Assembly (NCBI RefSeq): GCF_009914755.1 | Contig: NC_060947.1 | Source: the human T2T-CHM13v2.0 reference genome, Homo sapiens | Direction: 5' to 3' (one strand) | Length of the DNA stretch: 64,000 nucleotides | Shown here: piece by piece, positions 1 through 64,000 of the stretch | Layout: every line of letters begins with the position of its first letter | Numbering within the stretch: position 1 is the first letter of the stretch | Program-made: the position numbers and the translations under genes | The notes under the pieces: model-generated | Seen by the model: only the letters and a program-made list of their open reading frames with translations | What the model was told of the DNA's origin: nothing | The model's database searches: none

Positions 1-278
1 GTCTTGCTCTATCACCAGGTGGGAGTGCAGTGGCACAATCTCGGCTCACTGTAACCTCTGCCTCCTGCCTCCCGGGTCCAAGCAATTCCCCTGCCTCAGT
101 CTCCCAAGTAGGTGGGACTACAGGCGCACACCACCATGCCCAGCTAACTTTTGTATTTTTAGTAGAGACGGGGTTTCACCATGTTGGCCAGGATGGTCTC
201 GATCTCTTGACCTCGTGATCCACCCATCTCGGCCTCCCAAAGTGCTGGGATTATAGGTGTGAGCCACCGCACCCAGCC
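1..278 (-). mobile_element. Alu (AluS-like), cut by the window start
   Basis: Antisense Alu dimer ending ...gagccaccgcacccagcc. Confidence 0.95.
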
Positions 279-2509
279 AAACCTTGATTTTTTTAGCCAC
301 CTCTGGGATTGCCTGGGTTCCCTTTGGAGAAGAAACTAAAAGTTATGGCCATAGAAAAAGCCCTGGTAAGAAAATATTTGAATGGTGTAAGATGGTGGAA
401 GGAAAGCCATCCCACACCCCTACAACATATGTTCTGGCATTTATAAACTGCTTGATTGTGTGCCTCAAGGGGAGAAAAAGTCAAGCAATGCTTCAAAGGC
501 CAGGCTTTCTAAGCAAATGAGTGGTTCAAAGCAGTGTTTGGCTCAAGGGCAGTCTGGTTTTATGGATAGGGCCGACCCAAGACATCTGCTCATGAAGAAA
601 TGTGGCATCTGTTGCCATTTCCTAAACTATAAGGTTTAGATAGATTGTCTTGAATTTTGATAGCAAATTTTTTTAAATTTATATTTCTGCCTCCTCGTAC
701 ATCCTTATATATGGAAAAAAAAGTAAGAGTTCCTCAGATCAGAGCTCAGTAGCTGTGTCAATTTGAAGTTCAATCAGTGTAGTTGTCCTGGGGTGATCGC
801 TGACTCTGCTCTGTTTCATATTTCAGTTGCTTGCTCCAAGGAGAGAATTTCTGAGAACAATGGGTGTTAGCAACTTTAAGTTACTCCCCAAACGTTTGCT
901 GGCCACATTCTCATTTCTAAACATCTGGATCTGGGTAAAGGTTTGAATAGATGTAGGGAACAAAATTGGTTTTTCCATGGTGTAGTCTAATTTTGCCAAA
1001 TCACCCAAGAAAGAAAGTATATGACGTGTGGAGTTTGCATTTCTTGGATGGGACCTATCGGGTCACCCAGCCCAGTCTTACAGTCATAAATTCCTACCTC
1101 TTAGTTCCTGCCAAAGGGCCTTCAGCCTCTGTGTGCACACTTATTGAATGAATGCTTTGCCTAAAGTTTGGCCTTTTGAAGAAAAACAGCATGTGATAAT
1201 ATAAAAATATGAGAGTTTAAAAAAAAAAAAGATCTCTGCCTCTCTTCTCTCTGCCTCGTCCCACCTTGCTGTCTGTCTCATTGTCTTTCTCTCCCCTCAC
1301 CATGCGCTGAATTCAGATTTCTCTTTCTTTTATTATAGGCATGTTGTTTTGAATGTGGACTTTGTGGGAGGGAGAGGATTGTTCTGAGAACAGAAACTGG
1401 AAGATACGTCTGAGTTGATGGGACCAACAGGGCTTTGCTCCTCTGTGAGGGCCAAAGCCATTGATACTTGTCGGGGGTGATGAGGGCTTTAGCATCTCAA
1501 GGCAGACATATGAAGTATTTACTGCTAAACTATATTACTTACTAGTACAAATCTGTTGGAATTCAGGGGCAGTCTAAGATTTGGTGAGTGAAATGCCATC
1601 TGGCAAAATCGAGAAGAGAGTGTGGCCTGAGAGGGGAATGTTCAGCCTCACTGTCACATTAAGGGTACCTCAAAATACATGGTCCTTCCAGTGTGTTCCT
1701 TTTCCTTCCTCCATTTCACTTTGTCCCCTCTTCTTCCTTTCTCTCCCATTTTCCTGGCTTTTTAGCACTCAGCTTTTTTTTATAAGTATGTATTTACTTT
1801 TTATTATATATTTGGTCCTTTGGGACTTTGTGATGATTAAGAATTTATTCCATTCAGGATTTTAAAATGATGTGTTTAATATTTTGTTCTCTTAAACTCT
1901 TTTGAAGCTATGCTGCTAACCAGGTATAGGCCAGAAAGGAGGTGGCCCAGTCAGTACCTTGCTCACGTCAGCTAAGGGGGACAGTGATGTCATGTGGGTG
2001 ACTCTTCTTCATTTGACCAAGGCCAGCCTCCTGTTCTTACCTCTGCCCATTCATTTCTGGCTATGGGAAAACTACCACCTGTTGAGTGAGCCAATGAGGC
2101 CAGGAAGATCAGAGGGGCTGGGTTCCGGCCCATGGGCCACTATTTGAATTTCTCTGTAGTAAGCTCTTTGTAGGGCTGGCTCCAACTGCAGTAGCCAAAG
2201 AAAACCTGTCTGACTCGACATTTTAATGCCTGAGAGTTGGTGAAAGTTCAGCTGAAGCTAATGTCTAGACATCAGCAGTAACTAGGCATCCAGAAAGTAG
2301 CTTCAACCAAAGCTAATAGAGCCCAAGTTTCCGCAGGAAGTTTGGTGCTGAGCTGTCCAGAGCAGTTGTTTATCTGAGTGTTGCTAGCCCTTAGCCATGC
2401 TTTCTTAGCTTTATTCTCGCCTGTTCCTAGGCATAGCCTGAACCAGAGCTATGGCTCACTGCTCGCTTTATTCTACTCCCTAGTCATGCGGAACAACATA
2501 GTCTAAAAA

Positions 2510-2720
2510 GGAAGATGTGGACTGGGGAGTTAGGAGACCTGATTTCTATTCCCTATGCTTCTACTAACTAGCCTCGAGATCTTAACCGCTCTGTGCCTCA
2601 GTGTTCCCATCTGCAAAATGGGGATAGTGTTAATTGCCCTACCTACCTCACAGGGTTGTTGTGAGGATAAACTGAGACAATGAATTCAAAGCAAGTTGAC
2701 AAGTAAGTGCTATGCAAATT
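2510..2720 (+). mobile_element. MIR SINE
   Basis: MIR core ctctgtgcctcagtgttcccatctgcaaaatggggatag. Confidence 0.8.
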
Positions 2721-2855
2721 GTAAGAAATGGAAACAATCATGTTAAAAGCAATGGAATGGACATTGGCAGAAGGGTTAATGGATTGTCCAGCCCTTTCTC
2801 TGTGTGGCTTAAACCCAGGTCGCCATTGCTTTATACATTTTCACTTAGCACAGAT

Positions 2856-2914
2856 TTGTAATTATGCATGTAATAAAGCACAGCCTTATCCACCCTGGTG
2901 TCTGGTGTGTTTCT
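2856..2914 (+). terminator. Cleavage/polyadenylation site
   Basis: Upstream TGTA motifs, AATAAA at 2872-2877, CA near 2892, then GT-rich ctggtgtctggtgtgtttct. Confidence 0.7.
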
Positions 2915-4967
2915 AAAGACCCTAAACTTGGTAGCTATTGATTTCTGATCAGAAAACCACAGGGGCAGAGTGGAAGGTTCAGGGGAGGGTAGCACAAAAC
3001 ACAACTGCAAACCCCTACTGGCAGGCCCACTGCTTAAAAAGATTTATTAAATAGTTATTTTCACATTTACAGACTCAGTAATACTCTTTACCATAAGGAG
3101 GCAAATAAGAGGCAGCTTGCGTTTTTGGAGATGTTCCAGATACCCGGATACCTCATTCATTGTGGCTACTTAAATGTTCCTGTCTCATACATTGGTGATA
3201 CTTTCCTGATGATGTGAGAATTGGCTGGGAGCTGTATTTTTCTCTCTCTTTGAGCTCTTAATGATGTAAGGTCGTGGGCTTTGACAGGCCTCTTGCCTAC
3301 AGCTACTTTGTACAAGGAGGAGGATGGGTAATCAAAACGGTCCTCCCATGAATACTAGGATTCTTAGTACCCTCTTTATGGTGTATTGGGATTAAAATGT
3401 CTTCTGTACGAAATCCTCTGAAGTTACCCTGTAGATTAAAGTGGGGTGAGGTATGGGGAGGTTGCTGTATCTGTGGACATTTTCATGCCTTGCTGGAACA
3501 CGGAAAGCTACACTTTGAAGTACAGCTTTCCTACTTTCTCACTCTATTTTTCCTGTGTCTCACTCCCCCACTCACTCCTGCTCTCTGTTAGCCAGGCAGT
3601 ACTAGGAAGACAGTGTACCATGTGTCCAAGTTTTACTTTAAGAATTTCCCTAGTTGACATTTGATCACACCTGCACTGGTGTTGACTTGATTTCTTGTTG
3701 CTACTGAGAACTTTAATGCCTTTGGCCTAGTTGGTGTCATTTCAGGAAGGACACCTCTGTGTGAAAATGACTCCCTCATAAGCCTAAAATCCCACAAAAT
3801 TTCAGTTATTGATGTTATTTATCATTTTACCGTACCCCTTCCACACTACCGTCATTCCTGCCTCTAATCTCTATACCTTTTAAGAAATAGCATTACATCT
3901 GTTACCAGCTATCAACAACTTGCTGTGAATCAGAGTGTCATGTCTAGTCACTGTAGAGCTCAGATAAAAGGTGCTTTGATGGAGTATGAAGTACAGACCT
4001 ATCCATCATCTCTTACAGGAGCAGCCCAGAGAAAAAGCTGGAAATAACCACCAGATGTCAGTGCAATCATTAAAATACTGATGTGGCTGAGGTCTGGCCG
4101 GAGGGGAACTGTGAGGGGTAGGCAGGGCAGGAAGCATTAATTCATATATGTAGCTCGGTGCTGGGAATGCAAAATTCAATCATATGAGTATTTCTTCCTT
4201 TATCAGACATTCTCTTAATGTATATAATACACTTTATGCTTTTCTTATTGTTTTTAAAGAAATCAACCACAAGGCAGTCCCTGCCTGTAAGGAGCTTACT
4301 GTCCTGGTATCTGAAAGTTGTAGTTTCTTTTTCTAAGCAATGTCCCAGGTGAAAACATTGAGGAAAGAAGGGCTCTAATTCCTCCCTCAGTAGGGGTGGC
4401 CATATCATTTGCTGTATGACTGGGGCACTTTTGACAGTGGGAGGGACAACAGGCATAAACTAGGACTCTCCCAGGGCAACCAAGAAGTGCGGTGGTTCTG
4501 TTCCTCAGGGATCTTCAGCTCCTGTCCTTTGGAGTCTAGCTCCAGGCCTCCCAAGCTCTTTTCCTAGCATCTCAGGCTCTGCCCTCCCCTTGAGCTCCCA
4601 AGGCCCCTCCCCTGGACTCTCTTTCCTCCCTCATAATAAGCCCTCTCAACTGCCACTGGGTTGTGGGATAAGAGAAATGCTCAAACAACCTCAAGTAAAA
4701 AATTCATATATCAAAAACAAAAATAGAGCTCTGAGAAGAGAGCAACGTTCAGGGTAAGAGGTTCACTGGGGCCTCCTCAAGCTGCCAGGTTGAGGATTTT
4801 CTATACCTATATGTTGCCCACTGCTAGTGTCTCTAAATCGACCATTTGAGCATCTTCATTCCAGAGGTTGCAGATAGAAGAGAAGGTAGAGAAGAGGGAA
4901 TAAGCATAGGATTTGATGCCAGAGGACCTGGACTCAAGGTTTACTACCTTGAGGAATTGGCTACCTT

Positions 4968-5100
4968 TCTTTTATTATTTTTTTGAAGACAGAGTCTCAC
5001 TGTGTTGCCCAGGTTGATCTATAAAGTCCTGGGCTCAAGCGATCCTCCCACCTCAGCCTCCCAAAGTGCTGGGATTACAGGCATGAACCACTGTGACCAG
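4968..5100 (-). mobile_element. Alu monomer (FLAM-like) inserted in a MIR
   Basis: Single Alu arm flanked by gctacctt on both sides. Confidence 0.85.
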
Positions 5101-6283
5101 CTACCTTCCTTGATGAAACAAAACTCAGGATCTCTATGTTTGGCCTTGGATGAACAGCCTCCTCTTGAAAAGGGGCTTCTGCATCTCACAGTATGGCTTT
5201 GTGTTCCACAAGATTCTCCTTGCCTTGGAGGCAGTTTTCCTAGTTACCTCACTGGCCTAGGGGTGTGGTGGAGATCATCCCCTTTTTAATATTCTGGCTC
5301 AAGTGTGCCTCCAGAGCCCAGCTGAGCTGAAAGTAGAACTTTTCATCTAAAAGTTTGGGAAAAATGGGAGAGAGCCTTCGTGATGTACCATGAAATCAGC
5401 CTAGCTCACCCATATTGGTGGCTCCCAAACCTAGCTGTACATCAGAATCATCTGGGTATTAAAAAAGAGATTCCTGGACAGTTTGGCTCCAGACCTTGAG
5501 CTAGTATTTGGAAAACCCTGGAAGAGCATTCCAGGCTTCATCTCACCCTAAAGTCATATCAGCCTCCTGTGTGTGGGCACCATCTTAACACCTGCCACCA
5601 CCTGAGAGAACTCCTTGTCCTTCTGCTTGTTCACTATTGTATCCCAAGCATCAAGTGTAGTGCCTAGCACAGAGCAGGACCTCAGAGAATACAGTGCTTG
5701 CTGAACACTGGCTGGTGGTGCAAAGCTGGACTGCTTAGTTCCTGTTTCCTGCCTGGAGATATGTCTCTTACCTGGTTGTATACCACCTTCTGGGCACACT
5801 ACACTTACCCGGCCACAGGGGGTTCTGGCTCTTACATTACAAGTCACAACCTGATCATCACCATTGAAGTACAACCCTGTGTGAGTGATGGAGGGCATGC
5901 TTATTTCAGGCTCTTTTACTTCTTCACCAAGTGATTTTAGGCACATGACTTGACCTTTCTGGACCTCAGTAACCTCATCTGCAAATTAAGAATGATGATA
6001 AAACCTGCCTCATTGGACCATCAAGATGATAAATTGAAAGTAGGTACTCACTGGGCTTTACAAATTGGCTATATGAACATCATTGTTATTCATTTGGTCC
6101 TGTGAGCTAAAAGAGCTAATGTATGAGGAATAGTCACTTCATTCAACCAATATTTAATGAGCTCCTACTCAGTGCCATGTACTATACTAAGTACTAGGGA
6201 TACAATAAAAGGAAAAAACAGATCCATTCCCTGCATGACAATCCAAAATAGTCCATTTTGAATGGCATAAACCAGCAGTCTTT

Positions 6284-6541
6284 TTGTTGTTGAGACAGGG
6301 TCTTGCTCTATTGCCCAGGCTGGAGTGCAGTGGCTGATCATAGCTTGCTGAAACCTCAACCTCCTGGGCTCAAGCAATCCTCCCACCTCAGCCTCCTGAG
6401 TAGCTGGCACTACAGGCATGCCCCACCACACCCAGCTAAGTTTTGTATTTTTTGTAGAGATGGGGTTTCACCATGTTGCCCAGGCTGGTCTCAGACTTCT
6501 GAGCTCGAGAGCTCCACCTGACTTGGTCTCCCAAAGTGATG
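6284..6541 (-). mobile_element. AluJ-like
   Basis: Antisense Alu, TSD ccagcagtcttt. Confidence 0.9.
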
Positions 6542-7904
6542 GCCAGCAGTCTTTTCTAGTGATAAGATATTTTTACCCCTTCAAGTCCAATGTTTGCGGG
6601 CTTGGCAGCCTCTCCTTTATATTAACAGAATCTTGGAACCTCTCCCACCACAATGTTTCCTGACTATTTTTCCCTTTGAGACTCTGAATATGTCACTAAA
6701 TCAGGGCATCCCAGGTACACTCAAACCAGTCTTGTCATTTATGGTTTTCAAGAGGGACACACTCACTTTATTCCTCCCTGTTCCAACTCCCATTTGGCCA
6801 CATCTGAGCCTACAAAGACACTCAGAAAACCCTTGCCCCAGAGATCACCCAGCCTGACAAAGTTCCTTGTACCCCATCCGCCCTCACCTTGTCCTCAAGC
6901 ATGATGCCTCTTGCTAGTTCTAGTTACAAAATAAAAACTCCCTTGTCTATAAGTGGATACCAACAGATATGACTGTGTGTATGTGGAAATGAGGGTTGTC
7001 TTCATTAGCAATAATATACCAGAAGTGCTTTATTACACAAACATCCTTGAACTTTACTACAACCCTGTGATATAGGCAAAATATGAAGAACCCAAGACTT
7101 GGTTGTGATTTGCTCAGTAACTCAGAGGCAGGAAGTGATGTAACAGAAACTGGAACTCAATGTCTTTGACCCCAAGCCCAATGATCTACTACTAATTTTG
7201 TGGCTCAGTGCTCCTGTTCATCCTGAACATTTTCAGGCCAATTTATGGGAAGAAGGTAACAGAAGCTTGCCTGGTGAAGTTGGGCAGTTGGCCTGGTGTT
7301 AAAAATTTACTGTGGGTAAGAATCTGTATAGAGACATATAGATGATTAGAAACAATTCTAGGAAGGGGATCTCCAAAGAGATTTCTTTTAAAATGTGAAT
7401 GTGAAGAAATTGAGAAGTGGAAATGGGTGGGGGTTGAGGAGCAGTGTCTGGAGTCCTGTATTTATTAATTTGCCTCCCTTAGTATTATTTGGAGTTTTAC
7501 CAAGAGCTTGTATTACTTTTATTATTTTTTTACAAGTAAAGTAAAGATCCAGGAAAGGAAATAATATTTTTATATGTGATTATAAGGATGTGTTCATCTC
7601 ATCAATTGGAAGCTAAATTTGTTTTTCCTATGAACTAATGATGAACAATGAAAACTAAAGCCTCAGGTCCAGTAAGTGGATGTTATGATGAGAATTTCCA
7701 TCCCTAGCGGGGGGGCCATATGACTCATGCTGGCATCGGGGGCTGTTTTCTCTCATAATCTAACACAGCAGCCAGAATTATCCTTTTAAAACATTAATCA
7801 GATCATGTCACTTGCTGGATTTGAAACCTTTTGGTGACTTCCCATTATATCCAAGGCAAATCCAACCCCTTCCCCTGGTCTCTCAGGTTTTCCACGTCCT
7901 TCAT

Positions 7905-8368
7905 GTGGTATGGCTTGCTAACTTGATGTGTTGAAGTGTGTCCTCCAAAAATTCATGTTGAAGTCCTCATTATCTCTAAATGTGACCTTATTTGGAAACA
8001 AGGTTGTTGCAGATGTAATTAAGTTAGAATGAGGTCATACTGGCATAGGGTGGGCCCCTAATTCAATATGACTCTTGTCCTGATAAGAAGGGGAAATTTG
8101 GATGCACGGAGAACATCATGTGAAGATGAAGGCAGAGATGGGGTGATGCTTCTACAAGCCAAAGAACAGCAAAGATCACCAAAAATCTACCAGATGCTGG
8201 GGGAGAGGCGTGAGACAGATTATCCCTCCTAGCCCCCCAGAAGGAACCGACTCTGCTGACACCTTGATCTTGGACTTGTAGCCTCCAGAACTGTGAGACA
8301 GTACATTTCTCTTGTTGAAGCCCCCAGTTTATGGTACTTTGTTATAGCAGCCCCAGCAAACTAACACG
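7905..8368 (+). mobile_element. MaLR LTR (MLT1B/C-like) inserted in L2
   Basis: tgtgaccttatttggaaacaaggttg...ttgttatagcagccccagcaaactaacac; L2-like sequence on both flanks (7740-7900, 8370-8970). Confidence 0.8.
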
Positions 8369-8704
8369 CCTCCTCTCTTACCACTCACCCTCTTCTCTCA
8401 CTTGCCCCCAGCACAGTATCTTTTTTTTTTTCAGTTACACACACACACCAAATGTATTCCACCCCAGGATCTTTGCACTGTATGTTTTAGCTTTCTCAAA
8501 TGTACTTCCCCCAGACCTTCACATGACTGGCTCCTTCTTGTCAATCAATTTAAATGTCTTTTCTTACAGAGGGCTTCCCTGACCCCCCAGCCATTTTTAA
8601 TTGCATCATGCTCATTTTTTTCTTTGGAGAAGTCATCATTATCTGATATTTTTTTTGTTTGTTTATAGTATATCTTCCCCCAATTACAATGTAAGTTCCA
8701 TAGG

Positions 8705-8875
8705 CTTTTTGTTTGTTTGTTTGTTTTAGAAATGGGGTCTTACTCTGTCACCAAGCTGGAGTGCAGTGGTGTCATAGCTCACTGCAGCCTCCAACTCCTG
8801 GGCTCAAGCGATCCTCCCACCTCAACCTCCAAGTAGCTGGGACTGGACTGTAGGAGTGAGCCACCACACCCTGCT
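8705..8875 (-). mobile_element. Partial Alu (right arm)
   Basis: Antisense Alu arm, TSD agttccatagg. Confidence 0.85.
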
Positions 8876-9129
8876 AGTTCCATAGGTTTTTTTCACCCTT
8901 GTATCCCCAGATTCTACTTAGACTTACCAGACACACTATAAACATTATAAATATGTATTGAGTGAATGGGAAGAATTCTTCACTGATGGGCTCATTCATT
9001 AAACATTTATTGAGTCTCTGCTATTTGAACAGCTACTGTGATAGAAATTGACGCACATAGTCTAATAAGATAGGCTTCCTCCCCTTTGACTTCCTAAAAG
9101 GCTGTGGCTCCTGCTAGGTTCCAATACTG

Positions 9130-9370
9130 GTGTAGTAGAAAGAGCATGGGCTTTGGAGTCTGACAGACCTAAGTTCATATCCTAGCTCTGCCACTTACTT
9201 GCTGTGTGGTCTGGGCAAAGCACCCAACCTCTCTGTCTCTCAATTGTCTCTTCTGCCAAATGGAGATACTAATACCTAACCCAGAGAACTGTGGTAAGAA
9301 ATAAATAAGACACGTAATGTGTGTGAAAAGCTTAGCAGTGCCTGGTTGGTACCCAGTAGGTTCTCAAAAA
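9130..9370 (+). mobile_element. MIR SINE
   Basis: tRNA-derived head ggtgtagtagaaagagcatgggctttggagtc plus core. Confidence 0.85.
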
Positions 9371-10402
9371 AGGGAATTTCCCTTTCTACTTCACTCTAGT
9401 GAGATAACCAAAGCCCCTCTTCTCACAGCTGTCTGCCTCTCTTTGGGGGAAATTAGCAGTTCTCCAGGACAGCAGTAGAAATAATTTGGCCTGAGGGGAG
9501 CCCCCGGCTTACTGCAGTGCTCTCTTATCAAGGATCTCTGAGGAGCCATTCAGGTGGAGGTGCCCCTTGTTGGAAATAAACACCCAGTGTACTTCTCTTC
9601 ATGCTCCATATATGAGGTAGCCATTCATTCATTCATTTGTTCACTTATTCAGCAGCTATTTATTGAACGTATATTATGTTCTAGGCACTGTGCTGAGTGC
9701 TGGGAATATAGCAGCAAATAACAACACAGACACGGGCCTTGTCTTCACAGTACTTGCAGTCTAGTGAAGTTTTTGTTGATTTGTTTTCCCTGTATGCCTC
9801 CAGCAAATATTTATTGGGCCTGGGGATTCTAGGCTTTCTCTAGCTTGAGAAAATGGTGACTATGGCAACCAGACTTTTATCATACCACTACCAGCCGTTG
9901 CCCCAGATGACCAAGTGGCCCTGGATCTGGCGCAGGCAGAGAGAACAATGTTTGTCCTTGGAGTTTTACAGGCTTAGGAATCCTCTGCAAGTTATTCTTA
10001 AAAGTTCTGTGTGTTGGGTGCTCTGTTTCAAGCACTAGACTTCATGCTTCACTTCCATGGTTTTGCTTAATCCCCCACAACAACCTTGAGAAGTAGATAC
10101 TGTTATTAAACCCGTTTATGTTAGATAAAGAAAGGGAAGTGTATGCCAGTGGGTAGGTGAAGTGACTTGCTCTGGGTCACACAGATAGTAAGCGGTGAGA
10201 TGGCATTCAAGTCCAGAGCTGTATGACTCCTGAGTTGTTTTCTACAATACCACAATGTTTCAAATATTGCCACGGGATATTTCTGCAAAGGAAGCATTAC
10301 ACAGGGCTGACTTGCTGGAACCTAGGAGAGCCCTTGAAAGAAAAAGTAAAGGCCAATCAAACTCAGTTTATAGACAGGAATCCTCAAGTTTCCATATCTT
10401 CT

Positions 10403-10741
10403 TGTATTAGTTATTTGTTACTGGGTAACACTATTACCAGAAACTTAGCAGCTTTAAACAACACATAATTATTACTTCACAGTTTCTGTGGGTCAGGAGT
10501 CTTGGCATGGCTTAGCTGGGTCCTCCATAAGGCTGCAGTCAAGGTGTTGGTCAGGGCCGGTCTCTCATCAGAGGCTCAACTGGGCAAGAATCCACTTCTA
10601 AGCTCATACGATTGTTGGTGGCATTAAATTCCTTGTGGGCTATCAGACCAAAGGCCTCAGTTCCTAGCTTGCTGTTGACCTGTTGCCACTCAGTTTCTTG
10701 CTGTATTAGTCGGAGTTTTCCAGAGAAAAAGAATCCCTAGG

Positions 10742-10773
<32 letters not shown>

Positions 10774-12560
10774 ATGTGTGTATGCATATGCATGTGTATA
10801 TTGAGAGATTTATTTTAAGGAATTGGCTCATGTAATTATGGAAGTTGGCAAGTTCAAAATCTTCATGGTGGTCTGGCAGGCTGAAGACCCAGAGAAGAAC
10901 TGGTGTTGCAGTTCAAGTTCAAAGGCCATGAACTGGCAGAATTCACTCTTGTTCTGGGGAAGTCAGGATTTTGTTCTATTCAGGCTTTCAACTGTTTGGA
11001 GGAAGTCCACCCTCATTAAGAAATCTGCTTTACTCAAAGCACATTGATTTAAATGTTAGTCTCATCTAAAACCACCCTCACAGAAACATCCAGAATAAAC
11101 TTTGATCAAATATCTGGGTACCAAAACATAGCCACATTGACATAAAATTAACCATCATTACATCAGTGTAATGTGGGAAACTAAAAAAAAAAATTTACCA
11201 ACATGCTTGTCATAGTGAACCTCCCCGACATGACCACTTGCTTCATCAAAGGAAGATGAAGCAAGGAAGTGAGTCTCCTAACAAGAGACACCTTGCAAGA
11301 TTATGTAACATAATCACAGCATCTTGCCCACACTCAAGGGGAGGAGGATTACACAAGAACATGAATTCCAGGAGGCAGAAATCACACAGGCCATGTTAGA
11401 GTCTTTCTGCCACAGTCTACTCCTTGACTTCCAATGATTCATGTCTCTCTCACACGCAAAATACATTCATTTCTTTCTCAATATTCCTCAAAATCTCATC
11501 CCATTGTAGCATCTGCTTAAAGTCTAGAATCTCATGATCTAAATCAGGTCCAGGTGAAGATGCAATGTTTTAGGCAAAATTCTTCTCAATTTGTTGATCT
11601 GTAAAATGAAAGAGACATGTAATCTACCTCCCATAAAACCAACATAAAATGTTGGGAAGGCTTAAGATAACTGCTATAGACATTTCCATTTGAAAAGGAG
11701 CGGGGAAATGGGAGGCATGCACTGGTCCATGACAATTGTGAAATCCAGCTGGGCAAATGTTGGATGTTCCTTCATTAGTTCTTAAGTCCTGTTTGGTCTC
11801 TTGGTTCTGCCTTCTGAATTGTCCTTCCTTTTCCACAAAAGGTAGCACATGTGTGCAGCTAAGTAGTTTATCAGACTGCTCCCTGCCAGTAGAATTTTAG
11901 GGGTCCAGCAGCTATCTTTAATTTTGTATGCTGTCTGTCTCCATCCAAGCTAACAGTGTTTCTGCTTAAATAACTTCCTCCAAAACTTTCGAATCTTCAG
12001 TGGATTTAACTGGAGTTTGCTCCATTAGAAAAAGACATACCCACAGATCTGTTTGAGATAAGCCCTTCTTTACCTTGGACTCCTTCTGTGATGGCTTAGG
12101 TACACAACTCTTACGTTTCCTAAGAGGCCCTATTGTTTGAGAGGTTCTTGGAGCCACACCTTTAATCTCTTGAAAGGGCCCTTTGTGTGACTGAATACCA
12201 CTCTGATCCTTTGATCTGAGATTTTAACAAAAGATTGTCCAGTTGCTGTTGGCTTTTTCTCTATGCCATGCTTTCCTAGCAGTGCTTGGAAGCCATTTCT
12301 TAATTTTAGCATCTTTTGCCATCTGGAGAGACTAAGAATCAAGTACTGATTTCTTTTGGGTTTAAAAGTGCTTCCCTCAATTTATGTCTCTCCTCTCACA
12401 TTTTACTATAAGCATCAAGAAAAAACCAGCCCACAGCTTCAACACTTTGCTTGGAAATCTTGTTAACTAAATAACCACATTCATCACCTACACTCTACTT
12501 TCCACATAATCGCAGGCAACAGTTTCAGTAAGTGTTTTTCCACTACTTAACAAGGATCCC
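10403..12560 (-). mobile_element. MaLR MLT1E/F-like LTR plus internal sequence, interrupted by an MLT2 LTR
   Basis: tgtattagtt...ctgccaca LTR ends, followed by MLT1-int-like sequence. Confidence 0.7.
10703..11158 (-). mobile_element. ERVL MLT2-type LTR with internal (TG)n
   Basis: tgtattagtc...gagatttattttaaggaattggctcatg...gacataaaattaaccatca. Confidence 0.8.
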
Positions 12561-12714
12561 CCATAGCCCTGTGCCTGCCACATGGTACGTGCTTAATAAA
12601 TTTTACTATTGCTATTACAACATACACAATGGGAAACAGTAACACCTATCTTATGAGATGGCTGTGAGAATTTCATGAGATTATGTGTGAAGCTGCCTGA
12701 AATATAATAGGTAC

Positions 12715-13357
12715 TGTAAACCAAAAATAAAATTCTAAGCCCCCCAACCATTTGAATGGACCCCTTCTCTCAGCCAAGGGCATTCCAAAATTAACCTGAA
12801 AAACTACTTCAGGCCATGATGGGAAGGGGAAGTTGGATATGCCTTATTATTCCCTCCTTCCTTTTGGAATTCAGGCACAGCTGACCAGCACTAACATCAA
12901 CACAGAGACCTTAAGTCTGATAGAACAGACTCTTTAAGTCTGATAAGAAACATTTACAATCTATTCTCTCTGAAGCCTGCTACCTGGAAGCTTCATCTGC
13001 AAGACAAAACCTTGATCTCTTCAACCCCCTATCATAACCTAGACATTCCTTTCTATTGATTCCAGGTCTTTAGATAATAACAAATTACCAATCAGAAAAT
13101 CTTTGAATTCACCTATTACCTGGAAGCTCCTGCTTCCAGTTGTCCTACCTTTCTGGACTGAACCAATGTACATCTTACATGTATTGATTGATGTCTTATG
13201 TCTCCGTAAATATATAGAACCAAGTTGTAGCCCTACCACCTTGAGCACATGTTGTCAGGATCTCCTGAGGGTGTGTCATGGATATGTCCTTAACTTTGGC
13301 AAAATAAACTTCTAAGTTGATTGAGACTTGTCTCAGGTGTAAACTTTTTGGTTTACA
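12715..13357 (+). mobile_element. ERV1 MER4-group solo LTR
   Basis: TGTAAACC...GGTTTACA termini, 4-bp TSD gtac/gtat, internal AATAAA. Confidence 0.85.
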
Positions 13358-13382
13358 GTATGCATATCCCTTCCCTTTCCTT

Positions 13383-14428
13383 CTGTCATGAGCTGAATGT
13401 TTGTGCCTCACCAAAATTTATATGACGAAGCCCTAACCTCCAGTGTGGCTGTATTTGGAGTAAAGAAAGAAGGTTAAATGGGATCATAGGATGGGGTCAT
13501 TGATGTAATAGGATTAGTGTTCCTATAAGAAGAGACATCAGAGTACATGCTCACTCCTCACTCTTGTGTTCTCTCTCTCTCTCTCTCCCTCCCCCCTCCC
13601 CACCCCATGGAGGCACTGAGAAAGGCCACATGAGGACGTGGTGCAACTGCCCAGTGGGTTCTTCTTGCCTGCTACTCAGATAGAGTCAATTTATCAAGAC
13701 AGGGGAATTACAATAGAGAAAGCATTTAATACAAGTAGAGCCAGCTAAATGGAAGACCAGAGTTTTATTATTACTCAAATAAGCCTCCTCAAAAATTTGG
13801 AGGCTACGGTTTTTCAAAGGCAGTTTGGAGGGCAGGGGTGTGAAAAATGGTCCTTGTGTGTAGAGTCTGCTTCTAGGTGAGGGCCACAGGACTGGTTGAG
13901 GGTCAGGGTGGGGCCATCCAGTTATCAGAAATGCAAAAGCCTGAAGAGACATTTCAAAAGGCCAGTTTTAGGTTCCACAATAGTAATGTTAATTACAGGA
14001 GTAATTGAGGAAGTTGCAAATCTTGTGACCTCCAGAAATCTGGTTGTCTTTCATTTGTTTTACAAAAGTGGTTTGGTTTGTGGGAAGGGCTGTTATCATT
14101 TAAACTATAAATTTCTTCCAAAGTTAGATTGGCCCATGCCTAGGAATAACCAAGGGCAGTTTGGAGGTTAGAGGTAAGATGGAGTTGGTTAGATCGGATC
14201 TCTTTCACTGTCATAATTTTCTTACTGTTATAATTTTTGCAAAGGTGGTTTCTATAGTGAGAAGATAGCCATCTGTAAGCCAAGAAGAGAGCCCTCATCA
14301 GAAATAAACTTTGCTGGCACCTTGGTCTCAGACTTCAAGCCTCCAGGACTCTAAGAAAATAAATTCCAGTGATTTAGGTCACCTAGCCTATGATATTTGG
14401 TTTTGGCAGCATGAACAGGCTAAGAAAT
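13383..14428 (+). mobile_element. MaLR LTR (MLT1A-like), split by LTR8
   Basis: tgtcatgagctgaatgtttgtg start; resumes at gagaagatagccatctg after 14255. Confidence 0.7.
13642..14253 (-). mobile_element. ERV1 LTR8-like solo LTR
   Basis: atttatcaagacaggggaattacaatagagaaag...ttttgcaaaggtggtttc; homologous to 19339-20247 and 57682-58359. Confidence 0.8.
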
Positions 14429-14578
14429 CTTTGTTGGGTGAAGCCATTATAATCTACAGATCAAAACCCACTTTTCTCAGTTTGCAGCTGCTCAACAGAT
14501 AACATTGGGACACGTGGAAGGAACCTGAATTTAAAAACAATTGTGTTCATTTTTCTCTGATTATAAAATAAACATATT

Positions 14579-15220
14579 GGGCCAGGCATGGTGGCTCATG
14601 CCTATAATCCCAGCACTTTTTTTACGGGCGGAGGGTGTCCATGTTCTTGGCGTCTTGAGCAAAGAATTGGAAAAAACGCACAAACAAAGCAAGGAAAAAA
14701 TGAAGCAACAAAAGCAGAGATTTATCGAAAATGAAAGTACATTCCATAGGGTGGGAGCGGGTCTGAGCATAGAGACTCAAGAGCCCCGGTACAGAATTTT
14801 CTGGGGTTTAGATACCCTTTAGAGGTTTCCATTGGTTACTTGGTGTACGCCCTGTGTAAATGAAGAGGATATTTCCTGTCATAGGTAAAGTGTTTCCATT
14901 TAATTTAGTTCTAGGAAGTCCATAGGTTCCTTACCTCCAGGCCCTGTTCTTCTGCCTCTCTTTGGGAGACCAAAGTGGAAGGACTGTTTGAGCTCAGGAG
15001 TTTGAGACCAGCCTGGGTAACACAGTGAGACCTTGTCTCTACTAAAAATAAAAAAAATTAGCCGGGTGTGGTGGCGCACACTGGTAGTCCCAGCTACTCA
15101 GGAGGCTGAGGCAGGAGGATCACTTGAGCCTGGGAGGTCAAGGCTGCAGGGAGCCATGATCACACCACAGCACTCCAGCCTGGGCAACAAAGTGAGACCC
15201 CATCTCAAAAAAAATAAAAA
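14579..15220 (+). mobile_element. AluJ-like interrupted by MER51B
   Basis: Alu reads ...cccagcacttt [LTR] ctttgggagacc... and continues to its A tail. Confidence 0.9.
14620..14959 (-). mobile_element. ERV1 MER51B-like solo LTR
   Basis: Homologous to 18351-18918; 4-bp TSD cttt inside the Alu. Confidence 0.8.
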
Positions 15221-16647
15221 GTAGGTTTATTGTAAGAAAAAATTAGAAATTTTTAAAGAAAAGTTCTAAAAGGTTTCAAAATCATAATGAAGAAAGTAAA
15301 ATTACCTGCAGTTCCTTCACTCAGAGATACCATGGTTAATATTTGGGTAAATTTATTTTTATTATTTTTCTATATATGACAGTGTATATACACACACAAA
15401 TAGAATTGGAATAATGCTGAACCATAGTGCCTTATATTCTTTTTTCCTCTCATTTAACATTTCTTGGAGCGAATTGCTTTCCACAGATGTCTTTTCCTTC
15501 AGAATGATTTCTCCCCTAGGCTTTTGACTTCCTGATCTCCAGCCTGTTTTGAGCCAGCTCCAGCCTGTTTCAGGGCCTGGCTCTAAGCCCAAAGGAGCTC
15601 TGTCCTTGTAGACGTTCCCCAGGCCATGTGACTTTCTCAGCAACTCTGTTTTCACCTGCAAACTCCCTCAGGGAGGTAAGAGGAAATGATGGCTCTGGGG
15701 AGCAGGTAGAAGAAGTGAACTAGAACCTGTGACTGCCACAAATCACAGACTCAAGTTCTCCTTTACTAAAGCACAGCAATAGAACCCAAACCATAGGCTA
15801 TATGATTTGCGTGGAAGGAGCAAGGGAATGCAAATGGACTCTGGGATGATGACAAACGTCTGAGATTAATAATGATCCAATGAGAAATGCCAAAAGTGAG
15901 GCACCAAATTATACCCTAGCTGTGATTTCAACTTCAGCAAAAATATGCGTGGGTTACACAAAAGTGGGACTGTAGTGCTCTAAACTTCTTGAGGAATGGT
16001 TACATTAACATTCCATTGTGTTTTCCATCTCATTAAATATTCTTTGAAAGAATTACTTTTTAAAAAACAGAATAGCTTTTAAAAGACAGCCTGCTTTTCA
16101 CATTAAGAATGACAGAAAATATATAGAACATCTCAAAGAAATAATGCAATTGGAGCTTCAAGTGGTGGAGGGTGTATTTTAAGCCTGAGCTACATGAAGG
16201 GACCTGAGGGTGAGGGCACTTTAAAACACCAATGATAGGGGAGTGGGGCAGGAATTGTAAGGGCATGTAAAGAGGGTGTTTGATCTGATTTTACCAAACT
16301 CTCTGAAGATCAGTGAGATCTCAGCTGGCCATACAACATAGTGATTATAGCCTGTGGCCTCTGAAGTCAGATATACTGCACTGACAACATGGCTCCAATA
16401 CTTAATAGCTTTGTGAACTTGGGCAAGTCAATTAAGCATCCATGCCTCAGTTTCCTCATCTATTAAACGGGGATGATAATAGTACCTGCTTTATAGGCTT
16501 GTTGTTAGGCTATAGATATTTCTGAAGGTTGCATGAAATAATATCTGGAAAGCAATTAGTATAGTACCTGAGACAAAGTTAAGTGCTCAATCAATGTTAA
16601 TGTTAACTATCATCATCATCACTACCTGTGTTACAAAAGTAATAGAA

Positions 16648-16936
16648 TTTTTTTTTTTTTTTTTGAGACAGGGTGTCGTCGTGTCACCCAGGCTTGAGTG
16701 CAGTGGCGTGATCATGGCGCGCGGTGGCCTCAACCTCCCAGGCTCAAGTGATCCTCCCATCTCAGCCTCCCAAGTAGCTGGGACCATGGGCATGTACCTG
16801 TACCACCACACCTGGCTAATTTTTTATTTTATTTTTTGTAGAGACAGGGTGGTCTCAAACTTACAGACACAAGTGATCCTCCTGCCATGGCTCCCAAAGT
16901 GCAGTGATTACAGGTGTGAGCCACCATGCCCAGCCT
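16648..16936 (-). mobile_element. AluJ-like
   Basis: Antisense Alu, TSD aaaagtaataga. Confidence 0.9.
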
Positions 16937-17149
16937 AAAAGTAATAGATTTATTGAATTGATTTATTGAATATATAACTACCATGTTTCCTCAATTCTAT
17001 GATTTACTATTTTTCTAATTTCTGAAACTGGGACTCATCATACCATCACTTTACATTTACATTTAAAGTTGTTTTTCTTCCTCACTAAAAAAAAAAACGA
17101 AAAAAAAAATTAAAAACTAATTCAAAACCATGCTCTAGGTTGGTATTTC

Positions 17150-17290
17150 TAGACTTTAATGTGGGGATTTGTTAAAATGCAGATTCTGATTCAGTGGGTC
17201 TAGGGTAGAGCCTAAGATTCTGCAGTTCTAATGAGCTCCCAGGTAATGCCAGTGCTGCTGGTCCTTGGACCACACTCTGGGCAGCAAGGG
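17150..17290. mobile_element. hAT MER5-like MITE
   Basis: aaatgcagattctgattcagtgggtctagggt...ggaccacactctg. Confidence 0.75.
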
Positions 17291-17499
17291 TCTAGCTCTC
17301 TGAACTGTAACTAGTCTGAGCCAGAGGCCATAGGTTGGAATAGTAGCCATATTGGAGTCAGGCCCTTGAAGCAGCCTTCTTGATGTAGCAAGCTCCCGTT
17401 CCAATAGGCATGGGACTGAGGATTTAGAACAGTGCTGAATCTGTAGGTTAAAAAAAAAATTGTCTGACTCTTTAGGTAAAAAAAAAAAAAAAAAAAAAA

Positions 17500-18104
17500 T
17501 GTTGATGAAAAGAGTCAAACTCTGTAAAATATTTGAAAAGATTTATTCTGAGACAAATATGAGTGACCATGGCCCATGACGCAGACCTCAGGAGATCCAG
17601 AGAACATGTGCCCAAGGTGGCTAGGGTGCAGTTTGGTTTTACACATTTTAGGGAGACATGAGACTTCAATCAAATACATTTAAGAAATACATTGGTTTGG
17701 TCCAGAAAGGCGGGACAACTCAAAGCTGGGGTGGGGGAAGTGGGCTTCTAGGTAGACTTAAAAATTTTCTGGTTGACAATTGGCTGAGTTTATCTAAAGA
17801 CCTGGGATCAATAGAAAGGAATGTCAGAGTTAAGATAAGAAGTTGTGGAGACCAAAGTTTAATCATGTAAATGAAGTCTCCAGGTGGCCTGCTTCAGAGA
17901 GAATAGATTGTAAATGCTTCTTATCAGACTTAAAGGTCCCTGTTGATGTTAACGCTGGAGAGGTATAATAAGGCATGTCCAACCCCCTCACTTTCTGTCA
18001 TGGCCTGAACCAGTCTCTCAGGTTAAATTTTAAAAGAGTGCCCTGGCTGAGGAGAAAGTCCATTCAGATGGTTGGGGGACCTTAGAATTTTATTTGTGGT
18101 TTAC
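17500..18104 (-). mobile_element. ERV1 MER4-group solo LTR
   Basis: Reverse-complement homology to 12715-13357 (cttagaattttatttgtggtttac end). Confidence 0.8.
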
Positions 18105-18350
18105 TGGGAGGTAGTGAGTGTTCCCAAATTAGCATCTGTGATTACTTCATAACAAAAGAGAGTTTAAAGGGACGTCTCATGTAACAGCCATGTCAGCCAT
18201 TCTGAATTGGAACTGTTTTGATTCCAGGAGTTCTGAAAAGGAGATCCAGAGACCTTGGCCTTGTTGGTTTACCTCTAGTCAAGCCTTACTAATTGGAATC
18301 TTCTGCAGTCACCCCACACATACTCAATGTGTAGGGGACAGACTTCCAGT

Positions 18351-18918
18351 TGAGGCAGGAGAATAGGGCCTGGAAGCAGGGAACCTAAGGCCAATTAATG
18401 CTGACTTCCTAGAACTAAATTAAAAGGAAAACCCCAACTTTCCGCACCTAAGTAACAAAAGGATGCGAGGCTACTCCTTTTGCAACCTCCCCCTACTCCA
18501 CGCACCGCCCCACCCTATCCCCCTCTCCGAGTATTCTGCCTGGCAGATGGAAAATTGAAAATATCTCTGATTGGTTGCTTTCTGCAACCAATCAGACGTT
18601 TGCATAGGTGTGTAACTTTGTAACTTCATTTCAGCCTCTGATAGTTGCTTTCCACAACCAATCAGACTGATCATGGGCCACTACTTCATTTACATAGGGT
18701 GTATATCAAGCAACCAATGGGAAACCTCTAGAGAGTATTTAAATCCCAGAAAAGTCTGTAATGGCCCTATGCTCGGGCCATTCCCACCCTGTGTAGTGTA
18801 CTTTTGTTTTCAGTAAATCTCTGCTTTTGTTGCTTCATTCTTTCCTTGCTTTGTTTGTGCATTTTGTCCAATTCTTTGTTCAAAACAACAAGAACCTGGA
18901 CACCCTCCACGGGTAACA
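18351..18918 (+). mobile_element. ERV1 MER51A-like solo LTR
   Basis: TGAGGCAGG...GGTAACA termini, perfect TSD cagt, several CCAAT boxes. Confidence 0.85.
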
Positions 18919-19338
18919 CAGTCTCAGATCTCCACCTAGAGTAAGAGTAAAACCAGCCCCTCCGACTAACTCTATCCATTCAACAAACAAATACAGGTTT
19001 TTCTACTTCCTTCTCTTCTCCTACTTCATACAGACAGGCATCAAGGCCTGGGGACTGTTAATTCATAACGTTTTTGTGATCTGGTTCCTCCTTTGTTAGT
19101 ATAGCCTCTAGCTCTCTCCTGTACTGCAACAGCCTCCTACTGCCCCCTACCCCAACAATTTCCCCACCCTACACTGTTCTGCCCAATGTTCACATTAATT
19201 TTTGCCTAAAACATCTCCATTTCCCACACTGCTTTAGTATCTTTCCACAATCATTGCATTTGCCATTTACTGCGTGAATGAATCTTCCACTTCTAGTCCC
19301 ATCTTACTGTTGTCCTTCTAAGTACACCATCCTCATTC

Positions 19339-20247
19339 TGAAGCTACCCTTGCAGAAATTATAAGTGAGAAAATGATGACAGTGACAGAGATCTGATCTA
19401 ACTGACTCCATCTTGCCCGGGCTGGAGTTTAGTGGTGTAATCTTGGCTCACTGCAACCTCCGCCTCCTGGGTTCAAGCAATTCTCATGCCCCAGCCTCCC
19501 AAGTAGCTGGGATTACAGGCATGTGCCATCACGCCTGGCTAATTTTTGTATTTTTAGTAGAGATTTATTTATTATAGAGATTTATTTATTATTAGTCGAG
19601 ATTTATTTATTATTAGTTTCACCATGTTGGCCAGGCTGGTCTGGAACTCTTGACCTCAAGTGACCCACCCGCCAGCCTCCCAAAGTGCTGGTATTACAGG
19701 CATGAGCCACTGTGTCTTGCCTAATTTATAGTTTAACTTTGAAACAAAGACAATAACAACCCCTCCCTGAAACAAACCTCTTTCTTGCCTGGGGACCAGA
19801 CTACCTTTGTAGGACTAACAAATTAGCCACAATATTTGCAACTTCCCCAATTACTCTTGCAGATTACATCACTATTGTAGAATCTAAGATTGGCCTTTTG
19901 AGATGTCTTTTCAGGTTTTTGCATTTCTGACAGCTGACCGCTCCACCTGGATTTGGCAACTGGCCCTGTGGCCCCACTCAGGAAACAACTCAGTGCAAGA
20001 GGACAATTTCAACTCCCTGTGATTTCATCTTTGACCTGACCAAGCAGCACTCCCCACTCCGTAGCCCCCTGCCTTTGTCCTTGAAAAACCCTAGTCTCCA
20101 AATTTTTGATTTGAGTAATAATAAAACTCTAGTCTCCCATTCAGTCAGCTCTGTGTGAATTAAACTCTTTCTCTATTGCAATTCTCCTGTCTTGATAAAT
20201 CCGCTGTATCTGGGCAGCAGGCAAAATAAACTCATTGGGCCGTTACA
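19339..20247 (+). mobile_element. ERV1 LTR8-like solo LTR containing an antisense AluS (19417-19722)
   Basis: TG...CA termini with perfect TSD attc. Confidence 0.85.
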
Positions 20248-20759
20248 ATTCACAATTGACACTTTGATTCATTCTGAGCTTCCCACCCACAGTACCTTCT
20301 CTCTTCCAGGAAAGAGTTTTAACAATAGCTAAGAGTAACTACTATTTATTGAGTACTTATTCCATGCCTAGCTCTGTGTTAAGCACTTGCATAGATAATT
20401 ATTTATTACAGTAGCCCTATAAGCTAGATATCTTATAATTATTCCCATTGATGTGAGGAAACTAAGGCTCAAATAATTTATCCCAGTATGTTTCTAGATA
20501 TGTGGACTCTGCCCTTGTCTTTTATTACTGATTCCTTCTCCTTCTCCCTATTTAAATACCATCTTACTACTTTCAAAGCATATAGGAAATACATTAACTA
20601 AGCTTTGATTCTTTGAAGTGTTTCTGGATTCTGATTTCATAAACACATTATTTATAGTTTGCATGTTGATTGTAGGGAAATGGTACCTTTAAAGCTTTTG
20701 AAGGACTTTTAAGCCATTTTGTTCATATAAATTGCTTAGTCATTTTCTTTGCAGTCTTT

Positions 20760-21204
20760 TTCTTCAATTACTATTTTAGATTTAAAGGTTACATGTGCAG
20801 GTTTGTTACATGGGTATATTGCATGATGCTGAGGTTTGGGGCACAATGATCCCATCACCCAGGTAGTGAACATAGTACCCAATAGATAGTTTCAACCCTT
20901 ACCCCCTCCCTCTCTCCTACCTCTAACAGTCTTCAGTGTCTATTGTTGCCATCTTTATGTCCATGTGTACCCAATGTTTAGCTCCCACTTACAAGTGAGA
21001 ACATGCAATATTTGGTTTCCTGTTCCTGCATTAATTTGCTTAGGATTATGGCCTCCGGCTGCATCCATGTTGCTGCAAAGGACATGATTTCATTTTTTTA
21101 TGGCTGCAAAGTATTCCATGGTGTGTAGGTACCAGACTTCCTTTATCCATTCCACTGTTGATGGGCACCTAGGTTGATTCCATGTCTTTGCTATTGTAAA
21201 TAGG
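20760..21204 (-). mobile_element. L1 3' end (old L1PA-type)
   Basis: L1 3' UTR motifs; TSD tctttgcagtcttt. Confidence 0.85.
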
Positions 21205-21920
21205 TCTTTGCAGTCTTTATTACTGCTGATTTGCTCGGCAAACCCTTCCTTCCTGGATATTGTAAAAGCTGAACCTTAGCCATGCCCCTGTCACAAGCAT
21301 CCCAATCATGACTCAGAGGAAACAGAATGAGTGCCTGGTGCTTGTGTTTCTAGCAGAGTGACACTCGGGCACACAGCAGTGTCTCTGCAGCTCTAAGGAG
21401 GGAAGTGAGACTGTAGGGTTGGGGAGATAAAGGGCTTTCCCTTTTTGACTCTTTATACTTCGATATCACTTTTCTTTTTACAATGAATGTTATTTATTAC
21501 TTGTGTAAGAAAAAGCAATACAATTATTTCTTTTAAAATAAAAGACAACAAATAGGAAAGATTAGAGAGGAGCTACAGAAGAATCATAATCATGCAAAGC
21601 TAGTTATCTCCAGCAATAAGCAAGGAGATGCCATTTGTTACCTACCAGAATGGTAAAAAACAAAAAAGTTGGGTAATGCTTGTGTTTGACAAAGCATGAG
21701 GAGGAATAGATGCTATCCTCTACTGTTGGAAGAAGCTCATCTTGGTATAGGTTCTTTGGGGACAATTTTGCAGTGTGCATCAGAACTTACCATGTATTTA
21801 TCTTTGACTCAACAATACTACTGCTAGGAGTTTACTGTATGGATATATGCTCAAAAGCATGTCATGATGTAAGCATGTGAGGATGTTTACTGCAGAATTT
21901 TTTCATAATGGCAAAAACTA

Positions 21921-22249
<329 letters not shown>

Positions 22250-22864
22250 TTAAATAAAACACAGTTCATCCATTAATATTAAGAACATTAAGGACTATTT
22301 AAAAGCAAGAGGCAGAGTGTAGTGCTGAAGTAGAATGATCTCAATGATGCACTGTTAAGTGTAACTGCAAAAAACTGAATATAACATACAACCATTTGTG
22401 TCTTTTTTTTTTTTCCTGGAAGAATACACAAAAACTGTCAAAAGTAAAATTATATTTGAGTAGAAGGACTAGAGTTCTGGGACCAGGGAGCTTTTAATTT
22501 TAAATTTTAACTTCCCGTACTTTGCAAATATTTTATCATGTGCCTGAATAACTTTTAAATAAACACCAAAACACCGTTCTAAAACATCAAATGAGTCATC
22601 GACAGACTTGAAAAGCCTGGTTTATGGACTAAATGTTAAGAACCCTTATCTTAGGGGGAAGAACCTGCCCAAATATTCAATATTCAATTTCTTCAGTCTG
22701 GTAGTGCCTCAAGATCAAAGGTTCTCTAGGGACACTGAGACACTGGTGGAAGGTTAATGCCCTTGAACGCCACCCTTGGGCTAATACTCTTTGGGAAACA
22801 AGGGCCAAATGAGTATTAGAACACTAGGAGATAGCTTTAACTAGCCAGCTGTAGATTTCTTCTC

Positions 22865-28200
<5,336 letters not shown>

Positions 28201-28670
28201 GTACAGGGGAGGGAGGGAAGATAACACCTACACCTGGTATTACAACTTTCCTTCTCATTTCAGATGACCTTTTTTCTTTTTCCATTTCACAGCTCACAAA
28301 CTGCACCCCTTCAACAACTGCTTCCACAAGCAAACTTTCGAGGCTACTAGCAATACTTCCTTATTTCTCAAGTATTTAACCTATGTGAAACTGGGCTACC
28401 ATTTTTATTAGGTTCTTATCTTTTTGTGCATATCATGGATGAAGGCTTTGAGCACTGTACCCCTAACCCTATTTTCCCCCATAAGCCCTGTGGTTTGTAT
28501 TGCACAAATCTGCATAGCATTATGATTTTGAGGACTGTATATGTCCCATTATAGTGGGACTTACTGTATCTAAGAGACCTCTTCAGAACTGAGCAACCAC
28601 TTTCAGAACTATCCCATTATAACTCAAAGATCTCCTTCAACAGTGCCTTTATATTTAATTTAGAGTGGCT

Positions 28671-28800
28671 GACCGGGCATGGTGTAATCCCAACACTTTG
28701 GGAGGCTGAGGTGGGCGGATCGCTTGAGCCCAGGAGTTTGAGACCAGCTTGGGCAACATAGGGAGACCTCGTCTCTAATAATAAAAAATAATAATAATGA
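28671..28800 (+). mobile_element. Alu monomer (FLAM-like)
   Basis: Single arm with (TAA)-rich tail. Confidence 0.85.
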
Positions 28801-31800
28801 TTAATAGAGAGGCCAAAACTGCCCTTTAAGTGCTTGTAAAGTAGATTTGTTCCTTATTTACAATAAAAAAGTAAAGCTCAAATATAAAAAAGTCAGGACA
28901 AGTTTAAAAAACCAGTATCATTGATATTTATTGAGTGCCCCCTATGTGGCACGTGTTGGGCATACATTACCTCTAGTGCACACCCACAGCAATCCTTTAA
29001 GGGAGGGATTTTCAACTTCATTTCACTTATAAGGAAAACGGGCTCACAAAAGGGGCAGGTTCTTGCCAACATCATTCATTGATGCAGGTGCATTCTATAC
29101 TCCTTTTGCTGCACCACACTGGCTCCCAATGTGTGAGTAACTGAACGGACCCTATAAGTGCAGGTACTAGAATGCTTGTAATTCCCTAGCACCCTGCATG
29201 ATGTTTCATGCTTCCATGCTTTTGCCTATGTTGTTCCTTTGCCTGGAACACCTTTACAGCCCTTTATTGCCTGGGAAATTCTTGGTCACCCTTCAAGAAT
29301 TTTGTATTCCTAGTGTTTAAGTATCCAGCCTGGCATAGAGTAGGCACTCAGAAAATATTTGTTGACCTGAAATGAATCAGAATACAGTGTTGTTCATAGG
29401 TAGCCCTCATTATTCAGGTGCTTAAGAGGCAGACATTTCCTAGTACAGATCATCTTATTGTTTTTCAAGGGGGAGGATGGTCACTTAATCTGGGACACCC
29501 AAGGGCAGCACCCCAATTTTGTTATCAACCAAGGGTCTTGTCTTTTATCTCTCATCACTCCTCCACCCCCAAATATATTTTCAGTACATTCACAGATTCT
29601 TATACTTTTGGTGATGGCTTCTGTTAACACTAGACAGGTTATTTAAACCTGAATACCCACTTATTACTCCACAGTTGTGAAGATCCACTTGTAGTTACCA
29701 CAGTGTTTGTGGCCCTAGCCAGGGCCATTCCCCAAACTAGAATCAAGCTACTTGGGAAGTAAAATCAGAAGTTTGCTTGGTCAATGTGGAGTCAAAACAA
29801 GAGAAAAGGAGTCATTTGGAGAGGCTCTGTCACTCAGGCTCTTGAGAAACCAGCACACTGATTGAAACATTTATCTCCTATATCCAGCATCTCTTTTCCC
29901 TAGGATAGTACTGGATAAACACCCAATCTATTTTATCTTTTGGAACCCTCATTTTTCTATGCTGGCCCCTCATCTTCTGTTGACACATCCTTTCCTTAGA
30001 GTGCTAAAATCGTTTGTTAATTTAGTTGTCATTCCCAGTGGTCTATAGGGATAGTCTGCCTCGTCCTATTATATATGACCAACAGCTCCACACTGTTTCG
30101 AATCTAGCAATCAACTAGATTCCCTTTGCTGAAAACTCAATAATAATAATAACTAATATCTATTAAGTACTTTCTCATTATCATGTACTGTGCAAAGCAC
30201 TTTACATGCATTATCTCATTTATTTTTAACAAGAGACACTACTATTATCCCCATTTTACAGATAAGGAAATTGAGGCAAAGTATAGTTAAGTTACTTGCC
30301 TATGGTAAGTAGGCAATTTTTGCTCTTAATAAGTGGCGAAGTCAGGACTTCCTCCCGTGTAACAAAAGATTGGTAAAATTTACTAATCAGTAAATTAGTA
30401 AAAGAAACTGGATCCTAGAGGCTGTCTTGATCTAACCAGGAGTATGTTTGTCCATTTGTTTACAAAATCTTAAATTATCTCACTGTTTGGCACATCTCAT
30501 GTGCATGAAATTCTGTACCAATATGGTTACTCCTCACCTATCCAAGGGTGAGAGGAAACATAGGTCTACTCTGGAAGATAATCCTTACTAAAATCCAACC
30601 AAACTTTGCTAAGTGGACTGTGACAAGATTATAAATGATATTTAAAAAAAAAAACATTTGGTCATCAATTTAAGGAAATAATTTGCCTACACAGATTTTT
30701 GTCATTTCAAAAAGGTAATATATTCCACTCTCATATGGTCCTTAGAATTAAAGCATAGCAAATAGAAAAGGAGAGGAAAAGAATATAATTGAGTGCTAAG
30801 GCAGAATATCTTGCCAGATGTAATGAAGATAGATTATACACTAAATATGTGCATAGAGTTTCATAGAGTTAACCAGATAACTGCTTGTATTTTTCACTTA
30901 CACAGACAAAATAGATTTTGCAGTTACCAGTTGTATTAAATGCATCAAATAAATCTCCTAAAATTGATACTATAAAGTGCCACCTTAAGTTATCTGGGAT
31001 GCAACTGTGTATCATTTTAAAATGGCTTTCACAAATGTATTTATTTATTTGAGACAGGGTCTTGCTCTGTCACCCAGGCTGGAGTGCAGTGCTGCGATCA
31101 TGGCTCACTGCCGCCTTGAACTCCTAGGCTAAAGTGATCCTGGCCATTCAGCCTCCCAAAGTGCTGGGACTACAGGATGAGCCACAGATTTATTTATTTA
31201 AACATAACATGAGGAAGGTATTAAAACCTTTCAGATTTTGGGAGGTATGAAGAAGGTGATGCTTAGAACCCTTCACAAGGATTCCACTAGAAGTGGATTA
31301 AGTGCTGTGCTTTGTGGATGTGACAATTAGTCAATGCCACCAGCTTGATGGATCTTTCTTTCTGTACCAAATCCCAAAAAATTCCATGCTTTCAGTGATC
31401 ACTAAAAGCTGAGCTCCATCTTCAGCTAGGTGGGTTAAGAATTCAATGCTCTCATTCAATCCCAGAGTGGTCCAGTGACTGCTACAACACCTGGCCTATA
31501 GGTGATGCTTATTAAATATTGGTTGAATGAATGGATGAATGAATGAGAAAAGAGATCTGGGAGCCTGACTTGCACTGGGTAAAATCCCAACAGACTGCCC
31601 AACAGAGCAAGGTGCAATATTGGGGAACACACCTGCGAAGTCAGTGGAACCTACGGATTGAATGTTCAGTGTATTCTCTCCTCAAAAAGAAAGATGACTT
31701 CGGAAATCTCAAATGCTGCTTCTGTTCCACAGTAGTAAACAAAGGGAGCTGTGTAACAAGATCTGAGATTATTATCAAGTTCTACGATCCTGATGCAGCC

Positions 31801-32596
31801 ATCTCCACTCTAAGGGTGTTTCTTCCCACAATTTATACATGTCAGCTTTCACCCTTCTCATTGACTAGAATGAAGGTAAGTGGTGAGCCAATCTGACCAT
31901 GAAGATGAGAGTAATGTCAGAGAGTGGATGGAGCAAGAAGACAGAAGCAGGTTGGATCCCTGACAATTTTAAAGAGTAGAGCCACCGTAATGGCTTAGAC
32001 CTTTATGTGCGGGAAAAATAAACTCCCATCTTATTGAAGCCACCATTATTTTGGATCTTTCCATTGTAGAAGCTACTAACATTGTACCACTTTCTGAGAA
32101 AGAGTTTATTTCTGCAGATTACTGATCTCATGCATTTTGTTTGATTCTTCCAATTCTTACTCATGCAGGGTAACTTTACATTTGAATGAAAGATTAAGTC
32201 AACAAATATTTGTTGAGAACTCACCTGTGCCAGGCATTGTGCTAGGAGAACTGTGTTGTACTGTGTGTGTGCTATGAACATCTATTGCACAGACCTGTTG
32301 CAAAGATTAAAGGTGTGTGATTAAAGCTAATGTGTGTGAAAATGCCTAGAGCAAATGATAAGCACAGAACAAGTACGTATGTGTTTTATTCGGAAACCCA
32401 CATTGACTTTTGCTGCTTTTGGTTCTCAAAGATAAGCAGGTACCTCTGAAAAGATTGTTAATTTCTGAATTCAGTATCAGTGTCAGTGGGGGAGAATACC
32501 TGTAGGTCTGAAAAACAAAATCTCTGGTGAGAGAGGCACTTGTAGTAGAACAAATAAGCATCAGAACTAATGCTAATTCTAGGCACGATAGATCCA

Positions 32597-32688
32597 TTTC
32601 TTTTCTTTTCTTTCTTTTCTTTTCTTTTCTTTCCCTTTCTTTCTCTCTTCCCTCCCTCCCTTCCTTCTTCTTTTTCTTTCTTTCTTTC

Positions 32689-32740
<52 letters not shown>

Positions 32741-32828
32741 TTTTCTTTCTTTCTTTCTCTTTCTTTTTTCCCCTTTCTCTTTCTTTCTTTCTCTTTCTTT
32801 TTTTCTTTTCTTTTCTTTCTTCCCTTTT
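32597..32828. repeat. Pyrimidine-only (TTTC)n/CT-rich microsatellite derived from an Alu tail
   Basis: ~230 bp of C/T only, abutting an antisense Alu. Confidence 0.95.
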
Positions 32829-33114
<286 letters not shown>

Positions 33115-33995
33115 AGAAAAGGAGACTATTTTTTATAAGGGATTACAGCCTGCAAAGTGGTCATTACACAGGCTGGGAAACATAGCCTGTGGAAAAGACC
33201 AGAGGCAGGCACCTCAAAGGAGAAGGGTTTGTACAGGAATTTAAGGTGAACAAGTTGGCCAAGTATACATATTTAGCAGGTTACATGAAGAGCTATGAAT
33301 ATTCATGAAGGTGGTCCTGATGCATGTGTATTGAACAAACCATGTATATAACATATAATCCATGGTCACTTTGGAGTGGAGACAACATTTAAATGTATTA
33401 TAATTAGGCCCCATACTTGAAAAGGTGAACCAGGGACATGGAGGTGCTCAAGTGTGCAGCCTCTGTAAACCAGCCAGAACCAGTCTATGGCTAATGGTCT
33501 CTTATCAGGAGAAAGTTACTGAAATCAGTCCGTTGTTCAATAAGCTGTAATTATGGTTTGTGGAAGAAGGGGTCAGTCAGTGTCTGGTGGTGGATTAGCT
33601 GCAATTGTTTTAATATTGCTTATTTTGAAGCCAGTGCTTGTTTAGTTGCTAGAGAAAAAGAAAAACCTTGCAGCAGTGAGAACAGAGTTTATTCTTTAAG
33701 TGTGAGGAGTACATGACTTCACCCTTGCCTGGCATGGCCTTAGGTCCTGTTTATAATTTGGTATCTTATTGTCACAAAGAGCCTGTCCTGTCAGTCTTAT
33801 GATCTCTATTTTAACATTAATGCTGGTCAGCTGTTGTGTCTAAACCATAAAAGGGAGGGGGTGTAATGCGGCAAGTCTGACCTCCCATCCTATCATGGCC
33901 AGGAACTCAGTTTTTGTTTTTCTCTGGGGCTCCCTTGGCCAAGAGGAGGTCTGTTCAGTCAGTTGAGGGGCTTAGGATGTTACTTTTAGTTTACA
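33115..33995 (-). mobile_element. ERV1 MER4-group LTR (MER49-like)
   Basis: Ends ...cttaggatgttacttttagtttaca, like the other MER4-group LTRs here. Confidence 0.7.
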
Positions 33996-34141
33996 ATAGC
34001 ACATAACAGAGGGTTCCAAATTGAGGAGTTCAAGGCAATTCATTGAATTGTAGTGAGTAAATATTAGAATTTGTTTAATATTCAGTTTTAACTTGAATCT
34101 ATAAAGAATAAGAAATAAATAATAAAGTACAAGAAACTATG

Positions 34142-34840
34142 CAGTTAGAATGGCGATCATTAAAAAGTCAGGAAACAACAGGTGCTGGAGAGGATGTGGA
34201 GAAATAGGAACACTTTTACACTGTTGGTGGGACTGTAAACTAGTTCAACCATCGTGGAAGTCAGTGTGGCGATTCCTCAGGGATCTAGAACTAGAAATAC
34301 CATTTGACCCAGCCATCCCATTACTGGGTATATACCCAAAGTATTATAAATCATGCTGCTATAAAGACACATGCACACATATGTTTATTGCGGCACTATT
34401 CACAATAGCAAAGACTTGGAACCAACCCAAATGTCTAATAATGATAGACTGGATTAAGAAAATGTGGCACATATACACGATGGAATATTATGCAGCCATA
34501 AAAAAGGATGAGTTCATGTCCTTTGTAGGGACATGGATGAAGCTGGAAACCATCATTCTCAGCAAACTATCGCAAGGACAAAAAACCAAACACTGCATGT
34601 TCTCACTCATAGGTGGGAATTGAACAATGAGAACACATGGACACAGGAAGGGGAACATCACACACTGGGGCCTGTCATGGGGTTGGGGGAGGGAGGAGGG
34701 ATAGCATTAGGAGATATACCTAATGTTAAGTGATGAGTTAATGGGTGCAGCACACCAACATGGCACATGTATACATATGTAACTAACCTGCACGTTGTGC
34801 ACATGTACCCTAAAACTTAAAATATAGTAAAAAAATAAAA
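34142..34840 (+). mobile_element. 5'-truncated L1PA (ORF2 C-terminus plus 3' UTR)
   Basis: ORF 34150-34623 is the L1 ORF2p C-terminus with CCHC motif [15 protein letters not shown]; G-rich 3' UTR, A tail, TSD aagaaactat. Confidence 0.97.
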
Positions 34841-35139
34841 AAGAAACTATACATTATTAATATTTAATATAAGGATTGATAGTAGCACTTTTACTCAGCC
34901 CTTATGCAGGATGGTGACCTGTTATGTACTATAGGTGAGGTATCTTCAGAAAAGAGTGGGAGTTCCAACGGGGGTAGGGATTAAGAGTGCCATACTCTCT
35001 CTGATTTTTTGGGAACATTTTTCTATTCACATGAGCTCAGGTAAGTGGAATTATGGATTTATTTATTTACTTCGGTTTTTTTAAAACTAATGCTCACAAA
35101 ATGGACAAATTGCTTCAGAAGAGACCTGCAAAGAAGCTA

Positions 35140-35482
<343 letters not shown>

Positions 35483-36245
35483 GTAAACTCATGCAAGACA
35501 AAAGAAAACAAAGAAAACCCAAAACAACCAATCAGGTCAAAGAGCTGGCACTTAAACTCCTACTAAGTGAACTTTATCAGTCACACTACAAGTTAAGGGC
35601 ATTGATAATCTAATGAGATCTGACAAGACATTGACCCCAACATTCAGCCTTTTTTTTTTTTTGTCATTATGAAAACTTGGCATACATTCAGCACTTCTAA
35701 GATGTTTTGAAATCTGGATATACACTCATGATCATTAGAAAGAAATCTTGCCCTAAGTGCTTGGATTTTGTAACTCAAGATTATCAGTTACTGACAGTAA
35801 GAAGCTATCATGATAGTTAAGACCTCTAAAAATAATATTTATTTCATTTTTATCTTATTTTAGAATTTCAAATTGAGATATTTTCAATTTGTTTCTCAAT
35901 ATTTTTTAACTGATTGTGCTTGGAGGTCACTGGTATTGAGAGAAGAGCATGGGTATTGAAGTCAGAGGGATCTGAATTCAACTTCTGTCCCCTACTCTCT
36001 ATATCCACAGCCAAACAAGGCAAGATCATCTCCTTCCTGGACTAACACAATGACCTCTTAATTGTCCTTCTTGACTTCCCTCTAATTCTCTTACGTCAAG
36101 GCTATGATCTTACTGGGGGTACCATTCACATAGAATACAATGTGTGCTGTCCCGGCAACCCTGCGGCCAGAATCACTTTCCTAAAACAAATCCACTCTTG
36201 CCACTCTCTTTTAGAAGCTTTTATTGAATTCCTATAACTCTGAAC

Positions 36246-37381
<1,136 letters not shown>

Positions 37382-37576
37382 TTCTGAAAAATAAACTCCA
37401 AAATCCTTCAGCACCAAGGCTTACTAAGGTTTTTCTGATCTGATGCCTGCCTACTCATTGGCCTTACCACTGCCCTCTAGAAGTTTCCTGTCTAGTTATA
37501 CAGAACTGCTTACAGTTTCCCTAACTAGTACAACTGTCTCTACCTCTTGGGCCAAACACTGGGGACTTGTAGGGTT

Positions 37577-37736
37577 ATTAATTAATTAATTTATTAATTT
37601 ATTTATTTATTTATTTATGTAGAGATGGGGTCTTGCTATGTTGCCCAGGCTGGTCTCAAACTCCTGGGCTCAAGCAATCCTCTTGCCTCAGCCTCCCAAA
37701 GTGCTGGGATTACAGATGTGAGCCACCATGCCCGGC
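37577..37736 (-). mobile_element. Alu monomer (FLAM_C-like)
   Basis: Single arm, TSD cttgtagggt. Confidence 0.85.
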
Positions 37737-40225
37737 CTTGTAGGGTCATTTCTGAAGAGAGAGGGCCTAGGAAAAAATCTTAGTGCTAGTAGGAGTCTCA
37801 AAGACTCTATTGGTCAGGGTTCTTGGTGACAAACAAACAATAGAACTCACTCTAGCTAGTTTTAGTAGAAAAATAAGAATTTAAGTATATTAAGTAACTC
37901 AGAAAATTTGAATTGTCCACAGAACCAAATAAATTTTGTCTCCAAAAACAATAGCCCAGTTGAGCTCCTCTGGGAGAGGCACTATTGCTCTCTGTAGGTA
38001 GGCTTGGTGTAGCTTCAACACCAATGCAGGCCTGATGCATCACTGCAACACAATTTAGCACCACTGCCTGTGAAAGCTGGCTGTCTCTCCTCCACATCCT
38101 CCACAGTGGACTCTGAGCAGTGCCTCTTTCATGGCATGCTCTTCCAAATTGAATTCTCTTCCAAATCTCTATTGGGTTCAGTAGGCTCTAAGTCATATGC
38201 TTGTAACCTGTTGGCAAGGGAAGCAGGAATGCAGATGTCTGGTTCCTGCTTTGGGAAATTGTGAGCTCATAAAGTAGCAGAGGGCTCAGACAAAGGAAGA
38301 GGGCTCAAGGATGTCACAAAATGATAAATTTCCACTCCAGAGACCATAAAATCCAACCCCCTGGTTTTTCAGATGGGGACTGACTTTCCTAATGTCATAC
38401 ACCTCTCTCATTTGTGACAGAGCTGACCCTGGAAGCCATGTGTCCCTTCGATGCTCTTTCTACCAACAAGCATTGTTTCCCAAGTGTCCAACTGTGTCAT
38501 GTGCAATATTCAGACAGGATGTAGTCAGGAAGGAAACCAAACAAAAGCTGATATTTGTTCTTTTATTCATTCAACATAAATTTCTTGAGCACCTGATTTG
38601 TGCCAGGAACAGCTACACAATGATCTCCAGAAATCACTCTCTGGGGGGTGAAACAGACAAGTAAACAGGCAATTTCTATACAATGTTAGAAGTGCTATAA
38701 TAGAGAAGCATAGGTGGCCCTGGGTACACAGAGTAGGATCCAATGGCGTCAAACTCTTGTTATGGGAGGTTTTCCATCAGACAAAAACCTGAATAGCATA
38801 TTCCTGAGATTTTACATGGGTTTTTAATTTCAGGTGCTTAAGCAATGTAAAGATTACTCACAGGCATTTTCAGACATAGGTCCGATGATGTTCTGGAAGT
38901 TGCCCAATGTTGCACAGCCTCCATGAGGCATACCTCATTGGAAACCATATTCTGTTGTATGGCTGACTTCTGGGGGTCCTCAGTTTCTTCATCTGTACAA
39001 TGAGGATGATGACTACTTTGATTTCATTTGATCTGAGGACCAAATAATATAGTATCTTCAATCAAGGCTCTTCTGGTTGCTAGCAACAGAAACCTACTTG
39101 AGCTAGCTTAGTTAATAGGAAGGCTTATTATAGGATATAAGGAGTTTCATGGAACACAAGGTCAGTAAGTGTAGCCATGTGTCAGGAGGGACTAAAGCCA
39201 TGAACTGGAAACTCACCAGGAATCAAGGCAGTTCTGTCCCTCTCAGTCTGTGTGTTCTTTTGTCTATCCATATCCACTCCAGTCTCTTCATGATCCTGAT
39301 TTCTCTGCTTTTCCATGACCTTGACTAAATATAGCTTCTCCACAGCGATTGGATTTATAAGTCTTGGGTTTAAGTGACCAAAAGTGCTGACTGGCATCTC
39401 TGAATCCAATTCTAAATTTTCAGGGTAGAATCTGCTTGTCCCAGTTTAGATCAGGGATGCTGTGTGGTTCAATCAGTTCCACCCAGGAGTCAGGGTTGCG
39501 ACACAGCTGCCAGGAACCCACCCCTGTGGCTGGTGGCTGGGAGAGATCTGGTTCTTAGAGAAGGGGGATTAGGGGCTTGGCAGACCCCCCCAAAGCAGAT
39601 AATGTATGAGAAGGCATGACGACAGAAATAGTGGAGGATCCCAATAATGGCCATCTATTTTTCCTGCCTGCCTGCTACCTGTTCTTTTTTTCTGGTAATA
39701 GTTTTTATTCTTTGGGCTCTGAGTGGTGGACACATGATCCAAGTTGGATTGATCATAGTACCTCATACCCTGGCCAAGCTCAGTATGCTTGTTCCATTTA
39801 GCATCATTTTGGAATCCTTCTCCCTCTCCATAATCTGGCCATTTAACTCCTCCCACCCTTTGAGGCTTTACCTCAGGTTCAGTAGTGTTTATAGTCTGTC
39901 TCACACAGTTGCAAGGATTTTATGTTCTCTGCTGACTTTGAGCCTCGTGTCCCTAATGAGATATATAGGAAAGTCTTCTAGGAGTCAACTGGGTCACCAG
40001 GTGGGGACATAAACCTTTCCCAGAAGTTCCGTAGCTGACCTCCTTTTATACTTCACTGGCCAGAACTGAGATCAATCACTGGTGAGGGGGAAGAGCACTG
40101 CTGTAACTGTTGTAAACTGATTATGGCTCATCTAGTGCTGACTCACCTCCTGAGATCAAGAGATCTCTGTCAAACACTTGATCAATGTTGGGCTGCTATT
40201 AGCAAGAAGATAGAAGAATAAAATT

Positions 40226-40490
40226 GGCCAGGCATGGTGGCTCACACCTGTAATCCCAGCACTTTGGGAGGCTGAGGTGGGCAGATCACTTGAGGTCAGG
40301 AGTTTGAAACCAGCCTCGCCAACATGGTGAAACCTCATCTCTACTAAAAATACAAAAATTAGCCAAACGTGCTCACTTGAACCCAGGAGGCGAAGATTGC
40401 AGTGAACCAAGATTGTGGCACTACACTCCAGCCTGGGCGACAGAGCGAGACTCTCTCTCAAAAAAAAGAAAAAAAAGAGAGAAAGAAGAA
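40226..40490 (+). mobile_element. AluS with internal right-arm deletion
   Basis: aaaattagccaaacgtg joins directly to ctcacttgaacccagg. Confidence 0.9.
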
Positions 40491-40954
40491 TGCTTGCCAA
40501 AAGTGTCTGTTCCAGACTGTGACCTCTAGGAAGATATGGGCTACTTGTGGTTTACTCTGTCTGCTATCAGTTTCCTTCAACTTGCAGGCCTTCTCATGCA
40601 GCCCCTAATTTCCTTCCTCTGTCCTCCTCCCATTGCATGCTTGCATGCTTCAGGGCAATTCATGGCTTCTAGCCTATTCTCTAGAAGGGGAACATGTCTG
40701 AGACCCTGCGGCTCTGGTGAAAAGGAATGGGTGTAGCAAAGAAGGGTAAATGAATACTTTCAAGTCTCTTTTTTGCATGACCTTCTTACCTTATTGCAAG
40801 AAGAACTAGGTAGTATCTGTCTGACACACATGGCCACATAGCATAGGGTAGGAGCAGGGCTCCTGGGGCAGATCTCCTGCATTCCGACTCTAGTGTCAAT
40901 AGTTGTGGTAACTTAGGTCAAGTAACTTAAACTCTCTGTGCCTCAATTCGTCAG

Positions 40955-41249
40955 TTTTTTTTTTTTTTTTGAGACAGGGTCTCACTTTTTCACCCAGGCT
41001 GGAATGCAGTGTTAAGATCCTGTTTCACTGCAGCATCGACTTCCTGGGCTCAAGCTATCTTCCCACCTCAGTTCCTCAAGTAGCTGGGACTACAACTGTG
41101 TGCCACCAAGGCATGCTATTTTTTTTTTTTGTAGAGACAGGGTTTCACCATGTAACCCAGGCTGGTCTCGAACTCCTGAGATCAAGCAATCCTCCTGCCT
41201 TAGCCTCCCAAAGTGCTGGGATTACAGGCGTGAGCCACCGAACCTGGCC
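40955..41249 (-). mobile_element. AluJ-like inserted in a MIR (40830-41385)
   Basis: TSD aattc(g/a)tcagtttt; MIR core on both sides. Confidence 0.9.
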
Positions 41250-41941
41250 TAATTCATCAGTTTTAGCAAGGACAATAATACTATGTATGTACCTCATAGG
41301 GTTTTTGTAAAGATTAAAATGAGATAATAAATGCAAAACCCTTAGTATAGTGCTTGCATATAGTAAGTACTCACTAAATATCACTACTTATTACAGTAAC
41401 TATTATTCATGCTACTGGAAAAGTCTGGAAAGAAACAATACTTGTGTCCAAATGGTGGATGCTGGGGGATTTAAAAATTTTTCTTCCTTATACTGTTCTG
41501 TATGCAAATGTCCTACAATGAGCATGTACTGCTTTAAACAATCAGAATGTAACACAAGATATCTCATTAAAAATCAATATTCAAACCCTCACATAAACAT
41601 GAAACTCAAGAAAGGTCTTAAGTTGGGACATTTGAAACTATCAGAAAGAATCTACCTGCTACTGCCTGTCAGCACAACTACAGTGTAGACTAGTCACTAT
41701 ACCTCTTAGACTACACTCAAGCAGGGAAAAGCCTCAGCTGGTATTTCACAGCATTCCTAGGAAAAAGTGATGAAATGATGGATGGGAAAATATTTTGCAA
41801 AACTGAAAGCATATAGGGATAGAGAATATAATGATAATTAGGTTCAGATTCTTTGAATTTAGCTAAGCCAAAGAGGGCTGAGGATGCTAACCACTGAACT
41901 TTTTGAATGGGTAGGACTGGGTCAAGAGTTACCAGACTGCA

Positions 41942-42245
<304 letters not shown>

Positions 42246-42619
42246 GAGTTATTAGGCTACAAGCTGGTTGGGCATTTTGAGACACAGTGTCCTACTGTGC
42301 AGAGCAAGGCTGAAGCTAGGATAGATGGTGGAAATATTGGACCTGACCTGAAGGCATAGGGAAGATAGGAAGAAGGAAGCTAGCATTTGTTAGGCACCTG
42401 CGACTGTCAGTTACTTTACATAAAATCTCAAGGAACTTAATCCTCACCTCCATGACAAATGTCAGAGGGACTTTCTATCACTGGAATATGGCCTTAAGAC
42501 TTTGTGCCCAAGTCATGAACCATCTTTTCAGTCTTCTTCTCTCAGATGCCTCTTATCGTGGTTTTCTTGCATGGAAATCCCATTAAACAACTATCCTGAT
42601 ATTCATTCCATCTCCTTTC

Positions 42620-42923
42620 TTTCTTTTTTTTTTTTTTTTTTTTTGAGGCGGAGTCTCGCTCTGTCACCAGGCTGGAGTGCTGTGGCGCGACCTTGGCTCA
42701 CGGCAACCTCCAGCTCCCTGGTTCAAGCAATTCTGCTGCTTCAGCCTCTTGAGTAGCTGGGATAACAGGCACGCACCATCACGCCTGGCTAATTTTTGTA
42801 TTTTTAGTACAGATGGAGTTTCACCATGTTGGCCAGGATGGTCTCGATCTCCTGACCTCATGATCCACCCGCCTCAGCCTCCCAAAGTGCTGGGATTACA
42901 GGTGTGAGCTACAGCGCCTGGCC
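42620..42923 (-). mobile_element. AluS (Sc-like)
   Basis: TSD tcattccatctcctttct. Confidence 0.95.
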
Positions 42924-43311
42924 TCATTCCATCTCCTTTCTAAGGTAAGTAGGTGCTAGACTTGGGGTTTTTAATAATTGGCCCACTCACGGGAGAGCCC
43001 TGGAAAAATGGCAGCAGGATTCTCCCCACTTGGGAAGAATTTGGTGAGAGCCAGGCAGAGGATCGGGGATCAACTCAGGGACCGGAGTAAAGTTGCAAGA
43101 GGGTCCCAGTTCCAGCATGTTGCTCAAGTATTGAGTGGAAAAACCAAAGCAAAAGACTGGGCCTTTGTAGCAAGTTGATACCTGGGGTCTGAAGAGAATT
43201 ACAGAAGCAATGAAGGCAATGGGAATGCTTACAATCTGGAGGCCAGTGTCAATTTTACTAGGAAATAGTGAAGTAAGAAGAAGGAGTCAAGGAATGACAA
43301 ACAGTCTTTTT

Positions 43312-43637
<326 letters not shown>

Positions 43638-44339
43638 TCAGTAGCCTTACATATTGATTTAATATAAATAATCAAGAATAACAGATACAAACTGTTGCAC
43701 AAGTTTGTATCTTGTGCACAAGGGGCTGCACAAGTCTCAAGCTGAGAGCCAGCAAGAACCTACTTGTCCTCTTCCCTCAGCAAACAGCATCTACCTGTTC
43801 TACAGAATCTATGTGCTACTGCCTGCTATGAAATAGCTATTTTGCCCTTCACTTTGCCACTTCCATGCCCTTCGTACCCTGGAGAAAAGGACAGGGTACG
43901 TAGGCTTGTCATGACATGGGCCAACAGGAGGTACCCAGTGAGGTCTCAGTCTTATAGGCCACTCCCAGAGAATGTAGCTCTCAGCTCCCAGCTGTGCTCT
44001 GCTGCCCTAGGAGTGGGGATGCAGGTGAGAACTGCTGTCTTCCTCTGGGACAGGCCTCCTGCCTCTCTTCATCCTCATCTCTCTCCTCAGCCTTGTTCCC
44101 TCTGGACTTGAAGCTCTACATAGGCAGACCAGACAATGCTGGGCTTTCAGGACCTCATAGATTGGATTCCTGAGGGAGAGGTCTTGAGAAGGGGATCCAC
44201 AGGCCAGCCCCAGTTGGTGGGCCTGGATGCTGGCATCTGAGCATCTGGACATCTTTTAGTTCTCATGCTGGGGGCTCACAGTGCAGGAAGGGTGTGTGAT
44301 CCAGTCTGGCTACTCCCCGCCTCCAGGCCATGAGCTTGA

Positions 44340-44779
44340 TCACATGGCCAGATGGAAAGCCCCCAAATGATTGAGTGTCCTGTGCGGGAACTCTAAAGAG
44401 GGAGATGAGAAAGACACAAAGAACTCCCCCTAGTCCTGAGCTCAAAGATGTCCGACTGTACTATAGCATGTAGGCCAATCTTGAGTGACAAATACTTTGT
44501 GGCCATACCCTTGAGAGGTAGAATGGGATGGAGGTAATCAGTGCGGTGATTGATGCCTTGTATCAGCTGCTGGTCCATCAGGAAGGGCTCCTTGTCCTCA
44601 TCCCTGCTACTGAAGTAAAGTGGACCTAGGAATACACATAGTACTTGCCACCCTGGCTGGGCAGAAATGCCTCTCCCTGGTAGGTGAGGTTGTGCAGGTG
44701 AGACAGCAGGTCTCAGGGCTCCCAGTTATGCAGAAATAATGCTAGGACTGGGGTAGCTCCTCAGGATGGACCAGAGTTT
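44340..44779 (-). pseudogene. Terminal exon of a decayed TNF-superfamily ligand gene (TRAIL-like/TNFSF10-like), TNF homology domain
   Basis: Acceptor ccttaac...cttctcttccttcccctccAG (AG at 44781-44780). Frame-corrected translation: ELPQS*HY/LHNWEP*DLLSHLHNLTYQGEAFLPSQGGKYYVYS*VHF/FSSRDEDKEPFLMDQQLIQGINHRTDYLHPILPLKGMATKYLSLKIGLHAIVQSDIFELRTR/EFFVSFSSPSLEFPHRTLNHLGAFHLAM*. This has the TNF motifs W, GxYYVYSQVxF, PILLLK-like, IFEL, FVS and GAFxL in the correct order. Confidence 0.85.
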
Positions 44780-44924
44780 CTGGAGGGGAAGGAAGAGAAG
44801 CAGGTGGCTGTTAAGGATGAGGGAGATCATCAACCTAGCATCCCACTGAACCTTCAGATTCAATTCAAGTTTTTGCCTCAGCTTTCCAAAGTCTCAAAGG
44901 TTCTTAACCAGGAGAGTGACTCGT

Positions 44925-45160
44925 TTAAATTATGACAAGAACCAGACAGCCTAGGTTCAAGTCTGGGCTGTACCACTCACTAGCTAGGTAACCTTGAGCA
45001 AGGAATTTTAACTTCTCTGGGCCTCAGTTTCCTTAAAATGTAAAACTGGGAAAATAATCTCTACCTTAATATGGAGATTACATGAGAAAGTGCAGGAAAA
45101 GGGCCCAGGACGGAGATTGGCACACCGGAGACATTCAACAAGCAGATTACTACTATTATT
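44925..45160 (+). mobile_element. MIR SINE (inside the inferred pseudogene intron)
   Basis: MIR core ttaacttctctgggcctcagtttccttaaaatgtaaaactgggaaaataat. Confidence 0.8.
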
Positions 45161-45410
45161 ACTGAAAGAAAGGCCGAATACCTTAGCTAAGCTTTCAGGT
45201 CCCTCCATGACATGGCCGTCCCCTCTGTTTCAGCCTTATCTCCCACTTCTCTGTTGGGGCTTTCAGCTCCAATCCTGTGGGATTGTTTCCTCTCCCGGCC
45301 CATTCACGGTTCCACTTCTGTGCCTTCGATCATGCTCTTCCCCAGTTTAAATTGCTCTTTCTCCTCTTTACCTAAGCAAATCCATCCCATCCTTCACATT
45401 CCCTCCCGCC

Positions 45411-45509
45411 CAGAGGCAGAGCTGCAGGGCACCAGAGGGAGGTGAGCAGAGAGGAGTGAGGAATGGCAGCCAGCTGCCCCTTGGATGCATTGTAGAGTTC
45501 ATCCTGGCT
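45411..45509 (-). pseudogene. Probable penultimate exon of the same TNF-ligand pseudogene
   Basis: Acceptor-like ttgtttttccacttcctttgcaag. Frame-corrected ARMN/LYNASKGQLAAIPH/LSAHLPLVPCSSAS contains the TNF strand-A motif SAHL (starts at 45450). The donor is degenerate. Confidence 0.6.
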
Positions 45510-45833
45510 CTTGCAAAGGAAGTGGAAAAACAAGCCCTGATGGAGATGGGCATGGAGCAGAGGTGGGATAGTGGTGCAGAAAAACATCACTGGGATTTTT
45601 TTCTGAGAACTCTTGGACCTTAGACTAACACAAAGTGGGAAGGGATTGCAGCCTTGTTCAGTTAACGGGCCCATACCCTCCCAACAAGAATGTAAGTTCT
45701 CAGAGCCCAACTTGTGACAGCATCAAGGTCCATAGAAATGGAGAGCTTCCGTACCTTAGAGGTGAGGCCAAATGGAGTTAAATTTTACAGAAGCCTGCTT
45801 TTAAATACTTCAAGAAAGAGAATTTAATGGGAT

Positions 45834-45834
<1 letters not shown>

Positions 45835-45869
<35 letters not shown>

Positions 45870-46260
45870 TCTGTCTTATATGTATATATAAACATACCTT
45901 TATATTACATAATATATTGATTATATTATATAGTATTTAATATATTAAGGTAATATATATTATATAATATATAATGTAATATATAAATATAATATGATAT
46001 TATAATGTATTATATGTGATATATAATTATAGAAAATTATATTATATATAAATATTATAACATATATTATATTAATATAGTCTAGTATAATATGATAGCT
46101 TATTATATTATTTATAATATATAATACATAAATATTACAATATATTGATTATATATTAATTACATAATATATTATAGAATATCTATAATCTATTATAGAT
46201 AATAGGATATAATATTGTACAGAATATATATTATATATACACTAACCACTTATATTTATA
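45835..46260. repeat. (CA)n followed by ~380 bp AT-rich low-complexity tract
   Basis: Direct inspection. Confidence 0.95.
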
Positions 46261-47552
46261 TCCTTGTTATAGCTAAGCCTTGTTATCCAAGGCTTCTAGG
46301 ATGTTAATACTAACCAGATATCTGGTTAACATCCAAAAGATCTTAATTAGGAATACACACTCCATGTGTTGTTTCTTTGAAGAAGCCCATACTTCAGTGG
46401 GCTGCCACAAATACTTAAGATATTTCCAATTGACACCAGAGGCTGTGAAATAGCATAAGGAAAATCACAAGTGATTTTTCCTTGGTGAAATGAATGATGT
46501 TCAACTGATGATGTTCAAGACATGTGGATTGGCTAGAAATATTATATGGGCACTACACATGTATATGCATAGACTACAAGGATTTAACCAGCCTACTGGA
46601 CAGATTTCTCTTAGCTTAAGTTTCCCAAGCAGTCCAGTGTTCAGAGGCTACTGCATGATGGTTGCCTTAATCCTACCACTAAAATATGTCACACGCATAG
46701 TGCTGTCAGGGCATCTAAAGGGACAGAGATCTGGGATTTTGTGAACTTATAGAACAGTCCATATATTTGTAAGTGCTTGCTCTCTCCTTCACACTCTATA
46801 TCTGGTCTGTCAGCGAGTCCTAATGTTCTACCTTCAAAATATTTATCCAGACTCAACCCACTTTGACCATGCCCATGGCCATTGCTCTGCTGCAAGCCAC
46901 CATGAATCACCTTTAACTGGATGATTGCAAGAGCCTGCCAGCTGCACTCCTTGTTCCACTCTTGACTCCTTTTAGTGTGTCTCTCCATAGAGCAGCCAGA
47001 ATGTTCCTTTTAAAGCATATGTCACATAAGTTGACAAGTAACATCACTCCTCTACTCAGAACCCTCTGATGGCTTCCTGTTTCATTTATTAGAAAAGCTG
47101 AAGTGCTAACTCTGGATTCCAAGATCCTCACTGATCTGGTGACCCTCACTGATCTGGTGCTCTCCCACCTGCTGATCCCCATTGTTAGCCTTGTTTTTTC
47201 CATTACTGTTCTTTCCCTCATTCACTTCCCTCCAGCCACACTGGCCTCCTCACTGTCCCTCAAGCATTCATCTTTTCAAATTATATGGATAGGTAGGTTA
47301 TTTATCCACAAATTTCACTTCAAGGTAACAAAAGGGTGTTACAAATTATTTGCTATAAAAACACATTGAGTTTGGTGGATCACTATCCATCAAAAGTTGG
47401 ATAGTGTTTAAGGATCACTATCTTAGAGTTTCCTTCCTTTACAATCCTCCCTTCTTCTTCATGAGGCTATGTCCTGGCCTCTATTTCTCTGCATTTCACT
47501 GCTGACACTCTCTATTTTATGGCTTACGTTTCCCTAAAAATGTATGGATAGT

Positions 47553-48770
47553 CTGTGGTAGCCAGTTGTATTAGTTTGTTCTCACATTGCTATAAAGAAG
47601 CACCTCAGACTGGGTAACTTATAAAGAAAAGACATTTAGTTGACTCACAGTTCTGCAGGTTGTTCAGGAAGCACGGCTAGGGAGGCCTCAGGAAACATAC
47701 AATCATAGAAAGTGAAGGAGAAGCAGGCACATCTTACATGAGACAGAGGAAGAGAGAGTGAAGGGGGAGGTGCTACACACTTTTAAACAACCAGATCTAA
47801 TGAGAACTCACTATCACAAGAACAGCAAGGAGGAAATCCACCCTCATGATCCAGTCACCTCCCACCAGGCCCCTCCTTCAACACTGGGGATTACAATTCA
47901 ATATGAGATTTGGGTGGGGACACAAATCCAAACCATGTCACTAGCCTCCAGGATGGCCCCCAATAATTCCTCCCTCCTGGTATTCATACTATTGTGTAGC
48001 CCCATTCCACACTGCATAGGATTGACCTGTGTAACCAATAGTATATTGTGGAAGTGATGGAGTGTGACTTCTAAGGCTAGATCATAAAAGACATTATGGC
48101 TTCTGTATTTCCCTCTCGGACTACTCTTTCTGCGGAAAGTCTGCTGCTATGTGATGGGGACGCTTAAGCAAGCCTGTGGAGAGGTCCATGTTATGAGGAA
48201 CTGAGGCCTCCTGCCAATGTGCAGCACCAATTTGCCAGCTATATGAGGGAGCTACCTTGGTAATATATCCTTCAGCTCCAGACATGCCTTCAGAGGATGG
48301 CAAATGCCATTGACATCTTGACTGTAATCTCATAAGAAACAGAGCCAGAATCACCTAGTTAAGCTTTCCCCAGATTTCTGGCCAGCATAAATTGTGTATG
48401 ATAATAAATATATATATATATATTTTTTATGACAGGGTCTCGCTCTGTTGCCGGGGCTCGAGTGCAGTGGCATGATCACTGCTTCTTGCAGTCTCAAACT
48501 CCCGGGCTTAAGTGATCCTCCCACCTCAGTTGGTGTGCGCCACCACGCACAGGTTAGTTTCGTGGGTTTTTTTTTTTTTCTTTTTTTTTTTTTTTAGAGA
48601 TGAGGTCTGTCTTTGTTGCCCAGGCTGCTCTTGAACTCCTGGTCTCAAGCAATCCTCCTGCCTCCGCCTCCCAAAGTGTTGGGATTATAGACGTGAACCA
48701 TGGTTCCCAGCCAGTAATAAATCCTTGTTGCTATTTTAAGCCACTAAGTTTTGGAATATTTTGCCAAAGG
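47553..48770 (+). mobile_element. MaLR MLT1F/G-like LTR with nested antisense MST LTR (47568-47941) and AluJ (48422-48712)
   Basis: tgtggtagcc start; MST tgtattagtttgttctcacattgc...aaaccatgtca; ttttaagccactaagttttgg end. Confidence 0.75.
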
Positions 48771-48949
48771 TGATTGACCTTTTTATCTTTTTATACCTTT
48801 CATAGATTGTCAGTTTCTCCTGAATAGAATATAAGCTCTAGAGGGTGGAAAGCTTGTCTGTTTTGTATCCCCAGAGTGTAGGACAATGCCTGGCACACAG
48901 CAGCTACCCAATAAATATCAAATGAATGAGTAAATTACCTTTGGCCAAA

Positions 48950-50190
<1,241 letters not shown>

Positions 50191-50382
50191 AAATAATATT
50201 GACTGCATCCAAAAAACAAGGCATCTATAAGACAAAAACATGAAAACAAAAGTATCTCATGGTGGCCAAGAACCTTCAAATTACCTAATGTTTGTTTTTG
50301 TTTTTGTTTTTTGAGACAGGGTTTCACTCTGTTGCCCAGGGTGGAGTGCTAAATAATTTTGACTGCATCAAAAAATCAAGAC

Positions 50383-51084
<702 letters not shown>

Positions 51085-52179
51085 TCCTAATATTTGTCTT
51101 TTATAAGTTGAATATTAAAGAATGATTTTGACAGATTTTTTTTGTTTTGTGCTTTTAAGAAATGAAGAAACAACCTTTATCTTATTTTTTTTAGCAGACT
51201 TTAATTTTTAGAGCAGTTTTAGGTTCACAGCAAAATTGAGTGGAAAGTACAGCGATTTCTCATATTGCCTTATGATTTTAGATAGCAATGCCTCTATTTT
51301 TGGGGGCTACTTGAAAATTTCAATATCTGTGTTCATGAAGACAGAATCTCAATCAACAATTCATAAATAATTGTGGGGATTTTCAGAATGGCTTAGTAAG
51401 GAGCTTGGAAAATATTTTCCCTCCAAAAAACAACAGTAAAACCAGGGAACATGATCAAGCACAACATTAGAAATGTTATCAAATGCATCCAACAAATTGA
51501 GAAGCAGTTATTCAAGAAAAACCATGAAGTCTTGATTAGAACAGTGGGAGTCTGGCAAACATCACAGCTGATCTGAGGTTTCTCTACAGGTTGGGGAAAG
51601 CAACAGACTAGCAGACTATTCAGAAATTTAACAAGGACATCTGGGGAACAAGACAGGCATAGCGGGCTTTCACATATCCCTGGTGGTCTGTAAATCTGTG
51701 TGCTTGCACAAGGTAGCACACTTGCTCAGGGGAGACAGAGAGGGCTCTAGCATCTACTGATTCCATGCTGAACATGAGGTCTTGCACACAAAGAAAACAA
51801 AAGCTTGGGCAGTTTTGTAAACCACCTGAACTTTGAACACATTTACCAAACCACACACGAAGTAATCGGCAAATGGTGGAAGTCCTAGCGGCTAAAAACG
51901 CTTAAGCACAACTTCTGATTAATCATAGGCTGACCATTAAGCTATGCTGACTCGGTGGTAACCTCCAGAAAGCCAGGCTTAAGAATACAATTTTTTAAAA
52001 AAAAATGAGCGGACATCAGTAGCTACATACTGCAGACAAGATAGCCTCTACAAAATGAGTCTAAGCAAGCCACTAAATGAACAAACAGAAATGATAACCA
52101 CTGGGGACAGAAATCAGAATCCAGAGTTTGTACAATATATTATCTAAAATATCCAATTTTCAACCAAATGTGAGATTTA

Positions 52180-52479
<300 letters not shown>

Positions 52480-52737
52480 TCAAAAAAAAAAAAAGAAAGA
52501 AATAGTAAAGTGCTAACTGTACACAGGGAAAAAGCAGTAATAGAATCTTTCTTGGGAGGACCCAGATGTTGACTTAGGAGACAGATTTCAAAGCAGCTTT
52601 TAAAAATATGTTTTAAAAACTAGTAGAAACTACTTTTAAAGAATTAAAGTATGATGACAATGTTTCATCAAATAGAGAATATCAATAAAGAAGTAGAAAT
52701 TATAAGGAAATATAAATTTTATATATATTATTATATA

Positions 52738-52950
52738 ATTGAACAATGAAAACACTTGGACACAGGAAGGGGAACATCACACACCGGGGCCTGTCGTGGG
52801 GTGGGGGGAGGGGGGAGGGATAGCATTAGGAGATATACCTAATGTAAATGACAAGTTAATGGGTGCAGCACACCAACACGGCACATGTATACATATGTAA
52901 CAAACCCGCACGTTGTGCACATGTACCCTAGAACTTAAAGTATAAAAAAA
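52738..52950 (+). mobile_element. Short young L1PA 3' fragment
   Basis: attgaacaatgaaaacacttggacacagg...gaacttaaagtataaaaaaa; 50-bp flanking duplication. Confidence 0.95.
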
Positions 52951-53503
52951 AAGAAGTAGAAATTATAAGGAAATAGAAATTTTATATATATTATTATATA
53001 TAAATATATAAATATATACATAATTTATTTAGATATAAAATTTCTACTTCTTTATAATTTCTTAAGAAATTATAGAAATTATATATAATTGTAAAGAAAT
53101 TATAAAGAAGTGAAGAAATTAAAAAGAAGAAATTTTATATATAAAATGTCTACTGTTTTATAATTTATATACATAATTATATTTTATACATAAAATTTCT
53201 ACTTCTTTATAATGTATAATTATGCTTTTTATATATATAAAATTTCTACTTCTTAATAAACATTGTGGGGATTTTCAGAATGGCTGAGTGAGGAGCATGG
53301 AAAATATTATCCTACCCAAAAACAATATTAAAGAATTAAAGAAAAGTATGATGACATAGTGTATAGTTAGCACTCTCCTATTTCTTTGTAAATCTCATAT
53401 TTTGGTTGAAAATGGGATATTTTAGATAATATATTGTACAAACTCTAGATTCTGATTTCTGTCCCCAGTGGTTGTTATCATTTCTGTTTGTCCTTTTAGT
53501 GGC

Positions 53504-53952
53504 TATGATGGTTAATACTGAGTGGCAACTTGATTGGATTGAAGAAAGCAAAGTATTGATCCTGGGCGTGTCTGTGAGGGTGTTGCCAAAGGAGATAAAC
53601 ATTTGAGTCAGTGGGCTGGGGAAGGCAGACCCACCCTTAATCTGGTGGGCACACTCTAATCAGCTGCCAGTGAATATAAAGCAGGTCGAAAAATGTGAAA
53701 GGCGAGACTGGCCTAGCCTCCCAGCCTACATCTTTCTCCCATGCTGGATGCTTCCTGCCCTTGAACATCAGATTCTAATTTCTTCAGTTTTGAGGCTCAG
53801 ACTGCCTCTCCTTGCTCCTCAAGCTTGCAGAGAGCCTATTGTGGGAACTTGTGATTGTGTAAATTAATAATAAACTCCCCCCCATATATAATAATCTGTA
53901 TAATATTACATATATATTAGTTCTGTCCCTCTAGAGAACCCTGACTAATATA
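53504..53952 (+). mobile_element. ERVL MLT2A-like solo LTR
   Basis: t(a)tgatggttaatactgagtg...gagaaccctgactaatata; perfect 5-bp TSD gtggc. Confidence 0.9.
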
Positions 53953-54291
53953 GTGGCTTACTTGGACTCATTTTGCAGAGTCTATATATATGTCATAATA
54001 CTTTAATTCTTTAAACATAGTTTCTACTATTTTAAACGTATTTGAACCCTAGAAATTTAAACATTTTTAAATTGAAGCCAAGGTTTCTAGGAGTTGCCAC
54101 TGAGTCAGCATAGCTTAATGATCAGCCTATGATTAATTGGAAGTTGTGCTTAATTATATATATAACGAGCTAGTGTTGAAAAGTATAATATTTGGAATGA
54201 AATTTCACCAGAGGGGCTCATGAATAGATTTGAGATGGCAGGAGAAAGAATCAGTGAACTCAAAGATAGATCGTTAAAGAGTATGCAACTT

Positions 54292-54472
54292 GGGCGGGCA
54301 TGGTGGCTCACGCCTGTAATCCTAGCACTTTGGGAGGCCGAGGTGGGTGGATCACCTGAGGTCAGGAGTTTGAGACCAGCCTGGCCAATATGGCGAAACC
54401 CCATCTTTACTAAAAATACAAAAATTAGCTGGGCATAGTGGTGGGCACCTATAACCCCAGCTACTTGGGAGG
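54292..54472 (+). mobile_element. AluS truncated in the right arm
   Basis: Ends abruptly at ctacttgggagg with no A tail. Confidence 0.9.
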
Positions 54473-54552
54473 AATAGCAAAACTGCAGATGTAAATGCAT
54501 CCATAGCAATAATTCCATAAATTAATGAAATCAAATGTCAGAGCTAGGCCTC

Positions 54553-55748
54553 TGTGGTTCTCAGAATCCTAAGATGGTCCCCAATATTCCTGTTCCTGGT
54601 ATACACTTATTGTAGAGTTTCCTCCTCTTGACTGTAGGCAGAACCTGTGAACATGATGGGAAGTTACTCCCATAATTAGGTTACTCTGTATGGCAAAGGT
54701 GAAGGAATTCTGCCACTATAATTAAGATTTCTAATCAATTGACTTTGGGCTAATAAAAGGGAAGATCATCCTGGGCAGGCCTGGCCCAGTCAGGTGAGTC
54801 CTTAAAAAAGAGTGTCTCGTGTTGAAGAAGTAAGCTACCATTTGTGAGAGGGCCTATGGAGGGAGCCACATGGCTAGAGCCCCTGTTGGGGATGGCCTCT
54901 AAGAGCTGAGGGCAGTCCCTGGTAGACAGCTAGTAAGAAAACAGGGCTATCAGTCCTGCAACTGCCAGGAAGTAAATTGTGCCAACAACTGGTGAGCACA
55001 GAAGAAGATTTCAAGCCTCAGCTGAGATCACAGCTCCAGCCAATGCTTTGACTTCAGCCTGGTGAGACCCTGAGCAGAGACCCAGGTTGATGGACTGGAT
55101 GTTGTGTTTGTGTCCCCCTGGAAATTCATATGTTGAAACCCTAATCCCAATGTGATGGTATAAGAAGGTGGGATTGTTGGAAGGTAATTGGTCATGAGGG
55201 TAGAGCCTTCATGAATGGGATTTGTGCCCTTATAAAAGAAACCCCAGAAAACTCTCTTACCTTCTTTCTGCCATGTGAGAATATACTGAGAAGGCAGCAA
55301 GTCTGTAACCTGGAAGAGGGTCCTCCCCAGAAGCTGACCATGCTGGCACCCTGTGGTCAGGCTTCCCAGCCTCCAGAACTGTAAGCAGGAAATTTCTGTT
55401 GTTTAAGGCCTCAAATCTATGGTAATTTGTTATAGCAACCTGATCTGACTGAGATACTCAGCTAACCTATACCCAGAGTCTTGGCCACAGAAACTGTGAG
55501 ATAATAAATGGGTGTTTTTTAAAAAATTATTATTATCATACTTTAAGTTTTAGGGTACATGTGCACAACATGCAGGTTAGTTACATATGTATACATGTGC
55601 CATGTTGGTGTGCTGCACCCATTAACTCGTCATTTAGCATTAGGTATATCTGGAATTGAACAAAGAGAACAGATGGACACAGGAATGGGTGTTGTTTTGA
55701 CCTGCTAAGTTTGTGGTCATTTGTTATGCAGCAATAGAAAACAATACA
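54553..55748 (+). mobile_element. MaLR MLT1D/E-like LTR with nested MLT1A/MST-like LTR (~55089-55456) and a small L1
   Basis: tgtggt... start and tttgttatgcagcaatagaaaacaataca end. Confidence 0.7.
55517..55684 (-). mobile_element. Tiny L1PA 3' fragment with 5' inversion
   Basis: Antisense 3' UTR to 55651, sense piece 55652-55684, TSD aatgggtgtt. Confidence 0.9.
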
Positions 55749-56751
55749 GCCTTGAACTCTGGTCTTTCTTGTAGTTAATTCATACCCTGAACTACTCTGC
55801 TCTATACCACCATTCAGAAATTGGCTGTTCATGTACCACAAAGGCCTAGTAGACATTTTTTGTTTAGCCTGCAAAGTATGTTAAAACATTTTTAAAAAAT
55901 TAGCTGTCTTGGGAGGCCAAGGTGGGAGGATTGCATGAGCTTAGGAGTTCAAGACCAGCATGGGCAATATAGTGAGAACCAGCTCATACAAAAAACCAAA
56001 AAAATTAAATAAAAAATAACTGCCTATATCTAAATATCAGAGGATTTCATATGCATGTCGAAATTCATGGCTTCCCTTGAAAAACTGGCAGACGTGGCAT
56101 CATTGGCCCATATTACCACCTAGGAAGAACTGGCTGGAGGTGAAAAGTCCCTGCCTTGTTGAGACAGGGCCTGAGCCCTGTAGTTCAGCACAAGCCAGCT
56201 CCACATGTGACCCACATGGCTGCAGTTAGGCATTTGAGTATGTAAGTCCTGATATCTAACTTCAAAGTTGATCACTGCTTGCCTCAGTTTTGTTTCTAGT
56301 TCGGTCACTGTTTCCTTTCGCTCTCTTCCTGACACAATGCTACAAGAATTTAGATCATAAATCCTTTGGGAATGAGTGCCCAGATCAGAGCTGGATATTA
56401 ATCTGAGAAGAGAAAATGAACTTTGGTACTATGGATTCAATTAAGTTGAGTCTGGGAAACTCTTCCTTTCACTAAATTTCTTATTAGTGTAGGATTTCAG
56501 TTTGACAAAAATCCTGCATTCTTTTGTCCTTTGAGGAATAGATGGTGAAACGAGCAGCATGTTTTGTTTTGTTTTTCTTTACTACCATGGAACATGAGGG
56601 GAAAATGCCGTGAAGCCTCAAAAGGAAGGCTCCATTGAGGTCGTGTGGTACAAAGGATGAATGGTTAAGTTTTTAAAATTGATGCAAATTAACATAAAAT
56701 ATAAAACAATTTTTGGAAAATGATATAAATGATGCCAATTGCGTCCACTCA

Positions 56752-57608
56752 TGTAAAAGAAAAAATTTTTCTTTTACTCACAACACTTCTGATGCTGAAT
56801 ATGTGGGAATTTTCCCCACACCAACCAATTCTTCAACTTTCTGCACACCAACTGGGTATCCTACAATTCATTTCTGACACTAATTATCCCCTGTGAGCTC
56901 AGACTCCACAGGTTAAGGACTCAATCCCACAAGACTGCCCTCACATTAGGTGCCAGTTACAAGTACCAGGTTGTCACCTGTACTTTTGACCTATAAATCA
57001 GGGGTTTCCACAAGCCACTCCTCATGTTTGATAATTTGCTAGAATGGCTCACAAAATTCAGGGAAGCATTTACTTACATTTATCAGTTTATCCTAGGATA
57101 TTACAAAGGATACAGATAGTAGCCAGATGAAGAGATACAGAGGACAAGGTCCAGAAGGATGCTTAGTGCAGAAGCTTCTGTCTCCATGCAGTTAGAGTCC
57201 ACCACTCTTCTGGCAAGTGGATGTGTTCATCAATTCAGAACCTGTCTGAACCTCATTGTTTAAAGTTTTTATGGAGGCTTCATTACCATGTAGTCATGAT
57301 TAATTAAATCATTGGCCACTGGCAATTAAGTCAATCCCCATTCCCTCTTCCCTCCCCAGAGGTTGGGGATGGGGCTGAAAGTTCCCACCCTCTGATCATA
57401 TGACTGGTTCCTGTGGCATCCAGCCCCCATCCTCCCAAGAGTCACCTCACTAGCATAAACTCAGGTATGGCTGAAATGAGCTTATTGTGAATAAAAAAAA
57501 AAAAGATGCTCTTCTCACTCCAATCACTCAGGAAATTCCAAGGGTTTTAGAAACTCTGTGCCAAGAACCAAGGATAAAGAACCAATATATATTTACAATT
57601 CTATCACA
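56752..57608. mobile_element. MER21-like LTR
   Basis: acacttctgatgc...caccaactgggtatcctacaattc...cccacaagactgccc. Confidence 0.75.
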
Positions 57609-57681
57609 ATGTCAGAGGCCACTCCCCTCGTCTTTGAATGTGGATCCCTTACAGGAAAACCATTGTATCTCTCAGAGAATT

Positions 57682-58359
57682 TGTAACCTCCTAACGGGTT
57701 ATCCTTGCCCACTGCCCAGATAGAGCCAATTTATCAAGAGGGGGAATTGCAATAGAGAAAGAACTTAATTTATACAGAACTTGTTAAACAGGAGACCAGA
57801 GATATGTTACTCAAATCAGTCTCTGAAAATCTGGGGACTAGGGTTTTTCAAGGGTAGTTTGTGGGAAGGAGGAATGGCTTGGGAATAAGTGCTGCTGATT
57901 GGTTGTGGATGTAATCATGAAGATGTGGAAAATGGTTCTCAAGTGCACACTAAGTCTATTGCTGGGTGTGGCCACAGGACCAGTTGGTGGTTCAGGGTGG
58001 AGCCATCTGCAGTCAGAAATGCAAAAACCTGAAAAGACATCTCAAAAGGCCAATCTTAGGTTCTACAATAGTGGTGTTGTCTACAGGAGTAATTGGAGAA
58101 GTTGAAAATCTTGTGGCTAATTTATTAGTCCTATAATACCAGTCTTGTCACCAGCAAAGAAGGAGGTTTGTTTCAGCAAAGGACTGTTATCATCCTTGTT
58201 TCAAAGTTAAACTGTAAACTAAGTTTCTCCCACAGTTAGTTCAGCCTATGCCCAGGACTGAACAAGGGCAGCTTGTTTAGAAGCAGGATGGAGTCAAAGT
58301 CCGATCTCTGTCACAGTCATACTTTTCCTACTGTTATCATTTTTGCAAAGACAGTTTCA
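57682..58359 (-). mobile_element. ERV1 LTR8-like solo LTR
   Basis: tgtaac...ttttgcaaagacagtttca; homologous to 13642-14253. Confidence 0.8.
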
Positions 58360-59009
58360 CATTTACATTGGGGGTAGCATTTATAGAACAGATATAGCAC
58401 TAGTATGAACACCCATATGACTAGCCCTTGAGGAAGCCAGTTAGTGTGGGGTAGGGATAGATAGAAAGAAATAATTTGCCCTGCTTTTTGTTGTTATTTT
58501 GTTTTCCTTTTTTCCTATGGGACATGAGGGAAGAAAACCTTGTGGGCCAGTAGAAAGGAAGGCTCCAATGAGGTTGTGCAGTATGGACAGTGAATGGCTG
58601 TTAAGTTTTTAAAATTGGGGCAAATTAACATGAAATATAAAGCATATTTTGGAATATGGTATAAGTAATGCCAATTGTAGCAACTCATGTTTTGTTTTTA
58701 TTTTTCAAATATTTCTATGCAATAATAGAAATCACTTGTATGAATTTAGTTTACCCATGATCTCTGGACCTCGCTGTAAGGAAGTCTTTCAGAAAATCAA
58801 AAATGTGAGCCTATATGAAATATTTGTGTGTGCATGCACATGGCATACCTGACTTAGAAAAGAATTCTATATGTATTCAGTTTTAGAACTTGTCTTTAGT
58901 TTTAGAGTTTGTAAAAGGTTGAAAATGTTTCACTGTCCATATTAAATGTTTTACTATGCTAAAAAGAACATCTAAAAATCAATAAGGAAAAGACCAATAA
59001 CCTGTTTTT

Positions 59010-59447
59010 TGAAAGAGCTGTATATGCAAAGCAATCCCCAAATGCAGAAGGAGCTGAGAAACCAAAGGAGGCAGACAAGTCCAGCTCGTCATCACAGGGT
59101 GATTTTATTGGGGAATATAGTGACAGAAGCGTGGTCTTGGGTGGCCAGAAGACAGGTAGGTCTTTGTGCCATTACTCCCCAGACCCGGGGATTATATACC
59201 GTAGGGAAGGGTACATGTGCTTCAGAGGGAATCGGTTGGAGTTTGGTCTAAGGGCAGGATTGACAGTAAGTATGAATTTATCAAGGTTGATTTGGTCTAA
59301 AGGCAGGATTTTTGGTAAGGATGTGCTCTTTCATACACAAGGAATAATAGATAAACTGGAAATCTCAGAGGCATTCCTGGAACTGGGGCTAATCAAAAGT
59401 CAGCATGGCAGATTGGCATCCAAGATGGAGTTACTTTAGCCTGTACA
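59010..59447 (-). mobile_element. Solo LTR (LTR47-like) inserted in old L1M
   Basis: Reverse strand starts tgtacaggctaaagtaactccatcttgg; AATAAA present on the minus strand. Confidence 0.6.
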
Positions 59448-59717
59448 CATCCTAATCGAAAAATGAACAAAAGATATGAATAGAAAATTCATAAAATAGA
59501 AAATAAAAATGATCACAAGGAATGTGAAAAGTTGTTGAAGCTCAGTACTAATCAGTGAAAGTCAAATCAAAATAACTAGATTTTCAATACGTTTGCTAAT
59601 ATCAAGTATTGGCGAGGGTAAAGGATACTCTCACACACTGATGGGGAGTATGTACATTTGAGCCACTCTGAAGGGCAACTTGGCAGGAAGTATTACATTT
59701 TATAAGAATGTATTTAT

Positions 59718-60246
59718 GCAGAGGAGGCTTCAGGTCGACCTGTGGCAGTCCAGCCCTTGGGGGTTCCCTCGCCTTCCACCTCCTGCTCATCTGCTTCACT
59801 AGCTATCCCTATGGTGTCGGTGTGCAGGCCGTGGCCTGCTGTGGCCATAGCACTTCTGGCTCTGCTGGTCTGCCTGGGGGCGCTGGTCGACACCTGCCCC
59901 ATCAAACCCGAGGCTCCTGGCGAAGACGAGTCCCTGGAGGAGCTGAGCCACTATTATGCTTCCCTGTGCCACTACCTCAACGTGGTCACCAGACAGTGGT
60001 GGGAGGGTGCAGACATGTGGTGAGGACCCCTGAGGTCTCCTTGGGGATCTGCTAACCGCACCCACCTGATTTGCATATCCACTTCCTACCCGGGAAACAC
60101 GGATTCCCCACCTGGCCATCAGGGTCTGGGCAGGATTCAGGTGGGGACTTCCACCCGCATCTCGGTACCCCCTCCCCCTGGGCTGGAGGGCTGTGTATGG
60201 TCCTTCCCTGGTCCCAAAATAAAGAGCAAATTCCACAGGAAAAGAA
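59718..60246 (+). pseudogene. PYY3: Processed pseudogene of peptide YY; open 70-aa ORF at 59811-60023
   Basis: [70 protein letters not shown] is prepro-PYY-like. Intronless, with AATAAA at 60218-60223, an A-rich remnant, and TSD aagaatgtatttat (59704-59717) / aataatgcatttat (60247-60260). Confidence 0.95.
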
Positions 60247-60766
60247 AATAATGCATTTATGCATTACATGTAGGAACAATATTTAAAATAACGAACCCAT
60301 TCTTCTCGCTTCCTCCAAACACCCCTTCTGGCCACAGTGATAAGTTCAGGAATATGATCTCAGCCCTGGCCTAAGTCATTCAGCAACTAAAAGTCACTTG
60401 GCCACAGTGATTGATTCAGGAGTGGACGTATGACATAAACTGGTCCAATTTTAGCACTTTTATTGGAAATGCTGGGTGGGACACAGACTCTCTCTTCTGG
60501 CCATGAAGAAGGAAACATGTACTTGGGATCTGCTAACAACTATTTTAGGACCACGAGGGGATAACCTGCCTGAGAATGGGGCCAACACTAAGGAAACACT
60601 GACATACCAAGCCTTGTCTGAAGTCAGCCCTGCCTCTGGTCTTGTCAGTCACATGAGCCATTCAAGTTCCTATTTTCTTTAAACCAGTTTGAGTTTTTCT
60701 GTTACTTGCAATTGGAAGTATGTTGACTGACACAATAATCCTTCACCAATCTCAGTTATCAGGGCC

Positions 60767-61260
60767 TGTGACAGATCCTATGAACTGACTCACTCAATAC
60801 CCTTTCCAATCCCCTTATTGCATGCCTTCCTGTATTTCAGAGTCTGGAAAGCTGAAAACTCTATTTCTCACAATTCCTTGCAGCTGGGATTCTGGATGTG
60901 ACTTAAGTTCTACTAATCAGAACTAGCTCAAGACTTGAATTTGGATATGAGTTAAGCAGAGAGAAACAATACTCAAGGCCAAACATTTACTGGTGCAGAT
61001 CATAGCAAAGATTGTGCAGTCTGGGAATCAGCTGCTATTGATGGTGGCTTTCCAGCTTCCTGATCATAGCAGGAGTAGCAGCTACCTAAGGTAGTTCAGT
61101 TCTGTGGTATGGATTTGGAAGCACTCCTGGAAGCTCTACCTAGATCCTTTTTCTTCATCCCTACCCACGATTCTGTAAGCCAGTTAAATACTATAAATTA
61201 CTTTCTGCTGACATTAGCTAGAAAAGATTCTGCTCTTTGAAAATAAACCCAGATCATACA
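60767..61260 (+). mobile_element. ERVL LTR33-like LTR
   Basis: tgtgacag...tccttgcagctgggattctggatgtgac...cataca. Confidence 0.6.
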
Positions 61261-61314
61261 GTATTCTTTGAGCCTTTGACACTACTACACTCAGGGCTGT
61301 GGGAGCCAGTCAAA

Positions 61315-61597
<283 letters not shown>

Positions 61598-62893
61598 AGA
61601 GCCAGTCTATGTAGCAAAAATAAACCAGAGCTAAATAAAAGCATACTCGTTTCTAGACATTTGCAATTATCTCTATCCTCACCACTTAAAACTAGGATTT
61701 TTAAAAATGTCCTGTCTATACAAGTCCTAAGCTGGTCTGGTGACCCAAGAATAGCCTCTGTACAGTTCTAGTGTCACCCTGCTTTTGCTTGTACTTTTCC
61801 CTCAACCTCTACCTTCAATGGTATAACAGGCTTTTCTGTGGAAGGTCATCCATTATTATTACCAGCAAAGAGAATTATGGCGGTAAGAGGACCCAGTAAG
61901 ATGCCTCTGGAATGCGAATGTTCCCAGGCATTGTCCAGACTCTCAAATTTCAGCTATGTTTAACTAGAAAAGATGATGCCAAACAACAATTATCAGGAAC
62001 AATCAAATGCAGACAGTTTAGTAAATAACTCGCCTAGACCAATTTTCCCTGCCAGAAATTCAGCATTTGATTATGCTTTCAATTTAGATTTTTGCCTCTT
62101 TGTACTCCAGGGGTAGGTCAGGGCATGCAGTGGACAGTCAATAAATACATCCTAAAGAAATGAATTTTGTACCAGCTCTACATTCTAGGATAACAGGTCT
62201 GCTCAGAAAACAAATGGTGTCAGTTGGACCCATTCTGTTGGGCTACCCTAACAGAATACCACAGACTAGGTGGCTTAAACAACAGAAATTTATTTTCTCA
62301 GGATTTAGCCAACATAACCAGGCTTAAAATGCAGTTGTAAGAAGGAAGTCGTGAGGGAGTGCAGACTTTGATAGATAGCCCCAATAAAAGCCCATCATTC
62401 ATTCAACAAATGTTTACCAAGTCCCAACCACAAAGTGCTGATGGTGCAGAAAGGAACAAGGTACAATTTTTCTCACAAAAAGTTGTCTGATGTTGGGAGA
62501 CACACAATAAACATCTAATTCCAATTCATTGTGTTCAGCACTAGGTCACAGTTCAGTGGCAAGGAACCACTAACTCTACCTGGAAGAGTCATAAAAAAGA
62601 AGAGGACACATGGGCCTGGCACCAGAAGGACTGCCAATGTTGCATCTGGTAACTCAATGTGTCATTTACCTAGGGCAGTACTGGGTTGCCTAAATAGTCA
62701 GATGCCTAGGGCATTAGCAAAGCTGGGGTAAAACAAAAATGTAAATCAACTTTACATTATATATAAAACAAGAGAAAATAAGAAGTTGGTTAAATTTTGT
62801 TCCATCTATTTTATGGTGCAATATCATTTTATTCTGAATTACATATGGGGTAGGAAGAGGTGGGCATAACTTTTTCTAAAGTATATGTATTCT

Positions 62894-63030
62894 GGCCAGG
62901 TGTGGTGGCTCATGTCCGTAATTCCAGCCCTTTGGGAGACTGAGGCAGGAGGCTCACTTGAGCCCAGGAGTTACTTGAGCCTGGGCAACATGGTGAGACC
63001 CCATGTCTACAAAAGATTTTTAAAAAATGT
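62894..63030 (+). mobile_element. Alu monomer (FLAM-like)
   Basis: Single Alu arm. Confidence 0.8.
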
Positions 63031-63656
63031 TTAAAAAGTATCCATATTCTGAAAAACAATACACATACACAAAATTGCATAAAGTATAAATGTACAACTA
63101 AAAGTTGTTATAAAGTAAACACTATGTAACCATCACCCAGGCAAGAAATAGAACATTGTCTGCAGCATCCCAGGAGCACCACTGCAGACGGCCAGGTGTC
63201 TTGGTTTGCCTTGGACTGTTCCACTTTTAGCACAGAAAGGCTCAAATCCCAAGGAAACTCCTCCCTGGGATGTGAAAAGTCTCAATTTTCTGTGATGGGT
63301 ACAGAAGATTGGGGGAAAAGCACAAAACCCATATGGTGACCCGCCCCCCCCGCCCAAATAGGGAGTGAAAACAGCAGTTTGTAATGTGAAATGGATATGG
63401 CATAGATTCTCTGCCTTCTGTAGTTGCTGTGGCCATTTTTTTTGCCCCAACTGCTGATATTGACAACCATGATTTGCAGCTCACAATAATGATCATCCAT
63501 TGTTGCATCACGGTGACTGATGCCACTTTAGCATGCAACTTAAGTGCATTGAAATTGTGAGCATTAACAAGCTCGCCTTTGTATTTGCCTGTGGATCAAC
63601 TGTTGTAATTTGTATCAAGGTTGTTTAACCTTTCACATCATGAATATTGTGACCAT

Positions 63657-64000
63657 GTGCATTAGTTTGCTAGGGCTACCATAACAGAATACCACAGACT
63701 AGGTGGCTTAAACAACAGAAATGTATTTTCTCACAGTTCTGGAAGCTGACAATCCAAGACCAAGGTGCCAGCAGGTTTGGTTTTTTCTGAGGCTTCTCTC
63801 CTTGGCTTGCAGATGGCAACCTTCCTTCTGTGTCCTCACAGGTCTTTCCTTTGTGCTTGTGAATCCCTGGTGTCTCTGTGTGTGGAAATTTCCTCTTTGT
63901 ATAAGGACACTGGACAGATTAAATTAGGGCCCACCCTAATAGCCACATTTTAACGTAATCACCTCTTTAAAGGCCCTATTTCCGAATACTGTCACATTCT
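63657..64000 (-). mobile_element. MaLR MLT1A-C-like LTR, running off the window end
   Basis: attagtttgctagggctaccataacagaataccacagactaggtggcttaaacaacag. Confidence 0.8.

What the first reader, a model, noticed from the sequence alone, without database searches (positions are those of the whole stretch)
44340..44790. Fossil TNF-superfamily ligand: candidate unitary pseudogene of the TRAIL-like (TNFSF10-like/TRAIL2) gene
Seen: on the minus strand, a branch point, pyrimidine tract and AG (44781-44780) open a 440-nt exon. After correcting three 1-bp frameshifts (~44735, ~44616, ~44428) and three in-frame stops (TAG 44744-44742, TGA 44715-44713, TAG 44628-44626), it reads ...LHNWEP*DLLSHLHNLTYQGEAFLPSQGGKYYVYS*VHF...QQLIQGINHRTDYLHPILPLKGMATK...GLHAIVQSDIFELR..EFFVSFSS...LGAFHLAM* (stop 44342-44340). 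Established: this is the ordered motif set of a TNF homology domain (W, GxYYVYSQ, FEL, FVSV, FGAF), and TNFSF genes encode most of that domain in one large last exon. Inference: the HLxNxTY, GKYYVYSQ, QLxQxIN, PILLLKG and GLHA motifs match my recollection of the TRAIL-like paralogue of birds and fish better than human TRAIL or RANKL. That paralogue has no functional human gene, and I recall the chicken gene lying on chromosome 4, part of which is orthologous to the conserved mammalian X. The acceptor shows this is not a retrocopy. It would be the in-situ remnant of a lost ligand. The ORF track shows only a 61-aa piece (44393-44578). I cannot tell whether it is already annotated.
Basis: partly seen in the sequence, partly recalled or inferred. 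Interest (0 to 1): 0.92.

Follow-up and report, generated by a model that had tools for sequence, protein, structure and literature searches.

The report
Dead TRAIL-like cytokine gene on X
Between CLCN5 and AKAP4 on the human X chromosome lie the decayed first and last exons of a TRAIL/RANKL-like cytokine gene that other vertebrates still use, so placental mammals lost it by decay in place, not by deletion.

Summary
On the minus strand, 44779-44340 is a 440-nt last exon of a TNF-superfamily ligand. It follows a pyrimidine tract and the AG at 44781-44780, and is broken by three in-frame stops and three frameshifts. Its closest relatives are not human TRAIL or RANKL. They are the "TNFSF10-like" proteins of marsupials, platypus, reptiles, birds and amphibians (about 50% identity; family HMM E 5e-11 and 5e-6; tblastn sum E 5e-20). 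This is the orthogroup Marín called TNFSF-Fish4 (2020) and TNFSF11B/F4 (2025). His synteny table places it next to CLCN5 in 17 of 18 non-human gene rows, between AKAP4 and CLCN5 in platypus, and lists human as "Absent" at exactly this interval. I also found the exon 1 relic (cytoplasmic tail plus membrane anchor) 26 kb upstream, at 71024-70806 just outside the window. It is single copy and has no ATG. The internal exons are not recoverable. The relic keeps only 27 of 42 family-invariant residues. The gene's loss in placentals is already published. The surviving human remnant appears in none of the six literature searches. GENCODE and HGNC tracks could not be checked. Interest is moderate.

The parts
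44780..44815 (-). 3' splice site of the last intron: candidate branch site (CCTTAAC), pyrimidine tract, and AG at 44781-44780. The intron is phase 1.
   Evidence: Read directly. The phase 1 position matches the last introns of human TNFSF10 (L001) and TNFSF11 (L004).
44340..44779 (-). Decayed last exon (440 nt) encoding most of the TNF homology domain. It ends GAFHLAM-stop, at the same place as the marsupial proteins (GAFRLAM-stop).
   Evidence: tblastn with P0002 gave three collinear matches in three frames, sum E 5e-20. Family HMM: E 4.7e-11, 5e-6 and 0.32. Identities: 71 of 143 codons to Antechinus, 66 of 144 to platypus. Single copy in the genome.
44742..44744 (-). In-frame TAG. In most of the orthologue alignments it sits at or beside the conserved Cys of ELPQSC.
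44734..44743 (-). Frameshift 1, between ELPQS and LHNWE.
   Evidence: placed at 44743 or 44734, depending on the orthologue used
44713..44715 (-). In-frame TGA just after the conserved NWE.
44626..44628 (-). In-frame TAG at the Gln of the KYYVYSQ strand.
44573..44627 (-). Frameshift 2. The net shift lies somewhere in this variable loop and its exact position cannot be resolved.
   Evidence: different orthologues place it at 44627, 44612, 44603-44573 or 44579
44492..44494 (-). A Tyr codon where all 43 family members have the Cys of TKCW. One codon is deleted on each side of the following Leu.
   Evidence: That the equivalent Cys of TRAIL binds zinc is recalled knowledge, not tested here.
44429..44431 (-). 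Frameshift 3, between FELR and the FVSVSS strand.
   Evidence: all 8 orthologue alignments agree
44816..64000 (-). Former intron territory of the dead gene, up to the window's end. The gene continues OUTSIDE the window to its exon 1 relic (cytoplasmic tail plus transmembrane anchor) at continued window numbering 71024-70806 (chrX:49,484,806-49,485,024 of T2T; held in L027). That relic lies inside a 122-aa open frame (71090-70725) with no ATG, and there is no GT at the orthologous exon end. Exons 2-4 should lie in this stretch or just beyond it, but they are not recognisable.
   Evidence: Exon 1 relic: own-genome search with P0005. Family HMM positions 5-71, E 3e-6 in 84 kb. 27 of 68 identities to Antechinus; DP scores for the nine orthologues 48-93 (83 for Antechinus, whose 100 shuffles reached at most 48). 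Single copy. Sequence read. Internal exons were not found by three methods.
45412..45450 (-). Weak, unproven candidate for the exon carrying the first THD strand: SAHLPLVPCSSAS against marsupial SAHITLIPYGSAS.
   Evidence: tblastn E 4.6. In the scan it ranked 2nd of 168 bins with the platypus query only, and was not in the top 8 with Antechinus or alligator. Not found by the HMM.

Best explanation
This is the in-situ remnant (unitary pseudogene) of the vertebrate TNF-superfamily ligand gene variously called TRAIL-like, TNFSF10-like, TNFSF-Fish4 or TNFSF11B.

In other jawed vertebrates the gene sits next to CLCN5 and encodes a type II membrane protein with a C-terminal TNF homology domain. In the human lineage it was inactivated and has since drifted neutrally. 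What survives is exon 1 (tail plus membrane anchor, start codon gone) and, 26 kb downstream on the same strand, the large last exon with its splice acceptor. That last exon carries three stops, three frameshifts, small deletions and substitutions at invariant residues. The exons between them are no longer recognisable.

It makes no protein, and nothing here suggests a present function.

Shown here: the homology, the orthogroup, the position, the lesions and the loss of constraint. Inferred: that inactivation happened early, in or near the stem of placental mammals.
For: **Homology**
- The 77-aa middle piece alone finds only human TRAIL chains in the PDB (5 of 5 hits, best E 3e-4).
- In 1.84 billion representative proteins it finds three TNF-domain proteins at 44-48% identity, besides the window's own ORF.

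**Orthogroup**
- Those proteins belong to a family that its sources name TNFSF10-like. It occurs in marsupials, platypus, turtles, crocodilians, birds, squamates and amphibians. None of the rows with an organism name among the 120 listed is from a eutherian.
- An HMM of 43 full-length members ranks the three pieces first among all six-frame ORFs of the window, in collinear order.
- The maximum-likelihood tree places the relic inside this family (93/91) and inside its amniote part (92/85).
- Joining it to human TNFSF10 or TNFSF11 costs 9.8 and 9.6 log-likelihood units (p-AU 0.032 and 0.039).
- A mammal or therian clade is not rejected (p 0.31).

**Position**
- The window lies between CLCN5 and AKAP4 (hub table).
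- Marín 2025 Supplementary File S3 lists TNFSF11b beside CLCN5 in 17 of 18 non-human gene rows. Platypus, Latimeria, gar and zebrafish chr 7 read CCNB3-AKAP4-TNFSF11b-CLCN5, and Homo reads 'Absent' in that slot.
- The platypus row of his alignment reads the same as my P0010 over the part shown.

**Gene structure**
- The exon 1 relic is 26 kb upstream on the same strand.
- The last intron has a phase 1 acceptor, as in TNFSF10 and TNFSF11.
- The stop codon sits at the marsupial position.

**Not a duplicate**
- There is no DNA similarity to the 15 other stored human loci from the Pfam scan, which include the TNFSF last exons.
- Both relic exons are single copy.

**Decay**
- Six disabling lesions and no ATG.
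- Only 27 of 42 family-invariant columns are kept, against at least 92% for every real member left out in turn.
- The terminal branch is 1.41, against 0.16 for platypus.
Against: - The exact place within the family is unresolved. The relic sits in a polytomy with platypus, marsupials and sauropsids, and in the best tree it falls outside platypus plus marsupials (63/93).
- The AU rejections are only marginal, and long branches are involved.
- Taken separately, the pieces are weak against the general Pfam model (1 of 5 pieces, E 0.04).
- Exons 2 to 4 were not found, so the two relic exons are joined by inference from order, strand and distance.
- The exon 1 match is E 0.98 genome-wide. It becomes significant only in the local 84-kb search (E 3e-6) and by its position.
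- I could examine no other eutherian genome, so the timing of the loss is untested here.
- The synteny rests on one author's supplementary table.
Confidence: 0.93

Rival explanations
1. Chance resemblance: three short open pieces that happen to carry TNF-like motifs.
For: Individually the pieces are short. Only 1 of 5 reached Pfam TNF, at E 0.04. The third piece has E 0.32 against the family HMM.
Against: - The three frames give collinear, adjacent matches with sum E 5e-20, and family HMM E 4.7e-11 and 5e-6.
- This is the only non-gene locus above the Pfam cut-off in a 3.1-Gb scan.
- The stop codon is in the same place as in the marsupial proteins.
- A second exon of the same family lies upstream on the same strand.
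- The locus is exactly where the gene lies in other vertebrates.
Confidence: 0.01
2. A degraded duplicate or retrocopy of human TNFSF10 (TRAIL) or TNFSF11 (RANKL), rather than the orthologue of a lost gene.
For: TRAIL is the best solved-structure match. Human TNFSF10 is the sister of the whole TNFSF10-like family in the tree (85/78).
Against: - blastn finds no similarity to the stored TNFSF10 or TNFSF11 last exons.
- Identity to marsupial TNFSF10-like proteins is about 50%. The TNFSF10 last exon matches a marsupial TNFSF10-like protein (P0005) at 45% identity, and the relic groups inside the TNFSF10-like family.
- Clades with human TNFSF10 or TNFSF11 are rejected at p 0.03-0.04.
- A splice acceptor and an exon 1 relic 26 kb away rule out a processed copy.
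- Synteny with CLCN5 is conserved.
Confidence: 0.02
3. The locus is dead as a cytokine gene, but part of it has been kept for another use, for example as an exon of a non-coding transcript or as a regulatory element.
For: The exon 1 relic lies in a 122-aa frame with no stop or frameshift, while the last exon has six lesions in 440 nt. Both relic exons have escaped repeat insertion and deletion.
Against: - RefSeq annotates no gene or functional element here (hub table).
- There is no Rfam family in 43000-47000.
- The open frame has no ATG.
- Exon 1 identity to orthologues is only 27 of 68, as expected for neutral decay.
- An open stretch of this length in a former exon can persist by chance. 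My rough estimate is a few per cent.
Confidence: 0.04

Closest known systems
TNFSF11B/F4 (TNFSF-Fish4 of Marín 2020; NCBI 'TNF ligand superfamily member 10-like'; the 'TRAIL-like' gene of birds and fish)
   Same: - Highest sequence similarity (about 50% over the last exon, 27-28 of 68 over exon 1 to marsupials).
- Same C-terminal end, and the same N-terminal tail plus membrane-anchor pattern.
- Phylogenetic placement inside the family.
- Same chromosomal slot beside CLCN5.
   Different: - The human copy is broken: no start codon, three stops, three frameshifts and a lost invariant Cys.
- The internal exons are unrecognisable.
- 36% of the family-invariant residues that can be read have changed.
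Human TNFSF10 (TRAIL, chr3) and TNFSF11 (RANKL, chr13)
   Same: - Same fold family (PF00229).
- Same gene layout, with a large last exon entered through a phase 1 intron a few codons before the conserved Trp.
- TRAIL is the nearest solved structure.
   Different: - They are paralogues, not the source of the relic. There is no DNA similarity, they lie on different chromosomes, and the tree separates them.
- Both are intact genes.
Other ancient unitary pseudogenes of the human genome (for example vitellogenin relics or GULOP; recalled, not examined here)
   Same: A gene that works in other vertebrates, decayed at its ancestral position, with only some exons still recognisable.
   Different: This one is a cytokine of the TNF superfamily, and none of the six literature searches found its human remnant described.

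Membership tests
TNF superfamily ligand (Pfam PF00229, TNF homology domain) | Sequence match to the THD profile above the curated cut-off | tested here: met
   27 bits (cut-off 23) when the frame is read through stops in the whole-genome scan. As separate pieces, only 14.3 bits and E 0.04 for 1 of 5. The related intact proteins score 104-108 bits.
TNF superfamily ligand (Pfam PF00229, TNF homology domain) | Type II membrane layout: N-terminal cytoplasmic tail and a single membrane anchor upstream of the THD | tested here: met
   The exon 1 relic matches family HMM positions 5-71, including the anchor (AIWVLQVTCTTCLFVCF against ILALQVASTTGLFVYF). Topology is inferred from homology only.
TNF superfamily ligand (Pfam PF00229, TNF homology domain) | Intact open reading frame able to give a trimer-forming protein | tested here: not met
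   Three stops, three frameshifts, no ATG, and internal exons not found. It is a dead member, not a working one.
TNFSF11B/F4 (TNFSF10-like) orthogroup | Closer to members of this group than to TNFSF10, TNFSF11 or other paralogues | tested here: met
   The only hits in 1.84e9 representatives are members of this group. Inside the clade at 93/91. Alternatives rejected at p-AU 0.032 and 0.039. Support is moderate because the branch is long and the outgroups were human only.
TNFSF11B/F4 (TNFSF10-like) orthogroup | Position between AKAP4/CCNB3 and CLCN5 | tested here: met
   The window starts in the CLCN5 3' end, and AKAP4 follows at +94 kb (hub table). Published table: CLCN5 is adjacent in 17 of 18 non-human rows. 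The platypus row is tied to P0010. I did not inspect those genomes myself.
Unitary pseudogene | No functional parent copy in the same genome | tested here: met
   Own-genome searches with P0005 and with the relic DNA find only known paralogues at 45% identity or less, and the relic itself.
Unitary pseudogene | Unprocessed: intron-exon structure kept at the ancestral locus | tested here: met
   A splice acceptor precedes the last exon, and exon 1 lies 26 kb upstream on the same strand.
Unitary pseudogene | Loss of selective constraint | tested here: met
   27 of 42 invariant columns and 48 of 85 columns conserved at 90% or more are kept. Members left out in turn keep at least 92%. End branch 1.41, against 0.16 for platypus and about 0.33 for marsupials.
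Unitary pseudogene | Lesions shared with other placental mammals (fixes the date of loss) | not testable with these tools
   No eutherian genome other than the window's own is held. A search of the 5.8e9-protein library for similar small ORFs found only the window's own.

The most novel reading that the evidence does not exclude
The inactivation may not have been a single event in the stem of placental mammals. The human relic is well enough preserved to allow that the gene survived into the placental radiation and was lost more than once. In that case some placental lineages (for example xenarthrans, afrotherians, or particular orders) might still carry an intact TRAIL/RANKL-like ligand beside CLCN5 that gene catalogues have missed.
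Probability: 0.08. Interest if true: 0.65.

Novelty: new member of a known kind. Interest (0 to 1): 0.45.

Why it matters
The TNF superfamily is among the most studied cytokine families, and humans are usually credited with 18 or 19 ligand genes (recalled). The published evolutionary models record this ligand as simply "Absent" from humans and other placentals. The remnant adds three things:
- It shows that the loss was pseudogenisation at the ancestral site, not deletion or rearrangement.
- It gives an independent, sequence-level confirmation of the published synteny-based orthology.
- It provides concrete markers: a lost start codon, three stops, three frameshifts and a Cys-to-Tyr change. 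These can be mapped on placental genome alignments to date the loss and to ask whether it coincided with the loss of a receptor or with the origin of placentation.

It changes nothing about human biology today. It is a modest but clean addition to the catalogue of ancient human unitary pseudogenes.

Tried and rejected
- **Internal exons.** I looked for exons 2-4 in 84 kb (window plus L027 and L028) in three ways: the family HMM on stop-to-stop ORFs, the HMM on frames read through with X, and a frameshift-tolerant alignment scan with three orthologues. Nothing stood out from background.
- **Hit at 57236-57198 (ELMNTSTCQK against ELINNQTCLK, E 38).** I set this aside as chance. It lies in what I recognise from memory as a MaLR-type LTR, but I did not test its copy number.
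- **Plus-strand hit at 62962-63126.** This was the top hit for exon 2 with all three queries (scores 42-45 against 40-41 for the next; HMM E 4.4). It is on the wrong strand, and part of it overlaps a high-copy repeat at 62900-63029 (47 matches listed of 3592 candidates). Rejected.
- **45450-45412.** Kept only as a weak candidate.
- **Marín 2020 supplement.** The one supplementary file held had none of my search terms.
- **Motif searches in the Marín 2025 supplement.** Searches for ungapped motifs failed because the alignment is gapped. The accession search succeeded.
- **Prairie-grouse paper.** It did not give the chicken chromosome.
- **Zebrafish lateral-line preprint.** It gives functions for tnfsf10 and tnfsf10l3, but I could not map those symbols to Marín's accessions, so I do not use it.
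- **Not run.** No structure or complex prediction was run. A fold of a broken frame would add nothing.

Full report
**1. The observation**

Read on the minus strand, 44830-44340 shows a candidate branch site and a long pyrimidine tract, then AG at 44781-44780. An exon follows that ends in TGA at 44342-44340.
- 44712-44629, DLLSHLHNLTYQGEAFLPSQGGKYYVYS
- the 110-aa frame 44725-44396, holding QQLIQGINHRTDYLHPILPLKGMATK...GLHAIVQSDIFELR
- 44429-44343, GEFFVSFSS...LGAFHLAM

**2. Is it more than chance?**

Against the general Pfam TNF model, only 1 of the 5 pieces I submitted matched, weakly (E 0.04, 14.3 bits, profile positions 11-35). The other evidence is much stronger:
- The middle frame alone, searched against all PDB chains, returned 5 hits at E up to 10. 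All were human TRAIL, the best at E 3.2e-4.
- A six-frame scan of the whole 3.1-Gb assembly with PF00229 returned 16 matches. The first 13 are open frames, and I translated 12 of them. I recognise these as last exons of TNFSF genes such as TRAIL, RANKL, CD40L, FASLG, TNF and LTA. Those gene names are my recognition, not a call.
- The 14th match is this locus (window 44548-44727, 27 bits against a cut-off of 23).

**3. What it is related to**

- The 77-aa in-frame part of the middle piece was scored against 1.84 billion representative proteins. It gave 4 hits at E up to 1e-3. One is the window's own 61-aa ORF. The other three are proteins of 274-385 aa at 44-48% identity, each with a full Pfam TNF domain (E about 1e-30).
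- Run back against the window by tblastn, P0002 gives three adjacent collinear matches in three frames:
  - 44733-44617, 61.5% of 39
  - 44620-44408, 45% of 73
  - 44426-44343, 43% of 28
  - The sum E is 5e-20. The last match ends at the protein's own C-terminus (GAFRLAM against GAFHLAM-stop).
- Upstream of the first frameshift, the relic reads LVHPEELPQS where the marsupial proteins read LDHLGELPQS. The homology therefore starts right at the acceptor.
- A word-indexed search with P0002 found 301 relatives at E up to 1e-10. The 120 listed are named by their sources 'TNF ligand superfamily member 10-like' (or TNF10). They come from marsupials (Antechinus, Petaurus, Gracilinanus, Monodelphis, Vombatus), platypus, turtles, crocodilians, many birds, squamates, caecilians and axolotl. 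None of the rows with an organism name is from a placental mammal.
- The intact family is closer to TRAIL (113 bits) than to RANKL (74 bits) in the PDB.

**4. Lesions**

I wrote a frameshift-tolerant protein-to-DNA alignment and ran it with 8 orthologues. Identities were:

| Orthologue | Identities |
|---|---|
| Antechinus | 71 of 143 |
| Petaurus | 76 of 157 |
| Monodelphis | 77 of 163 |
| platypus | 66 of 144 |
| turtle | 68 of 155 |
| alligator | 63 of 137 |
| guineafowl | 57 of 123 |
| caecilian | 56 of 133 |

All runs need the following:
- the three stops
- a frameshift at 44743-44734
- one somewhere in 44627-44573, a variable loop where the position cannot be resolved
- one at about 44430
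- small in-frame deletions

The Cys of the invariant TKCW motif is a Tyr codon (44494-44492).

The bookkeeping fits. The relic exon is 440 nt against 443 nt expected from Antechinus.

**5. A second exon, outside the window**

- Searching the whole genome with the Antechinus protein returned the paralogues, the two pieces above (E 4.5e-7 and 1.1e-5), and a weak match of residues 3-71 at chrX:49,484,803-49,485,018 on the minus strand (E 0.98). That is 6.8 kb beyond the window's end and 26 kb upstream of the last exon.
- I fetched 20 kb beyond the window. In the resulting 84 kb, the family HMM gives this ORF E 3e-6 over positions 5-71, the cytoplasmic tail and membrane anchor. It is the second best hit of all six-frame ORFs.
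- Identities are 27 of 68 to Antechinus and 28 of 68 to wombat. Alignment scores for the nine orthologues run from 48 (platypus) to 93, and are 80-93 for the three marsupials. The shuffle control was run for Antechinus only (score 83, against a maximum of 48 in 100 shuffles).
- The 122-aa open frame around it has no ATG at all, and there is no GT where the orthologous exon ends.
- Both relic exons are single copy in the genome.

**6. What could not be found**

Exons 2-4 (HMM positions about 72-188) were not detected by any of three methods. The apparent hits are discussed under Tried and rejected. They were either chance or overlapped a repeat.

**7. Orthology by tree**

The tree used 34 rows and 161 columns: 25 family members, 8 human paralogue last exons, and the relic read through with X at every break.
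- The relic falls inside the TNFSF10-like family (93/91) and inside its amniote part (92/85). Its order relative to platypus, marsupials and sauropsids is unresolved.
- Its end branch is 1.41 changes per column, against 0.16 for platypus and about 0.33 from the marsupial stem to tips.
- Forcing it to human TNFSF10 or TNFSF11 is rejected marginally (p-AU 0.032 and 0.039).
- Forcing a mammal or a therian clade is not rejected (p 0.31).
- Caveats: long branches, and human-only outgroups.

**8. Orthology by position**

- Marín 2020 (passages read) defined TNFSF-Fish4. [quoted passage not shown]
- Marín 2025 (passages and Supplementary File S3 parts read) renames it TNFSF11B/F4.
- His table gives Homo sapiens as CCNB3 - AKAP4 - Absent - CLCN5 - USP27X, and platypus as CCNB3 - AKAP4 - TNFSF11b - CLCN5. 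CLCN5 is adjacent in 17 of 18 non-human gene rows. The exception is Xenopus, marked as a transposition.
- The window begins in the 3' end of CLCN5, and AKAP4 follows 94 kb on (hub table). The relic therefore sits in exactly the slot marked 'Absent'.
- The platypus row of his alignment (XM_029067367.1) reads the same as my P0010 over the part shown. This ties the protein family I found to his orthogroup.

**9. Loss of constraint and timing**

- Of 59 columns invariant in 43 family members, 42 carry a readable relic residue and 27 are kept (64%).
- Of the columns conserved at 90% or more, 48 of 85 are kept.
- Every true member left out in turn keeps at least 92% (median 100%).
- The end branch is 4-9 times longer than those of living mammalian orthologues. 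That is about what release from typical purifying selection over the whole branch would give. This is inference, resting on recalled typical dN/dS values. It points to an early loss, in agreement with Marín's finding that no eutherian has the gene. I could not test this on other placental genomes.

**10. Rivals**

- Chance is excluded by the statistics and by the position.
- A copy of TRAIL or RANKL is excluded for four reasons: there is no DNA similarity, the tree separates them, the intron and upstream exon are kept, and synteny is conserved.
- A residual non-coding use cannot be excluded. It has nothing in its favour except an unbroken frame in exon 1. RefSeq lists nothing here, and Rfam finds nothing.

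**11. Novelty**

- The loss of the gene from placentals, and the empty slot in human, are in print (Marín 2020, 2025).
- A surviving human remnant is not mentioned in either paper. The word 'pseudogene' occurs 0 times in the 2025 text. It occurs once in the 2020 text, about shark FASL.
- My six full-text searches turned up no other report.
- The library lacks most subscription journals, for example Redmond et al. 2022, Premzl 2016 and Kaiser et al. 2005, none of which I saw.
- I could not consult GENCODE, Ensembl or HGNC pseudogene tracks.
- On this evidence it is a new, modestly interesting member of a known kind: an ancient unitary pseudogene.

Noticed in passing
window 59718-60248 (+): The annotated PYY3 pseudogene lies between the two relic exons, on the opposite strand. 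It therefore sits inside what was once an intron of the dead TNF-ligand gene.
   Followed up: no
L027:6725-7090 (continued window numbering 70725-71090), minus strand, outside the window: The exon 1 relic sits in a 122-aa frame with no stop, no frameshift and no ATG, while the last exon has six disabling lesions in 440 nt. This is probably chance, but an exaptation was not excluded.
   Followed up: partly
window 44393-44578 (-): The 61-aa ORF inside the relic exists as a 'protein' cluster (P0001) in the public protein libraries. It is seen on 304 contigs, the longest 3390 bases. It therefore seems to be a fragment of pseudogene called as a gene on short assembled contigs, which is a caution for such libraries.
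   Followed up: partly
window 45412-45450 (-): SAHLPLVPCSSAS resembles the first THD strand of the family (SAHITLIPYGSAS). It lies about 630 bp upstream of the last exon, and a good donor-like site (TTAG|GTAAAG) lies near 45372. It is not significant on its own.
   Followed up: partly
window 62900-63029: A high-copy repeat (47 matches listed of 3592 candidates in the genome) that is not among the longest masked stretches the hub lists (a partial list). It partly underlies a spurious plus-strand match to exon 2 of the family.
   Followed up: yes
P0006 against P0008/P0009 (marsupial proteins): Petaurus isoform X2 and the wombat protein lack a 49-residue stalk segment (LKTQAQG...KSYLSS) that is present in isoform X1. 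This segment is probably one cassette exon. P0003 lacks it too.
   Followed up: no
P0007 (Monodelphis model, 432 aa): The opossum model starts at the stalk. It also runs about 175 residues past the point where all other family members end (…GAFRLAV). It looks like a mis-predicted gene model, not a real extension.
   Followed up: no
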